Positions 1 to 64,000 of a DNA stretch of 64,000 nucleotides are shown piece after piece; position 1 is the first letter of the stretch, and each line of letters begins with the position of its first letter. The position numbers and the translations under genes are program-made. The notes beneath the pieces are model-generated. The model had not been told where the DNA came from. It saw nothing but the letters and a program-made list of their open reading frames with translations, and ran no database searches. Source of the stretch: Nitrospirota bacterium (GTDB lineage Bacteria > Nitrospirota > UBA9217); contig CAVVOB010000016.1 in NCBI GenBank assembly GCA_963749655.1, positions 64,001-128,000 of the forward strand. Direction: 5' to 3'.

Positions 1-845
1 ATCGGGATCCACGGACATGCCGCCCGTGGTGATCAGCAGGTCGGCTCCGGCCTTCAGCAGTTCCCGCAGCCTGTCCACGATGAACGCCTTGTCGTCCGGC
101 GCATAATAAACGCCGACAAGCTCCCCGCCGACTCTCCTCGATCTTCTTCGTAATGACCGGCGCGAAGGCGTCCTTGATCCTTCCGTGGTAGACTTCGTTC
201 CCGGTGATCACGACGCCGACTTTGGGTCTGCGGATCTCTTTTACTTCAATAACGCCGCGGACATATTCTTTCGATTTCGGATTGCGAATTCCGCATTCCA
301 CCATGAACTATAAGCCGGAATTCTGAACTGTCGCGCAATTCTCACCGCCTCATCCACAATGCTCTTCTTAACCACCAGCGGGATCGCCCGCGTTCCCGCC
401 ACGGTCTGTCCCTTTCTTCACGACCGTATTATCATGCAGCGTCGCGCACATTACGTCGCCGAGCATATTGAATGCAAGGAGTGCTTCGCGGTCGATTTTC
501 AGCAGCCCGTCACGTTCAGCGATGATGCTGATCTTGCCTTCTTTCGGCTCGCCTTTGATGGCCACGCCGTCGTCCCATAAGCGCCTTGCGCGATGGCATA
601 GGCGGCGTCGTTCTCGTGCATTTCGTCGTCGGCAACCTGCAGCACAAAGAGATGCTCCTTGCCGAGCCGCTGGAGGTGACAGACGTCCTCCTGCCTGATG
701 ACATGGCCTTTTTTGAAAGCCCGCCCCTTGAACTCGCCGGGCCGTATTTCCGTGATGTCGTGGGCCAGGACCGTGCCCACGGCCTGTTCGACCGGAATCG
801 CTCTTCATGTTCGATACCGCCGCTTTCATGTGCATCATCACACAT
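1..845 (-). CDS. Molybdopterin-binding (MoCF_biosynth domain) protein, 3' end runs off the window; frameshifted in this assembly
   Basis: Joined frames read IPVEQAVGTVLAHDITEIRPGEFKGRAFKKGH...GEPKEGKI...GDVMCATLH...GTRAIPLVV...VITGNEVYHGRIKDAF...LLITTGGMSVDPD; SD GGAGG upstream of ATG 845. Confidence 0.8.
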
Positions 846-1205
846 GGGAACCTCCCTTGAATATTTTCTTGAATCTCTTATCCACGACCTCCTGGATGCC
901 CTTTTCCAGCGCATCGTATTTTTTCAGGAACTTCCGCGCATCAATCGTGAGCGTAGCGCCTCCGCCGTTCTTTCCGCCGGTTTGCCGATCGACCAGCTTC
1001 ACGCCGAGCCGTTCTTCCATGGCCTTGATATGACCCCATGCCTTGCGAAAGGAAATATCCACTTCCTGCGCCGCCCGGTTGATCGATCCGTGGGTGTCTA
1101 TGGCCTCAAGGAGAATAGCGCCTGCCCCTGCCGAAGACAGGCTCGCCGCTCGACTTCGATCCAGATCTTCGATCTGATCTCAAGATCGTTATGACTTTTC
1201 CGCAT
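838..1205 (-). CDS. ModE-like winged-helix molybdenum-responsive regulator (no MOP domains); frameshifted
   Basis: LEIRSKIWIE..GEPVFG.GR..LLEAIDTHGSINRAAQEVDISFRKAWGHIKAMEERLGVKLVDRQTGGKNGGGATLT matches the ModE N-terminal HTH pattern. Confidence 0.8.
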
Positions 1206-1209
1206 AACG
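1187..1209. promoter_or_regulatory. ModE-box-like palindrome CGTTATG-N9-CATAACG
   Basis: Perfect 7-bp inverted repeat over the start codon of the ModE-like gene; resembles known ModE operators (CGTTAT...ATAACG). Confidence 0.55.
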
Positions 1210-1824
1210 CACCGCCATCAGAATTGGTCGAGTTTGATCACCTCGTATATAGCCGCCCCTGGCACAGGGAGCGCACAGCACCCTTGCCGTCCCGGTAGAC
1301 CTCCCTCATATCCTGGACATGCTCGCCGCAGGAGTCGCACTGCACTCTGCGCATCGGTCTGCCCGGCATGTCCTCGGGGCGCACCTTGACGGTGACTTCC
1401 ATTACGTCGAAAAGTTCTTCATCGGTCATGACCTTGTACGCCTCAAGCTGTGCCGCATATTTGTTCTCAATCTCGGGGAAGTATTCCTTTGCCTTCTCGC
1501 GCGAATCCTCCCGGGCGACGACCCGCATCGCCTGACCGGTTTTGAGATTCAGGTAGGTCGCCGCCATCTTGCCGTAATCCATGAATTTCATGCTTCGCTT
1601 GCCGAGACTGCACCCGTGACGGACTGGACCGCATCGGTGGCGCACCGGTCCATCTCGACGAACACGATGAGACTTTTCCTGTCCGCTCCCTTCGGATCGC
1701 TGATGCCGATTTCCCGGAGGCCGAGCATGGACATGCGGACGCCGAGCACCTGGCCGGCGCAAAGATGCCCATGGATTCTTACCGATTCGCTCAGCAGAGA
1801 CTCAAAATCCGACTTTATTCCCAT
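1189..1824 (-). CDS. FmdE family protein with C-terminal zinc finger; frameshifted
   Basis: [14 protein letters not shown]...EMDRCATDA...[19 protein letters not shown]...[13 protein letters not shown]...LCAPCA. Confidence 0.8.
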
Positions 1825-1869
1825 AATAAGTTGTTCCCCATTCGCTGAAAATTTGCTTATTTTTGTCCG

Positions 1870-2891
1870 TTACTGCATCAGCTGTAAAGCATCGTCATGG
1901 CAAACATAATGTTCAAAAAAATTTTTGCCGAAGAACCCGTACGAAACAGTCGCTGCATCAACCGGGCAGAAATCGCTGCACAGACCGCATCCGGTGCATA
2001 AGGAAGAATTAAATAGCAGACCGGGGTCTTCCGCGTCTTTCTTGATCTTGAGAGCGCCGGTGGGACACATGCCGATGCAGGCATAACAATTATTACAAGA
2101 CGGTCCGGTTTTTACCGTGAAAGCATAATTGCGCAAGAGGTCAGTGACCGCATTGCCGTCAGCAAGCCTCCTCACGAGGGCATTGAGTATGGTTCGCGCT
2201 TCAAAGGAAGTCTTTTCTCCGTATACGACACGGGTCTTTCGACGTCTTCTTTGTCGATAACCCCGGCAATCTGTGTAAAGCCCATTGTCTTGAGCGTCTG
2301 AAAAAAACCCCTCCGGTCCAGGGAAACATCCTCAAAAATCAGGTCCGCTTTGTTTTCAACCACTATGATTTTTCCCCGACATCGAGGGATATTTTCGTTC
2401 CGCGCGCTTTGAATGCGTTCTTTGAGCATTGCAACGATAAACGAGTTCCTGCATGTCTCCGCAAGCGGTCAGGTTGAGGTACAGCGGCTTGTTGAGATAT
2501 TCCGTTAGCGCAATTAGATGCAGCTCCGACAGAAAGCCCAGACAGCCGGTTTTTTCGTGGGCTTCCGTGTCGCGGCCTTGTTTGCAGCCGAGCACGGGAT
2601 GCGGGACGGAATTCTGGATTTTTCTCAACTTGGAAAGAAGGACGAAAAAATCCACGTCCGGGACAATAAAACAGCCCGATGGGCACTCGGACACGCACAC
2701 CATGCACTCCGTGCACTTTCCCGCGTCAACGGCAATGCAGCCGTCGATGGATATTGCCCCGCTCCTGCAACTTGCGGTGCATATCGAACAGGTGCTTTTA
2801 TTAAAACGCATTCTTACGCAACGCGACCTGTCCGCTGAAATCAGCGGATCGGCGGTGCTTAAGGCCGTATGATGATCTTGTCCTGCAGCAT
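1870..2891 (-). CDS. Polyferredoxin (4Fe-4S binding) accessory protein of the arr operon; frameshifted
   Basis: CSICTASC, CTECMVCVSECP, CNNCYACIGMCP and CTGCGLCSDFCP motifs across ORFs 2356-2811, 2172-2429 and 1870-2175. Confidence 0.8.
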
Positions 2892-2901
2892 TGTTTATAT
2901 A

Positions 2902-3571
2902 TTAAACTCGCGCCAAGCTTTCCCGCAGCTCTTCCGGCATCGCGCAGCGATCAGTTTTCGACATAAAAACCGACAGGCAGTCGGCAAGAGCCTGATAAAA
3001 CGCGTTTTCCGTTCCCACTTTTATCTTTTCGCAGAAGGGAATGACCCATCCGTCCAAAAACGTCCGCCGGAAGGATTCCTGTCTGTTCAGAAAATAAGCG
3101 GCCTTCTTCCTGTCGTTTTTCTCAAGGGCTTCGACTTCATGGTATGCAAGATAATACATGAATTCCATTTCCGCCGTGATATGGTCCGGCAGATTTTGAA
3201 ACTGTTCGTCCATCGACAGGCCTTCCGCCTTGTAGAATTCCATGACCCTGGCCGTGGACTCGCCCATCACTTTTCTGCCCTCTTCCAGATATACGGAGCC
3301 GTACGGAGGAGCCAACAGCTCGTTAGGCCCCACAAAGAGCCGCGCGTACTCCACCAGCAGTTCCTCGTCTTCGTATTGCACTGCGGACGTTGCTCATTTT
3401 ATCCGAAAACACCGCCGCGTCCGGGCATACACGGTTCAGCAGATCACCGAGGACTGTAAAAACGTTCTCATCCAGGTACAACTTTTTTTGCGGCTGATAA
3501 AAACAGGCTGCAAGCAGTTTATAACAATCTCGCCGCGCCCGCTCGAATTCCATGAATTGTTCGATATCCAT
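2902..3571 (-). CDS. arrD: TorD/DmsD-family molybdoenzyme maturation chaperone (ArrD-like); one frameshift
   Basis: EYARLFVGP...APPYGSVY...LPDHITAEMEFM signature; position directly after arrAB. Confidence 0.8.
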
Positions 3572-3604
3572 GCAGCACTCTCAATTCTTTAGAGTTTCAG
3601 GAAT

Positions 3605-3650
3605 ATGGAGCGATGGGGACCGGTCTACTACCGGTCTCCCATCACTCCAT
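3605..3650. other. Strong intercistronic stem-loop between arrB and arrD
   Basis: ATGGAGCGATGGGGACCGGT-ctact-ACCGGTCTCCCATCACTCCAT; no U-tract on the minus strand. Confidence 0.65.
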
Positions 3651-3664
3651 GATGCAATGAGTAT

Positions 3665-4464
3665 TTACGCTTTACCGGCCGCAGGCTTGTAGCTCCTGAC
3701 GTAAAACACATTAGGCTTCGTGCTTTTTTCACCGGCCTTCAAAAGCTCGCCCTTGTTGTTCTTGAGCTGGACCGGCTTGTGCTTCTTGAGGACCTGGCTG
3801 ATCTCGCTGTTCGGATCGTCCTGATCGCCGAAGATGCGGGCCTTTGCCGGGCAGGAAACCACACAGTACGGCTGCTCGCCCTTCTTCACCCGGTGTTCGC
3901 AGAATATGCACTTCTCCACAATGCCGCTCCTCCGGACACTCTCATATTCCGGATGTTTGTAGAGCGTGCGGTGCGGAGGTGTGTCCCCTGCCGTTTTGGA
4001 CACCTCCGCGCCCGAGGAGGTGCAGCCGGGAATCATCTCCTTCGTGTCCTGGTAAAACGGATGTGTCGTGCCGCCGTGGGCGTTGAAGCTCAGCACACTG
4101 TATGCGGCCTTGTTCTTGTCCACGTCCGTGGTGCTGTAGGGACAGGCACGCTGGCAGTTCTGGCAGCCGATGCACCGTTCGTCGTTGTGCATGGTAATGC
4201 CGTCGGCGCGTCTTGAACATCGCCTTGGGCGTCACCGGGCAGGCCTTCACGCAAGGGGCGTCGGTGCAGTGATTGCAGAGCACCGGCATTGTGCTGGCCT
4301 TGACGTTCGGGAACTTCCCTTCCTCTTTCATGATGTAATCGGCCCAGTTGAAGGTCTGTCCGTCAGCCCTGTCCTGGGTATTATTCTCTGTCTTGCAGGC
4401 GATGGCGCACGCGCCGCAACCCACGCATTTCTGCAGATCTATGACCATTCCGATATTTAGGCAT
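3665..4464 (-). CDS. arrB: Respiratory arsenate reductase Fe-S subunit; frameshifted
   Basis: MPKYGMVIDLQKCVGCGACAIAC, CNHCTDAPCVKACP, CIGCQNCQRACP, CIFCEHR..PYCVVSCP give four 4Fe-4S clusters; immediately downstream of arrA. Confidence 0.88.
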
Positions 4465-4482
4465 GTATCGTCTCCTCCTTTC

Positions 4483-7100
4483 CTATATCTTTTCGATCTT
4501 GACGCCGGTGAAGCCGCCGTTGCGGGCAGTGGCCCCGCTCAAACGATCGTAGTCGTCAACGAGCAGCTCGTTATTGTTGCCGCCGCGCGGTTGCGCCTTG
4601 GCGTAATCCTTGGCAGCCACACGGCCGTAGGCCCAGTGACCCTGGCCGTAGCACTTGGCGATCGTGCCGGGGCGCACCCCTTCCCACAACTTCGCCTTGG
4701 TGACGATGGAGCCGGTGGTGGAGGTAAGGCGGATTGTGTCGCCGTTCTTGATCCCCAGTTTTTTGGCGTCGCTCGGGTTGATCTTGGCCACGTCGTCCCA
4801 GCTCACGTCTCCCTGGTCCACCTTCTTGAACTCGTGGTACCAGGTCGTATTCTGGCTCCGGCCCTCCCGGTTGAGCCTTGACTTGTAGTCGATGAAGGTA
4901 AAGGGATATTCCTTGTCGCTGCCGTGACGCTTGGGCGACTCGTAGTGGGGCACAAACACCAGCTCGCCCTGGGCCTCGTACCCGCTCCCCTTCAGTACCT
5001 CGTCGATGGTGGTCTTATTTTTCTCGGCAAACAGGGTGAGGGTTTTCTTCAGCGTTTCACTGTAAAACTCGAATTTCTTGGTCACCGTCTTGAACTTGCC
5101 CTCGAACTTTTTGGTCTCGGGGTTGTCCTTGCCCCAGTTCTTTTTGTAGGCATAGGTTTCGGAGTTGTAGATCCCCTTCTTTTTGAAGTCCTCCCAGCCC
5201 GCGAGTCTGGTCGCCCTTCATCTTTTCCTTGCCGTTCCAGACCTTCTGACTGGAGATTTTGGCGGCGATTTCGGCGAACTCGGCGGCGTTAAGCGGCTTC
5301 TTTTTGGTTTCCGGGTCTTCAAAGGAGGCGTAGTAGTCAAACAGATTGGCAAAGCCTTTGGCTTTCAGCTTCTCGGCCAAGCAGCCACATGACCTCGGTT
5401 TCCTCGGCCTTGGCCTGCCAGAGCGGCTTGATCACCGGCTGCTGAATGGATATATGTCCGTGCAGGTTGGCCATGTTGCCGACAATGGAGAGCTTCTCCG
5501 CCGGGGGCAAACGTGGCCGGCAGGACGATGTCGGCATACTGGGTCATTTCCGAGGCGTTGGTGACCATGTGCACGAAAAACGGCATCTTGGCCATGACCT
5601 TTTCCCAACGCTGGGAACCGGTAGCTGAGAAGACGAAGTTGCTCCAGGTGCTGAGGAACACCTTGATGGCCCCCGGGTCCTTCAGCAGGGCGTTGGCCAC
5701 GTTGTTGGTGACCACACCGGCCATGGCGCTCTCCGTTTCCTTTCCGTCCTTGTCTTTCTTTTTCTCAAAGCCGCCCAGGATGGCAGGCATGTCCTTGGCG
5801 CCGCGGCCGTCGATCTTTTTGCCGTGGCCATGATGCTTGGCAATTTCATCAATAAATGCGTCGGGCTTCGGGAATTTTTCCACCGGCGCGCTGGAGCTCT
5901 GCATGACGCCGCCCTCGGTATCGATGGAGCCCAGAATTCCGTTCAGCGCATAGACCGCCATGGCGGCATAGGTGCCGCGGGGCGTCATGGCCACACCGGG
6001 ACCCATCCAGACGGATGTGGCGGACCCGGCCTTGCCCATGGCACGGGCCACGCGGATGATCTGATCTTTGGGGATCAGGGTCTTTTTAGCGGCCCAGGCC
6101 GGGGTCTTGTCCTTCAGTTCGATATTCCACCACTTGACCACGCCGTGGGTCTGCTTCTCAACAAAAGCGGCCTCGTCAACGGTCTTACCGGCCTTGAAGA
6201 GGTTCTTGCCCTCTTTGAAATCGCCGACGAATTCCTTGCTCCACATCCCTTCGGTCATGATGACATGAGCTAGGGCCGCGGCCAGGGCGCCGTCCTCACC
6301 CGGTTTGATGGGGAGCCACTCGTTGGCCTTGGCAGCCGAGGTGGAGAGGCGAGGATCAACGGCGATTACCGTACCGCGATCGAAAATGTCGCCGAATTTG
6401 ATTGATGGCGTTGGGCACCTGTCGGTTGGAGCTGAGCGGGTCGCTGCCCCAGATCACCAGGCAGGTGGTCTTGGCCAGATCGTAGTCCCGGTAGCCGAAG
6501 AAACCCTGGGTGTAACCGGGCCCCATCTTCTCCGCCTCGGCGCAGATAGCGCTGTGGGAGAAGTAATTGGGAGTGCCGTAGATCTTGGGCAGTGTGCCGT
6601 AGAGCAGATCGGTGGAGGTCGGAGGAGTAGCGGCCGCGCATGTACATCAGCTTTTCCGGTTCGTTGGCCTTGCGCAGTTCCATCATCTTGTCCGCGACGG
6701 TGTCCAGCGCTTCGTCCCAGGTGATAGGGACGAACTTGGGATCGATGCCACGCCCCTTTTCAGGGTTGGTGCGCTTCATGGGGACCTTGATCCGGTCAGG
6801 ATCGTAGACCTGCTGAAGCATCAGGTGACCGCGCGGGCAGCAGTAGCCGTTGTTGGCCTTGCTGAGCTGGTTGCCGCGCACCTTGACTGCCCGGCCCGCC
6901 TGCACAAAAAACTCGACCGGACACCAGGCAGTGCAACCCTGACAGGTGGAGGGTATCCACTCGCCCGGTGCCGTATGCCGCCGATGGCCTTTTCTCCGCT
7001 CCTTGTCGGCGGCAAAGGCATTGAGCGACAGCCCTCCCAGCGCCGCTACTGCTCCGGCGGCAACGCTCACCTTCAGAAAATCCCTTCTCTTGATCCGCAT
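4483..7100 (-). CDS. arrA: Respiratory arsenate reductase catalytic Mo-bisPGD subunit; several frameshifts in this assembly
   Basis: Tat signal KRRDFLK...AFA; CQGCTAWC-x27-CPRG Fe-S motif; ArrA-type (R/K)GRY motif (MRGRYS); FSHSAICAEAE Cys-ligand motif; C-terminal YKSRLNREGR...GQGHWAYG...RGGNNN. Confidence 0.92.
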
Positions 7101-7357
7101 GCTGCCTCCTTATAGTGTCGGTTGAACAAAAGAATCCTTTTAAATTTCGTCGGTGCAATTAAGGTCAAACATGCTTTCAGCGTCGCTCCATCGTTGCCTG
7201 CTTCATCGCATGGTACGTCCTTGCCGCTCAATGCGCGTTTGAATCCCCCGATTGCCTCGCCGATCCCTTTGCCGAGCCCCGGCAGACGCGAAGATCCGAA
7301 GAGCAGCAGCACGATCACGAGAATGATCACAATTTCGGGCATTCCCAATCCGAACAT
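7073..7357 (-). CDS. tatA: Twin-arginine translocase TatA/TatE subunit
   Basis: MFGLGMPEIVIILVIVLLLFGSSRLPGLGKGIGEAIGGFKRAL; SD GGAGG; 3' end uncertain. Confidence 0.85.
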   Translation of the reverse strand: MFGLGMPEIVIILVIVLLLFGSSRLPGLGKGIGEAIGGFKRALSGKDVPCDEAGNDGATLKACLTLIAPTKFKRILLFNRHYKEAACGSREGIF

Positions 7358-7642
7358 GGTTCGCCTCCGTTGCGGACGATTAAATAATAGCCGTTCTCCA
7401 GCAGCATTATGAAAAATATTTCAAGTAGGCGCGGTTCCTCTTTCTGGAATATCAGATTCACATACAGACAGGTTGACTGCAAAAATGAAGACGGGACTTA
7501 CAGCATAACTGTTTTGGCACTTCTGCGTATCCTTTCCTTCGAAAAAGAATAATGCGAGGCCACAACACACTGCTGTACCGCTGATGAAATGGCACTAAAT
7601 GATGACGGGAATAAATTGAATAACTAAGGACGGGCAGACTTC

Positions 7643-7671
7643 ATTGTAGATAAATATCCCGACTCTGTCAA
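7643..7671 (-). promoter_or_regulatory. Sigma70-type promoter for the tatA-arr operon
   Basis: TTGACA-N17-TACAAT on the minus strand. Confidence 0.65.
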
Positions 7672-7971
7672 ACAGTAATTCGGATTTGACCGGGATTTTT
7701 TTAAATATTCATTTATGCACAGATTGCTGCACTTAGTTCAGTTTCACTTTATTCCTCTCCGGTCTGTGTACAACACCCTGCGGTTCTAAACTACTTTCCA
7801 ATACAAACAAGCAGTAAATTTATGAAGCAGGACGGACACCTCCCTTGGATACACTTGAAACACTCGCGTATGTCAACGTTGATCATGATATACTTAGTTT
7901 TTGAATATTGACTTCTCTGCAGAATCTGCTCACAGTGAACTGACGCCCGTTTGTTCCGGGAAAGACCCTTT

Positions 7972-8658
7972 ATGCAGACGTACATCGAAGTCTTCCTCAT
8001 CGGCCTTCTCGGAAGCATGCACTGCATCGGTATGTGCGGCGGTTTTGTTGCCCTGTACTCGCTCAAGAAGCCCGGTGGAGCTACACTGTTATCCCATCTT
8101 GTTTATAATGCGGGCAGGATAACGACGTATTCCCTGCTTGGGGGCGTTCTGGGAGCTTTGGGTTCGTTCTTCGCCTATGCGGGCAGACTCCGGGGAATTC
8201 CGGCATCGGTGCTGTTTCTCGCGGGCTTCACCATGATCGTGATGGGCCTGAACCTCTTCGGCATTCTCGGAAAACGCGGATTTTTCGAGCAGGCCGATAT
8301 TACGAAGGTCCCGGCGTTCCGCAGACTCTTCAGCCGCGTGCTGGCGTTCGAAAGCAGGACAGGAGTTTACCTTTTCGGACTTCTGCTCGGATTCCTTCCC
8401 TGCGGTCTGCTCTATCCTGTTTTGATCACCGCAGCCGCAAGCGGAGGTTTCTTGCCCGGGACACTTACCATGGCGGCTTTCGGCCTGGGAACCGTGCCTG
8501 TCCTCATAACGCTGGGACTGATGGTAAGCCGTATCAGTCCCTTTCTCAAGTTGTTCCTGCTCCGCCTAGCTGCGATCCTCATCATCGTCATTGGTATCCG
8601 CACCGTTCTCCGCGGTCTGTCGTTTTCCGGGCTGATACCACAGGGCAGGTTCTGGTAG
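7972..8658 (+). CDS. TauE/SafE-like / DsbD_2 membrane protein
   Basis: GLLGSMHCIGMCGG...YNAGRITTY...GLLLGFLPCGLLY...MAAFGLGTVP. Confidence 0.85.
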   Translation: MQTYIEVFLIGLLGSMHCIGMCGGFVALYSLKKPGGATLLSHLVYNAGRITTYSLLGGVLGALGSFFAYAGRLRGIPASVLFLAGFTMIVMGLNLFGILGKRGFFEQADITKVPAFRRLFSRVLAFESRTGVYLFGLLLGFLPCGLLYPVLITAAASGGFLPGTLTMAAFGLGTVPVLITLGLMVSRISPFLKLFLLRLAAILIIVIGIRTVLRGLSFSGLIPQGRFW

Positions 8659-8926
8659 GCTCTCAACGGGGTGGCGTAGCAAGCTTCCGCAAAATTCCTC
8701 CGACATTTTTTCCTTTCTTAACACCGCCGAAATCTACGGCAGCTATGGAAGAGGCAAAAAAATATCGATGCCGGTTGAATAAGCCCTCAATAGGTGCGAC
8801 GAAGGCACGGAAGATGAGATCGACTCAACGAAGGAAGAGAAGAAACTGATCGAAACGGAAGCGAAAAATGCTGGCTGAAGAAGCGGTTCAGAAAGAGCCT
8901 GTTTGTTCACGCTGCTCAGATCACGA

Positions 8927-8960
8927 AACCATCCTCCGTAATTTACGGAGGATGGTTTTT
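8927..8960. terminator. Bidirectional intrinsic terminator
   Basis: AAACCATCCTCCGTAA-T-TTACGGAGGATGGTTTT between convergent genes. Confidence 0.75.
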
Positions 8961-9559
8961 TATATCCAGACTACTTTTGCGAAATCCTGCATGCCCTCTA
9001 CAATCTGGTTCGTCGTGCCCCGGCTGCCTACCTTCAAGTCTGATTCGAGATCGTAGTGCTTGAGACAGGTGCCGCAGGAATAAACCTCTACGCCGAGACC
9101 GGAAATTTCCTTCAGCACGGCGACGGTTTCATCGTTGATCGTGGTCAATTTAACGCCTGCATTCAGAAAAAAAATCGTGTGCGGCATCTGTTTGTAGACT
9201 TTCATAGTATCGAAAAAACCTTTTATCAGTTTTTTACCGAGCTCTTCATCCTTGCCGAGGCTGTCGGTCCCGATGATGAGCAGAAGGCCTTTTTTGTCTT
9301 CTTGAGACTCCGCATGACCCCTTCCGAATTCCGCATTCGATCTGCAAGTGTATCCCTTCACGACCTTTACTTTCCAGTCCTTCCCTTCCCTCGTCGTTTC
9401 GGCGAACAATCCGTTCTGCGCCGCATATCCCGCGACATTGAGCGCCGATTCCTCATTGTCCACAAGGACCTCGATAATTCCCTCGCCGAGCCCGGCGAGC
9501 GCCTGCTCGGTCATCATAACCGGAATGGGGCAGCTTTTTCCTCGCGCGTCAATTTGCAT
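8960..9559 (-). CDS. yedF: YedF-like sulfurtransferase / selenium metabolism protein (TusA + DsrE domains)
   Basis: IDARGKSCPIPV (TusA CPxP)...FFLNAGVKLT...YSCGTCLKHY. Confidence 0.8.
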   Translation of the reverse strand: MQIDARGKSCPIPVMMTEQALAGLGEGIIEVLVDNEESALNVAGYAAQNGLFAETTREGKDWKVKVVKGYTCRSNAEFGRGHAESQEDKKGLLLIIGTDSLGKDEELGKKLIKGFFDTMKVYKQMPHTIFFLNAGVKLTTINDETVAVLKEISGLGVEVYSCGTCLKHYDLESDLKVGSRGTTNQIVEGMQDFAKVVWI

Positions 9560-9806
9560 ATACATACCTCCTGTTGATGGCGTCGGATTTCAAGATCAAA
9601 GCAGCAGGGATGTTAAAAACATGATTGGTCCCGCTGACGGACGGTGCCGTGTAATTGAGACCGCTCATTTGGATCGAAAGAAGAAGGAAGGCACCGGAAA
9701 TTCCGCCCATGGAGGTACAGAACAATATGGCCATCGCAACAAGGGGAGGGATAGGGATATTTGCAGTCACTCCGGAAACAGGGAACGTCATCGTCAGGAA
9801 GTCCAT
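9549..9806 (-). pseudogene. Truncated N-terminal fragment of a TauE/SafE (TSUP) transporter
   Basis: FPVSGV...PPLVA...TSMGGISGAFLLL...APSVSGTNHVFNI, then it runs directly into yedF; only about 85 codons of a family normally several times longer. Confidence 0.6.
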
Positions 9807-9884
9807 ATGTTTTACTCCTCCTGTCAAATGAGCAAGGTACTCACCACTCGCGCGTTACTTTAGCAAAGATTCTTCGGCCTGGCA

Positions 9885-10112
9885 ATGAAAAAAGGCTCTG
9901 AGACCACGGTGGTTCTGCACGACGGCGGGTCGTTCACCTTTCAGGAGGCCACGATCGCGAACCTGGTGCGGGCCTACATCACGTTCAAGACCCATCCGAA
10001 GCAGCAAAAAATGGTTTGTCCGGCAGGAAACTCGATGATCGAAAGGCAGGCTATGCAGAATGGCAGCTCGTCGAGGATCGATCACCGCGGGAATGAGGGA
10101 TGCGCCTGCTGA
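9885..10112 (+). CDS. Hypothetical protein or gene fragment
   Basis: 75-aa ORF with protein-like composition (FQEATIANLVRAYITFKTHP); no family recognised. Confidence 0.35.
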   Translation: MKKGSETTVVLHDGGSFTFQEATIANLVRAYITFKTHPKQQKMVCPAGNSMIERQAMQNGSSSRIDHRGNEGCAC

Positions 10113-10154
10113 ACGGGTATGCTGAGCTGAAATCAAAGGAGATTCCGGAGACGG

Positions 10155-11096
10155 TCAGACTATTTTCAATACGATCTTTCCCCTCGCCCTGCCGGTCTCG
10201 CTGTACGCAAGGGCCTCTTTAGTCCGGTCCAGAGGAAACACCTTGTCGATAATAACCTTAACCCTGCCCTCCGCGATCCGGTCGGCCATCCATTCCCGGT
10301 CCCCTGCATTTGCCTTGACCCACATGGTGCGTGCCTTCTTGCCGGGCAGGATCGCAGTAACGATCTGATCGACGATCGTCCTGTTCGGAAGCGTGCAAAC
10401 GTAGATTCCGCGGCTGGTCAGGACCCTTCTGCACTCGCTGAACGAACGGCTGGAAACGGCGTCAAAGACAAGATCGTATCGTTCGGAGCCTCGAGTGAAA
10501 TCCTCCTTCGTGTAATCGATAACCCGGTCCGCGCCGAGGTCCCTTACGAAATTTGCGTTCCTTCCGCTGCAGACGCCGGTCACGTCCGCTGACAGGACTT
10601 TCGCGATCTGGACAGCGAAGTGGCCCACTCCGCCCGAAGCCCCGTTGATCAGGACCTTGCTGCCGGCAGCTGTTCTTCCATGATCTCGAAGCGCCTGGAG
10701 CGCTGTCAGGCCTGCGATGGGAAGGCACGCCGCCGCCTCATAGGAGAGAGCGGCCGGCTTTGGAAATACCGTTCTCATGTCTGCGCAGGTGTATTCTGCG
10801 TAAGTTCCCAGCCGCCGGACACCGGCAAGCAGGATAACCCCGTCGCCTCTCCTGAATGCCGTGACGTTCCTGCCGATCGCCGCAACATCGCCCGCACACT
10901 CGCACCCCAGTACCTTGGGAAACCGCATTCCGGTGAGGATCCGGGCCTGCCCGTACCGCGCCTTCCAGTCCACCGGGTTCACGCTCGCGGCGCGTACGGC
11001 AACAAGCACCTCCGTGGGCCCCGGATCCGGAACCGGCACTTCACGCACCTGAAGCACCTCGTTCCCGCCATATCGTTCAAAGACGATCGCTTTCAT
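10155..11096 (-). CDS. MDR-superfamily NAD(P)-dependent oxidoreductase (quinone oxidoreductase-like)
   Basis: VRAASVNPVD...VLINGASGGVGHFAVQIAK...GRARGKIV. Confidence 0.9.
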   Translation of the reverse strand: MKAIVFERYGGNEVLQVREVPVPDPGPTEVLVAVRAASVNPVDWKARYGQARILTGMRFPKVLGCECAGDVAAIGRNVTAFRRGDGVILLAGVRRLGTYAEYTCADMRTVFPKPAALSYEAAACLPIAGLTALQALRDHGRTAAGSKVLINGASGGVGHFAVQIAKVLSADVTGVCSGRNANFVRDLGADRVIDYTKEDFTRGSERYDLVFDAVSSRSFSECRRVLTSRGIYVCTLPNRTIVDQIVTAILPGKKARTMWVKANAGDREWMADRIAEGRVKVIIDKVFPLDRTKEALAYSETGRARGKIVLKIV

Positions 11097-11426
11097 ATTT
11101 ACTCTCATCTATCCGGCTTGGCAGCAGCCTGAGTGAGTCTGCTCCGGAAGAGCTTCCGGATATCGCCATCACATCCACATCCGTAGTGCGGGCCACCTCC
11201 CCGCTCCGTGCATTTGACCTGACCGATGCACGGTTGTTTTGAAGCTTACCATATTTATTTAAAATAAATGGCAGTCTTTGTGAAGTCAATAAGACTGCAA
11301 GAATCTGTCGCCCTACCGTCTCACTCACCGTAAAGGGGCAAATGAATTCCGGGACTTTGGTTTTCACCCTTTCAGTCTATCCGCGTAAAACCTTATAAAT
11401 TATTGGTGTACCAGTGCTGAAAAACC

Positions 11427-11454
11427 TTGCAACTGACGCTAAAACGGGTATAAT
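11427..11454 (+). promoter_or_regulatory. Sigma70-type promoter upstream of RRM-rpsU
   Basis: TTGCAA-N16-TATAAT. Confidence 0.55.
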
Positions 11455-11722
11455 AAGCATACAAGTCGTCATCAGCGAGGCAGGGCGAACGCATTTTTCC
11501 GGAACGTCCGCGCCTCATCATCGGTCACTGACTCCTCCTGCTCTCACCTTTTCGAACCTCAAAAAAGCGACAGCAAGCACAGTTGGCGAACGATGCAACT
11601 CGGCCGGTTACATGCGCAGGTCCTACTTCCCACGGCGGGAAGAAGTGTTACCTGCGAAAAGGACGTAAACGCGCTGTGCGGGACGCCCGTCAGCGCGAAT
11701 TCTGCATCACACGGGAGGCATC

Positions 11723-12067
11723 ATGGCGAAGAAATTGTATGTCGGGAATCTGTCGTACAACACCCACGAGGAGGATTTACGCGAAGCCTTTTCGAAAATC
11801 GGAGAAGTTGTGTCCGCAACGCTGATCGTCGATCAGACGAACGGCAGGTCCAAAGGATTCGGTTTCGTGGAAATGGCGTCGGATGAGGACGCTGAAAAGG
11901 CGATCTCAACCATGAACGGTACGTCGTTCATGGACAGGACGATCACGGTAAACGAGGCCCGTCCGAAGACTGAAGGCGGTCGCGGGTTCGGCGGCGGTGG
12001 TGGCGGCGGCAGAGGCGGCAATCGCGGCGGCGGATACGGCGGCGGAGGTAATCGGTCTTGGAGGTAA
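11723..12067 (+). CDS. RRM (RNP-1) RNA-binding protein with Gly-rich tail
   Basis: KLYVGNLSY (RNP2), RSKGFGFVEM (RNP1), VNEARP, GGG tail; SD GGAGG. Confidence 0.95.
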   Translation: MAKKLYVGNLSYNTHEEDLREAFSKIGEVVSATLIVDQTNGRSKGFGFVEMASDEDAEKAISTMNGTSFMDRTITVNEARPKTEGGRGFGGGGGGGRGGNRGGGYGGGGNRSWR

Positions 12068-12300
12068 GAGTCCAGTCCCGGGACATCGAAAAGGCACTGC
12101 GAAACCTCAAGAAGAAGCTCCAGCTCGACGGGGTATTCGGGGAGCTGAAGAAGCGGCGCTTTTACGAAAAGCCCTCGGTGAAAAAAAAGCGGAAGCAGCT
12201 GGAGGCGCAGAAGCGAAAACGGAAGCTCCTCAAGCGCTCACGCCCGGGTAATTCATCGCCGAGGCCGGGAACGGCAGCGCAATCGCTGCCTCGGACCTGA
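12058..12300 (+). CDS. rpsU: 30S ribosomal protein S21
   Basis: IEKALRNLKKK...ELKKRRFYEKPSVKKKRK; TTG start with SD GGAGGT inside the RRM gene. Confidence 0.85.
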   Translation: MEVRVQSRDIEKALRNLKKKLQLDGVFGELKKRRFYEKPSVKKKRKQLEAQKRKRKLLKRSRPGNSSPRPGTAAQSLPRT

Positions 12301-12735
12301 CCGTAAATAAGCCGCAACACAACGGTCAATAAAGATCCCATGCGTCCTGACACGGAGACGCCACTCAGTGAACGGTACAGGACGCAAAAAGGCTGCATCA
12401 ACATCCGGGCCTAACCGGAAGCGCAATGAACTGCCGTTGTCTCTAAGCAAAGAAGCGCAATAGAGACTGTAGTTTAATGTCCCGATTCGTGCGAAAGCGC
12501 CACTTCAGCCTGTACCGGCGTTTTGCAGACCGAGGCTAAGGCTGGAATCCGGTTATTTCAAAGCCGGATGCCGGATCAGGTCCGGTATGGCGAAGAGGGT
12601 ATTTAAATGAAACAGGGGCAGGTTGCCGCCGCTCAGGTCCGGACTGTCTGTTTCCACCTCGCTTGCTTGACTTCATAACCTGCCGGTGCCCTCATACCCG
12701 GCTTGGTATAAATTTCTTCCCTCAGGAGGTGCCTA

Positions 12736-12900
12736 TTGGGAAAACCGAACTTCAGTTTTCAAAAACGCCAGAGGGAACTTGCCAAGAAAAAAAAGAACGA
12801 GGAAAAGAAACAACGCAAACTTGAACAAAGTTCAGTAAAACCCGCTGAGGATCAGCAGCAGAGCTCCGAGTCCGGAGAAGACATAAAAAACGGTGACTGA
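12736..12900 (+). CDS. Small basic protein, 54 aa (MGKPNFSFQKRQRELAKKKKNEEKKQRK...), absent from the ORF track
   Basis: SD AGGAGGT 12724-12730, TTG start, 55 codons to TGA. Confidence 0.7.
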   Translation: MGKPNFSFQKRQRELAKKKKNEEKKQRKLEQSSVKPAEDQQQSSESGEDIKNGD

Positions 12901-12944
12901 CCCGGCAATCAGAACAGGGGGGGCCGGAGAAAAGGAGATACGGT

Positions 12945-13007
12945 ATGGCAGCTTCACGGCAAGGCGCAAAAAAAGAAGTAAAAAAACCAAAGAGCAAAAA
13001 GAAGTAA
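12945..13007 (+). CDS. 20-aa Lys-rich micropeptide MAASRQGAKKEVKKPKSKKK
   Basis: SD AAGGAG 12932-12937, ATG 12945, TAA 13005-13007. Confidence 0.45.
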   Translation: MAASRQGAKKEVKKPKSKKK

Positions 13008-13024
13008 TTATTGCAGCCGGCTGA

Positions 13025-13444
13025 CTAACCCCGCGGCAAACCGCGGGAAACGCGATCACTCCGCAAGTCAGCCTGTTTTGTGTACCGGATGCTCACTTCA
13101 TAACCGATACTCGCATGTGCGGAAGAAAAGTTCGTCCCCTGACAGGCGATCCTACCGGTGGCCGAGGTCTTGCGTGCTTTCACCATGGCTTTGACCACCG
13201 GGGCGAGATCATAGCCTCCGTCCGTACACCCGTCCTGAAAACATTTCATATGAAAGCTGGCATAATTTGCCGGCAGGAAACTGAGCGTGCGCTGCATCAG
13301 AACCGGAGCCAAACCGCGCTGAAAATAGGTAAGGTGAAATTCGATGCTCGAAACACCGGAATAGCGCTCTGAAACCAGACCGTCCGCAATCATCGCCGCT
13401 TTCTCCAGCTCAAGTTTTGCTTTATAATTCTGTCTGTAATTCAT
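13025..13444 (-). CDS. Hypothetical protein with Cys motifs (C-x4-C...C...H)
   Basis: ORF with SD GAGGA; GLVSERYSGVSSIEF...CFQDGCTDGGYDL. Confidence 0.7.
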   Translation of the reverse strand: MNYRQNYKAKLELEKAAMIADGLVSERYSGVSSIEFHLTYFQRGLAPVLMQRTLSFLPANYASFHMKCFQDGCTDGGYDLAPVVKAMVKARKTSATGRIACQGTNFSSAHASIGYEVSIRYTKQADLRSDRVSRGLPRG

Positions 13445-13477
13445 AGTCCTCTTTTCAGGCCGGCCTAGTCCAGGAAC

Positions 13478-13505
13478 AAAAAAAGCCACAGATCCTTGTG
13501 GCTTG
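13478..13505 (-). terminator. Intrinsic terminator inside a 5' leader (attenuator candidate)
   Basis: Minus strand AAGCCACA-aggatc-TGTGGCTT plus U-tract, between the promoter at 13534-13562 and ATG 13444. Confidence 0.6.
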
Positions 13506-13533
13506 GCTCAAGGGTTGCTAATACGTATGTTTT

Positions 13534-13562
13534 ACTATAACACTTTACCGGTACTATTACAA
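13534..13562 (-). promoter_or_regulatory. Sigma70-type promoter
   Basis: TTGTAA-N17-TATAGT with extended TGn on the minus strand. Confidence 0.55.
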
Positions 13563-13654
13563 CAGGTGTTTTCAAAACAGAGGTAAATTGCGCCGCTGCG
13601 GACAGCCTTCTGCGTCACGTACTTTTGAAGAGCACACCCGCTTTTACACAGCCC

Positions 13655-14335
13655 TCACCCCCGAATTACGAGCAGCGTGCGCCGCTCACCGTTTGCCGCA
13701 GCGCGCTCAACCTGGATTCCGCATCCCTCGCCGTACACCATCTCGATCGCCTCTATAAAGCCCGGACTCAGTCTGCGCGAATCCGGCGCTTGCCGAACAT
13801 TGCAGCTGAACTTGGATGCATCACTGATAATACCGAGGACCTCCACTCCTTCCGAGAAGTGCAAAGGCCAGAGCATGCAGACCTTCGGCTTCACCTCGGC
13901 CAGGGGTAAGCCGAGCACCATCGCGACGGTGTGCAATGAGCACTGTATCCGTCGACGGGACCGGTAGGCGAAGAGGCACAGGCCGTCCTCGGTCGTGTCG
14001 ATAGAAAAAAGTCCGGGCTCTTCCTTCTCGAACACGTTGTCGTATCCCCCAGCGGTCAGGAGATGGGGACAGAACCTCGCCGCCTCGGGCAAGACCCTGA
14101 TGATCCTCCGCAGCTCCGCAGTGGTAACACAGACCTCGTAGGACGAGCAACAGCACCGGCCTCCTTTGACGCAGCCGTTGCATCGGTTTTCAAGGGATAC
14201 AAGCAACTCGACGTCTACCTCGACGCTGCGGCGCTCATATCGGGACTGATGCTGTGTGCGACTGTTTTTCGGCCTCTTCGGTTGCATAGTCGTCATGGGT
14301 GGTGCGCATCCCGCGTTAATATAGGCATTGATCAT
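13655..14335 (-). CDS. Cys-rich (CxxC...CC) Zn/Fe-chelating-type protein (DUF3109/YkgJ-like)
   Basis: CNGC..GRCCC...GLCLF...CSLH...KPKVCMLWPL; start uncertain. Confidence 0.65.
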   Translation of the reverse strand: MINAYINAGCAPPMTTMQPKRPKNSRTQHQSRYERRSVEVDVELLVSLENRCNGCVKGGRCCCSSYEVCVTTAELRRIIRVLPEAARFCPHLLTAGGYDNVFEKEEPGLFSIDTTEDGLCLFAYRSRRRIQCSLHTVAMVLGLPLAEVKPKVCMLWPLHFSEGVEVLGIISDASKFSCNVRQAPDSRRLSPGFIEAIEMVYGEGCGIQVERAAANGERRTLLVIRG

Positions 14336-14700
14336 GTGATGCTCAAGCTGCAGATGTACGGGTCACCTTAGCTCCTAACAGGGGGACAAGTCAAGCCTGC
14401 GACCGGAATTGTCATATTTTTTTTGGGGGGTTGACCTGGGTAATAAAGGGGCTAATATTGAATGATAGGCTCTAATTAGGCCAGTTATAATGAACAGCCT
14501 ATGGTTCGCTTATCACACAATGCGCATTATTACAATGACTTATATTGTTTTAAAAAAGGTACTACAATTGCAATCTATTGCAATTAGAGTCTTACCCTTA
14601 AATGGAACATTTTCTCGGGAAATACACGTTTCCTGAAGCAAAAACAAGGAGCGCAAGGCATTGACAGGGTTCACAAACGATGCCGAGCGGGATTTACCCT

Positions 14701-15789
14701 ATGGCAGACCCGGATCTGATTGAAATCATCAAGCTGTGCATATCCCTGGATGTTACTGCCTACAAAACCTACCTCGGCATATCACAGGCTACGGTCAACC
14801 CCGATTTAAAACAATTTTGGGCCGATATGGCTGCTGAAGAAAAGGAGCACGCCGATTACTGGAACAGCGCCCTCAAACTGGCCGAGCAGGACAGCATCCC
14901 GCAGCTCTTCGATGATCCGCAAAAGATCAGGGAGGAGCTGTCCGGCATTCGGAATAAGATAGACACCCTGCTCAAACACGATAACGATCCCAGCAACGTA
15001 ACGGACACCTTTCTGATGGCTTACCGGATGGAGTTCTTCATGACCCATCATGCCTTCGAAACCCTGCTCCAGTTCGTGAACTGCATGGAGCTCAAAAAAG
15101 ACGCCGAGCAATTCTATGAACGACATATCGACAAATTTATCGACGCCATGAACAAGTTCGGGGCCAGCACTCCGTCGCTCGAACTTCTGGGAGAGTCGCT
15201 CAGGCGGTTGTGGAGGGAGAACAGGGCACTCTCTGCTCTCAGCAGCATCGATGAATTGACAGGCATCAGAAACAGGAGGGGCTTTTTCAGCATCATCCAT
15301 ACCTTCGGCTCGCTCGCGAAACGGAACAGGTTCACGATCGGCATAATGATAGCGGACATCGATCATTTTAAAAGGATCAATGATACCTATGGTCATGCGA
15401 AGGGCGACGAGGTCCTGAAAAGAACTGCGCAGATCCTTCAGAAAAAGATCAGGCCCTCTGACGTCCTGGGAAGATTTGGCGGCGAGGAGTTCATTATCTA
15501 CATGAACCAGATCGATCCCCGCGTTGCCTACGATGTCGCGGAAAAGCTCAGGTTGGCGGTCGAAGAATTCCGGGAGGACGGGATCGGGGTGACGATCAGC
15601 ATAGGGGTATCGTGCGGAATCCTGCCGATGGACAGCGATGTGGACTCTTCTCTGTCCGAATACGTAAAGCGGGCCGATGCCTGTCTTTACGAGGCAAAGA
15701 ACAGCGGCAGGAACAAGGTCGTTGCGGCGGCTTCGCCCGATGAGCTCCAGGTTCCGAAAAAAACGACGGCGCCGCTGTCAGCGATGTGA
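14701..15789 (+). CDS. Diguanylate cyclase with N-terminal ferritin/rubrerythrin-like domain
   Basis: N-terminal MAAEEKEH (ExxH) helices; DELTG..NRR, DIDHFKRINDTYGHAKGD, RPSD I-site, GRFGGEEF. Confidence 0.9.
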   Translation: MADPDLIEIIKLCISLDVTAYKTYLGISQATVNPDLKQFWADMAAEEKEHADYWNSALKLAEQDSIPQLFDDPQKIREELSGIRNKIDTLLKHDNDPSNVTDTFLMAYRMEFFMTHHAFETLLQFVNCMELKKDAEQFYERHIDKFIDAMNKFGASTPSLELLGESLRRLWRENRALSALSSIDELTGIRNRRGFFSIIHTFGSLAKRNRFTIGIMIADIDHFKRINDTYGHAKGDEVLKRTAQILQKKIRPSDVLGRFGGEEFIIYMNQIDPRVAYDVAEKLRLAVEEFREDGIGVTISIGVSCGILPMDSDVDSSLSEYVKRADACLYEAKNSGRNKVVAAASPDELQVPKKTTAPLSAM

Positions 15790-15932
15790 TGCGCAGGGAA
15801 CACCTGCAGACCCTTCCCGTGAGAGCATGATCCCTCTGATGGGACAAGAGAGAGTGCCAGTTCGATGGTATCCCTTCATGAAAGACGCGTTTCCCGATGA
15901 GCAGAACCTGTTACGGGATTGGTGCGGCGAAA

Positions 15933-18719
15933 CTACTGCCGCGCCAGAAACATCCAGAGATAAGCAGCTGCAAGCATGAGAACAGGAACAGAGTGTTTTC
16001 CTAACTGCTTTTTACCCCCTGCCCGTACCCGCCGCAATTTTGCAAGAACACCCGTTGACCCGGCTGCCGCAACGAGTACCAGAAACGTCTGAAATGTCCT
16101 GATGAACGTCGATGAGGCGCTGATACCCGGGAGCTCCACACCCAGCCCTGCCTGCCTCCCCAGCACGGCAAACAGCTGCCCGCCGAGCGTCAAAAGACGT
16201 TCCAGGTGATATCCGGCCTCAAAGGCGAATACCAGCGGTAACAGAATATAGACGCTCCTGTACCATTGCCCCTCTGTTTCCGGTCCCGCCTGCTCGAAAA
16301 ACGATTTCGCGGCGACCCTGGCAAATATCGCCGAGACCAGAACCGACAACGCCATGAACGACAGTGCACCGGCCCAGGTGTCGACCATGGCGCCGTGAAG
16401 CCAGCCAATCCGCTCCATGCCGCGAAACAGCTGTGTTCCCATCAAGGCGATACCCACGACAGCGATGCTCTTATCAGGCGTTCGCACGGTCCAGAGATCG
16501 TAGCCAGGGAGCCGCAGGTTCAGCACCGGCGAATCGTTCGAACAGATCTTGACGCAGGTGCCGCAGAGGACGCAGTTCCGGTTGGACATCAGAAAAAATG
16601 GACCTTCGAACATGGGGCAGCCCTCGTGCCGTTCATCGCCGGTGTAGCATTCGTGCTTCAGACAGGCGCTGTTGCAGATGCCGTAATTGGAACGGAGCTC
16701 CAGGATAGAACAGTTGGCAAGGGTTCCGACGATGCTGCCGAGCGGGCAGAGATAGCGGCACCAGGTGCTGCGCTGGAACAAAAATCCCGAAAGAGCGGCC
16801 AGCGCAGCGATCGAAAGGACAAGCAGCGCCGTCGCCCGCGGCGACTGAAGCATGCCCGCGGCGGACTCCGCCGCGATGATGACCGCTATGCCCAGGGCGC
16901 TGAGGTGTAATCCGTAGTTCCGCAGAAACACGGGGACCTTCAGATGATGTCCGACGGTGCGCCTGACCAGCTGGCTTAACGCGCCCACGGGACAAACACC
17001 GCACCACATGCGGGTGACAAAAAACGCGCTGATGATCAGCATCGGTTCCCACAGCCCCCAGGTAAGTATGAGTGCGATGTTGCGGTCGGGGTCCTGGACG
17101 CCGAACAGACCGAGACCGACGAGGAGAGCGATAAAGGGAGCTGTGACCAGGATGCCGGCCCGGGGATAGAACGTACTGACGAACAGGTTCTTGATCGGAC
17201 CGTATTTGAGGAGATTGACGGTGAACTTCCCGGTTACCGGCGGCGGGCCGATGAAGATATCTTCCAGCGTGAGCCGGTCGCCGCGGGCAATGCTGACCGC
17301 CCGGCGCATGACGACGGAAAGCTCCTCGGTGTTCCCCGGCCAATTATAGCCCATAACGGCCTTGTAAGCCTCATCGTCGATTTCTTTGACATTCTTGTCT
17401 ATTTTTCTGTTATTGCGTTTGATCAGCTCGTTCACGATCATGGGAATGTCTTTTTTCCGCTTTCTGAGGGGGGGTACGGCAAGGGACTGGGAGGCGAGAA
17501 GATCATTCAGGCGCCTGTCGAATACGCCGTCCGCAGTAAGGGCGGCCAGGTCTGCGCTTGATGTGGCAATGATCCGGGCATTCGACGGGACCAGGTCCTT
17601 TTCGCCGACGGCGTGGAACCAGGACCTTTCGAGATAATCCGCAAGCTGTTCCTGCACCCGCATTGCGAGACGCTCAATATTCTCGATCACGACCATTCCG
17701 TTACGCGCCATGAAGATAAGGCCCATCCGCTTGTCCGGCGCGAACGGCAGGGCGTTGTAACCCCGTCCGAACAGCGTACCCGCCTGGATCAGCTCGACGG
17801 TGATCGGATCATCGACGTTCACTTCCTGCGCTTCCGGGAAACCGGCGGTTTTCGCGTTCATGCCCATGAAAAGTCCTGCGGAGTCCTTCCCCATCATGTG
17901 AATCAGACCCGCAGCGTCCAGAAGTTCCGTGCCCGGCTCGCCGTGTACGAGCACCGGCTGCACGTTCCCGGCTACACGCTCGATATCGGTCAGCAGTTTC
18001 ATGACGATGGCGCTGTTGCCGATGAGCATGGGTACTTCACGCTTTTGCTGTTCGGCGATGAACTGGCGATAGGCTGTACCGGCGGAAGAAGCATCAGCGA
18101 TGTGAACATTGCTCCGGGCCAGCCTTTCCGCAAGAATGCGGGCGCATGTTTTTGCGGCAGCGGAGTTGGAAAAGACCACCTTGATGAAGGCTTCGCGGGG
18201 GATGCAGATCAGACACGTCCGCTCCGTGGTCTCAACTGCGGCGGAACGCTGTTCGTTCGTCAAAAGAGCGATCTCGCCGAAGCCATCGCCGGGCCCGAGA
18301 ACGTCAAAGGTGACGGCGCTGGTTCCGCCGTTTTCCTTAAAGACCCGGACCGCGCCTGAAGCGACAACGTAATAGTTGTCGCCCTTGTCATGACTGCGGC
18401 AGACGATCTCACCGGCCGGCACGATCATGCTTCGCGCTGCTGCTGTGAGTTCCCTCAAAGCCTCGGGACTGAGGGCTTCAAACAGATCGACACGAAGAAG
18501 AATGTCTTCCCACAGCACGCGCAGGACCGCGTCCAGGTCCGTCGAATCGATTTCGCCCTGCTCAACGATGATGCGGCCGAGGGGTTTATACAGGCCCTGC
18601 TTATCGAGCTCCGCCTGGATCTCCAGCGCCCTGGCGATGATGTCGGTCTTGCCGGAAAAACTCCGGGCAAGATAGGCCCCCAGATGCTCCTGGTTCCTAT
18701 CAGTCGTTTTTTGTCCCAC
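15933..18719 (-). CDS. Fusion of MshEN-like, cNMP-binding, degenerate sigma54-activator AAA+ and membrane 4Fe-4S (NapH/FixG-like) domains
   Basis: PLGRIIVEQG; GDGFGEIALL..RSA; GEPGTELL, VPPLRKRKKDIP, YNWPGN; WCGVCP, WCRYLCP, CVLCGTCVKIC plus many TM helices. Confidence 0.85.
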   Translation of the reverse strand: MGQKTTDRNQEHLGAYLARSFSGKTDIIARALEIQAELDKQGLYKPLGRIIVEQGEIDSTDLDAVLRVLWEDILLRVDLFEALSPEALRELTAAARSMIVPAGEIVCRSHDKGDNYYVVASGAVRVFKENGGTSAVTFDVLGPGDGFGEIALLTNEQRSAAVETTERTCLICIPREAFIKVVFSNSAAAKTCARILAERLARSNVHIADASSAGTAYRQFIAEQQKREVPMLIGNSAIVMKLLTDIERVAGNVQPVLVHGEPGTELLDAAGLIHMMGKDSAGLFMGMNAKTAGFPEAQEVNVDDPITVELIQAGTLFGRGYNALPFAPDKRMGLIFMARNGMVVIENIERLAMRVQEQLADYLERSWFHAVGEKDLVPSNARIIATSSADLAALTADGVFDRRLNDLLASQSLAVPPLRKRKKDIPMIVNELIKRNNRKIDKNVKEIDDEAYKAVMGYNWPGNTEELSVVMRRAVSIARGDRLTLEDIFIGPPPVTGKFTVNLLKYGPIKNLFVSTFYPRAGILVTAPFIALLVGLGLFGVQDPDRNIALILTWGLWEPMLIISAFFVTRMWCGVCPVGALSQLVRRTVGHHLKVPVFLRNYGLHLSALGIAVIIAAESAAGMLQSPRATALLVLSIAALAALSGFLFQRSTWCRYLCPLGSIVGTLANCSILELRSNYGICNSACLKHECYTGDERHEGCPMFEGPFFLMSNRNCVLCGTCVKICSNDSPVLNLRLPGYDLWTVRTPDKSIAVVGIALMGTQLFRGMERIGWLHGAMVDTWAGALSFMALSVLVSAIFARVAAKSFFEQAGPETEGQWYRSVYILLPLVFAFEAGYHLERLLTLGGQLFAVLGRQAGLGVELPGISASSTFIRTFQTFLVLVAAAGSTGVLAKLRRVRAGGKKQLGKHSVPVLMLAAAYLWMFLARQ

Positions 18720-19320
18720 GATTCGCTCTCACTGCCCGGATGCGCCTGACCGCCGATGGTGCAGCATTTCGGAATACGGCAGCATCTCTATTTCCTTCGC
18801 CTGATTAAAACCTTTCCGTACCGAAACGCGTTCGGATCGTTTTTTTTTATTCCTCTTCCGAGAATCGGGCTTCTTTTCGTACAAAGTCTGAAAAAGTCTC
18901 TTTACCAGTATGTTGCGGGAAAAAACATCATGAATCTCAATTCGCACTGCACGCAGACAATGTATCGTCTGTTTCGCAAAAAAACCTCCGCAGAGAGTGT
19001 ATATCTTATTATACAATATCATCTGCAATCAGGAACGGAGGCGGTCGGGTTACGACCCGCACACTGGCGCGAACTGACTCAGGTCATGCACAGCAAGGGA
19101 ACTCTCGTGTGTTGAGCTTGGTGCAGGATAACAGCAGGACCGGGACTTCTGCAGAGCGGAAAACGACGATCAGCAAAAAATACGCTTGAGATTCGTTTCC
19201 TTACAGGAAATGGCGGTATTTCAGAAGGGGAAATATGAAATTTGAGTACAGCAGTTGAAAAAAAATCCCGAAGGTGACCGTGAGATTACGAGATTATGCG
19301 TCGAGCTGAACAAAAAAATG

Positions 19321-19449
19321 CTATTGTTTCTCCATCAGCCAATCGAGCACAAACCACGCTGCGACCAGAACGGCGACAAGAAAGACGATCTTCCCGATGT
19401 TCAACCAGGCGTTGCCCTCTTCCTCGTGTATTTCCGGATCAATGCCCAT
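19321..19449 (-). CDS. Small single-TM membrane protein
   Basis: MGIDPEIHEEEGNAWLNIGKIVFLVAVLVAAWFVLDWLMEKQ with purine-rich SD. Confidence 0.55.
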   Translation of the reverse strand: MGIDPEIHEEEGNAWLNIGKIVFLVAVLVAAWFVLDWLMEKQ

Positions 19450-19541
19450 ATCGTTCCCTTCTTCACGACACAGGATTTTGCACACCCTTGCCGCAAGCTG
19501 CGTCAATTACGCATGTTCCGAAAACAGTCCCTGCGGGAGGT

Positions 19542-19856
19542 TCACTGCATCATGATTGACTGGTTTGCACGACGAAATTGTTCGATGATCTCAGTCGTGG
19601 ACGGCAGATCTGCCGAGACCGCCGGCGCCTTCATGTCCTTCACAAAATAGGCCGTGGTAAACTCATAGCACTCGAGAATCGCCAGGCAGTCCCTGCCGCT
19701 GCAGGTGCCGTAGCTCACGTGGCGGATGTTGCCATCATGTAAAAATATACGGACCAGGTTCTCGCTCTTCTCCCTCACCGCGACAAAAAGTGCGCCGCTC
19801 TTCTTCTCTCCATGAAAATCATGCAGCACATCCCCCAGCATTTTCATCACAGACAT
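19542..19856 (-). CDS. Hypothetical protein, DUF4388/PATAN-like
   Basis: EKKSGALFV...RIFLHDGNIRHVSYG; SD GGAGG. Confidence 0.6.
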   Translation of the reverse strand: MSVMKMLGDVLHDFHGEKKSGALFVAVREKSENLVRIFLHDGNIRHVSYGTCSGRDCLAILECYEFTTAYFVKDMKAPAVSADLPSTTEIIEQFRRANQSIMMQ

Positions 19857-19975
19857 GTTCCCTCCCCTGCGGAATCGTCCCTGAAGATCGGTGTTCCTGA
19901 GTACCGCAGCGCGTGCGTCCAGCGCAAGAACCGCGGGACACTCCGGTCAAGCCCGGTCGCAATCCCGCGGCAGCC

Positions 19976-20341
19976 TCACTGTTTATACTCCCGCAGCGTC
20001 TTCGTCCTTGGTTTCTTCCCCGGCAGCGATTGCACGAACTTCTTCCCTATCCCGATCCATTTATCGAGATCGGCTCGGTTTTTCCACCCCGCTTCCTTCA
20101 CCATGACCCATCCGGCCATCGGTTTTCCCGTGATGTCGAAGGGAAGCGTATTCCTGTCCTTGAGGCTTCTTTCGCTCTCCTCCCTGTCCATGCGCACGAT
20201 CAGAAAGTCTTTATAGATCCCGAAAGCCATATTGCTTTTAAGCAGATAGCAGACGCCTCCGAACATTTTCTTTTTTTCGACATCTTTCCAGCGCTTCGTA
20301 ACCGCATCGATGAGTTCTTCGAGTTTCGTATTATAAGCCAT
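19976..20341 (-). CDS. TfoX/Sxy N-terminal domain protein
   Basis: KKMFGGVCYLL...FDITGKPMAGWVMV. Confidence 0.85.
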   Translation of the reverse strand: MAYNTKLEELIDAVTKRWKDVEKKKMFGGVCYLLKSNMAFGIYKDFLIVRMDREESERSLKDRNTLPFDITGKPMAGWVMVKEAGWKNRADLDKWIGIGKKFVQSLPGKKPRTKTLREYKQ

Positions 20342-20694
20342 AATTATCCGGAGTGGTTCTGTTCAGTCGATTTTGATGCCGTTAAGATAAGGATTCCTCG
20401 ATTAATGAAAAATCTTACTACAAGCAGTTATTAAAGTCCAGTCCCAAAAAAATAAGTTATTATTGGTTATTTGATCTGCATAATGCAGGGATAACCGGGT
20501 ACGACCTGGGACGCGCAGAACCGAAGTGTCCGCCGAGCCCACAATTATACCAAAAGAGCGCCGCCGTGCCGAGCACGGTGAATATTCAGAAAGTTTGAGC
20601 TGACGGCCACTGATCGTGTTGGTCAGTGACAGCATCACCTGCTGAGACCTGTGCGGGCAATTCATGAATTCCGGGACCCGAACATGGGTGGGGC

Positions 20695-20730
20695 AAAAAA
20701 CCAGCCCGACCCATAAGAATGAGTCGGGCT
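20695..20730 (-). terminator. Intrinsic terminator
   Basis: Minus strand AGCCCGACTCAT-tctt-ATGGGTCGGGCT followed by GGTTTTTT. Confidence 0.65.
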
Positions 20731-20774
20731 CGACATTTGTTACGTTAAGTCGTTACATCGATAACCGGAGAAAG

Positions 20775-21548
20775 CTACGGAATGGGAAGCCGAAGCACAA
20801 TTCCCTCGCCGAGTGTGATATCGTCAATGTGCCCCGCGGCTTTGCTGGTGCGTGAAACCAGGTGTATGTGAATGGCATTCTCCCTGCCCGACCCTTCCTT
20901 GATCGCAGGAGCGAACTGGGTAAGAAACACGCCTGCGTGGTGCTCGGAATAGAAGCCGATGATATCAACGGGCTCGTTCTTAATGACAAACGGCTCCTTC
21001 GATTTCAGAAACAACTCCCTGGTAATGGGTTTCCCTTCCGTGCGGTCGACATTGATGTGCCACTTGATCTCCGCGGGCGTTCCCGCAAGCAGGAACGGAA
21101 AAGGCTTTGTTACGTCAATGCCTGCTTCCCGGGCCTGGTCTTTCACGAACGACTGCAGATCGACATAGACCTTTACGGATGCGGGAACAGGGATGTCTTT
21201 CCATTTCGTCTGTTCGGTCCAGACGAGAAAGAACGCGCCGTGCTTCAACGTGGTGTCCAGGGTAAAGTCCTTCCCCCGCATCTGGGTAATATAGGGTTTT
21301 GAGTCGAAGATGGTGATCTCGCCGTCAAGCTCCTCGACCGGCCCCATCGCATACAATCCCTTGCGGCCCGAGAGGTCTTCCAGCGAGACGACGCTTGAAG
21401 CCTTGCCTGTCCTGAAGATGTCCTTCTGAGCGCCTACATATTCCACCAATCCTTCCTTCTTCGCACCAACGATCGCTGCATATGCCGAGATAAGGACTCC
21501 CAGCGTCACGGCGACTGCCAATCCGATTACTATCAGTCTCTTTAACAT
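20775..21548 (-). CDS. Exported alpha-acetolactate decarboxylase-like metalloprotein
   Basis: Signal peptide ending AYA; ELDGEITIFD; GFYS; HIH...GH metal triad. Confidence 0.65.
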   Translation of the reverse strand: MLKRLIVIGLAVAVTLGVLISAYAAIVGAKKEGLVEYVGAQKDIFRTGKASSVVSLEDLSGRKGLYAMGPVEELDGEITIFDSKPYITQMRGKDFTLDTTLKHGAFFLVWTEQTKWKDIPVPASVKVYVDLQSFVKDQAREAGIDVTKPFPFLLAGTPAEIKWHINVDRTEGKPITRELFLKSKEPFVIKNEPVDIIGFYSEHHAGVFLTQFAPAIKEGSGRENAIHIHLVSRTSKAAGHIDDITLGEGIVLRLPIP

Positions 21549-21601
21549 GTAACAATCTCCTTTTTATATAAATTCGACATTCTGAATTCCACATTCAGCA
21601 T

Positions 21602-22798
21602 TCAGAACGTCGGTGTAGGCACGCTTCCCCACCCGCTGCCATGGGCCAGGTCTTTAACGTCCAGCAGATGCATTGTATGCACTTCCACGTCAGCGAAGAA
21701 CTGCGGCACCCGCAAAGCATTGATGGAAAACAGATCGGAAGGCGTCTTCATATCCACATCCTCAATGGAGAGGAAAATCAGCCTTCTCATTGTGCCGTGC
21801 GCCATTCCTCCGCCTGCTTCGCTCTGGCTCGCGTGCATGCTTCCGTGCATTGCGTGATGTCCCTCCCGCAGATGCCCGAAAGGGTTGAAGATCCAGTCCG
21901 TGATCATGGACAGGGAATGGTGCTGATTAAAAAGCTTCCAGTCCCCGCCGGTATCTGCGATCATCCCCTGCATAATGTAATTTTGCGGGATAAAGTAGAC
22001 GAGATACCTTTTGTCCTGCCGCAGACGTTCTGCTACCTCCTTAAGTGCGAGAATATCAGCCATGCGGTGGTCCATCTTGAATTCATCCTCCGGAAGAATT
22101 GCGACGGCGGTAACGTTATGCGCCTTTGTCCAGAGGGTGAGATGGTCTATCGTGTATGACCGGAGCAGAAAACCCGCGCCCATGACAACTGCGATGATAC
22201 CAAGGGCAAGCGCGGCCTTTCCCGTACGTGACGGGGGAGTCAGCGTTCTCTCGATGACTCCGGGCAGAAACATACCGGTCCTGGCCATGTATTTCCGATA
22301 AACCTCTTCATGGGCGCTCAACATCCGCCGCTCCTCGTCCTTTGCGAGAACATAGTACACGATCGCCATGAGCAGCCAGAGGACGAGCGTCAGGAACCGC
22401 GGCCATAAAATGGACAGACCCAGACCGGCAATCCCGAGAGCAAGGTACTGGGGATGACGAATGACGGAATAGAGACCTCCGAGCACCGCCCCCTTTTTCG
22501 TGAACTTGGCCGCATAGATCTGGAATGCGCACAGGAAAAAGACTGCAATACCCGCTACGAACAGGACCGATCCCATGACGCGAACAAACTGCAGGAACCA
22601 GTCCTGCGGCAGCACCATGTGGGGCAGGTAGAATGCGCTGAGCCATCGGGTCGATGGACGCTCCGCGAGACTTAAAAGCATGGGGTTGAAGACCGAGTAA
22701 AAGAAGCCCGCAAAGGGGCTGATCATGATCAGCACTTCAAAGGCAATGACGAAGTAGAGAACAAGCGCGCTCTCGAGGAGCGTCTTCCTGGTATTCAT
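21602..22798 (-). CDS. Isoprenylcysteine carboxyl methyltransferase / PEMT-like membrane protein with C-terminal extension
   Basis: GLYSVIRHPQY...DEERRM...YRKYMART.MFLP; His-rich loop in the C-terminal domain. Confidence 0.75.
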   Translation of the reverse strand: MNTRKTLLESALVLYFVIAFEVLIMISPFAGFFYSVFNPMLLSLAERPSTRWLSAFYLPHMVLPQDWFLQFVRVMGSVLFVAGIAVFFLCAFQIYAAKFTKKGAVLGGLYSVIRHPQYLALGIAGLGLSILWPRFLTLVLWLLMAIVYYVLAKDEERRMLSAHEEVYRKYMARTGMFLPGVIERTLTPPSRTGKAALALGIIAVVMGAGFLLRSYTIDHLTLWTKAHNVTAVAILPEDEFKMDHRMADILALKEVAERLRQDKRYLVYFIPQNYIMQGMIADTGGDWKLFNQHHSLSMITDWIFNPFGHLREGHHAMHGSMHASQSEAGGGMAHGTMRRLIFLSIEDVDMKTPSDLFSINALRVPQFFADVEVHTMHLLDVKDLAHGSGWGSVPTPTF

Positions 22799-22946
22799 AG
22801 GACCTCCGTGAGAATATGATTCAAATTTCCGACGACAAATGACAAACAAGCTCCCCAACCTGAATTTCAAAGCCCTCGGGGCACATTGAAACTTCGCATT
22901 CGGTCATTGTTTGAGATTTGCCTTCGCTATGAAACTTGGCGCAGGA

Positions 22947-23270
22947 TTACGCTTGTGGAGGTCTCAGGAGTCCGTCCGGCAAAGCATCCACGTAAGTGTC
23001 GTCGAGGAGCAGCCGGGCATTCTTGACGGGATAGAGTTCGAACGTAGGGATCGTCTTGGGAACGGCGAAGATAAACAACGGCGGATGGCTTATTGACGAG
23101 GCGGATGAAATCTTGTTCTGGCCGTCGGGAGACAGGCTGTGGACCTGCTTCATTGAACAATTGCCGCACGATTTGACGACGCTGGTTTTCCCTGCAAAAC
23201 CGTGGGGGCACGTATTCTGGAGCAGGAGTGCAAAAGCAAGGACGAATATGATCGGCGCCAGCCTTAACAT
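22947..23270 (-). CDS. Small exported Cys/His protein (DUF2946-like)
   Basis: Signal/TM segment, CPHG, CGNC, C-terminal RPP. Confidence 0.55.
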   Translation of the reverse strand: MLRLAPIIFVLAFALLLQNTCPHGFAGKTSVVKSCGNCSMKQVHSLSPDGQNKISSASSISHPPLFIFAVPKTIPTFELYPVKNARLLLDDTYVDALPDGLLRPPQA

Positions 23271-23307
23271 TTGACGGTACTATAAATGCATAGCCGTCAA
23301 ATGTCAA
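23267..23307 (-). promoter_or_regulatory. Near-consensus promoter overlapped by an 11-bp inverted repeat
   Basis: TTGACA-N17-TATAGT on the minus strand; ACATTTGACGG-N16-CCGTCAAATGT. Confidence 0.7.
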
Positions 23308-23373
23308 TGCCTTTTGATGTTGTCGCCCTGTCCTTCCGCAATACATACGAAGGCAGTGGATTCAGCGAAGTCT

Positions 23374-23964
23374 CTACCGGATGAAGACTTTTAAGTCCTC
23401 CTGAAGCTTGGACGTCTTCTTCCTGACAACATCAAGATGATCCTTGAGAGGACGATCCTGAAGGAACGTCCGGTCAAGGTCCTCAACCGCCTGGGAAAGG
23501 TCTTTGCTTCTTTCCTTGATCGCGATTAACTTTCGCTGCAAATCGCTCCGCATCGCGTCCAGCCTGAGGGCGAATTCCTGAAATTCATCCTCTTCCCGCA
23601 GGACCACGGGATTCATAAGATCGCCAGACGTGATCCGCCCTATGTCCTTTTTCAATATAAACAGAGGAATTGCAAGTTTTTTCCAAAGTGCGTGAATCGC
23701 ATAGAGCAGCAGAAGGACAAACAGAAGCAGCGCGGTTCCGTGGGTATACAAGGCTGTAGGAAACAGCATGTCGGCAGCGGACCGGACCGAGAGATGGGTT
23801 GAATACAGAGCATCCTGAAGCCGTACTTTGACGAAATGGGAAAAAAGCAGGGCAGCTGTCACCGACCATATCGTCGAGATGATCGCGAACCTCAGAATAA
23901 ATCGGGTCTGAAAATCCTTGTCTATGAAGAAGTTTCTTCTTCGGTTTCTCTTGGCTATGCTCAT
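23374..23964 (-). CDS. Membrane protein, 2 TM + HAMP + short coiled coil
   Basis: RRRNFFIDKDFQTRF...AIPLF...GDL...LREEDEFQE. Confidence 0.75.
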   Translation of the reverse strand: MSIAKRNRRRNFFIDKDFQTRFILRFAIISTIWSVTAALLFSHFVKVRLQDALYSTHLSVRSAADMLFPTALYTHGTALLLFVLLLLYAIHALWKKLAIPLFILKKDIGRITSGDLMNPVVLREEDEFQEFALRLDAMRSDLQRKLIAIKERSKDLSQAVEDLDRTFLQDRPLKDHLDVVRKKTSKLQEDLKVFIR

Positions 23965-23976
23965 GGATTCGCTCCT

Positions 23977-24783
23977 CTATTTGTCATGACATTCCAGGCA
24001 GAGCTGCGCCCTGTCGTTGTTCACAACAAGCTTCTTCTTCTCCGTTGAATACGGATCGTGACATGACGCGCACCCCACCATTCCATCGACCAGCAGGACC
24101 TTTTTATTCAGCTGGCCGATCGGCCGCAGTCCGCCCTTTGACCTTACCGCGCGCCGGTACTTCACGCCGATGGGGTGACTGGCCTGAGGATCGTAGCCAT
24201 GGCTGAACACGCCGACCTTGACATCGTCTCTGCCTCCCAGCGATCCGTCATGGCAGGACAGACAGGCCATCGAAATGTTGTCGATCAGTCCGCCCTGCCC
24301 TTCGGTATACTTCATGTGCGCGACACCCATGGTCTGGGTATGATCGCTTTTCTGACCGGCGGTAGTGACATTGCCCCCCGGATGACAAGACGCGCAGAAC
24401 GACCGGCCGGTGAGATCTCGGCGAAGATAATACCATGTTCCTTCATAATTGGACGGAGCCGATGCGTGGATATTATGACAAGTAACACAGGTCATCTTCC
24501 CTTCACCGGACAGAGGGAGGTCTGCAGGAAGCGTGACATGGGCCGGCGACATGTCTACGGGGTGTGATAGATAATCGTTCTTGCTGTCGTGGCATCGGGC
24601 GCACAGTGTTCCGACGGGAGCGACCAGGGTGAGCGTGCTGCGGTCGTTCTTGACAGGCGTCGAAGCATGGCAGTCGGCGCATTGATTTTCCGTGAATTCA
24701 TGGCCGTTCTGCTTCAGCGCCGAATGGACGACGAATGCCGCAACGATGCAGCAGATGACAATGCCGATGATTTTTTTCAACAT
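23977..24783 (-). CDS. Multiheme c-type cytochrome (7 CXXCH)
   Basis: CADCH, CARCH, CVTCH, CASCH, CLSCH, CASCH, CLECH; SHPV and SHPI motifs; N-terminal TM/signal. Confidence 0.92.
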   Translation of the reverse strand: MLKKIIGIVICCIVAAFVVHSALKQNGHEFTENQCADCHASTPVKNDRSTLTLVAPVGTLCARCHDSKNDYLSHPVDMSPAHVTLPADLPLSGEGKMTCVTCHNIHASAPSNYEGTWYYLRRDLTGRSFCASCHPGGNVTTAGQKSDHTQTMGVAHMKYTEGQGGLIDNISMACLSCHDGSLGGRDDVKVGVFSHGYDPQASHPIGVKYRRAVRSKGGLRPIGQLNKKVLLVDGMVGCASCHDPYSTEKKKLVVNNDRAQLCLECHDK

Positions 24784-25358
24784 GTTTTTATCTCCGCGAG
24801 GAGAGCTTCCATGCTCTTCACCGAGTCCGTCAGGCCTCCTATTGCGCGTGCGACTGCGGCTTTATCCCGGCCCTGCTGCAGACCGGCGGCCAGCGATTCC
24901 GTCTCCGCTGCAACCTTGTCTGCGTGCCGTTCAAGGGAGCCGATCAGCTCTCCGTACCGGAAGGCCGATGTTTTCAGAGAATCCGCCACATCGGCAAGAT
25001 GGTCCCCGGTGCGCAGCTTGAATGACGCTTTCACGTTTCCTTTTCCGATCAACTCGGCCTCACGGCTCAGCCTGAATGCCGGCCCTGCAATACGATGGGA
25101 AAAAAATACGTGAATGAACGTTATCGCAAAGATAACGATGAGCGTCGCCATGGCATAGAGCCCGGCAACCTGGCCTGCCAGTCGGAGCTGCATTCTGTGG
25201 ATCGCGGCGAGCGCACTACTGTACCCCTGGTTCAGACCGGAGGAAAAAATAGAGAGGAACACAAGACCGAGACAAAGTGCGCCAGATGATACAATGATCA
25301 AGGTATAGATAAATACTTTGCGGTAGTACGTACGAGAAAACGATGCCGCTGCGTCCAT
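24777..25358 (-). CDS. Membrane protein, 2 TM + HAMP + short coiled coil
   Basis: SHRIAGPAFRL...GNV...LRTGDHL; SD AGGAGG before ATG 25358. Confidence 0.75.
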   Translation of the reverse strand: MDAAASFSRTYYRKVFIYTLIIVSSGALCLGLVFLSIFSSGLNQGYSSALAAIHRMQLRLAGQVAGLYAMATLIVIFAITFIHVFFSHRIAGPAFRLSREAELIGKGNVKASFKLRTGDHLADVADSLKTSAFRYGELIGSLERHADKVAAETESLAAGLQQGRDKAAVARAIGGLTDSVKSMEALLAEIKTC

Positions 25359-25898
25359 ACGCGCCTCCTGGTTGTATATCATAGCTGCGTTCAGTATTCT
25401 TCAACAGAGTTGACGGACGGTATTCTTATCGGTATGATCGGAGAAGAACTTTACTCATTTCGGGAGTTTTATTTCGGCTCTGCAAGAGGAGCACCATGAA
25501 GCGTACTTGGTCGTTTCGTTATTAAAGCAGGCCTGCACCAGTCGGACGATTTCCCCATCAAAGATGCGGCGGCATGGGCCGGAACGCCGGATACCCTTCC
25601 CCTGGATGCTTTCCAAAAAGCGTAAAAAACCTGCATGATGTTACAGCAGGAAGCAGGCAAAAAAAATCTCCTTCTGCGCCCCCGTGAGTGCCGCGGAAAG
25701 CAAAAAGAGAACGATCGCATGACACTTGATAAAACAGATGTTAAGAAAAGCATTCCTCTCTTCAATCTTGATCGTCCGGTATTAAAGGCCGCTCAAGGAG
25801 AAGAGAGAAAACACATTTTTTTCGCGGTTGTTCGAAAGTTAACGAACAGCCCAAAGTGTCTTTTCGTTCCTTTTAATCCTGGCGCCGGTCAATGTTCA

Positions 25899-26222
25899 CT
25901 ACTCAACGCCGATTACACCGTTATAAGTGCCGAACGAGTTTGGGACCAGATCTGCTCCAGGGATGTTTTGCGCCCAGGCCCCGTCGACAAAATATTTGAA
26001 TTCGTGTCTTCCCGGCGATAGTTTGACCTTTACCCGCCACGTTCCATCCCTGTCTTTCTTCATCGGCGTTGCCGATGTGCTCCAGTTATTGAATTTTCCC
26101 GCGATGAAGACTTTACGGGCATTGGGAGCAGAGAACGAAAATTCGACTTCATGCATGGAACCGGAAATTGCCGGTTTACTCAAGGACTCTTTCACCTTCC
26201 TGACGACTTCTAATGCTGCCAT
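25899..26222 (-). CDS. Glycogen-binding CBM48 / isoamylase early-set domain protein
   Basis: APNARKVFIAGKFNNW...GTW...LSPGRHEFKYFVDGAW...NSFG. Confidence 0.88.
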   Translation of the reverse strand: MAALEVVRKVKESLSKPAISGSMHEVEFSFSAPNARKVFIAGKFNNWSTSATPMKKDRDGTWRVKVKLSPGRHEFKYFVDGAWAQNIPGADLVPNSFGTYNGVIGVE

Positions 26223-26470
26223 TGCGGTCACCTCCTGATGAATTTGCAGTCACTTTTGTTTAAGGGAATCTCCTGCAGAGCACAATAGATATAATAGCAT
26301 ATTCTTGACCGATTTCCCTGATGCAGTTTTTTCTCTCTTTTCAGAGGCATTCCCTGATACTAAAGTTCGCAACGGAAATCACTATCAGGGGAAGGGGTCA
26401 CACGCACAAATGCTCCGGGACAGAGCTCGTTTTGGCTTTGACGACACATCTTTTCCCGTGCTCTCCAACA

Positions 26471-26498
26471 TTGACAATGAAAGCGCGTTCGGTATAAT
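26471..26498 (+). promoter_or_regulatory. Consensus sigma70 promoter
   Basis: TTGACA-N16-TATAAT upstream of the M20 peptidase. Confidence 0.7.
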
Positions 26499-26552
26499 GG
26501 CATCACCAAAGCAATCAAAAGGACACTCTCGAACGGAGGATGGTCACTATCC

Positions 26553-27945
26553 ATGGGGAAGACGGACAGATGCGGATCAGCGCTCAACTATTTTGAACAG
26601 CACCGGAAGGACTGTCTGGGAGATCTTACAGATCTTATCCGAATTCCGAGCATAAGTTTTCCCGGCTTCGACGCCGCGCCGGTGAAACAGTGCGCCGGCG
26701 CCGTGGCTGGTCTGCTCAAAAAATGCGGGTTCCGCGACGTCCTCCTTCTCGAAGCGGATGCTGGTTATCCGTCCGTGTTCGGCCAGTGGACGGGATCGTC
26801 CGACAGCCCGACCGTCCTTTTGTATGCCCATTATGATGTCCAGCCCACAGGCAGGGGCGAGTTGTGGAAATCTCCGCCCTTCGATCCGGTTGTGCGGAAC
26901 GGCCGGCTCTACGGCCGCGGCGCCTCCGATGACAAGGCGGGCGTGGCCATGCACGCAGCTGCCGTGCGCTCCTATCTCGAGGGAAGCGGATCGCTCCCGG
27001 TGAACGTCAAGGTCCTGATAGAAGGAGAAGAAGAAGTCGGTTCATCCAATCTTGAGCGCATCCTTGAGCGGCATATCGACCTTCTTGCCGCCGACCTGGT
27101 TGTGATCGCCGACAGCGAAAACTTCGATAGCGGCGTTCCCACGCTTACTGCTTCCCTTCGGGGCATCGTGACCGTCAATGTGGAGGTTCGCTCCCTGAGA
27201 TCGAGCGTGCATTCGGGGACCTGGGGCGGTCCTCTTCCCGATCCCGTCATAGCGCTCTCGAAAATGATCGCGACCCTTGTCGACGACGAAGGCCGACCGG
27301 CCGTGCCGGGCCTGCTTGATCGCGTGCGGAAGCTTGCGCCGTCGGAACGGGCGGCGCTTGATGCGCTACCTTTTGACGAGGCCCTGTACCGGAAACAGTC
27401 CACTCTGCTCGCGGGAGGCGGGGTAATCGGCGGGACCGGGATCGGTTTACGAAAAAATGTGGCGCCGGCCGTCCATTGCCGTGAATGCGATCGAAGCAAG
27501 CAGCCGGAAACAGGCCGCAAACATCATCAATGATGTCGCCTGGGCGCGTATCGGCGTGCGGACGGTTCCGGACATGGACCCAGGGGAAGTTCTGGATCTT
27601 CTCACGAACCATCTGAAAAAGCACGCGCCCTGGGGTGTTGAGGTTGCCATCAAGCCCGAGTCGCCGTCGCCCTGGTGGGAAACCGATACCAAGGGCCCCG
27701 TATTTGCAGCTGCGCTCAGGTCGCTTGAGCTTGGATACGGTCGTAAACCGGTAGTGGCCGGCGCCGGGGGCTCGATCCCCTTTGTGCAGACCATAACCGA
27801 GGCCCTCGGCAAGGTGCCGGCGCTCCTGCTCGGCGTCGGCGATCCCTACACGGCTGCGCATTCGGAAAATGAAAGCCTGCTCCTGTCGGACTGGGACAAA
27901 GGCTGCCGCAGTATGATCCATTTGTTTGACGAACTCGCGAAGTAA
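26553..27945 (+). CDS. M20 family dipeptidase; one frameshift near 27440
   Basis: YAHYDVQP, YGRGASDDKAG, EGEEEVGS, HSG, GGSIPF, HSENE. Confidence 0.9.
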
Positions 27946-28012
27946 CGAGGTTGACTTTCCCGAAAAAGCATTCTTGATTTAACCGATAAACGGCAGTTGG
28001 AGCCGGAGGAAT

Positions 28013-28735
28013 ATGTCGGGGAAAAAACAGGTTCTCATCGTCTGCCAGACCGCAGCAGGACAGATGTATCTCGGCATCCTGTTGAACCGCATCTGGTACA
28101 CACCGCTCCTGGCGAAATCGCCCGAGGAAGGGGTCCATCTTTCTCAGACCACGTCCTTCTCGCTCGTGCTGTACGATGCTGATGTTTCTCGACTCGAATT
28201 ACTGCCTGCGATTACCCTTCTCAAGACCGCCACTTCACTCAAGGACGTGCCCCTCGCTGTTTTCATAACCGATGACAATCCTGTCCTCAATCGGCAGATC
28301 CTCGACCTGGGATGCTCGGCGATCCTGACCAAACCGCTCGACCTCTCGATCGTCTACGGCGTCCTGGGCAGGCTCAGCGGACAGCCGAGAAGCTCGTTCC
28401 GCGTTCCAGTGAAGATGCGGGTGGAAATAGAGGAAGGCGTTCCGGACACGTATCTGACAAGCGTGAATATTTCCGAGGGAGGAATCTACCTGAGGACCGC
28501 CGAGCCCCTTCCCGCGGGCGAGGTGCTTCATATTCGATTCACCCTTCCCCATGATTCGCGGGAAATCAAGCTGGCGGCCGAAGTCGTTCGCAGCCTGTCG
28601 CTCGGCATACAGCTCGAAGCCGAGCCGGGGATGGGACTCCGTTTCATCGACGCGCCCGACGACACGCTGGGGAGAATCAAAAACTTTGTTCAATGGGAAA
28701 TGATGGGAGATTTGGAGCGGAAATCGGGGATGTAA
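28013..28735 (+). CDS. Atypical receiver domain + PilZ domain protein
   Basis: REC-like fold ending ILTKP; PilZ RSSFR and NISEGG motifs, GMGLRF. Confidence 0.85.
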   Translation: MSGKKQVLIVCQTAAGQMYLGILLNRIWYTPLLAKSPEEGVHLSQTTSFSLVLYDADVSRLELLPAITLLKTATSLKDVPLAVFITDDNPVLNRQILDLGCSAILTKPLDLSIVYGVLGRLSGQPRSSFRVPVKMRVEIEEGVPDTYLTSVNISEGGIYLRTAEPLPAGEVLHIRFTLPHDSREIKLAAEVVRSLSLGIQLEAEPGMGLRFIDAPDDTLGRIKNFVQWEMMGDLERKSGM

Positions 28736-28781
28736 CACAGGTTTATCATAGTCACCGGGGCCGATGCAGACTTCGTTCGAC

Positions 28782-28823
28782 AAAAAAAGCCCGCTCAGGG
28801 AAAATACCTTGAGCGGGCTTTTT
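28782..28823. terminator. Bidirectional intrinsic terminator
   Basis: AAAAAAAGCCCGCTCAGGG-aaaata-CCTTGAGCGGGCTTTTT. Confidence 0.85.
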
Positions 28824-28838
28824 AATGTGAGGATTGTG

Positions 28839-31565
28839 CTATTGACTTATGCGGGCAAAGTAACTGAGCGGATCGATGCCGACGCTTGTAAAATTACCTC
28901 CGGCATAGACCATGCTGCCGCTGATCGCTATGGTATTGACCCAACTGTTCGGATTCGGGTTCCATAACGCCACCGTGTGCCCGGAAGCGTCAAGCGCCGC
29001 AATGTTCTTCCTCGCAGCACCTCCGATAGCGGTGAATTCTCCTCCCGCATAGATCGTGGAACTGTTTAAGGTCACGGCTAGAGCGAAAACCGGAAAATCT
29101 GCATCAGGAATCCAGGATGGATCGACGGTCCCGGACACAGTGTCGAGCAAGGCGATATTTTTTCTTGATATGCCGCCGATGCTTGAAAAATCACCCCCCA
29201 CATAGAGTGAGGAGGTCCCGCTCGTTGCCAGCGCGTAGACTGAATTTCCCGCGTCGACATTGGGGTTCCACGATGTAATAGTCCCTGAAGCATCTATCGC
29301 AGCAAGATGACTTCTCAGAGTTGGTGTTGAGTTTGAATGGAGGTTCGTAAAGTCCCCTCCTGCATACACAATACTGCCGTCTCCGCTGATTGCCAGGGCA
29401 TAGACAAAGCCGTCAGCATCGGGGTCCCAGGATCCCACGCTGCCGGTACCGGTGTCGATCGCGGCGAGGTAGTTCCTCGGTTGACTCTGCATGTAAGTAA
29501 ATTCTCCTCCTGCATAAACCGTAGACCCGCTTACAGCAAGAGCATCAACTGCCCCATCTGCCGAAGGATTCCAGCCGGTGCTGGTCCCTGTTCCCCATGA
29601 ATTAAGGGCCGCGATGTTATTCCTCGGCTGTCCTCCAATGTTCGTAAAATTTCCTCCGGCATACACCGTGTTTGCACTCACGGTAAGGGCCGACACAGGG
29701 TTGTTCGCATTCGGGTTCCAGGACGTAAGGTTTCCAGCAACGTCAAAAGAGGCAACATGATTTCTTGTCTGGCTGCCGACACTGGTAAAACTGCCTCCGG
29801 CAAACACTGTGCTCCCGTAGACCCCAAGCGTCCAGACGGTACTGTTGGCATCGGGGTTCCAGGATGTTGCAGTGCCGCTGGTTGAACTCAATGCGGCAAT
29901 ATTGCTTCTTGATGCGCCGCCGATGCTGGTAAAATCTCCGCCGGCATAGATGGTGGTCCCGCTGGCGACGAGTGTCAAGACCGTAGCATTCGCATTGGGA
30001 TTCCAACTCGTGGCGTTGCCTGCCATATCAAACGCTGCAATGTGATTTCTGTTCGATGACGCTGTTCCTGTTCCGACAGTGACAAAATCCCCGCCTGCAT
30101 ACACAGTATCTCCGGCTCCATTCAACGCCAGTGCCCATACGATATTATCGGCTTCAGGTGCCCAGGATGTCGCGGTGCCTGTTCCCGAAGTATTGAGCGC
30201 CGCGACATAGTTGCGCGTCGGCTCGCTTCCAATCGTTGTGAAATCTCCGCCGACATACAGCGTGCTTCCTGTTCCATCAAGTGCAAGGGCGTAGACCGCG
30301 CTTAACGGCCCAGCCTGGGCGTCCCAGGAGTTTGCACTGCCTGTTGTCGTATCAAGTGCAGCGATGGCGGTTCTCGTCTGACCGCTGATGACGGTAAAAT
30401 CCCCGCCTGCGTATAAGGTGCTGTTTCCTGCATTCAGCGCAAGAGCGAAAACGGTATTGTCTGCGCCTGGATTCCACACAGTCGCCGCTCCCGCTGCATC
30501 GAGCGCAGCGATATTGTTCCTCGATTGTCCGCCGATAGATGTAAAACTTCCGCCCGAATAAACCGCGCTCCCATTCACCGCAAGAGCCAGGACCGTTCCG
30601 CTTGCGTTCGGGTTCCACGAAGGATCAACCGATCCATCGGGAAGAATATGGGCGATGTTGTTCCTTGTGATTCCGCCAACATGAGTAAATAAACCTCCGA
30701 TGTACCAACCGCCGGAACCGTCGGGAGCAACTGCATAGACTTCGCCTGAGACTCTTGGATAGACCGATACCGGCGATCCCGATGTTGCGTCGAGAGGCAC
30801 CGCGCTGCCCGTAGCCGGACCGATCTTTGTGAAATTACCGCCGAGATAGGTTGTTCCGCTGGATGCGACGGCAATAGACAGGACTTCCCCGTTCGTCACG
30901 AACGGAATTGCCGGCGGGGTTGCTTTCGGCGTTGCCGAAACCTCGGCGGAAAGTCCGCTCTCGATGCCGGACGTGCTTGTGGCGGTGACGGCATAATAGT
31001 AGGACGTCCCGTTATACAGGGATTGATGGGTGTAGGGCGACGTTGCATTGGTTATCTTGTTCGACGAGGTTGTAACACCGGGAGCATAACTCCAGTAAAC
31101 GGTATAGGATTGGGCATTTGCCACAGCGTCCCAGGACAATATGTTCTGACCGTTGCCTGCCATTACCGTAATGTTAGCCGGCACGCCCGCAATCACCACC
31201 TCCGGTGTGGCCGAGACTTCCGCCGACAGACCGCTCTCGCCTATGGCGTTCGATGCGCTCACAGCGTAATAGTATGCCGTGCCGTTCGTGAGGCTTGAAT
31301 GAACATAAGGCGAGGTTGCGCCGGTTATCGCTGAATCCGATTTCGTGACTCCCGGAGAATTCTTCCAGTAAACGGTATATGACGTGGCCCTTGACGCGGC
31401 CCCCCAGCTCAGTGTTACCTGGCCGTCCCCTGAAGTTGCCGTGACGTTCGACGGCGCGTCGGGCGCGGTAGCTCCGCTGATGCCGGTGCTGCCGCCTCCT
31501 CCGGAGCAGGATAGAAACGTAAGAGACAGAAGTGCGACGACCAGGGTCATGGATACTTTTTTCAT
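28839..31565 (-). CDS. Surface lipoprotein: 2 FN3 domains + 14 approx. 50-aa beta-propeller repeats
   Basis: Lipobox TFLSC; two YYYAV FN3 domains; 14 copies of WNP.AN..V.ALA....YAGG.FT.IGG..RNNIAA. Confidence 0.85.
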   Translation of the reverse strand: MKKVSMTLVVALLSLTFLSCSGGGGSTGISGATAPDAPSNVTATSGDGQVTLSWGAASRATSYTVYWKNSPGVTKSDSAITGATSPYVHSSLTNGTAYYYAVSASNAIGESGLSAEVSATPEVVIAGVPANITVMAGNGQNILSWDAVANAQSYTVYWSYAPGVTTSSNKITNATSPYTHQSLYNGTSYYYAVTATSTSGIESGLSAEVSATPKATPPAIPFVTNGEVLSIAVASSGTTYLGGNFTKIGPATGSAVPLDATSGSPVSVYPRVSGEVYAVAPDGSGGWYIGGLFTHVGGITRNNIAHILPDGSVDPSWNPNASGTVLALAVNGSAVYSGGSFTSIGGQSRNNIAALDAAGAATVWNPGADNTVFALALNAGNSTLYAGGDFTVISGQTRTAIAALDTTTGSANSWDAQAGPLSAVYALALDGTGSTLYVGGDFTTIGSEPTRNYVAALNTSGTGTATSWAPEADNIVWALALNGAGDTVYAGGDFVTVGTGTASSNRNHIAAFDMAGNATSWNPNANATVLTLVASGTTIYAGGDFTSIGGASRSNIAALSSTSGTATSWNPDANSTVWTLGVYGSTVFAGGSFTSVGSQTRNHVASFDVAGNLTSWNPNANNPVSALTVSANTVYAGGNFTNIGGQPRNNIAALNSWGTGTSTGWNPSADGAVDALAVSGSTVYAGGEFTYMQSQPRNYLAAIDTGTGSVGSWDPDADGFVYALAISGDGSIVYAGGDFTNLHSNSTPTLRSHLAAIDASGTITSWNPNVDAGNSVYALATSGTSSLYVGGDFSSIGGISRKNIALLDTVSGTVDPSWIPDADFPVFALAVTLNSSTIYAGGEFTAIGGAARKNIAALDASGHTVALWNPNPNSWVNTIAISGSMVYAGGNFTSVGIDPLSYFARISQ

Positions 31566-31651
31566 GACAATCTCCTAACGCGCGTCAAAGCAGCCTCAGA
31601 ACCTGTAAACCGGGAATGCAGGGGACGCGGTGAAAGTGACGTGCGCGGCTC

Positions 31652-32341
31652 TCAGGCCGTTGCTTTTTTATCTATCGTTACCGGCGTCTTTTTCTGGATA
31701 TTCATGATGAGCGCGTTCATTGCATCGCGCTGTTTTTCCGCCAGAAGGGTCTGCCGGAAAGTCTCTCTATTCTTCTCGAAGTCTCCGGGTTTCGCTTTGG
31801 GGTTCTTTTCCTGATAGGCGGCCTTCAGTTCGGCGTCGTCCACGGCAACGCTGTCTCTTACAATGCGTTCAACCTTTTCCCTTAGGAGAAACTCCCGCTG
31901 CTTGGCCTCGAAAACCGCGGGGGTCATATTGACGCGGTTGAGAATCCCCTCGTAGACCTGCTTGTCGAACCTGCCGTTTCGGGAAAAAGCGGGCATGTTG
32001 AGGATTACCGACTGCAGCTCTTCATCGCTCACCTTGAGCCCCAGCCTTCCCGCTTCATCGACGAGGAGCCGGTTCACGATCAGTTCCTGGAGCGCCTGGG
32101 CCCTGAGGCTCTTTTCGATGTCTGCATTGAGCTTGTCCTTCAGCAGTTCCCGGTAATTTTCGTACAGGTTCCGGTAGGCCGTGTTCACGTCGTCCACGGT
32201 GATCACATAATCGCCCACTTTTGCCGCGGTCCGTCCGCCCTGCCCCGATGGATAGATGCCGAAAAAGAGAAAGGTCACCGTGATCAACCCTACGATGATC
32301 CACATCATCCAGACCATATGTTTGCGAAGCCATTCGATCAT
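31652..32341 (-). CDS. SurA N-terminal domain protein (PpiD-like chaperone)
   Basis: N-terminal TM, AAKVGD..IT, LGLKVSDEEL, AFSRNGRFD. Confidence 0.85.
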   Translation of the reverse strand: MIEWLRKHMVWMMWIIVGLITVTFLFFGIYPSGQGGRTAAKVGDYVITVDDVNTAYRNLYENYRELLKDKLNADIEKSLRAQALQELIVNRLLVDEAGRLGLKVSDEELQSVILNMPAFSRNGRFDKQVYEGILNRVNMTPAVFEAKQREFLLREKVERIVRDSVAVDDAELKAAYQEKNPKAKPGDFEKNRETFRQTLLAEKQRDAMNALIMNIQKKTPVTIDKKATA

Positions 32342-32358
32342 TGCATGTCCCCCCTATC

Positions 32359-32438
32359 AATTGCGAATTGCGAAATTGTGAATTTCGGATTTCCGGTTGG
32401 GGATATTGATCCGCAATCCGAAATCCGAAATTCGAAAT
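32359..32438. repeat. Palindromic heptamer-repeat element (AATTGCG / ATCCGCA family)
   Basis: aattgcg aattgcg aaattgtg aatttcg gatttcc ... atccgca atccgaa atccgaa attcgaa. Confidence 0.8.
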
Positions 32439-32440
32439 TT

Positions 32441-33872
32441 TTATTCACTCAGTTTCTTTTTCAGCAGCTGGTTCACCATGTCCGGGTTCGCCTTGCCCTT
32501 GCTCGCCTTCATCACCTGGCCGACGAAGAAGCCGAACAGCTTTTCCTTGCCGGCCTTGTAATCGGCGTGCTGCGCGGTATTGGCGTTGATCACCTCGGCG
32601 ATGATCTGCTCGATGGCGCCCGTGTCGGAGACCTGCACCAGGCCCTGTTCTTTCACGACGGTCTCGGCGTCCTTGCCGGACTTGTACATTTCTTCAAACA
32701 CGGTCTTCGCGATCTTCGTGCTGATAACGCCGTCGGAGATCATCTTGACCATGCCCGCGAGCTTGTCGGGCTTGATCGGGCAGGCTTCGATCTCCTTGTT
32801 GTCGGCGTTCAGGAGCCGCATCAGTTCGCCCATTATCCAGTTCGATATCACTTTCGGCTGTCCGGAAAGCTTCGCAGCCTCTTCGTAGTACGACGCCAGC
32901 GCCCGGCTCTGGGTAAGCATGTCCGCGTCGTATTCGGGCAGGCCGTACTCCTTGACGAAGCGGACGCGCTTCGTGTCAGGCAGTTCGGGGATGGTTTTGC
33001 CGATGGACTCGACGGTCTCCCGCGACACGACGATGGGCACGAGGTCGGGTTCGGGGAAATACCGGTAGTCATGGGCCTCTTCCTTGCTCCTCATGGAAAA
33101 GGTCACCCCTTTGGACGAATCAAAAAGCCTCGTTTCCTGCACGACCGTGCCCCGCTCGTCCAGGATCTGGGCCTGGCGCTTGATCTCGTACTCGATCGCC
33201 TTCTGCACGAACTTGAAGGAGTTCACGTTCTTGATCTCGGCCCTGGTGCCGAACTCCTTGCTGCCGACGGGACGGATAGACACGTTGGCGTCGCACCGGA
33301 AGTTCCCCTTCTCCATGTCCGCGTCGGATACCTCGATGTAGCGCAGGATGGAGCGGAGCTTCTTGAGGTACTCCGACGCCTCCTCGGGCGTCCGGATGTC
33401 CGGCTCGGACACGATCTCCATGAGCGGCGTGCCCGCGCGGTTCAGGTCCACCAGGCTCGCTCCTGCCTCGGACGTGTGAAGGTTCTTGCCCGCGTCCTCC
33501 TCGAGATGGATGCGCGTGAGGCCGATCCGTTTGACTTCGCCGCTCGACCACGATCTCGACATACCCGTGCTCGCAGACCGGCAGCTCGTACTGCGAGATC
33601 TGGTAGCCCTTGGGCAGGTCGGGGTAGAAATAGTTCTTGCGCGCGAACCGGCTGGAGGGGTTGATCGTGCAATGTGTGGCCAGCCCGGTCTTGACGATGA
33701 ATTCCACCGCCTTCCTGTTCAGGACCGGCAGCACGCCCGGCATGCCGATGCAGACCGGGCAGGTCCGCGTGTTCGCGTCTTCGCCGAACGTCGTCTCGCA
33801 GCCGCAGAAGATCTTGGTATTCGTCTGGAGCTGGGCATGCACTTCAAGCCCGATGACTGCCTCGTATTTCAT
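32441..33872 (-). CDS. gatB: Asp/Glu-tRNA amidotransferase subunit B; one frameshift
   Basis: [52 protein letters not shown]. Confidence 0.97.
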
Positions 33873-33910
33873 ATGCTCATCATCCTCGTGATTTCAGTTT
33901 TTCGTTAGTA

Positions 33911-33943
33911 CCCTTGCCCCTTGCTACTTGACCCTGGACCTGG
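33911..33943. repeat. Heptamer-repeat arm (CCCTTGN family)
   Basis: cccttgc cccttgc tacttga ccctgga cctgg; same unit as 59671-59776. Confidence 0.7.
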
Positions 33944-33944
33944 T

Positions 33945-35409
33945 TTAGAGCTTTGGCTTCTTCTTGTGCCATTCCGTCGCCTGCTCATACGCAAACGCGG
34001 CATGAAGGACCGACTCCTCGTCGAAATGCCTGCCCAGCAGCTGCAGCCCGATCGGCAGGCCCGCTTTCGTGAATCCCGCAGGGGATCGAGATTCCCGGAA
34101 TGCCGGCCAGGTTCACGCTGATCGTGAAGATGTCGGACAGATACATCTGGAGCGGATCTGCCGATTTCTCGCCGATCTTGAACGCAGCCGTCGGCGCCGT
34201 GGGCGTGGCGATGACGTCGACGGTCTTGAACGCCTCGTCAAAGTCCCGCTTGATCAGGGTCCGCGCCTGCTGCCCTTTCTTGTAGTAGGCATCGTAGTAT
34301 CCTGCCGAAAGCGCGTAGGTGCCGAGCATGATCCTGCGCTTGACCTCGGGACCGAACCCCTGGCTGCGCGACTTCATGTACATGTCCAGCAGGTCCTTCG
34401 GCGCTTCCGCGCGAAATCCGTACTTGACGCCGTCGTACCGGGCCAGGTTGGAGCTCGCCTCGGACGTCGCGAGGATATAGTAGGTCGCGACCGCATAGTC
34501 CGTGTGCGGCAGCGACACCTGAACGACCGTTGCTCCGAGGCCTTCGAGCGTCTTGACCGCGTCGCGGACCGCTTTGTCCACTTCCGGGTCCATGCCTTCG
34601 ATGAAGTACTCCTTCGGCAGGCCGATCTTCATCCCCTTCACGTCCTTCTTGAGCGCCTTGGTGAAATCGGGGCCGCGATGTTCGCCGACGTCGAGTCCCG
34701 GTCGTCGTGGCCGGCAATGACGTTCATGAGCAGCGCCGAGTCCGTCACGTCCTTGGTGATGGGACCGATCTGGTCCAGGGACGACGCGAAGGCGACGAGG
34801 CCGAACCGTGACACCCTGCCGTAGGTCGGTTTGAGGCCCACCACGCCGCAGCAGGCCGCGGGCTGGCGGATCGATCCGCCCGTGTCCGAGCCGAGGGACC
34901 CGATGCATTCGTCGGCAGCGACGGCGGCGGCCGAACCGCCGCTCGAACCGCCCGGGAATCCGTCTGCAGGTCCCAGGGGTTCTTCGTCGCAAAGAAGCCG
35001 GAATTCTCCGTCGACGAGCCCATGGCGAACTCGTCCATGTTCGGCTTGCCGCAGATCACGTCGCCGGCCTGCTTCAGCTTCCTGACGACCGTCGCATCGT
35101 AAGGCGGGATGAAGTTCCCCAGGATCTTCGACGCGCAGGTCGTCTTGATGCCTTCGGTGCACATGTTGTCCTTGATCGGCAATCGGGATGCCGAGGAGCG
35201 GCGACGTGATGTCTCCGCCTTGATCCGTTTGTCCGCTTCCTTCGCCTGCGCCGGGCCGCATCCGCGGTGACCGTGATATACGCCTTGACCTTGTCGTCCA
35301 CGGCGCTGATCCTGCTGAGGACCGATTCGGTAACGGCTTCGGACGTGGTCTCGCCCTTCTTCAGCATGTCGTGCAGATCGTGGATTGTCCGCTGATAGAG
35401 CTCCATCAT
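33945..35409 (-). CDS. gatA: Asp/Glu-tRNA amidotransferase subunit A; frameshifted
   Basis: [69 protein letters not shown]. Confidence 0.97.
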
Positions 35410-35759
35410 TTCTCCTTCACCCGGTTGTTGTCATCGACGAGAACGATATTGGGTTTGAAGGTCTTGAGCTCCTCCTCGTTGAAGTACTCGTAGCAGAACA
35501 CGATGATCTTGTCGCCCTTGACGCCCTTGCGGGCTGTGGGGCCGTTCAGCACATTTCCCCGGAATCGCGCGTTCCCGGGAATGACATAGGTCTCGAACCG
35601 CTCGCCGTTGTTCAGGTTCGACACGCTCACCTGCTCGTAGGGAAGCATATCCGCAGCTTCGAGAAGGACGGGGTCGACGGTCAGGCTCCCCTCGTACTCG
35701 AGGTTCGAGTCCGTCACCGTCGCCCGGTGGATCTTTGATCGCAGCATCAATCTGAACAT
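35406..35759 (-). CDS. panD: Aspartate 1-decarboxylase
   Basis: [20 protein letters not shown] (G-S cleavage site), NGERFETY. Confidence 0.93.
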
Positions 35760-35776
35760 GATTCTCCTTGAAGTTC

Positions 35777-35856
35777 AGTCAGGAGTAAACAGTGAGGGGT
35801 CAGGAGAAAAACCTGTTCGCATTTCTTCCCCTCACACCTCACTCCTGACCCCTTAC
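35777..35856. repeat. Palindromic heptamer-repeat element (AGTGAGG / CCTCAC family)
   Basis: agtcagg agtaaac agtgagg ggtcagg ... ccctcac acctcac tcctgac cccttac. Confidence 0.75.
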
Positions 35857-35868
35857 CGGTTTTATTCG

Positions 35869-36156
35869 CTATTCTATGATCTTCGGCACCTTGTAATGCC
35901 CCGCCGCCTTTTCCGGCGCATTCGCCAGCGCCCGTTCCTGGGAAAGGCTTTCCCGTGCCACATCGTCGCGCATGACGTTGTTGATGTCCAGCACGTGCGA
36001 CGTCGGCTCCACGCCCTTGGTGTCCAGCTCGTTCAGCTTGTCCACGTAGGTGAGGATGTTCGACAGCTGGTCCGTCAGTTTGTCCTTTTCCTGGTCCGAC
36101 AGCTCGAGCCTGGCCAGCTTGGCCACGTGTTCAACTTCCTGTTTGGTGATTTTCAT
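35869..36156 (-). CDS. gatC: Asp/Glu-tRNA amidotransferase subunit C
   Basis: MKITKQEVEHVAKLARL...VEPTSH...ALANAP...KVPKII. Confidence 0.95.
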   Translation of the reverse strand: MKITKQEVEHVAKLARLELSDQEKDKLTDQLSNILTYVDKLNELDTKGVEPTSHVLDINNVMRDDVARESLSQERALANAPEKAAGHYKVPKIIE

Positions 36157-36183
36157 GGATGACTCCTCAAAATGACGACTGCA

Positions 36184-36283
36184 GCCGTGAATCACACGAA
36201 TTTCCACGAATGTGAAAAACAAAAGCAGACTTCCGGGTTTTATTCAGCTCTTTAATTCGTGCCCATTCGTGTTAATTCGTGGC
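36184..36283. repeat. Palindromic 9-10-nt-period element (CACGAAT / ATTCGTG family)
   Basis: gccgtgaat cacacgaat ttccacgaat ... attcgtgccc attcgtgtta attcgtggc. Confidence 0.8.
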
Positions 36284-36293
36284 AAACCGGATT

Positions 36294-38550
36294 CTAAATC
36301 ACTTCCAGATTCGCATACTTCACCGCCAGCGTCTTGACCCCGTGTCCCGGAAAGCTGACGCTGATCTTGAGATCGTCGCCCGCCCCTTCCGAACGCTGCA
36401 CCGTGCCGAGCCCGAACTTTGCGTGCCGGACCACGGCCCCCCGGTAATACTTTCCGGCAGCCCCGTCTTTGGGCTGCGGCTGCGGCGCGGTCTTGAATTC
36501 CCCTGCCACAGCACGGGCGCTGGAAACAGAAGGGCTGGTCCAGGTCGCCATACGGTCCCGGTACGAAAGGGAAGAACTGCCGGGATCGCCGCCTCCGGTG
36601 AATTCCATCGCTTCCTTCGGGATCTCCTGCACGAACCTCGACATCAGGTTCGCCTGCGGATAACCGTAGAGCCTTCGCTCAGACGCATGGGTGATGACGC
36701 AGCTTTTCCTTGGCCCGGGTGATTCCTACGTAGCAGAGCCTGCGCTCCTCTTCCAGCTCTTCCTCGCTCTCCGCCGAACGGGAATGGGGGAAGAGGCCTT
36801 CTTCCATTCCTACCATAAAGACGACGGAAAATTCGAGCCCCTTGGCGTTATGGAGCGTCATGAGCGTGACCGAATCGCTGCCCACCCGCCTGCCCTCCGC
36901 CGCGGTCTGCTCCTCTGAATCCGTTATGAGCGCCACCTGGTCGAGGAACGAGGTGAGCGAGGCGTCCCGGTTCTGCTCCTGGAAATCCTCGGTTGCCGAC
37001 AGGAGTTCATTCAGGTTCTCGAGCCGGATCCGCGCTTCGACGTTCTTGTCCTGTTCGAGCGCCGAGCCGTACCCCGAGTCGTGGATCACGCGCCGAACGA
37101 GCTCCGTAACGGTCATCACCCCGAGATCGGCCCGCATGCGCTCCATCATGGCGGTGAACTCACGGAGCTTCTTCTTTGCCGCAGGCGACACCTCGGCGTC
37201 ATCGGGATTCATTGCCGCCTCGTAAAGGCCGGTGCCTGATCGCAGTGCCGCGGATTCGAGCTTATCGATCGTCGTGTCGCCGATGCCGCGCGCCGGCACA
37301 TTGATGATCCTGCGCAGACTGACGATGTCCGACGGGTTCTGAAGGACCCGCAGATAGGCGATGACGTCCTTGATCTCCTTCCGGTCGTAGAACCGGAGCC
37401 CGCCGAAGATCCGGTACGGGATGCCGAGGCCCCGGAGGCCGTCTTCCAGCGCCCGGGACTGGGCATTGGTGCGGTACAGCACGGCAAGCTCCCGGAGGCT
37501 CCTGCCGCCATCGACTTCCTGCTGGATGGACCGGGCGATGAACCGGGCCTCGTCCTTCTCGTCCACCGCCTTGTAGCACAGGATCTTTTCGCCGCCGCGC
37601 TTCTCGGTCCAGAGCTCCTTCGGCTTCCTGCCCAGGTTGCGGCTGACCACGGCGCCGGCCGCCCCGAGGATGTTCTGGGTCGACCGGTAGTTCTGCTCCA
37701 GCTTGATGACCTTCGCGTCGGAATAGTCCTTCTCGAAGTTCAGGATATTCGAGATGTCGGCGCCGCGGAACTTATAGATGCTCTGGTCGTCGTCTCCGAC
37801 AACGCACAGGTTCTGGTGCTTCATGGTCAGCAGCCGCACGAGGCGGTACTGCGCGCGGTTCGTATCCTGGTACTCGTCGATCAGGATGTGCCGGAATATC
37901 CCCTCGTAGTAGGCAAGCACGTCCTGGTGCTGTTCGAACAGCCGGACGGTCAGCATGAGCAGGTCGTCGAAATCGAGCCCGCCCGACTCCCGGAGCTTTT
38001 CCTCGTACATCGCATAGACGCGCGACACGGCTTCCTCGAAACCGAAGGCGGAGCTCGTCTTTGCGAACTGCGCGGCGTCGGTCAGGTTGTTCTTGAGCGC
38101 GCTGATCCTGGACGCAATGGCCCGGGGCAGATAGCGCTCCGTGTCGATGCGCAGGTCCGAGGCGCAGGCCTTGATCAGCGACGACCGGTCCGTCTCGTCG
38201 TAGATCACGAAGGTCCGCTTGTACCCCAGACGGTCGATGTGCTGGCGCAGGATCCGCACGCAGGCCGAATGGAACGTGCTGATCCAGAGCCCGCCGTGGC
38301 CGATGCCGCGGCCGAGCGACATGCCGAGCATCCGTTCGAGCCGCTCCTTCATCTCGTTCGCGGCCTTGTTCGTAAAGGTCACGGCAAGGATGCTGCCCGG
38401 GTCTACGCCCCGCTCGCGGATCAAATGGGCGATCCGGGAGGTGATAACGCGCGTCTTCCCGCTTCCAGCGCCGGCGAGGATCAGAAGCGGCCCGTCGCCG
38501 TGCAGCACGGCCTCGCGCTGGGGCGGGTTCAGGTTTTCAAGATAATCCAT
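36294..38550 (-). CDS. pcrA: UvrD/PcrA ATP-dependent DNA helicase; one frameshift near 36698
   Basis: AGAGSGKT, DEYQD, VGDDDQSIY, NYRST, HNAKGLEF, EERRLCYVGITRA, C-terminal Tudor-like VRHAKFGLG. Confidence 0.95.
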
Positions 38551-38565
38551 AAAAATACTTTGTTT

Positions 38566-38689
38566 GCCGCGAATTTCACGAATGGACACGAATTAAAGAA
38601 CTAAACTAAAAACGGGAAAATGATCTAATTCGCTTGAGTTCTGTTTTCGGCTTTTCTTAAATTCGTGAAAATTCGTGTCAATTCGTGGC
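38566..38689. repeat. Palindromic 9-10-nt-period element (CACGAAT / ATTCGTG family)
   Basis: gccgcgaat ttcacgaat ggacacgaat ... attcgtgaaa attcgtgtca attcgtggc. Confidence 0.8.
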
Positions 38690-38714
38690 GTATATCATTT
38701 TTTTGGTGTCGCAG

Positions 38715-40544
38715 TTATTCCACCGTCACGCTCTTCGCCAGGTTCCTCGGCTGGTCCACGTCGGCGCCGAGCAGGACCGCGATATGGTAGGCCAGCAGTT
38801 GAAGCGGTATGGACATCAGGATGGGCTGGAGCAGATGGTTCGTCGCCGGCACCGGTATCGCATGGTGGACCCGTTTCGTAATCTCGGTGTCGCCTTCGGT
38901 CGTCAGCGCAATAACGATCCCGCCCCGCGCCCTGATCTCCTCGATGTTCGCCAGGATCTTGTCGTACACGCCGTTCTTGCCCGCAAGGACGACCACCGGC
39001 AGTTTCTCGTCGATCAGCGCGATCGGCCCGTGCTTCATCTCGCCGGCGGGGTACCCTTCGGCGTGAATGTAGGATATTTCCTTCAGTTTCAGTGCGCCTT
39101 CCAGTGCAACGGGAAAATTCGGCCCTCTGCCGAGATAGAGGAAGTCCGTCGCCTTGAAATAGAGCTTCGCGATCTGCTCGATCAGTTCATTCCCCTCGAG
39201 GCAGCGCTCGACAAGGGCGGGAACGTGGACGAGATCGGCGAGCAGTTTCTTAACGTCATCGACGGTCAAAATGCCTCGCAGGCGGCCGAAGAACAGTCCG
39301 AAAAGATAGAGCGCCGTCAGCTGCGCGGTAAAGGCCTTGGTCGAGGCCACGCCGATCTCCGGTCCTGCATGGGTGTAGATGACGCCGTCCGCCTCGCGGC
39401 TTGCGGTCGATCCCACCACATTGCAGACAACGATGACCGTGGCCCCCCGCTTTTTCGCCTCCCGCATTGCCGCAAGCGTGTCGGCGGTCTCGCCGGACTG
39501 GGTGATGGCGATGAAGAGATCGTCCTTGCCTACCAGGGGTCCGCGGTAGCGGAATTCGGAAGCGATGTCCACTTCCGTCGGAACGCCGGCCAGCTCCTCG
39601 AAGAGGTACTTGCCCACGAGCCCTGCGTGCCAGGACGTTCCGCAGGCGACGATGAACACCTTCTTCATTGTCCTGAACCGCTCCTGCCCGATCCCGATCT
39701 CCTCGAGATGGATGGCCCCCGTCTCCTGGGAGATCCTGCCGCGGATCGTGTCCATGATGGCCCGCGGCTGCTCGTAAATCTCCTTGAGCATGAAATGCCG
39801 GTACCCGCCCTTCTCGGCCATGACCGGGTTCCACATGACGCGCGTGATCTCCCGGGTCACCTCCGCGCCTTGCAGGTCGGTGATCCGCACGCCCTCTCCC
39901 GAAAGGATCGCCATTTCGTCATCGTTTAAAAACAGGACGTCCCGCGTCCGGTGGAGGATGGCCGGGATGTCGGAAGCAAGGAAGAATTCGCCCATACCGA
40001 GACCGACCACGAGCGGGCTTCCCTTGCGGGCGCCGACCACGACGTCGGGATTGCGCTCATCAATGACCGCGATGGCATAGGCGCCAACCAGCTGCCGCGC
40101 CGCTTCGCGCACGGCTTCTTCCAGGCTGATGCCCTTTGCGGCGATGCTGTCGATGAGATGGGCGATAACTTCCGTGTCGGTCTCGGACTGGAACACCCTC
40201 CCGGAGGCTGCGAGGTCCTTCTTGAGCGCTGTATAGTTTTCGATGATGCCGTTATGAACCACCACGATGCTGCCGGCGCGATGCGGATGGGCGTTTTCCT
40301 CCGACGGTCGGCCGTGGGTGGCCCAGCGCACGTGTCCGACGCCGATGCATCCGGTCAGCTGCTCGCTGCGCAGCAGGGCCTCGAGATTCTGAAGCTTTCC
40401 GACGGCCCTGCGCACCTCGAACCGGTTGTTCTGCAGAACGGCAACGCCCGCCGAATCGTATCCGCGGTATTCTAGCTTCCTCAGACCTTCGATCAGGATC
40501 GGCACAGCAGGTTCTTTTCCGATATATCCGATGATGCCGCACAT
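38715..40544 (-). CDS. glmS: Glutamine-fructose-6-phosphate aminotransferase
   Basis: MCGIIGY, LEYRGYDSAG, RWATHG, QSGETADT, QPRNLAKSVTVE. Confidence 0.98.
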   Translation of the reverse strand: MCGIIGYIGKEPAVPILIEGLRKLEYRGYDSAGVAVLQNNRFEVRRAVGKLQNLEALLRSEQLTGCIGVGHVRWATHGRPSEENAHPHRAGSIVVVHNGIIENYTALKKDLAASGRVFQSETDTEVIAHLIDSIAAKGISLEEAVREAARQLVGAYAIAVIDERNPDVVVGARKGSPLVVGLGMGEFFLASDIPAILHRTRDVLFLNDDEMAILSGEGVRITDLQGAEVTREITRVMWNPVMAEKGGYRHFMLKEIYEQPRAIMDTIRGRISQETGAIHLEEIGIGQERFRTMKKVFIVACGTSWHAGLVGKYLFEELAGVPTEVDIASEFRYRGPLVGKDDLFIAITQSGETADTLAAMREAKKRGATVIVVCNVVGSTASREADGVIYTHAGPEIGVASTKAFTAQLTALYLFGLFFGRLRGILTVDDVKKLLADLVHVPALVERCLEGNELIEQIAKLYFKATDFLYLGRGPNFPVALEGALKLKEISYIHAEGYPAGEMKHGPIALIDEKLPVVVLAGKNGVYDKILANIEEIRARGGIVIALTTEGDTEITKRVHHAIPVPATNHLLQPILMSIPLQLLAYHIAVLLGADVDQPRNLAKSVTVE

Positions 40545-40596
40545 ACTCGATATACTCCATTTACCCGACGAAAAACTTGACTGAATCGTACTATTT

Positions 40597-40669
40597 GCCA
40601 CAGAGAGCACAGAGGGAAGACTTAACAAAATGGAAGATTTTCTCTGAGACTTTTGTGACTTTTTGTGGC
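40597..40669. repeat. Palindromic 9-nt-period element (CACAGAG / CTCTGTG family)
   Basis: gccacagag agcacagag ... ctctgaga cttttgtga ctttttgtggc. Confidence 0.7.
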
Positions 40670-40723
40670 CGGCAAAGATTTTTTACAGTGTCATTATATA
40701 AAAACCGGGGGCACATGCCGCGA

Positions 40724-42106
40724 TCATTTCTTCTGCTTCATTTTTCTTCTGCGGCTCGCAACCCCTTCGCGTATCTCCTGGGGCGCCCTGCTGATTCCGA
40801 GGGCGTCCGCCGGCACATCACGGGTGATCGTCGCGCCTGCCGCGATCAGCGCCCCCCGCCCGATCTTCACGGGCGCCACGAGCTGGGTGTCGCTGCCGAC
40901 GAAGACCCCGTCCTCGATAACGGTCCGGAATTTCTCGAACCCGTCGTAGTTGCAGGTGATGACGCCCGCGCCGATGTTGACGTCACGGCCCACGGTCGCG
41001 TCGCCGATGTAGGAGAGATGATTCGCCTTGCTTCCCGCGCCGATCAGCGCCTTCTTGGTCTCGACAAAATTTCCGATCCGCGCCTTCTCGCCGATCTCGC
41101 TCCCCGGCCGCAGGTGCGCAAACGGCCCGATCGACGCGCCGGACGCGATCGTGCTCTCCTCGATCACCGAGCAGTCCTTTACGGTGACGCCGGCGGCGAG
41201 CGTGCTGTCCGTTATCCGTGCGCCGGGATAGATGACGCAGAAATCGCCTATCGTCGTCGCGCCCTCCAACCGGACATCCGGATAGAGCACTACGTCGCGT
41301 CCCAGCGTTACGGCGGTCCCGACAAAAATCCGCTCGGGCGCGAGCATGGTCACGCCCTCGGCCATCCACTTCCGGTTGATCCGGAGCTGCATGACCGCTT
41401 CCGCGCGGCTGAGGTCATAGCGGGAATTCACGCCCATCACCTCGTCGGCATCTTCGCAGAGAAACGCGGCGACGGTCCTTTTCTTTTTTCGCGCCAGCCC
41501 GACCGTGTCGGGGAGGTAGTATTCTCCCTGCGCATTGTTTCGGCCAAGCCCCGTCAGGGACGACAGCAGAAATTTCGGGTCGAAGCAATAGATGCCGGCG
41601 TTGATCTCCCGGATCTTCTTCTGCGCAGCGGTCGCGTCCTTTTCCTCGACCACGCGCATGACCCCGCCCCTGCCGCGCACCACCCGTCCGTACCCGTAGG
41701 GGTTGTCGATCCGGGCGCTCACAAGCGTGACGGCGGCCCGGGATTTGCGGTGCAGTTCAAGGACGGCCCCGAGGGTTTCTTTCGTGAGCAGCGGCGTATC
41801 GGCGCACAGGATCATGACCGGTCCGCCTGCCGCTGCGATGGCTTCCCGCGCCTGCATCACCGCGTGGCCGGTTCCGAGCTGTTCTGCCTGGAAAACGAAT
41901 TCGACGCCCGCGTCACCCAGCGCCTCCCTGACCCGGTCCGCCTGGTGTCCCAGGACGAGGACGGTCTTTTCCGGCCCGATTCCCTCGGCTGCGCTCAGAA
42001 CGTGCCGCGCCATGGGAAGGCCGGCAACGGGATGAAGGGCCTTGGCTGTCGCGGACTTCATTCGCGTGCCGAGCCCCGCGGCTAGAATGACGACGGTCGG
42101 CTTCAC
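40724..42106 (-). CDS. glmU: Bifunctional UDP-GlcNAc pyrophosphorylase / glucosamine-1-P acetyltransferase
   Basis: LAAGLGTRMKS, QLGTGHA, hexapeptide repeats, HLSYIGDA, CNYDG. Confidence 0.97.
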   Translation of the reverse strand: MKPTVVILAAGLGTRMKSATAKALHPVAGLPMARHVLSAAEGIGPEKTVLVLGHQADRVREALGDAGVEFVFQAEQLGTGHAVMQAREAIAAAGGPVMILCADTPLLTKETLGAVLELHRKSRAAVTLVSARIDNPYGYGRVVRGRGGVMRVVEEKDATAAQKKIREINAGIYCFDPKFLLSSLTGLGRNNAQGEYYLPDTVGLARKKKRTVAAFLCEDADEVMGVNSRYDLSRAEAVMQLRINRKWMAEGVTMLAPERIFVGTAVTLGRDVVLYPDVRLEGATTIGDFCVIYPGARITDSTLAAGVTVKDCSVIEESTIASGASIGPFAHLRPGSEIGEKARIGNFVETKKALIGAGSKANHLSYIGDATVGRDVNIGAGVITCNYDGFEKFRTVIEDGVFVGSDTQLVAPVKIGRGALIAAGATITRDVPADALGISRAPQEIREGVASRRRKMKQKK

Positions 42107-42736
42107 TTAGACGGCCTCCGGTGAAGGACGTTTCAATTTGGCTGCCTGCTCTTCGTCAAGGGGAACCAGTCCCAGCGAAATGATGAACTTCATCCCCTGT
42201 TCCACGGACATATCGAGCCGCACGACCTCGGCCTCGGGCAAAAGAAGGAGAAAACCCGCCGTGGGATTAGGCGTTGTGGGTACGAAAACCGTAACGAACC
42301 TGCCCGAAAGATTGACTGCCGTGCCGTCGAGGGTGCCGGTCATAAATCCGATGCTCCAGCACCCTTTCCGCGGATATTCGACAAGACCGACTCCGTGAAA
42401 CTGCTGTTTCAGCGAAAAGGTCTCCATGACCTGCTTGACCGTGAAGTACACGCCACGGACAAGGGGCACCTTGTGCAGGAGCTCGTCGCCCACCGTGACG
42501 ATCTTACGCCCCAAATAATTTGTGAAGAGAATGCCGACGAGCAGCACGAGGATGACCAGCGTGATGATGCCCATGCCGGGAATCCGGTGGCCCAGAACAT
42601 AGGCCGGCAGGTCAGCCACGATTCCGTCAATGACGCCGAGGAGTGCTTTCAGGACATAGTAAGTCGCCCATACCGGCACGATGACGAACAGGCCGGTGAT
42701 GAAATATTTTTTAAAAAAACTCCTGATTTTCTTCAC
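42107..42736 (-). CDS. DUF502 membrane protein
   Basis: FITGL, KVPLVRGVY, VEYPRKG, VFVPTTPNPT. Confidence 0.9.
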   Translation of the reverse strand: MKKIRSFFKKYFITGLFVIVPVWATYYVLKALLGVIDGIVADLPAYVLGHRIPGMGIITLVILVLLVGILFTNYLGRKIVTVGDELLHKVPLVRGVYFTVKQVMETFSLKQQFHGVGLVEYPRKGCWSIGFMTGTLDGTAVNLSGRFVTVFVPTTPNPTAGFLLLLPEAEVVRLDMSVEQGMKFIISLGLVPLDEEQAAKLKRPSPEAV

Positions 42737-42910
42737 GTTTGCAATATTACTGATTTTACCGGGTCGTTGCAAGCTTTTTTTCGGAATCGCCCCCGTATCC
42801 TTCTGTTTTTACGGGATGAACCGGCATCTCGCGGCTGGATCGAACAACCTGTCTGTCGGGAAGGCGCTCTGAGGCGGTTGGAGCGGCACGCGAAGGTCGA
42901 ACAACGCCGG

Positions 42911-43414
42911 TCACCAGGTGTTGTAGGCCGTGCCGTCGAGGGCCACGAGGGGACTTGCGCTGTGTACGTCGAATATCCCGCTTTCCTCGCCCTGCGGTGC
43001 GACCGTGATCCAGTCCTTTGCATTGGTGATCGGGTCCTTCGGGATCTCGCGCAGGTAGCTTCTCGAACGGTCCTGGGCGCTGATGAGGTCTTCCAGAACG
43101 TTGGGATACTTGCTGTTGTCGGCATAGTACTGGTCGATTGCATCGCGCAGCTGATACAGATCTTCCATGAGCACAGTCTCACGCGCCCGGACCAGGGACT
43201 GTTTGAAGCTCGGCTGCGCAATCGTGATCAGGATGCCCATGATCGCCAGCACGATCATGAGCTCTATAAGCGTGAAGCCCTTCGTATTCGGAATGCCCCG
43301 ATCGAGTCGGGACAGGCTCCCTGCGGAATGCGGAATGGCAGTGCCGCAATCCGTCCTCTGGTGCACGCCGGCAGCGCATCGCCCCTGTCGTTCATTTGTC
43401 ATGAGAAAGTTCAC
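42911..43414 (-). CDS. Type II secretion pseudopilin (OxpG-like)
   Basis: KGFTLIELMIV prepilin motif; RARETVL.EDL..LRDAIDQYYAD; YLREIPKDPIT. Confidence 0.85.
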   Translation of the reverse strand: MNFLMTNERQGRCAAGVHQRTDCGTAIPHSAGSLSRLDRGIPNTKGFTLIELMIVLAIMGILITIAQPSFKQSLVRARETVLMEDLYQLRDAIDQYYADNSKYPNVLEDLISAQDRSRSYLREIPKDPITNAKDWITVAPQGEESGIFDVHSASPLVALDGTAYNTW

Positions 43415-43418
43415 TCAT

Positions 43419-43925
43419 TCACCACGTCTTGTACTGCGTCCCGTCCAGCGCGACCTTTCGCTCTTGGAATAGACGTCAAACACATTGTCGCCGCCCCACT
43501 CGGTTGAATCCGGCTCATCGCCGTAGGAACGCAGCCCCCAGTTGTTCGGCTTGTCCTGTCCTGCTCCGGCGCCATCATGGGGTCGCGCGGTATCCTGCGC
43601 AGATATTTCTTCGTTTTGTCCACTGCCGCCTGCCAGTCTTCAGCGGTTCGATCAGCTGTTCAAGCGACTCGGGATAGTTAGTCCCGCTCGGTCTTGCAGT
43701 AATCCGTAGCGATCGTTTCTTCTCCGTACGCAGTCCTTCTTGAACGCATCGATGGCATTGCGCAGGATCCTGAGGTCGCTCCGCAGTTCCATCTCCCGGA
43801 CCCGCTTCACGGTCATGCGCGAAAGCGGCATTGCCGCGGCCAGGATCCCAGGATCGCGATCACGACCAGCAGCTCTATGAGGGTAAGCTGCCTTCCGTTC
43901 CCATCCAGCGTTCCGCTTTGCCCAT
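43419..43925 (-). CDS. Type II secretion pseudopilin (PulG-like); frameshifted
   Basis: TLIELLVVIAILG, VKRVREMELRSDLRILRNAIDAF, KKYLRRIPRDPM, WGLRSY, NVFDVYS. Confidence 0.8.
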
Positions 43926-43949
43926 GCGCTCACCCGTCCGGGAAAGGCA

Positions 43950-46349
43950 CCCGCGTTCTTGACGGTGATACTTCGCTCCCTCGTGAGCCCCTCGTATCGG
44001 CCTTGATCGGCTCCCGGTTGAAATTCGTCAGCTTGACGCTCTCGATGGCTTATTTCGCCGCACCTCCTGATTTGCTCTGGAATACGAGCGTGCCCAGGCT
44101 TCCGACGCCGTTCACGCCGCCCACATCGCCGATGCGCGTCATGTAGACGTCCACCGTCCCCGCCTTGATGTTGTTCGAGAACAGGAAGGAGGTCTGCTGG
44201 CCGTCCTTTTTCAGCAGCGCCCCTTCGCTCGCGGTCTTGAATTCCGTGATCTTTGGGATCATAGCCGAGCGTGATGATGGCGCCGTAGAGGTTCTTGACG
44301 GCGCTCACGGCGAAAGCTCAAACGCGGGTCCTGCCCCACGCCTGACGTGCGACTTCAGCCGGCTTCATTTCTCACCGGTCACGCCGTCTGCGGCCGGAGG
44401 GGTCGGCTGTTGCGCCGCGAGCGGTTGCGAGCCTGCGCGGCTTCACCGGCTTGTGCCGCAGCCCGCGGCTCCCGCTTTGCCAGGGATTCAAGGACCGCGG
44501 TCTTGTCAACGGCCTTTTCCGACGGGCTTGGAGCTCTTCCCCGACGTGGTGACGAAGAGCGGCTTCGTATCGTAGGCTTCCTCGGTCCCTGACCAGAAAT
44601 TCTGCGTGTCCTTGTCCGGGATCTCCATGGTCCGGACGATATTCGGCGTGATGGACATGAGGATGTCGGTCTTGATCGTGCCGTCGTCCGTCGGAGGAGA
44701 AGAGCTTGCCCAGGATCGGGATGTCGCCGAGCATCGGGATCTTGATCCGGCTCTTGCGCTCCTCGTCCTTGATCAGCCCGCCGATGATCACGGTTTCGCC
44801 GTCCCGAAGGTTGATGACGTGTCCGTGTTCCGCGTGCCGAACTTGTACTGTTTCTGGCCGTTGCCGAAATCAAGCGCATCTCCGAGCGTGCTGATCTCGA
44901 GGCCCATCTTGAGCGTCACCGTGTTGTTGAGATGGATCGTCGGATCGATGTTCAGCTTGATGCCGACATCCTTGTACTCGAAGTTCGAGGTCGACCGCGA
45001 CGGCGATCGTGGACTGGACGATCGAGGTCTGTATCGGGATCTTGTCGCCGATATGGAACTTGGCCGGCTTGTTGTTCAGCACCCGCACCCGGGGATTGGC
45101 CAGGGTCTGGGCGTCGGAGTCCTGCTTGATCAGGTTCACCACCACGCTCGGCAGCGTCAGGAACACGTTCTTGCTGGAGAGGTTCCCCAGGTCGCTCAGG
45201 GCGATGCCGGAGGTCGAGGTATTGACTGCACCGGTGGAGTCGGTGGTCTGGACCGTGGCCGTCGTTGAAAACCCGGCAGAGCCGCTTTGGAAATTCCAGC
45301 CGTACTTCAGCGCGTTGCTGCGCGAGATTTCGAGGATCTCGACATCGAGGATGACCTCCGCCTTCCTTGAGGTCGTTCGCCGCGATCATCTTCTCGACGA
45401 GCTTGATCTTTTCGGGCGTATCGCGGATGGTGATGGAGTTCAGGATCTCGTTTACGTACACCTTCTTGACGTCGAGCATGGACCGGAGCAGGTTGACGAT
45501 CTCCTTGGACTTCGCGTTGTTGAGGTAGAAGGTCTTCACCATCAGGTCCTGGTACTGGTCCGTCTTGGACTTGTTCTTGGGGATGATGATGATCGTGTCG
45601 GCGCTGATCTTTTTCATGAAGAGCTTGTTCGTCGACAGCAGGAGGTTCAGCGCGTACTGGAACGACACGTCCTTGACAAAGACGGTGACGGGCTGGGCCT
45701 TGACCTCCTCGTCGAACAGAATATTGATGCCCGACGAGCTTGGCGAGAAATTCGAAGACGTCCTTGATGTTCGTGTTCTTGAAGTTCAGCGTAATGGGCT
45801 TGTCCGACGCAAGGGTCAGCGCGTCTTCGGGCTCCGTCTCGGTCTTCTGTTTCTGCAGTTTGTCGAGGGCATCGTGGTACTTGACGTTCTCCGGGTCAAG
45901 GTCGACGGCCTGGTTCAGCTCGTTGATCGCCTCGCTGAGCCTTGCCCAGCTCCGAGAACGTAAGCGACGCCCGGTAGTGCTCCTCGGCCTGTTTCATGTC
46001 GAGCGACCGATTTGAGCGCGCTCTGGATCGCCGCGTTGGACGGATTCAGGAACAGGGCCTGCTGCAGCTCGACGATGGCCTGGTCGAGTTTGCGTTCCTT
46101 CATGAAGGAGCGGGCCCTCTTGATAATGCTGGTTCGCCGCCGTTTCCTCTGCGCGGATCAGCGCCGACCGGTATTCAATGTCGTGGGGATCGCCTGCTTG
46201 TTGGCCTCACGGTACTCCTTGACCGCAAGGTCCCATTCGCCGCGCTGGGCATAGCGCTCGCCGCGCTGGAATGCGCGGGAACCGGTACAGCTCATGAGCG
46301 CCGCGGCCAGCACGATCACCAGGGCCTGCAGCATGACTCTCTTCATCAT
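43950..46349 (-). CDS. Secretin (GspD/PulQ-like) lipoprotein with TPR N-terminus and C-terminal cohesin-like domain; heavily frameshifted
   Basis: Lipobox LMSC; ITLNFKNT; KTFYL; QTLANPRVRVLN..A.FHIGDKIPI; IIGGLI..EER...KIPMLGDIPILGKLFS; cohesin-like YDPK...G.GSL.TLVF. Confidence 0.85.
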
Positions 46350-46413
46350 CAGCCTCCTCGCCTTTTCTGTGTCCGTCCGGAGATCGCGGCCGCAGGCCGC
46401 CGTCCCGTCTTCC

Positions 46414-47040
46414 CTACCGTCGGCCGGGCGTCGGCCGGAGCGGCTGCTGCTGGGCGCCTTCACTCCCCGAGAGTTCGATGCGCACTTCTACGCGCGTCAC
46501 CGTATCGAGCAGGACAACGGAGTCCCTGCCGGCTTCCTTCACCTGGTAATTGCCGAGCAGCCGGTCTCCGCTCTTCACAATGAAAAGCTCGCCGTCCTTG
46601 GACAGAAAGAGCGTATTGTCCTTATCAGTCAGATATCCCAGAAAACGAAACTTCGCCAGGTCGGCGCGCGCCAGGTCCGCGGCGATCTGTTCAGGAGTCT
46701 TTTCGGGGATCGTCGAAGTCGGCGCCGTGAAAAGGGGCTTCGAGATCACCGCCTTTTTCGGTTTCGGGGGCGCCGGGTTTTCCATCCTGAAGATGTCGCG
46801 CGACACGCCGGGGAAGCGTTCCTCCCGCTTTGCAATGAAGACATTCAGGGGGTCCGCGCGGGTGCCGGCCGCAGCCAGTCCTTCGCGCACCGCGGAGCGG
46901 GCAACGGAGCCGGGCGGATAGGCGAGCGGCGCTGTGCGCGGTTTTTCATCGGTCATGATGCGGTAGACGATGAGGATCGCGAGGACCGCCAGCAGCACGA
47001 TCAGCGCCGTTTTTTCCCGGTTCCGGGTCAGGTCTGCCAT
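46414..47040 (-). CDS. T2SS/T4P accessory protein (PulP/PilP position)
   Basis: N-terminal TM, RDIF, FRFLGYL, LFLSKDGELFIVKSGD; gene context. Confidence 0.65.
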   Translation of the reverse strand: MADLTRNREKTALIVLLAVLAILIVYRIMTDEKPRTAPLAYPPGSVARSAVREGLAAAGTRADPLNVFIAKREERFPGVSRDIFRMENPAPPKPKKAVISKPLFTAPTSTIPEKTPEQIAADLARADLAKFRFLGYLTDKDNTLFLSKDGELFIVKSGDRLLGNYQVKEAGRDSVVLLDTVTRVEVRIELSGSEGAQQQPLRPTPGRR

Positions 47041-47045
47041 CTCCC

Positions 47046-47591
47046 TCACAGCCCCTTGACGTAGGTCACGAGTTTCATCTCGAGCTTCACCGATCCCTTA
47101 TCGCCGTCCATTTTAAGGTTCTGAATTCCGACGAGCCGGTCCGAGGTCTCCACTTCGAACACGAACCGTTTGATGTCGGGATACCGTCCCTCGGCGGGAA
47201 AGGAAAACGACAGCAGCGCGAGTTCTTCGCCCGCCCGTTTGGGTATGTCGTACTTGACCGATGACACGCCAAGACGCAGCCCCTTCGCGGTCTGGACGAG
47301 GTCCTTGACCAGGAGCGGCATGTCCTTTTGAGCAGGGATCCCGGCTACGATTCCGGCAAAATCCGCCTTCTGCTTCGCGAAAAGGACCGCTTCGGTGTGC
47401 CGTTTCCGAAGATCGCGGTACTGCGACTCGGTCGAAGCCAGCTGCGCAGCCGACGGAGCGACCGCCAGGGCGTACAGCAGCAGGTCCGCGATGAAAAGCG
47501 CGCTGAAGACCAGCACTGCCGTCCGGAGCCGCTTACTTTGTCCCTTGAGCCACGCCGGTGCGTTTATGCCCGCGATAGACGGCAACCACAT
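47046..47591 (-). CDS. PilO/PulO-like inner-membrane assembly protein
   Basis: TM + coiled coil + GRYPDIKRFVFEVE; start uncertain. Confidence 0.75.
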   Translation of the reverse strand: MWLPSIAGINAPAWLKGQSKRLRTAVLVFSALFIADLLLYALAVAPSAAQLASTESQYRDLRKRHTEAVLFAKQKADFAGIVAGIPAQKDMPLLVKDLVQTAKGLRLGVSSVKYDIPKRAGEELALLSFSFPAEGRYPDIKRFVFEVETSDRLVGIQNLKMDGDKGSVKLEMKLVTYVKGL

Positions 47592-48078
47592 TGAACGATA
47601 TGATCCCTTTCTCGATCGATTGATGTTTGAGGAGCGGGTCCTGGAAGGCATCGGATTTTTCGAGGCCCACAACAAGGTTGCGCAGCGCCTCGGGCGACTG
47701 CGCCTTGCCGTCCAGCGTCAAGGAGCGGCCGGTCGGGTTGAAATCCACCTTGGTCAGGGCCACGCCGACCGGGACCACGCCTTCGATGCTCGTCAGCAGC
47801 CCGGTCCAGGAAAATTTTCGCGCCTCCAGCAGCCCCGTCATGGAGTCCAGGTCCTTTACCAGCTTTTCCCGCTCCCCCATCAGGGTTTTTGCCCCTGTGT
47901 CGGACGCCCCTGCATCGCGCACCTTCTGCTGCGCCGCCGACAGCTCCGCGCGCAGGGAAGCGGTCTTCCAGACCATGCCGCCTGCGATGAGGAAGAGAAG
48001 GAGGACCCCTCCGGCAAGCGCCTGCAGCGTCCTCTCCATTGCCCGATAATTCCTGCTCGCAAAATTGACCGGAATCAC
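47533..48078 (-). CDS. PilN/PulN-like protein
   Basis: VNFAS N-terminal motif, TM, FSWTGLLTSIEGVVPVGV. Confidence 0.8.
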   Translation of the reverse strand: MIPVNFASRNYRAMERTLQALAGGVLLLFLIAGGMVWKTASLRAELSAAQQKVRDAGASDTGAKTLMGEREKLVKDLDSMTGLLEARKFSWTGLLTSIEGVVPVGVALTKVDFNPTGRSLTLDGKAQSPEALRNLVVGLEKSDAFQDPLLKHQSIEKGIISFNVVAVYRGHKRTGVAQGTK

Positions 48079-49007
48079 AGCACCCTCCCCGCTCCCAGCG
48101 CGGCTGCCAGGGACAGCGCCCCTTCCGGCCGAGAAACACCGGAGATCATGTCAGAGGGGGAAAGGACCTCCACGCCCAATGAAGTAACGGCGCTCAGCCC
48201 ATCGACCAGATCGCGGGGCAGATCCGATTCCCCGCTCAGGTAGAGGTGTTTCAGCTCCGAGGTCTGCGTACGGTCCATATGGGAATAAAAATGGAGCGAG
48301 TCTTCGATCTCGCGTTCGAATCTGGCTTTGATGTCGTCCGTGCTGCCGCGCTTCACTTCCTTGAAGCGGTAGAAACGGGTGCCCCCCCGCTCCTTGACGA
48401 TCAGCGCGAAGGAATCCTCGGTCAGGTGGACCAGGGCGAGCACCGAAGTCTTTTTCGACAGGAACGGCAGGTAGAAGCTCAGGATATGAAAGGAAGACGG
48501 CCCCACGCGCCAAGGCTCGAGGCCAGCGTCCATGAGCGCCTGCTCGTACTGCTCGATAACCGCTTTCTTCGCCACACAGGCAAGGACGGTGAATCCGTTT
48601 TCCCCGCGCTTCAGGACCTGAAAGCGGAGCGTCGTGTTGGACAGGTCGTAGGCCGCTGCTTTGTCGAGACGCCAGCGGATGAGCCGGTCCCGCTCCGAAG
48701 GCCTCGTCGGCAGCTCGTCAAAATCGAGCGTCTGGACGCGAAAAACGCTGTCGGGAAGGCTCAGGGCCGCTCTCCGGAACGTCCGGCCGGCCCGGGACAG
48801 GGATTCCCGAAGCACAGCCATCAGACCGTTCACATCGAGGATATTGGGCGAACCGAAGCTCGTGGACACCATGCCGGCTGCCAGCGACGCAGTTACGGAG
48901 AAGGGGACTGAAACATCCCCGCCAGCCGCAGACAAGCCGGCAAGGCGCATCTCTGAACCGGTTATTTCAATTCCCAGGGAAGGTTTTCTCTCAAGAATCC
49001 GCAGCAT
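48075..49007 (-). CDS. PilM/PulM-like actin-fold assembly protein
   Basis: SLGIEI, LSLPD, LYLSG, LAAALGAG. Confidence 0.75.
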   Translation of the reverse strand: MLRILERKPSLGIEITGSEMRLAGLSAAGGDVSVPFSVTASLAAGMVSTSFGSPNILDVNGLMAVLRESLSRAGRTFRRAALSLPDSVFRVQTLDFDELPTRPSERDRLIRWRLDKAAAYDLSNTTLRFQVLKRGENGFTVLACVAKKAVIEQYEQALMDAGLEPWRVGPSSFHILSFYLPFLSKKTSVLALVHLTEDSFALIVKERGGTRFYRFKEVKRGSTDDIKARFEREIEDSLHFYSHMDRTQTSELKHLYLSGESDLPRDLVDGLSAVTSLGVEVLSPSDMISGVSRPEGALSLAAALGAGRVL

Positions 49008-49014
49008 TCCGCGT

Positions 49015-49043
49015 ATATTAACAAGGTGTGAGGGGGATGTCAA
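49015..49043 (-). promoter_or_regulatory. Sigma70 promoter giving a leaderless pulM transcript
   Basis: TTGACA-N17-TAATAT-N7-ATG with no SD. Confidence 0.65.
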
Positions 49044-49144
49044 TTACTAATGCAAATACGATCAGGGGCCGACTGCCGCGAGGCATGGAACAGGGCTTTT
49101 CTTCCGCGGAAAAAGAGCTGCGAAAGGCTCGGCACAGAGGTCTG

Positions 49145-50554
49145 TCACAGCAGACCCGATGCTTCGCCCTGCTTCGGGATGGCGATGTTGCCAAAACCGA
49201 TTTTCGACAGGCCGTCGGCAAGGGAACCGGCGCTTTCCTCCTCGCCATGGATGACGAAGGTATTGCGCGGTTTGCGCTCCATGGCACCCGCCCAGGCAAG
49301 AAGCCCGTCGCGGTCCGCATGACCGCTCATGCCGGTCATGACCTCGACGCGGGCCTTCAGTGCGTGCACTTCTCCGAATATCTTCACTTCCTTCTGGCGG
49401 TCCACGATGCGCCTGCCCAGGGTGTTCACCGCCTGCCAGCCCGTGATCAGGATGGTGTGGCGCGGGTCCGAGATGCGGTGCCGGAGATGATGGAGGATTC
49501 TGCCCGCTTCAAGCATGCCGCTGGCGCTGATGATGATCTTGGGCTCCTTGTCGGCATTCAGCTTTTTCGATTCCTCGACTGCATGGACATAGCGCACCAT
49601 GCCGAACCCGAAGGGATTCTGGTCGTCGTCGGTTTCGAGGAATTTCCTGATCTCGCCGTCGAAGCATTCCTGGTGCAGCCGGTAGATGTCGGTCACGCTT
49701 GTGGCAAGAGGGCTGTCGATATAGATGGGGATGGCCGGGATTGCGCCGCGGTTGTGCAGCTTGTGGAGTTCATACACGATCTGCTGGGTCCTGCCCACGG
49801 CAAACGCGGGAACGAGCAGCGTGCCGCCGCGGCGCATCGTCTCGTTCACGACCTCCGCCAGTTTCACTGCGGAATCCTCGACCGGCGGATGGAGGCGGTT
49901 ACCGTAGGTGGATTCCATGAGCAGCACGTCGGCTCCCTCGGTCACAGGCAGAGGGTCGCGGATGATCGGCACTCCCGGCCGTCCGATGTCGCCGCTGAAT
50001 ACAAGGCGAACCTCGTGGGTCGTCGTCTTCTCCCGGACCTCGAGAATGACATGGCTGCTCCCGAGGAGGTGGCCCGCATCGCGGAAGGTGAGAAATACAC
50101 CGGGCAGGACCTCCTTTCGTCGGTTGTACGCGAGACCGGTGAACAGTTCCATTGCGGCCAGGGCGTCATCTTTGGTATAGAGGGGCTCGAACAGGTTCTT
50201 TCCCTCGCTGCTTCGCCGCTTGTTCACGAACGCAACGTCATGTTCCTGGATCCCGGCTGAATCGAGCAGCATGATGGAGCAAAGGTCCCGCGTCGCCGGT
50301 GTCGCGTAGATGTCGTTTTTGAACCCGTTCTTCACGAGGCAGGGGATGCCGCCCGAGTGATCGATGTGGGCATGGGAGAGAACCAGAGCATCGATGCGCG
50401 CGCCGTTGCCGATGCTGCGTCGGTTGATCTCGAAAGCCTCCTTGCGCTTCCCCTGGAAGAGGCCGCAATCGAGCAGGATCCTGTATCCGTTCACCTCGAC
50501 AAGATGCTGGCTGCCGGTGACGGTGCCGGCGCCGCCAAGAAACGTGATCTTCAT
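49145..50554 (-). CDS. MBL-fold beta-CASP ribonuclease-like hydrolase
   Basis: VTGS, SHAHIDHSG, AGHLLGS, SGDIG, ESTYG, SGHAD, HGE. Confidence 0.93.
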   Translation of the reverse strand: MKITFLGGAGTVTGSQHLVEVNGYRILLDCGLFQGKRKEAFEINRRSIGNGARIDALVLSHAHIDHSGGIPCLVKNGFKNDIYATPATRDLCSIMLLDSAGIQEHDVAFVNKRRSSEGKNLFEPLYTKDDALAAMELFTGLAYNRRKEVLPGVFLTFRDAGHLLGSSHVILEVREKTTTHEVRLVFSGDIGRPGVPIIRDPLPVTEGADVLLMESTYGNRLHPPVEDSAVKLAEVVNETMRRGGTLLVPAFAVGRTQQIVYELHKLHNRGAIPAIPIYIDSPLATSVTDIYRLHQECFDGEIRKFLETDDDQNPFGFGMVRYVHAVEESKKLNADKEPKIIISASGMLEAGRILHHLRHRISDPRHTILITGWQAVNTLGRRIVDRQKEVKIFGEVHALKARVEVMTGMSGHADRDGLLAWAGAMERKPRNTFVIHGEEESAGSLADGLSKIGFGNIAIPKQGEASGLL

Positions 50555-50645
50555 GGATTTCCTCCGTGGTAAGCAAAGGGGATTGGATAAGACTATCGTT
50601 TGCGACAGTGGAAAACAGGCGGGGCTGTCTGATCTGCCGCAGTTT

Positions 50646-51218
50646 TTAAAACGGCCGTGACGGCGGAGAACCCCTTGGTTCATCCCGCCTTCGAAACAAC
50701 GCATCTGCACCCCATTTCAGGAGACCGAAGGCGAATGCCGCCAATGCTAAAAAGGCCCCTATTGATCCGCCGAAGACAAGCCACAGACGCGTCCTGGACA
50801 AGGCGAACACGATGACAAAGGCGGCGCCGATCATGGTCATCAGGCCTGCCAGCCGGTCGAACCCGGGAACTTCTCCGAAATTCACCTGCCGGCGCATGAG
50901 CAGGAGGGTCACGACCATGGATATAATTGGAAGAAAATATATGAGGAAATTCACATCAAGGAGGTTTTCGCGGGTAAAGAAAAGCATGTATCCTGTCAGG
51001 ACAGCGGCAAACATGCCTGGCACGCAGACGAGATATACCAGTAGGGCGTACAAGTACTTCCACGGCGCTGATCCTCCCCTGCCCCTCCCGTGCATCAGAC
51101 CGGTAGCGAGGACGGCCGCCGGAATGCAGAGAAGCACGACGGCTGCAGCCGCAGAATAGTTCGATGCGAGTTCAACGAGTTCCCGGATGGTGGAGGGGGA
51201 AGACCAAGCGTCGGACAT
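50646..51218 (-). CDS. Hypothetical membrane protein
   Basis: 190-aa ORF with several TM helices. Confidence 0.7.
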   Translation of the reverse strand: MSDAWSSPSTIRELVELASNYSAAAAVVLLCIPAAVLATGLMHGRGRGGSAPWKYLYALLVYLVCVPGMFAAVLTGYMLFFTRENLLDVNFLIYFLPIISMVVTLLLMRRQVNFGEVPGFDRLAGLMTMIGAAFVIVFALSRTRLWLVFGGSIGAFLALAAFAFGLLKWGADALFRRRDEPRGSPPSRPF

Positions 51219-51306
51219 GGCCCATCATAGCATAGACCGCAAATAAAGACAATTGGAACACAGGGTTTCTGTCTGGTCGTTCCTGACCGGGCGCCATCCT
51301 GCGGCA

Positions 51307-51750
51307 TCAGAGCAGCACGCCGAGGCCAAGAAGCGCTTCGACCAGATAGAGGCAGAGGATGAGGATCCCAATGATGAAATGCGGCGTCCGAAAGGGCGAG
51401 TTCTGCCCCTTGATCCGCCGCGAGATGAAAAAGGTCGCAAGCAGCAGTACCACGATCGCGAGGCCCGTGAAGAGATGGGCGGGATACTCCATGAGCCGGC
51501 CGGTATGGACGAGGACGAGCGTAAGGCCGATGAAGAAACCCGCAACGCCGAGAACCACGATGATCGGCCCCAGTTTGCGGTGCTTTTTTATGAGCGGGAA
51601 AGGGAGCGGTTTGCCGGCCAGGCGCTGTCGCCTGATCCTGATCCCCAGCCAGGCATGATACAAAACCAGCGCGATCACGCTTGAATTATATGCCCCGTGC
51701 ACCAGCCGGAGGTTCGCGAGCACATGGGGATCTATCAGAGGATAATGCAT
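51307..51750 (-). CDS. DUF4079-like membrane protein (His-containing, cytochrome b561-like)
   Basis: 4 TM helices with His residues (VHG, KHRKLG, PAHLFTG, PHFIIG). Confidence 0.65.
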   Translation of the reverse strand: MHYPLIDPHVLANLRLVHGAYNSSVIALVLYHAWLGIRIRRQRLAGKPLPFPLIKKHRKLGPIIVVLGVAGFFIGLTLVLVHTGRLMEYPAHLFTGLAIVVLLLATFFISRRIKGQNSPFRTPHFIIGILILCLYLVEALLGLGVLL

Positions 51751-51828
51751 GGGAATGTCCGTCCGGTTGAGGTCTGTATCGCGTGCCGGGCCGTCGGCAG
51801 CTTCTGTATCGGGTCTACGGCCGCGTGA

Positions 51829-52308
51829 TCACGGCACCACCTCGATGAAACCGTCCATGCCCCGGTCCTTGTGGCTCTTGAACCACAGGAGCTTCTTGTC
51901 GCAGAACATCTCGTATTTTCCGGCGCGCGTCGGCGTGAAGGTGAACGTTTTCCAGTCGTCGCTCAGGCCGGCCTTGATGTTCATACCCGCCTCAGGCGCA
52001 TTGATCACGAAATCGTGGGGCACGATACCGGAGGTCTTCTTGACCTTCAATTCGACGGGCGTGTTCAGCCTTATGACGATGTAGTTGGGATCGAAATAGT
52101 ATTCTCCGGCCGTGATCTCGACATGCTGCACGTTGTCCTGGCCGGCCACGGCGACATACCGTTTTTCACCCCCTGCGCCCGCGCCTCCCTGCACGATCGA
52201 CGCACCGACAGGCGCGGTTGTCTCCGTCTTGATCTCCTGGCCGTAGACGCTCGTCCCGGCTGCAAGGAGCAGGATCAGGATAAAAGGCAAATATTTTCCG
52301 TATTTCAT
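51829..52308 (-). CDS. Exported cupredoxin-domain protein
   Basis: Signal peptide; YYFDP; HDF; GKYEMFC...SH...GM type-1 Cu ligands. Confidence 0.85.
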   Translation of the reverse strand: MKYGKYLPFILILLLAAGTSVYGQEIKTETTAPVGASIVQGGAGAGGEKRYVAVAGQDNVQHVEITAGEYYFDPNYIVIRLNTPVELKVKKTSGIVPHDFVINAPEAGMNIKAGLSDDWKTFTFTPTRAGKYEMFCDKKLLWFKSHKDRGMDGFIEVVP

Positions 52309-52501
52309 AATTCCTCCCCGGGCTGCTGCGATATTCTTTTGCCCTGTTCTCATTATAGCGCCTGTGCAGGGGGCCATGGTCCGCTCTCTTCTGCGCTGCA
52401 CCCGAATGCTTCGCAAAGACAGGGTATCCGATCAAAAGGCTTTTTGACAAACGAAGCGGAATCAGTGATAATATCCGGGACGAGGCCGAAGCAGGAGATC
52501 C

Positions 52502-53206
52502 ATGACTTCGATCAGCGCACAAGCCAAACGGATACTGGTCATCGACGACGAACCCGACCTCGTCGAGCTTCTCTCGTACAACCTCGGGAAGGCCGGGTTC
52601 AGGGTCAGGACGGTCCCGGACGGCGAAGAGGCCCTCCAGGCGATCAAGTCCGAAACCTTCGACCTCATCATCCTCGACCTCATGCTTCCCGGCCTCCAGG
52701 GAAACGAGATCTGCCGCATCCTGAAAAGGAATCCGAAAACCGCCGCCCTTCCCATCATCATGGTGACCGCAAAGGGCGAGTTGGCGGACAGGATCGAGGG
52801 TCTGGAAACAGGCGCCGATGATTACCTGACCAAGCCTTTCAGCCCCCGGGAGCTCATTGCGCGCATTAGGGCGGTCCTGAGAAGAACAACGGATAAGACG
52901 CCTTCCGGTGCGGTCCTCCGGATCGGTTCGCTCTCCATTGACCGGGAGCGTTACAGCGTTACCAAGGGCGAAACGCCGGTCCAACTGAGCGCCACGGAAT
53001 ACCAGCTGCTCCTCTATCTCGTCGAACACCGCGGCAAGGTCTTCAGCCGCGACCAGCTTCTCGACGCTGTCTGGCATGATGAATCCTTCGTGGAACCGAG
53101 GACCGTCGATGTTCATATCCGAAGGCTCCGCGCCAGGATCGAGGACGATCCTTCCGAGCCGGCCTATATCAAGACCAGGAGGGGCGTGGGCTACTATGTC
53201 GAATGA
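52502..53206 (+). CDS. phoB: Phosphate regulon response regulator (OmpR/PhoB family)
   Basis: VIDDE, LDLMLP, GADDYLTKPFS, RTVDVHIRRLR; linked to pst genes. Confidence 0.88.
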   Translation: MTSISAQAKRILVIDDEPDLVELLSYNLGKAGFRVRTVPDGEEALQAIKSETFDLIILDLMLPGLQGNEICRILKRNPKTAALPIIMVTAKGELADRIEGLETGADDYLTKPFSPRELIARIRAVLRRTTDKTPSGAVLRIGSLSIDRERYSVTKGETPVQLSATEYQLLLYLVEHRGKVFSRDQLLDAVWHDESFVEPRTVDVHIRRLRARIEDDPSEPAYIKTRRGVGYYVE

Positions 53207-54959
53207 TTCAGGAAAAAAGCGCGGTCTCTTCCGTCGAATCTTCTTCCTCTACGGCTTCATCCTGGTCCTCGCCGTTGTCACGGTGGAACTTTACATAACC
53301 AACGCCGTAAAAGAAAACACTATCGAGGGCCTTGTGCAGAACCTGGCAGTCCAGGCGAGATTGATTTCCGGCGCCATCCCCTTCGCCGCCTCTTCCCCCC
53401 TCGACGAAGCATGCCGCAAATTCAAGGAAACGACGAACGCGCGGGTGACCGTCATCTCCCTCGAAGGAAAGGTGCTCGGCGACTCGGACACCGACTCCCG
53501 TCTCATGGACAACCATGCCCACCGTCAGGAGGTCCAGCAGGCCGCGCTCTACGGGACCGGCGATTCCATCCGCTTCAGCGATACGCTGAAATATGATCTT
53601 CTGTACGTTGCCGAACGAATCATGAGAGGAGACCAACCCGCGGGCTACGTTCGGCTGAGCGTGCCCCTCAGGTCCGTCGACCATGCTGTAAACCTGATCA
53701 GGCTGAAGATCATCGCCATGGTCGTCGCGGCGCTGCTCGCGGCAGGCGCCTTTTCCCTCTGGCAGCTCGACCGGCTGCGCAGACTGACCGTGCAGATCCG
53801 CGATTTCTCCCGCGATCCTGGCCCGCGGGGAGTTCGGCAGGAAGCTCTATCTCGAAGGGGCCAGCGAGTTCGACGAGATCGCCGAAAGCCTGAATGCAAT
53901 GTCCGGGGACCTGAAAAGGAGCATCGCCGCGAGCGAGGAGGAGAAACACCGGCTGAATGTGATCCTCCAGAGCATCCCCGATTCGCTGTTCATCCTCGAC
54001 GCGGGAGGCGCCATCGCGCTCTCCAGCCTCGCGTCCAGAAAAACCTTCGGCGAGGCCGCCCTCGCGGGGAGGCCCTTTATCGAGGTGGTCCGGAATACGC
54101 GAGTTTCTGTCGCTCATGGACGAGGTGCGGCATGTCCGCCAGGCCCGCGTGGCCGAAGCTCCGGATAGACTCGCCGCCTGGAGCACCACTACGTTGTCCA
54201 CCTGTCCCCTCTTTCCTACAGCGAGCGCGAGCTGTCGGGCTTCGTGGCTGTTTTCCATGACATTACGCAGCTCAAGAAGCTGGAACAGGCGAGAAAGGAT
54301 TTCGTCGCGAACATCTCCCATGAGATCAAGACGCCGATCACGGCCATCATGGGATTTGCCGAGACCCTGCTCGAAGGCGCGCTCGACGACCGGCCCCATG
54401 CCGAAAAATTCCTGGAGACCATCAGGCTGAACAGTGAACGGATCAACAGCCTGGTGGACGACCTCATGACGATATCGAAAATCGAGCTGGGCGTTATCAA
54501 GGTCGAGAAGGCACCGCTGATCGCACGGCAGGTGCTGCAGCAGGTCGTCGACACGCTCGGCAAGAAGGCTTCGATAAAGAGCCTGGCCCTTTCACTGGAC
54601 CTCCAGGCGGGCCCCGTTGAGATCGAGGCGGACAGGGACCGCCTGCTCCAGATCGTGACCAACCTCGTGGACAACGCGATCAAGTTCACGGAACAGGGCA
54701 GCGTCACCATCGGCATGTCGACCGAAGGCGGCAGGCCCCTGCTTGTATGTGGAGGACACCGGCATCGGCATTGCCCGGAAGCACCTGCCGCGCATCGGGG
54801 AGCGGTTCTACCGTGTCGACCCCGGCCGGTCACGGAACATGGGGGGAACGGGGCTCGGGCCTCGCGATCGCAAAACATCTCGTCAAGGCCCATGGATGGG
54901 AAATGGAGATCGAAAGCACCCAGGGCAAAGGGACGAAGGTCAAGATCTTTATGGGCTGA
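53196..54959 (+). CDS. phoR: PhoR-type sensor kinase (HAMP, PAS, HisKA, HATPase); frameshifted
   Basis: [50 protein letters not shown]. Confidence 0.88.
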
Positions 54960-55019
54960 GAACAGGTCAGAGAGATCTGCCTGTCCTTGTCATTTGAACT
55001 GCACGAATACAACCGCGCT

Positions 55020-55589
55020 TTACACCCACCTTACTTTCGGCTCTTTCTTCGGCGGTCGTGGGGTCTCGCCCCGGGGATAGCCGAGCAGAATGGGGCCGAA
55101 GATCGACTCATCATCCTTCAGTTCAAGCAGTTTCCTTGCTTCCCCGTCTTCGAGCACCATGGCTCCGAAACCGACCCAGCAGCTGCCGAGCCCCAGCGAA
55201 TGGGCCGCGAGCATCATGTTCTCGCACGCCAGGGGGCAGGAGTGCGCCGCATACCGGCCGCTGCCGATGACGAACACGATCGCGGGGGCCGAATAGTACA
55301 CCGGGTCCGGCAGCTCGGTCTGTCGCTTCTTGATGGATTCATACCGCTCAGGGTCCACGTCCTTGATTGACTCGAGGATCTTCCTTGCCTGGGGCAGGGC
55401 CGCGCTGATCAGCTTTCTCTTCGCCTCATTGTCCTCGACCACGACGAATCGCCAGGGCTGGCTGTTCATGGCCGAAGGGGCTTCGTTTCCCGCATCGATC
55501 ACGGCCTTAAGGACTTCCCGGGGGACCGGCTTCGCCTCGTATGCCCGTATTGACCGCCTCTTCCTGATTACTTCAATCACCTCGTTCAA
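55020..55589 (-). CDS. Nitroreductase family protein
   Basis: RRSIR, APSAMNSQPWRF, NMMLAAHSLGLGSCWVG. Confidence 0.92.
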   Translation of the reverse strand: MNEVIEVIRKRRSIRAYEAKPVPREVLKAVIDAGNEAPSAMNSQPWRFVVVEDNEAKRKLISAALPQARKILESIKDVDPERYESIKKRQTELPDPVYYSAPAIVFVIGSGRYAAHSCPLACENMMLAAHSLGLGSCWVGFGAMVLEDGEARKLLELKDDESIFGPILLGYPRGETPRPPKKEPKVRWV

Positions 55590-55666
55590 GGGTTCCTCCT
55601 TAAAATTTCCATGATGACATCTCCCCGGACTATATCATAAAATCGCGGTCTCGTGCAGGACCTGCC

Positions 55667-55722
55667 CTGTCACACAATTTTCACCGGCTTGTAATATTCC
55701 TGTAACAATCCTCCTGTATAAA
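55667..55722 (+). promoter_or_regulatory. Tandem Pho boxes and -10 element of the pstS promoter
   Basis: CTGTCAC, TTTTCAC, TTGTAAT and CTGTAAC at exact 11-bp spacing, then TATAAA 10 bp downstream. Confidence 0.85.
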
Positions 55723-55758
55723 GAAACCATGATAAAATCAAAGGAGGAATCAATAACT

Positions 55759-56775
55759 ATGATAAAGACGACAGTAACAATCCTCATCGGCTTTGCGGTC
55801 CTGCTGTCAGGGACCGTACATGCTGCGGACATGCTGAACGGCGCAGGAGCCACGTTCCCGGACCCCCTCTACTCCGCTTGGGCGTACGAATACAGCAAGG
55901 TCTCGGGCATACAGCTCAATTACCAGTCCGTCGGATCCGGCGGCGGACAGCGTCAGATCGCGGAGCGCACCGTTGATTTCGGCGCTTCCGACGACCCGCT
56001 CTCTTCCGACAAGCTGGCCAAGGACAACCTCATCCAGTTCCCCACCGTGGTCGGCGGCATCACGCCGGTCGTCAATATCCCGGGGACCCGGACAGGCGGA
56101 GCTCAGGCTTGACGCAGCGACCCACTGCGGGATCTTCCTGGGCGAGATCAAGTTCTGGGACGACAGCCGGATCAAAGGCGCTGAACCCCAAGACTGAACG
56201 CTGCCGCACAAGGACATCACCGTGGTGCACCGCTCTGACGGCTCGGGCACGACCGCCATCTTTACCCACTATCTCGCCGAAACCTGCTCTGCCTGGAAGG
56301 ACAAGGTGGGAGAAGGGAAATCAGTGTCCTGGCCCATAGGCATCGGCGGCAAGGGCAACGAAGGTGTGGCCAACTATGTGAAGCAGACGCCCTACTCAAT
56401 CGGATACGTTGAATACGCCTACGCAAAGCAGAACAACCTTGTGTCCGTCACCATGAAGAACGCGGCCGGGAACTTCGTCGAGCCTTCGCTCAAGACCTTC
56501 TCGAACGCGGCGGAGACCGGTTATTTTGACCCGAAGAAGGACTTCGCAGGTCTGGCTCACCAACTCTCCGGGAAAAACCTCGTGGCCCATCGCAGGAGCG
56601 ACCTTCATTCTCCTGGCCCGGGACAAGAAGGATCCCAGCGTGAAGACGGTCAAATTCTTCGATTGGGCGTTCAAGAACGGCGACGCCACTGCCAGGAACC
56701 TGGTCTACATTCCCCTGCCGAAGCCGTTAAAGGACAAGGTCAGGGCTTACTGGAAGAGCGAAGGGAGTTTACTAA
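55759..56775 (+). CDS. pstS: Phosphate ABC transporter substrate-binding protein; frameshifted
   Basis: [38 protein letters not shown]. Confidence 0.95.
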
Positions 56776-56802
56776 AAGATAAAGAGCAGAAAAGATATTT
56801 TC

Positions 56803-56874
56803 CGCGAAGCCGCAAAGGACGTCAGGAAAGACTCAAATCTTTGCGACTCCTTCGCGACCTTTCGCGTCTTTGCG
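56803..56874. repeat. Palindromic element (CGCAAAG / CTTTGCG family)
   Basis: cgcgaag ccgcaaag ... ctttgcg actccttcgcg acctttcgcg tctttgcg. Confidence 0.7.
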
Positions 56875-56985
56875 ACTCAAGGATGTCTATTCAGGCTTGT
56901 ACGGGCTAATAGATACAAGAAGTGTTTCGTTTGTTCAAGCGGCAGCTTTGGGACGGCAATAGAAACAGACTGAGGACCAGACTCC

Positions 56986-58047
56986 GTGGCGATATACTCC
57001 CAAAAGAAACATCCTTGACCGGACCTTTTCGGCGGTCACGGCCCTGGCATCGCTCTCGATCCTGTTCATCATCATCGGGATCTTCTGGGTGCTCGCCTAT
57101 GGAATCGTGGCTCGCCATCAGCAGGTTCGGCGTTGCCAATTTCCTCTTGTCAACGGAGTGGAACCCGGTCAAGGAGATCTTCGGCGCGGCAACGAACATT
57201 TACGGGACCTTCGTCACGACCGTCCTTGCCCTCGTCTTTGCCGTGCCCACGGCGATCGGCATCGCCGTCTTTGTCACGGAAGTGGCGCCGAACTTTCTCA
57301 AGGGACCCATCGGCATCGCCATCGAGCTGCTGGCCGCGATCCCGAGCATCATCTACGGCATGTGGGGCCTGTTCACCCTTGCGCCGCTCATGAGCAAATA
57401 CATCGAACCGGCGCTCCAGAACACGGTCGGCAAGCTTCCGGTGCTAAGCATTCCTGTTCCGGGGCACGCCGCTCGGCATCGACATCCTGACGGCGAGCGT
57501 GATCCTCTCGATCATGATCATCCCCTTCACGGCGAGCATCGCGCGGGACTCCTTCAATCTCACGCCGTCGGTGGTCAAGGAGTCCGCCTATGCAGTCGGC
57601 GCGACGCAGTGGGAGGTCGTCAAGAACGTCGTATTCCCCTATTCCAAGCTCGGCGTGTTCGGCGGCGTGGTGCTGTCGCTCGGCAGGGCGCTCGGCGAGA
57701 CCATGGCCGTGGCCTTTGTGCTCGGGAACAGCCACAGGATCGCGACATCGTTCTTCGACGCAGCAGCGACGATCACGGTCACCCTGGCGAACGAGTTCAC
57801 GGAAGCGGACAGCGACATCTATCTTTCATCGCTTTTCTATCTGGCGCTGGTCCTGTTCGCCCTGAGTTTCATTACCCTGGCGATGGCGAAACTCTTTTTG
57901 ATCAGGGCGGAGAGGAAGTATTCAGAGGTAAAAGAATTGCGGATCTCGAGAATGCGGAATGCCGGAAATTTCGGAATACGAAGAGCGGACTCAACTGTGC
58001 TCTGCGTCTCAGCGGTTAAAGATCGCGCTGTACAGTCCGCAATTTGA
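56986..58047 (+). CDS. pstC: Phosphate ABC transporter permease; frameshifted, 3' end uncertain
   Basis: WNPV, ELLAAIPSIIYGMWGLF, KESAYAVGATQWE, GRALGETMAV. Confidence 0.93.
57933..58047. repeat. Composite repeat element (heptamer arm + CTCTGCG arm)
   Basis: gaattgcggat..gaatgcggaatgccggaaatttcggaat; ctgtgctctgcgtctcagcggt; tccgcaat. Confidence 0.55.
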
Positions 58048-58054
58048 TACAGCT

Positions 58055-58901
58055 ATGACACACGAACAAAAAACGAAAAATTGAAAGTTTCGCACGCCCT
58101 GACCCTGAGCAGCCTCGCTGCCCTGGCGGGCCTGTTCTGGCTCGTCTTCATCCTGGGCGATGTGCTGGTCCACGGGATCGGCGCGCTCAACCTCGGACTC
58201 TTCTTCAACGATCCCGTGCCCGCCGGCATGGATGGCGGAGGGCTCAGGAACGCCTTTCTCGGCCAGTTGATGATCACGATCTGCGCAACGCTGATCGGCG
58301 TTCCCGTCGGCGTCCTCGGCGGGACCTTCCTCGCCGAGTACGCGCGGCGGACGCGGTATGCGCGCGTGATCAGCGTCCTGGCCGACATCATCGTGAGCGT
58401 GCCCTCCATCGTCATCGGCACATTCATCTATGCCCTGCTGGTCCGGCCCTTCGGTCACTTCAGCGGGTGGGCCGGTGCGATCGCCCTTTCTCTGATCATG
58501 ATACCGGTCGTGCTCAGGACGACCGAAGACATGCTGTCCATGGTGCCCTGGACGCTGCGGGAGGCCGCCTTTGCCCTCGGCGCGCCGTACTACAAGGTGA
58601 TCGTCCAGGTCGTCTACCGCGGGGCGGCGACAGGCATCCTGACCGGCGTCCTGCTGTCCATCGCCCGCGTCGCCGGCGAGACCGCTCCCCTGCATGTTCA
58701 CGTCCTTCAACAACAACTTCTTTTCCTGGGACATGAACCGGCCCATCGCGTCGCTGACCGTCACGATCTTTCAGTACGCCATGGGCCCCTACGACAGCTG
58801 GCACCAGCAGGCGTGGGCCGCGGCGTTCGTGGTCACGCTGTTCATCCTCGGCGCTGACGCTCACGGGCAGGCTCATCCTTAAGTGGAGGTACAAGCGTTG
58901 A
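58055..58901 (+). CDS. pstA: Phosphate ABC transporter permease; frameshifted
   Basis: GGLRNAFLG, VPSIVIG, LREAAFALGA, ARVAGETAPL. Confidence 0.93.
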
Positions 58902-59664
58902 CGCAGCAAGTCGAATTCGAGGTCAAAAACCTTGATTTCTATCTACAACGGGAACATACAGGCGCTGCAGGAGATCATCCTACCGATCTACAAGTACGAC
59001 GTCACCGCGCTGATCGGGCCGTCGGGCTGCGGCAAGACCACGCTCCTGCGGTGTTTCAACCGCATGCACGACCTGTATCCGAAGCACCGGTACGACGGCG
59101 AGATCATCTTTCAGGGCAACAACATCCTGGCCGACGACGTGGACCTCATCAACCTCCGGAGCCGCATCGGCATGGTTTTCCAGAAGCCGACGCCCTTTCC
59201 CATGTCCATTGCCGAGAACATCGCCTACGGCCTGCGGCTCAAGGGGATCAGGAACAAATCGGAGCTCACCGACCGGATCGAACAGGCGCTCAAGCACGCG
59301 GCGCTCTGGGAGGAAGTAAGGGACAAGATGAACGCGAGCGCCTACGACCTGTCGGGAGGACAGCAGCAGCGGCTCGTGATCGCGCGCGCCCTGGCCGTGG
59401 AGCCGGAGGTGCTGCTCTTCGACGAGCCGACGTCGGCCCTGGACCCCATCTCCACGGCCAAGATCGAGGAGCTGGTCGTGATCTCTGAAGAAGGACGTCA
59501 CGATCATCATCGTGACGCACAACATGCAGCAGGCCGCCCGCGTGTCGGACATGACGGGGTTCCTGTACATGGGCGAGCTCATCGAATACGACACTACGGA
59601 GAAGATTTTCACGAACCCGGACAAGAAGCAGACCGACGATTATATTACGGGAAGGTTCGGGTAG
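58898..59664 (+). CDS. pstB: Phosphate ABC transporter ATPase; frameshifted
   Basis: [55 protein letters not shown]. Confidence 0.95.
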
Positions 59665-59670
59665 AAATAC

Positions 59671-59776
59671 AGGGTCAAGGGGCAAGGGTCAGGGGTCAAG
59701 GGAAAACGAAAAGATCCTCAGTCACGGTTCCCTGCCCCCTTTGCTGCTTGCTACTGGACCCTTGACCCTGGACCCC
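59671..59776. repeat. Palindromic heptamer-repeat element (AGGGTCA / CCCTTGA family)
   Basis: agggtca aggggca agggtca ggggtca aggg ... tgcttgc tactgga cccttga ccctgga cccc. Confidence 0.8.
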
Positions 59777-59797
59777 GCAGTCCCCCAAGGAGACCCT

Positions 59798-60485
59798 ATG
59801 GCTAATCAGAAAGAACAGGACCTCGAAAAGATCAAGGAGCACATCCTGAAGATGGGCGCTTTCGTCGAGGAAGCGATCCAGAAATCGATCAGGGCGCTGG
59901 TCGAGCGCGACCGGGACCTCGCCATCCAGGTGATCGACGGCGACGCCATCGTGAACAACTTCGACGTCGAGATCGAGGAGGAATGCATCCGGTTCCTCGC
60001 CATCTGGAAGCCTTCGGGCAGCAACCTCCGCTTCGTCACCACGGCGATCAAGATCATCACGGACCTTGAGCGCATGGGCGACCTGGCCGTGGACATCTGC
60101 GAACGCTCCATGGAGCTGCTCGACGAACCGCCGCTCAAGCCCTACATCGACATACCCGCGCATGGCCGAGGCTGCGCAGAAGATGCTGAAGGACAGCCTC
60201 GACGCCTTTGTTGCCCGGGATGCCGACCGGGCGCTTACCGTGTGCGAGGCGGACGACTTCGTCGACAATCTGAACCAGCAGATCTTCAACGAGCTGCTCC
60301 TGTACATGCTCAAAGACCCGAAAAACATATCCCGGGCCGTGCGGCTGTCGTATATCACGAAATACCTGGAGCGCGTCGCAGACCACGCGACCAATATAGC
60401 GGAAATGGTCGTCTACCTTGTAAGGGGAAAGGTCATCAGGCACATGGCGTGCGAAGCAATGAGGCAGGACGCGCCCAAACGGTGA
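59798..60485 (+). CDS. phoU: Phosphate signalling complex protein; one frameshift
   Basis: DLERMGDLA, YLERVADHATNIAE. Confidence 0.95.
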
Positions 60486-60522
60486 CGCGAAGGAATATGG
60501 CCAAAAGGCTGTGATCCGGCTT

Positions 60523-61420
60523 CTAGAATTTCCAGGTCAATGCCGCGCCGGTAACGCCGGAGTCATCGATCAGGGGCGTGAAGCTCACGGTGTCCCGGCC
60601 GCCCTTGCGGTGATAAGCGACGATCGATTTGCCGGTGAAATATCCGATCGCGGCGCCCACGAACACATCGGAGGCCCAGTGGGCATTGTGCTGCATACGG
60701 TCGTAGCCGGTGATGGCCGCAATGGTGTAGGCGAGCGGTGGGACGACGTAGTTGTCGTATTCCGATGCAATGACCGAGGCCACGGCAAAAGCCGACGAGG
60801 AATGTCCCGAGGGAAACGAATCGTTTGACGAGGACAGGCTCGGACCGCCCCAGGTGTTATAGGGGTCCCCGGTGTAAGGCCGGTGCCTGCCTGCCGTCCG
60901 CTTGATTACCTGAACGAAAACGCCGGTAAGGGCGAAGCTCTCCACGCTGAGCAGCGCAGTCTCGACCGCCTTACCGTCATCGCTGAAATATCCGTAGCCG
61001 TACAATCCTCCCACGATCGCCACGGTCAGATAGCCGCTTCCGACCACGGTGACATTCTTGCCGATATCGTTGCTCGTCTTGGTCCTGTTGTCCTGCACCC
61101 ATTTCTGGATCTTGGTGTCATTCTCGTACAGACCCACCGACGCCGCAGTCACCACGGTCGCCGCGATCCAGTCGGTTTTGTCCCACCGGGCCGGAGAGGT
61201 CATGATGTTCCCGAGATCGGTGAAGTATCCCTTGAAATAATCACCGTCCAGTTTCACGGTCTTCGCAGGAGCGGTTTCCTGGACAGGCTGCGGCGTCTGC
61301 GCGGCCTGCTCCGCCTGCGGTGGTGCGGCTTCATTGGCCGGATCGGCAAAGGCGGGAAGAGAACTGGACAGGATCAAAGAAAGGGACGAGGAATGCGGCC
61401 GGGAAAAAACGCTTGGTCAA
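60523..61420 (-). CDS. Exported PAP2-family phosphatase
   Basis: K.TAGRHRP, SFPSGH, R...AHWASDVFVG; SD AAGGAG + TTG 61420, frameshift in the signal peptide. Confidence 0.85.
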
Positions 61421-61678
61421 AGAAACTCTCCTTAGTGATGAATCGGGATGAGAACAATATCTCGCGGAAAGTTGCAAAGGCGCGAAGTAAGTCCGAACGC
61501 TAAACCAGTTCTGCCATGCACGGGCTGATTCAATCATGGATCGGGGCAAAATACGAATGCATCGTTCGGGCTGGTTCAATCTTATAGATTGAACCCAAAC
61601 TTGTATGCACAGTTCGCGCAAATTTTAAACGCACCTGCGCGAGTTCATTGCGTTTCACGACTTATCGCGAGGCAGATT

Positions 61679-63133
61679 TTACTTCTTCCCGCCGAAGGAC
61701 CGGCACCACACGAAATCATACGAGTCCACCTTGCCGCCGTGCAGCATGATGTCCATGTGACCGGCGTTTTGCACTGCCCGGCAGTTCAACTCTTTGGCGA
61801 CATCGACGCTGTAGGAGTTGCTGTTCAGAAAGAGAATGTCCCTCCCGAGAGGTGATTCGGTCGCCCAGAGTGAATACCGTTCCTGACCGCCTCCGATCAC
61901 GAAGACCGTGCTGCCGTAAGGCAGATCGTAGTAGATCGTACGGCTCGCCTCGGTCCAGTTGGACACTGCAAGGGCCTTGGAGGTCGAAGGGTCGCGCGCC
62001 AGGATATCGTTGGCCCGCTTAAGCACCTCTTTCATGCCGTAGATGTTGCGGAAAGGCGACTTGTAGTCGGGAAACCGGAAGGCTTTGATCCCCAGCTCCG
62101 CCTGGAGAAGAAGGGCTACGATCAGGCTGAAACCGATTGAACCGAGGAGCATTGCTTTTTTCAAGCGCGTGGGCTCCTCGTTCAGGAACACGACGCCGAG
62201 CGGAATGAACAGTGTATAGAAGACCGCGGACCAGTGCGGCAGCGCCAGTTTCAGAAGCGACGCATAGAGGAAGAACAGCAGGATCGAGCACCCGATGAGC
62301 GTGGACAGGAGCATCACGTCGCCGCGGTTCCTTACAGCCTTGTAGAGTCCGTAAAATGCCAGACAGAACAACGGCGGGCTGTAGGCCCCGAATTGCGCAC
62401 CCAGGCCTTTCAGCAGCTCCCCGAACCTCAGCGCCTGTCCGCCGACAATATGGCCGCTCTGGAACCGGAAGCTGATAAAGTCATGCTGTACGTTCCAGTA
62501 GATCACCGGCGAGATGACGACCAGGGCGACGCCGGCGGTGAGCAGCAGCCTCGGGTTGAACAGGATGTTAAAGCGCTTTTTGATCAGCCAGTAGAGCACG
62601 ATCGCGGGCACGAACAGCACAGCTGTATATTTGGCAAGACCGGCAAGGCCCAGCAGCAGCCCCAGGAGCGCAAAGGTCGCGGCGGCGGGGTCCCGGTCGA
62701 GTTTTCTGACGCAATAGATGAGGCCGAACACCAGGGGAAGAAGCAGCGTCTCCGGAAGCAGCATCAGCCCCAGCCCGCTCAGCAAAAAAGAGCCGTTCAG
62801 CGCGGCGGTTGCATAGAGCGCGGATTTTTCTCCTCCCAGGGACAGGGTAAAACGGTAGCAGAGAAATGAGGTCACGGCGAAGAGGATGATTGCCGGAAGC
62901 CGGACCAGGAACTCGTTCGTTCCGAGCGTATAGAAGAACAGCGCGTGGGTCCAGCCCACCAGGGGCGGATGGTCGAAATAGCTGAAATCGAGGAACCGGG
63001 CGTAGAGGACATAGTGCGCCTCGTCGGTGCCGAGGCCGAAGGTGGCGGCAATGGCGAGCCGAACAAGGGTGAAAGCGGCGATGAGCCAGAGTGCCGCGCG
63101 GTTCTCATTGTAGAGACGAAGAAGTGAGGTCAT
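61679..63133 (-). CDS. GT39/ArnT-like (PMT_2) glycosyltransferase
   Basis: DEAHY...YFDHPPLVGW...VRLP...LAKYTA. Confidence 0.88.
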   Translation of the reverse strand: MTSLLRLYNENRAALWLIAAFTLVRLAIAATFGLGTDEAHYVLYARFLDFSYFDHPPLVGWTHALFFYTLGTNEFLVRLPAIILFAVTSFLCYRFTLSLGGEKSALYATAALNGSFLLSGLGLMLLPETLLLPLVFGLIYCVRKLDRDPAAATFALLGLLLGLAGLAKYTAVLFVPAIVLYWLIKKRFNILFNPRLLLTAGVALVVISPVIYWNVQHDFISFRFQSGHIVGGQALRFGELLKGLGAQFGAYSPPLFCLAFYGLYKAVRNRGDVMLLSTLIGCSILLFFLYASLLKLALPHWSAVFYTLFIPLGVVFLNEEPTRLKKAMLLGSIGFSLIVALLLQAELGIKAFRFPDYKSPFRNIYGMKEVLKRANDILARDPSTSKALAVSNWTEASRTIYYDLPYGSTVFVIGGGQERYSLWATESPLGRDILFLNSNSYSVDVAKELNCRAVQNAGHMDIMLHGGKVDSYDFVWCRSFGGKK

Positions 63134-63412
63134 AGGTTTATCGGACAGGGAGGAATTATATACTAAGGAAAAGGCGAAAAACAAGCGATATTATTTATTG
63201 TTTTCGGAGAAAACCTGATTTTTTTGTTGTTTTCTCAGGAATGCCGACATTCCTGACCCTAGGGTTCATACTGATAGACAACAGATACGTTCGGCAGCAT
63301 TGACGACATTTATGTGGAACGACAGGCCCATCTATGCTATAGTGCCTCCGTTTCCGCGCGGCTGTTTACGGTTTTTCTGTTATACCATCGAAAGAAAACA
63401 AAACCTGATCCT

Positions 63413-64000
63413 ATGGACAAAGTCCTGACAAAAAGAAATACCCTCTTCATCGTCGCAGCCCTTACCCTCTGGCGGGCCTATCTCTCGGCGACCATCCAGC
63501 TTCATCCTGACGAGGCGTACTACTGGCTTTATTCGCGCCGTCTTGACTTCGGGTATTACGATCACGCGCCTCTCGTCGGCTACCTCATCCGGTTAACGAC
63601 CTTGTTTTCGAGCCAGGAGTTATGGGTGCGGTTCGGCGGCCTTCTGGAGACCGTCGTTGTCAGCATCATCTCCTGGGTCCTGTCCATGCAGCTTTTTAAC
63701 GACAGGAAAGTCGCCTCGGCAAGCGTTATAACGCTGAACGTCCTGCCGCTTACCATGGCCGGTTCGATCGTCATGACCCCGGACAATCCCCTGTTCCTGT
63801 TCGTCGGGCTCACCACCTATTTCTGGTGGCAGATAGTGGAAACGCAGAAGCCGCGGTACTGGTATCTTCTGGGGATCGCCTTCGGACTTTCCCTGCTGTC
63901 CAAGTACACGGGCGTGCTCGTTGCCCCGTCCGTTTTTATCTTCATCCTTGCCACTGACGAGCGCAAATGGCTGAAGACGATCCATCCCTATGCTGCTTTC
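63413..64000 (+). CDS. Second GT39/ArnT-like glycosyltransferase, truncated by the window end (absent from the ORF track)
   Basis: MDKVLTKRN...PDEAYYW...GYYDHAPLVG...MTPDNP...LLSKYTG, open to position 64000. Confidence 0.85.
   Translation, partial: MDKVLTKRNTLFIVAALTLWRAYLSATIQLHPDEAYYWLYSRRLDFGYYDHAPLVGYLIRLTTLFSSQELWVRFGGLLETVVVSIISWVLSMQLFNDRKVASASVITLNVLPLTMAGSIVMTPDNPLFLFVGLTTYFWWQIVETQKPRYWYLLGIAFGLSLLSKYTGVLVAPSVFIFILATDERKWLKTIHPYAAF

Follow-up and report, generated by a model that had tools for sequence, protein, structure and literature searches.

The window, by which we mean the whole 64,000-nt stretch of Nitrospirota DNA analyzed here, carries a minus-strand run of genes which Pfam assignments give as DUF502-glmU-glmS-pcrA-gatC-panD-gatA-gatB-surA-like (Table 1). 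The DUF502/glmU and panD/gatA junctions overlap or abut, and the other six junctions are gaps. A preliminary description of this DNA had reported a palindromic element in each gap; all six non-overlapping gaps do contain one where it had been located, built of 7–10 nt tandem units with the sequences described, including the single arm in the gatA/gatB gap and the GCC...GGC termini common to the CACGAAT and CACAGAG types.

Table 1. Genes of the minus-strand operon and elements in its six gaps (window coordinates).
Feature	Position	Strand	Basis or description
SurA_N-domain protein (surA-like)	31652-32341	minus	Pfam
gatB/surA-like gap element	32359..32440	.	period-7 hairpin; AATTGCG / ATTTCGG units; family F7, TTGCGGATT type
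gatB	32441-33872	minus	Pfam; two frames
gatA/gatB gap element	33905..33937	.	single arm, period-7 units; minus strand CCAGGGTCAAG...GGGGCAAGGG; family F9
gatA	33985-35409	minus	Pfam; three frames
panD	35406-35759	minus	Pfam
gatC/panD gap element	35778..35856	.	period-7 hairpin; GTCAGGAG / AGTGAGG; family F11
gatC	35869-36162	minus	Pfam
pcrA/gatC gap element	36184..36283	.	CACGAAT, family F1, period 10, GCC...GGC termini
pcrA/uvrD	36294-38589	minus	Pfam; two frames
glmS/pcrA gap element	38566..38689	.	CACGAAT (F1), three units per arm
glmS	38715-40628	minus	Pfam
glmU/glmS gap element	40597..40669	.	decayed GCCACAGAG element, family F5, period 8-9
glmU	40724-42106	minus	Pfam
DUF502	42107-42772	minus	Pfam

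RNA folds of the transcribed strand were compared with 200 dinucleotide shuffles. Four of the six elements are stable hairpins: the F7 element (32355-32445; -29.6 kcal/mol, z -3.9), the F11 element (35772-35865; -42.5 kcal/mol, z -5.0) and the two F1 elements (36180-36292; -32.0 kcal/mol, z -2.3, with 5 of 200 shuffles as good; and 38560-38695; -40.5 kcal/mol, z -6.8). The F5 element (40590-40675), with one of its arms decayed, reached -15.6 kcal/mol (z -1.3; 23 of 200 shuffles as good), and the single F9 arm (33895-33960) gave z +0.14. A search of the whole window with Rfam at gathering scores produced zero matches, rRNA included. A further F9 hairpin (GGGTCAAGGGGCAAGGG / CCCTTGACCCTGG) lies at 59671..59779 (strand.), beyond the operon range considered in the preliminary description.

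The motifs extended far beyond the six sites in the source genome, G000 (4.27 Mb; assembly 86.6% complete), where 198 periodic inverted-arm loci were found by a stringent count (arm of at least 20 nt, at least 78% complementary, self-match of at least 0.6 at lag 6–11). A permissive inverted-repeat scan (512 loci vs. 129 in shuffled sequence) was too noisy, so that only its stringent subset was used, and strict pairing by shared 7-mers recovered just 91 pairs and missed the period-10 families. Periodic tracts numbered 948, against 92 in a 200-nt-block shuffle. Thirteen unit families accommodated 124 of the 198 stringent loci, and CACGAAT clusters amounted to 41 in the genome. Ends of CACGAAT elements in this genome are of two kinds, A and B, and were never seen paired with their own kind (AB or BA in 8 of 27, AA or BB in 0 of 27); the glmS/pcrA element has its B-type end at low coordinates and its A-type end at high coordinates. 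That such arrays are simple-sequence by-products of hairpin replication slippage or G-quadruplex-forming repeats, unlinked to any gene, is highly improbable. Unit number does differ between copies, and Xanthomonas heptamers of the GGGNATC type, with 70–75 convergent inverted pairs between aligned ORFs, are read as quadruplex formers in the available part of the study concerned (PMC4692102), but most of the 13 families have no G-runs, unit polarity is fixed in 120 of the 124 family-assigned loci, the termini are defined, two end types exist in the CACGAAT family, and the arms are specifically tied to two gene families, as described below.

Counts of context and strand leave aside 56 of the 198 loci because a crude gene caller, which over-extends starts, flagged them as lying in genes; about half of these 56 resemble real elements. 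Co-directional gaps held 116 of 141 loci, compared with 75% of all junctions (p 0.05), and divergent gaps held 7 of 141, compared with 12.4% of junctions (p 0.005), with the elements lying a median of 24 nt past the upstream stop. The proposed targeting of co-transcribed junctions thus held only weakly, the clear signal being the avoidance of divergent gaps. This placement, together with the four window elements that fold far better than shuffles, would fit the host retaining the elements for the RNA stem-loops they form in operon transcripts, either for RNase III or other processing or as cistron-level stabilizers, with the cassettes merely borrowing the stems. The models for such a role are REP hairpins and rRNA IVS stems, and one report, in the part available, describes RNase III cleavage of Coxiella IVS stems whose loop carries an S23p gene (PMC4990558). 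The stem-loop explanation also agrees with the A-run, instead of a T-run, that follows CACGAAT copies on both strands (A at +2 in 27 of 35 and at +3 in 32 of 35, either strand), so that they should not terminate transcription. Against it, the transcribed strand had no wobble signature in 105 co-directional loci (G.U 92 vs. A.C 82, p 0.5), the sense fold was more stable in 60 loci vs. 44 (Wilcoxon p 0.06), and gene-less CACGAAT copies lay in either orientation relative to transcription without bias (9 vs. 12). Moreover, the two arms of CACGAAT elements matched at only 35 of 102 linker positions, compared with 56% with permuted partners (2000 of 2000 permutations higher); the unit linkers are less complementary than chance and the stems are consequently interrupted every 7 bp. 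With two further points from other genomes given below, we regard this explanation as unlikely. Of the two alternatives left side by side in the preliminary description, the non-autonomous mobile one gained several indirect supports and the RNA-structural one gained none.

The elements of F2 are flanked by TA...TA and those of F1 by a T-run and an A-run, which is compatible with either target duplication or an extended palindrome. Several known kinds of structure were rejected. An intrinsic terminator is a G+C-rich hairpin directly before a T-run on the transcribed strand; no T-run follows the CACGAAT hairpins, and their stems are A+T-rich and interrupted. A CRISPR array consists of 24–40 nt direct repeats with unique spacers of similar length; here the units are contiguous, 7–10 nt long, and the two arms are inverted. 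Integron attC sites were set aside on anatomy.

The arms also enclose genes. Eight of the nine PF13366/PF05635 matches in the source genome were flanked by inverted periodic arms, each gene by a different unit family, so that arms around four-helix-bundle and GxxExxY genes, which the preliminary description had mentioned for other genomes, are directly visible here; the ninth was a weak match in a 242-aa frame without arms. Five of the six PF05635 (four-helix-bundle, 23S_rRNA_IVP) matches lay between inverted arms, and all eight gene cassettes were co-oriented with the upstream gene. With housekeeping genes between neighboring gap elements and short unscanned frames set aside, the cargo named between arms belonged exclusively to the PDDEXK_3 and four-helix-bundle families. 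Among the window elements, the pcrA/gatC one is a gene-less copy of the arms at the GxxExxY nuclease gene (C17:24004-24381), while the F9 units of the gatA/gatB gap and the F11 units of the gatC/panD gap also form the arms of four-helix-bundle genes (C20:75802-76074 and C30:55899-56216, respectively). Altogether, four of the six match unit families with a gene-bearing copy, and, since arms of this kind bracket stand-alone PDDEXK_3/GxxExxY and four-helix-bundle genes, the gap elements are gene-less forms, which supports their earlier interpretation as "empty" copies. No gene-bearing copies of F3, F4, F5, F7 or F10 were present in the 86.6%-complete assembly; as regards F5, a PDDEXK_3 gene lies between ACCACAGAG arms in the relative G024. 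When four relatives were included, 11 of 13 PDDEXK_3 genes had C[AG]C-unit arms, one had other arms and one weak arms. Four of 19 four-helix-bundle genes examined were without arms.

The PF13366 matches had E-values of 1e-36 to 1e-41. The nuclease class, PDDEXK_3, has the signature GxGxxExxY...D...ExK, and in 16 divergent proteins E32, D71 and E81 were invariant and K83 near-invariant. The predicted structure (pLDDT 95.2) had a PD-(D/E)XK fold, with lambda exonuclease, Cas4 SSO0001 and Hjc as the nearest Foldseek neighbors; a search of PDB sequences with the nuclease gave zero matches. On its residues and predicted fold, the CACGAAT-class cargo is a member, with an intact site, of the PD-(D/E)XK nuclease superfamily, which is recognized by its alpha-beta-beta-beta-alpha-beta core and D...(D/E)xK catalytic residues.

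Comparison between genomes, in which related genomes represent non-independent samples, linked the arms to the proteins. Protein pairs at 75, 65 and 60% identity had the same arms (two of the pairs syntenic, one non-syntenic), and all other pairs (27–52%) differed in arms, with one exception. Among 46 scored homologues of the CACGAAT-family nuclease, found with a single-protein query, CACGAAT-type arms accompanied 13 of 18 at 59% identity or above and only 1 of 28 below it (Fisher p 1e-6). Judged by these sequence comparisons, the arms and the protein clade go together even between phyla; this conservation of the unit sequence itself, beyond mere pairing, is the first of the two points against a host-maintained RNA stem-loop. 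The CACGAAT doublet motif occurred 129 times in G000, 30 in G021, 26 in G024 and 8 in G023, compared with 0–3 in the other 37 genomes, and a nuclease gene with CACGAAT-type arms on both sides occurs in these four and in no other (the arms in G023 being CGCGAAT). Gene-less CACGAAT copies thus abound only where the CACGAAT-armed nuclease gene is present. The armed nucleases of G021 (66% identity) and G023 (63%) occupy non-syntenic loci, and that of G024 is a 38% paralogue whose period-9 spacing recurs in G024's own copies. Similarly, the AGTTTTKAG motif had 113 matches in G000 and, next, 13 in G012, the only genome with a homologue of at least 60% identity to the four-helix-bundle protein of that family; 5–9 matches were found in G015, G014, G013 and G019 without a close homologue of the protein.

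In 400-kb samples from seven genomes, periodic-arm hairpins reached 19 in G019, 15 in G000, 10 in G009 and 9 in G024, compared with 0 in G002, 2 in G001 and 3 in G011, none of those in G001 and G011 being canonical by eye; non-periodic hairpins were similarly frequent everywhere (13–28 per sample). The genomes that lack genes and hairpins alike fall into two clades, each with its own support, which nest among gene-bearing lineages. G009 (84% complete) is a partial exception: several of its 10 periodic hairpins have period 7, and searches there gave no PF05635 match, one PF13366 match with two in-frame stops and two partial or stop-riddled ones. Orthologous gaps carried different families or nothing, depending on the relative, and in more distant families most such gaps were very short (0–10 nt for pcrA/gatC). 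An automated hairpin count in orthologous gaps gave a weak contrast, 0 of 18 in gene-less genomes vs. 10 of 45 (p 0.05); the method misses copies, recovering 3 of the 5 hairpins present in the operon gaps of the window, and by-eye reading gave more in gene-bearing genomes. The presence/absence variation and family turnover exclude elements that are fixed at orthologous junctions, and the fact that the same operon manages without them in related genomes is the second point against a host-maintained stem-loop. The closest relatives are only about 85% identical, the best match in a metagenome scan with PanD being likewise 85%, and at this distance no transposition event, nucleotide-level empty/filled pair or target duplication was seen.

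These observations are best explained, with a probability of roughly 0.6, by the gap elements being gene-less "satellites" of genome-wide inverted-repeat families which share their arms with one-gene "master" cassettes and are multiplied or maintained in trans. Each arm would be an array of about three tandem 7–10 nt units, and the master a promoterless one-gene cassette set between operon genes and oriented as they are. In one class, arms of period 8–10 (xCC-[AG]C[AG][AG]A[GT]) surround a minimal PD-(D/E)XK nuclease of 120–145 aa, and in the other, mostly period-7 arms surround a four-helix-bundle protein of the 23S-rRNA-IVS/Avd family. The units may be sequence-specific binding sites for the encoded protein, which in the nuclease class would provide three sites about one DNA turn apart. 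The protein would act in trans on gene-less copies, multiplying or maintaining them as DNA, by analogy with RAYT on REPINs or transposase on MITEs, and selection would then spare the copies in gaps where no promoter is hit. That the operon transcript tolerates the hairpin is probably due to the lack of a U-run after it. RNase III may cleave this hairpin in the way it does rRNA IVS stems, but such cutting would be a side effect, not the reason for sequence conservation. The elements' behavior suggests a little-described kind of mobile DNA, whose way of moving we infer. A lone 125-aa nuclease is not known to have strand-transfer activity, nor does the four-helix-bundle protein contain a catalytic motif.

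Alternatively, the gene-less elements could be relics of separate full-cassette insertions with the gene later deleted, in which case there would be no trans action and the co-occurrence would reflect a common invasion history. Truncated and stop-containing PF13366 and PF05635 matches in relatives, the retention of hairpins by G009 with few or no intact genes, and the loops, mostly unrelated between copies of a family, point in this direction. It is nevertheless difficult to reconcile with about 40 CACGAAT loci to one gene-bearing copy, median loops of just 33–88 nt, arms of copies near one consensus, whole elements present as tandem duplicates (C17:25931-26336), and the lack of any further gene remnant in the source genome, where 9 candidates scored with PF13366 gave 3 matches and 12 scored with PF05635 gave 6; we therefore consider it improbable. 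Against the satellite explanation itself, MITEs or REPINs that are copied whole do not usually have such unrelated loops.

By analogy, the master-and-satellite relation suggests a resemblance to REPIN/RAYT or MITE/transposon pairs. As in the accounts of REPINs available in part, short inverted pairs form hairpins dispersed between genes in tens to hundreds of copies (here the 198 stringent loci and the 41 CACGAAT clusters), each family is tied to a single-copy gene flanked by its own repeats, and the gene can pass vertically while the copies turn over. In contrast to that system, no Y1/HUH transposase but a PF13366 nuclease or a PF05635 four-helix bundle lies between the periodic arms, which are tandem-unit arrays instead of a single REP, and the loops are not conserved. 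With MITEs the elements share terminal inverted repeats, the ability to insert in either orientation and an excess of gene-less derivatives over gene-bearing copies, but the cassette encodes a 125-aa nuclease or a four-helix bundle instead of a DDE or other transposase, and the interiors of copies bear no relation to the parent. Having two unlike ends, both with multiple spaced and here putative protein-binding sites, is reminiscent of Tn7 and Mu; TnsA of Tn7 is a PD-(D/E)XK nuclease as well.

The 23S rRNA IVS of Coxiella and Leptospira, long suspected to be mobile, carry an S23p/PF05635 gene in the loop of an inverted-repeat stem, according to the available part of the report (PMC4990558), and a stem of inverted arms surrounds five of the six PF05635 matches here as well. 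The window elements differ in lying between protein-coding genes instead of in a helix of the 23S rRNA, where an IVS is inserted and from which RNase III excises it, in having arms of tandem units and mostly gene-less copies, and in the second, unrelated cargo (the nuclease) in the same layout. A similar sequence organization is seen in Xanthomonas and Nostoc, with their heptamer repeats (Rehm et al., 2015; PMC4692102), and in Beggiatoaceae, with TAACTGA repeats (PMC4679880). In the portions of these papers available, the repeats are intergenic 7-nt arrays, typically of 2–6 copies, which frequently form convergent inverted pairs, favor gaps between aligned ORFs over divergent gaps, where they are rare, and have a patchy distribution that suggests horizontal spread. 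They were read as quadruplex formers or translational signals, and those portions name no nuclease or four-helix-bundle gene; here, by contrast, there are many families, each tied to a gene. The claim of an undescribed system accordingly stands for the gene link, as no paper in the literature searched joins the repeats to these genes, but not for the heptamer repeats, which the available part of Rehm et al. (2015) already describes.

If the master-satellite relation is real, two very common small-protein families of unknown function would acquire a role, the dispersed heptamer repeats, noted in the literature without an agreed explanation, would be explained, and the rRNA intervening sequences would gain relatives outside rRNA. 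A wider reading, which we hold only tentatively and at less than even odds, is that the elements constitute a separate class of mobile DNA that is widespread among prokaryotes: promoterless cassettes whose word-array ends are read by their own protein, either a minimal PD-(D/E)XK nuclease or an Avd-like four-helix-bundle pentamer, seeding hundreds of satellites and moving unlike all known transposases. The heptamer repeats of cyanobacteria and Xanthomonas, the rRNA IVS and two very large "hypothetical" protein families would then be one system. The match of clade to arm word across phyla offers a ready test set for protein-nucleic-acid recognition, each protein having its own 7-nt word. Since the elements break assemblies and fill operon gaps, annotators often meet them without having a name for them.

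The source genome also has Y1_Tnp genes located elsewhere, two of them inside non-periodic perfect inverted repeats that represent a separate system. CACGAAT arms enclose a DDE transposase in a single case (C15:108117-109614), which has the look of an insertion sequence that entered a loop.

Synteny of the operon extends over the genus and the family and, for the most part, to four genomes from other families of the phylum. Two of its junctions overlap or abut and the other six are gaps, each holding an element of tandem 7–10 nt units, as the preliminary description had it, positions included. With the transcribed strand folded as RNA, four of the elements were much more stable than shuffled sequences (z -3.9, -5.0, -2.3 and -6.8), the glmU|glmS element with one decayed arm reached z -1.3 and the single-armed gatA|gatB element z +0.14; no Rfam family matched anywhere in the window at gathering scores. 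The Pfam domains of gatB, gatA and pcrA continue across breaks of the reading frame, which suggests assembly indel errors rather than pseudogenes. In-frame stops were also present in pcrA of several relatives.

The earlier proposal of a dispersed family was substantiated by a genome-wide motif count in the source genome (4.27 Mb in 39 contigs, 86.6% complete, 5.8% contamination), which placed CACGAAT/ATTCGTG units in 41 clusters, well beyond the window, with both orientations in 33 of them. The consensus reads GCCACGAAT-linker-CACGAAT-linker-CACGAAT, a loop of about 12–160 nt and, in reverse complement, the second arm; the arms are similar from locus to locus, while the loops are mostly dissimilar. 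A first search for inverted repeats, seeded with 8 nt, found 246 loci, of which 127 had periodic arms; with 7-nt seeds the definitive search retained 198 stringent loci, and a looser setting was dropped as noisy (512 loci against 129 in shuffled sequence). Periodic tracts numbered 948, compared to 92 in a block shuffle. Thirteen unit families took in 124 of the stringent loci, and the polarity of the arms from outside to inside matched that of the own family in 120 of these 124; slippage, which could be considered as a source of the tandem units, fits these arms less well than a DNA-level element with defined ends. At three loci complete CACGAAT elements with flanking spacer stand two or three in tandem, repeating about every 130–157 nt, which is local amplification of complete elements. 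Two contigs, C13 and C22, also have about 3 kb in common, including the same two CACGAAT elements; the few unit changes are confined to one arm, without compensating change. Duplication would account for this stretch, or else variation between strains (contamination 5.8%).

The source genome contained three matches to PF13366 (PDDEXK_3, the GxxExxY nuclease) and six to PF05635 (23S_rRNA_IVP, the four-helix bundle), and inverted tandem-unit arms bracketed eight of these nine, each with a different unit family, which bears out for this genome the statement in the preliminary description that similar arms flank such genes elsewhere; the ninth, in a 242-aa frame, matched weakly and had no arms. 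Because the arms of these cassettes use their units, four window elements belong to gene-bearing families (CACGAAT, GTCAGGAG and CAAGGG), while for the F7 and F5 families no gene-bearing copy was found in the source genome. A relative, G024, likewise carried a nuclease gene between ACCACAGAG arms. Other frames apparently lying between arms were short, or were housekeeping genes with a gap element on either side; a transposase frame between both arms of a CACGAAT element on C15 is most likely an insertion sequence that landed in the hairpin loop. In all eight gene-bearing cassettes the gene has the orientation of its upstream neighbour, which fits a scenario in which cassette genes would be expressed by read-through.

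Positions of the operon, its gap elements, the cassettes and further features (C-numbers, contigs of the source genome; window, positions within the window)
Feature	Location	Strand	Content
Window	C16:64001-128000		
Operon genes	window 31652-42772	minus	DUF502, glmU, glmS, pcrA/uvrD, gatC, panD, gatA, gatB, SurA_N-domain protein (Pfam)
gatB gene	window 32441-33872		two or three frames
gatA gene	window 33985-35409		two or three frames
pcrA gene	window 36294-38589		two or three frames
Protein directly downstream of operon	window 28839-31565	minus	908 aa; fibronectin type III and DUF5122 beta-propeller repeats
Gap element	window 32359		F7 family
Gap element	window 33905		CAAGGG
Gap element	window 35778		GTCAGGAG
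Gap elements	window 36184, 38566		CACGAAT
Gap element	window 40597		F5 family
Cassette	C17		CACGAAT arms; nuclease
Cassette	C30		CACAGATGAACAC arms; nuclease
Cassette	C12		ATCCGCAGATTAC arms; nuclease
Cassette	C30:55899		GTCAGGAG/GTGAGGAG arms; helix bundle
Cassette	C14		GTTTCGAG arms; helix bundle
Cassette	C20		GGGCAAGG/CCAGGG arms; helix bundle
Cassette	C18		AGTTTTTAG arms; helix bundle
Cassette	C38		AGTGCGGA arms; helix bundle
Transposase frame between arms	C15:108117-109614		388 aa, IS4-like
Tandem CACGAAT elements	C17:25931-26336; C38:34687-34943; C22:32314-32545		
Shared stretch of about 3 kb	C13:23840-26558; C22:179326-182036		pair of CACGAAT elements
Y1_Tnp	C19:109247-109867; C14:41258-41861		inside non-periodic 27-nt inverted repeats, perfect or nearly so

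The arm words followed the protein clade. Among 13 nuclease genes from four genomes (G000, the source, and its relatives G014, G019 and G024), the pairs with 75, 65 and 60% identity had common arm words, while in the remaining pairs (27–52% identity) the words differed with one exception. Of these three similar pairs, two are syntenic and have therefore been inherited vertically with their arms kept; the third is not. The C12 cassette has a syntenic counterpart in G019. A wider search with the CACGAAT-family nuclease, limited to one genome per species, returned 51 loci from many phyla, 46 with flanks sufficient for scoring: CACGAAT-type arms were present in 13 of 18 homologues with at least 59% identity versus 1 of 28 below (Fisher p 1e-6), and the others had arms of the same build with words such as CACAGAT, CACGGAT, GACAGGAT, CGCAAAG, CACAGAG and CACCGAG. 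Since unconstrained DNA would be unrecognisable at 60–68% protein identity, the arm words must be under sequence constraint. The motif counts pointed in the same direction: the CACGAAT doublet occurred 129 times in the source genome, 30 in G021, 26 in G024 and 8 in G023, compared to 0–3 in each of 37 other genomes, and the two closest homologues of the CACGAAT nuclease, in G021 (66%) and G023 (63%), sit at non-syntenic loci between CACGAAT/CGCGAAT arms. In G024 there is a 38% paralogue with period-9 CACGAATGT arms, and the spacing is the same in the G024 copies. The AGTTTTKAG family showed a looser trend of the same kind (113 motifs in the source genome, 13 in G012, then 9, 6, 5, 5 and 4), with a close helix-bundle homologue (62%) in G012 only.

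Among the relatives, genes and hairpins also tended to be present or absent together. PF13366 was detected in 19 and PF05635 in 28 of the 41 genomes searched; among these 41, G001 and G010 had neither, and G002 and G011 only sub-threshold PF05635 fragments (one and two, respectively). Samples of 400 kb contained 15 periodic-arm hairpins in the source genome, 19 in G019 (10 PF13366, 9 PF05635) and 9 in G024 (8 and 5), versus none in G002 and 2 and 3, not canonical by eye, in G001 and G011, while non-periodic hairpins numbered 13–28 in each of the seven samples. G009 was the exception, with 10 hairpins, several of period 7, three PF13366 matches (one with two in-frame stops, two partial) and no PF05635 in an assembly 84% complete. 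In the PcrA tree the gene-less genomes fall into two separately supported clades, G011 plus G002, which groups with G006, and G001 plus G010, which lies within the G008/G013/G014 group, so that genes and hairpins are absent together at least twice. Independent decay of cassettes, by which gene-less copies would arise one by one, fits less well than dependence on, or descent from, a gene-bearing copy. An automated hairpin count in the orthologous gaps scored 0 of 18 for gene-less genomes versus 10 of 45 for those members of the family that bear the genes (p 0.05), by a procedure that overlooks two of five hairpins of the window itself.

The preliminary description had set mobility against fixation at orthologous junctions, and the pcrA–gatC gap showed the opposite of fixation, varying in both presence and family: it holds a CACGAAT hairpin in the source genome, ACACGGAT in G019, ACGAAG in G015, CGCAGAG in G024, CACAGAG hairpins in G006 and G013 and a short CGCAGAG hairpin in G008, measures 30–54 nt without a hairpin in G009, G011, G001, G002, G010 and G020, and 0–10 nt in more distant genomes. 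The glmS|pcrA gap of G009 (locus L001) has taken up an insertion (2058 nt versus 37–125 nt).

Genomic position was profiled with 141 loci outside crude gene calls and flanked by two genes; 56 loci overlapped by gene calls, about half of which look genuine, were omitted. Co-directional gaps held 116 of the 141 (75.2% of all junctions; p 0.05), convergent gaps 18 (12.4%) and divergent gaps 7 (12.4%; p 0.005), with a stronger contrast relative to the share of intergenic bases (p 1e-4 for co-directional, 4e-6 for divergent). The predicted preference for co-directional junctions thus held weakly, the scarcity in divergent gaps being clearer. The median start of the elements is 24 nt past the upstream stop.

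The stable folds of the window elements would suit an RNA stem selected by the host, but the anatomy of the arms fits this less well than a DNA-level element. Linker agreement between the two arms, assessed in 24 CACGAAT elements in which three units could be parsed on each side, was 35 of 102 positions, lower than in any of 2000 permutations of the partners (56%); the stem is therefore interrupted at every linker. Across 105 co-directional loci, arm mismatches showed no G.U preference on the transcribed strand (G.U 92 versus A.C 82). The ends are of two types, A with the linkers TRA and TTT, and B with TT and TGA: among 27 elements parsed, eight were AB/BA and none AA/BB, with an unclassified end in each of the others. 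In the gene-bearing copy, A lies upstream of the gene and B downstream. Relative to the flanking genes, A was upstream at 9 loci and downstream at 12. A T-run precedes the CACGAAT copies and an A-run follows them; CACRGAT copies have TA on either side.

Sixteen aligned nucleases keep G27, G29, E32, Y35, D71, E81, Q95, Y99 and N112; K83 is retained in almost all of them, and the PD-(D/E)XK site is intact. The structural model is of high confidence (pLDDT 95.2) and nearest to lambda exonuclease, Cas4 SSO0001 and Hjc (top matches TM 0.54–0.60), which shows a generic minimal nuclease core. The helix-bundle protein matched PDB 2rld and 2gsc, both of them five-chain depositions.

Taken together, the sequence patterns fit DNA-level elements with two putative protein-specific ends, whose gene-less copies would derive from or rely on a copy that bears the gene, a relation resembling that of REPIN to RAYT or of MITE to transposon. 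Heptamer arrays have precedents: in Xanthomonas 70–75 convergent inverted pairs of GGGAATC, enriched between aligned ORFs, were described and interpreted as quadruplex formers (Rehm et al., 2015, PMC4692102), and TAACTGA repeats are known in Beggiatoaceae (PMC4679880); the term-matched passages of both papers name no associated nuclease or helix-bundle gene. For the Coxiella IVS, a 28-bp stem that encloses an S23p gene was shown to be cleaved by RNase III, in work that cites an old idea of a role of this gene in mobility (PMC4990558). A full-text literature search found no link between these genes and tandem-unit arms outside rRNA; the term 'GxxExxY' was met there in work on reverse transcriptases. 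The source genome also has nine Y1_Tnp (RAYT/IS200-like) matches, two of them inside non-periodic 27-nt inverted repeats, and non-periodic REP-like hairpins, such as GTCATTCCGGCTTGTCCGGAATC, at several loci, so that a classical REP/RAYT-type system seems to exist there side by side with the periodic-arm elements.
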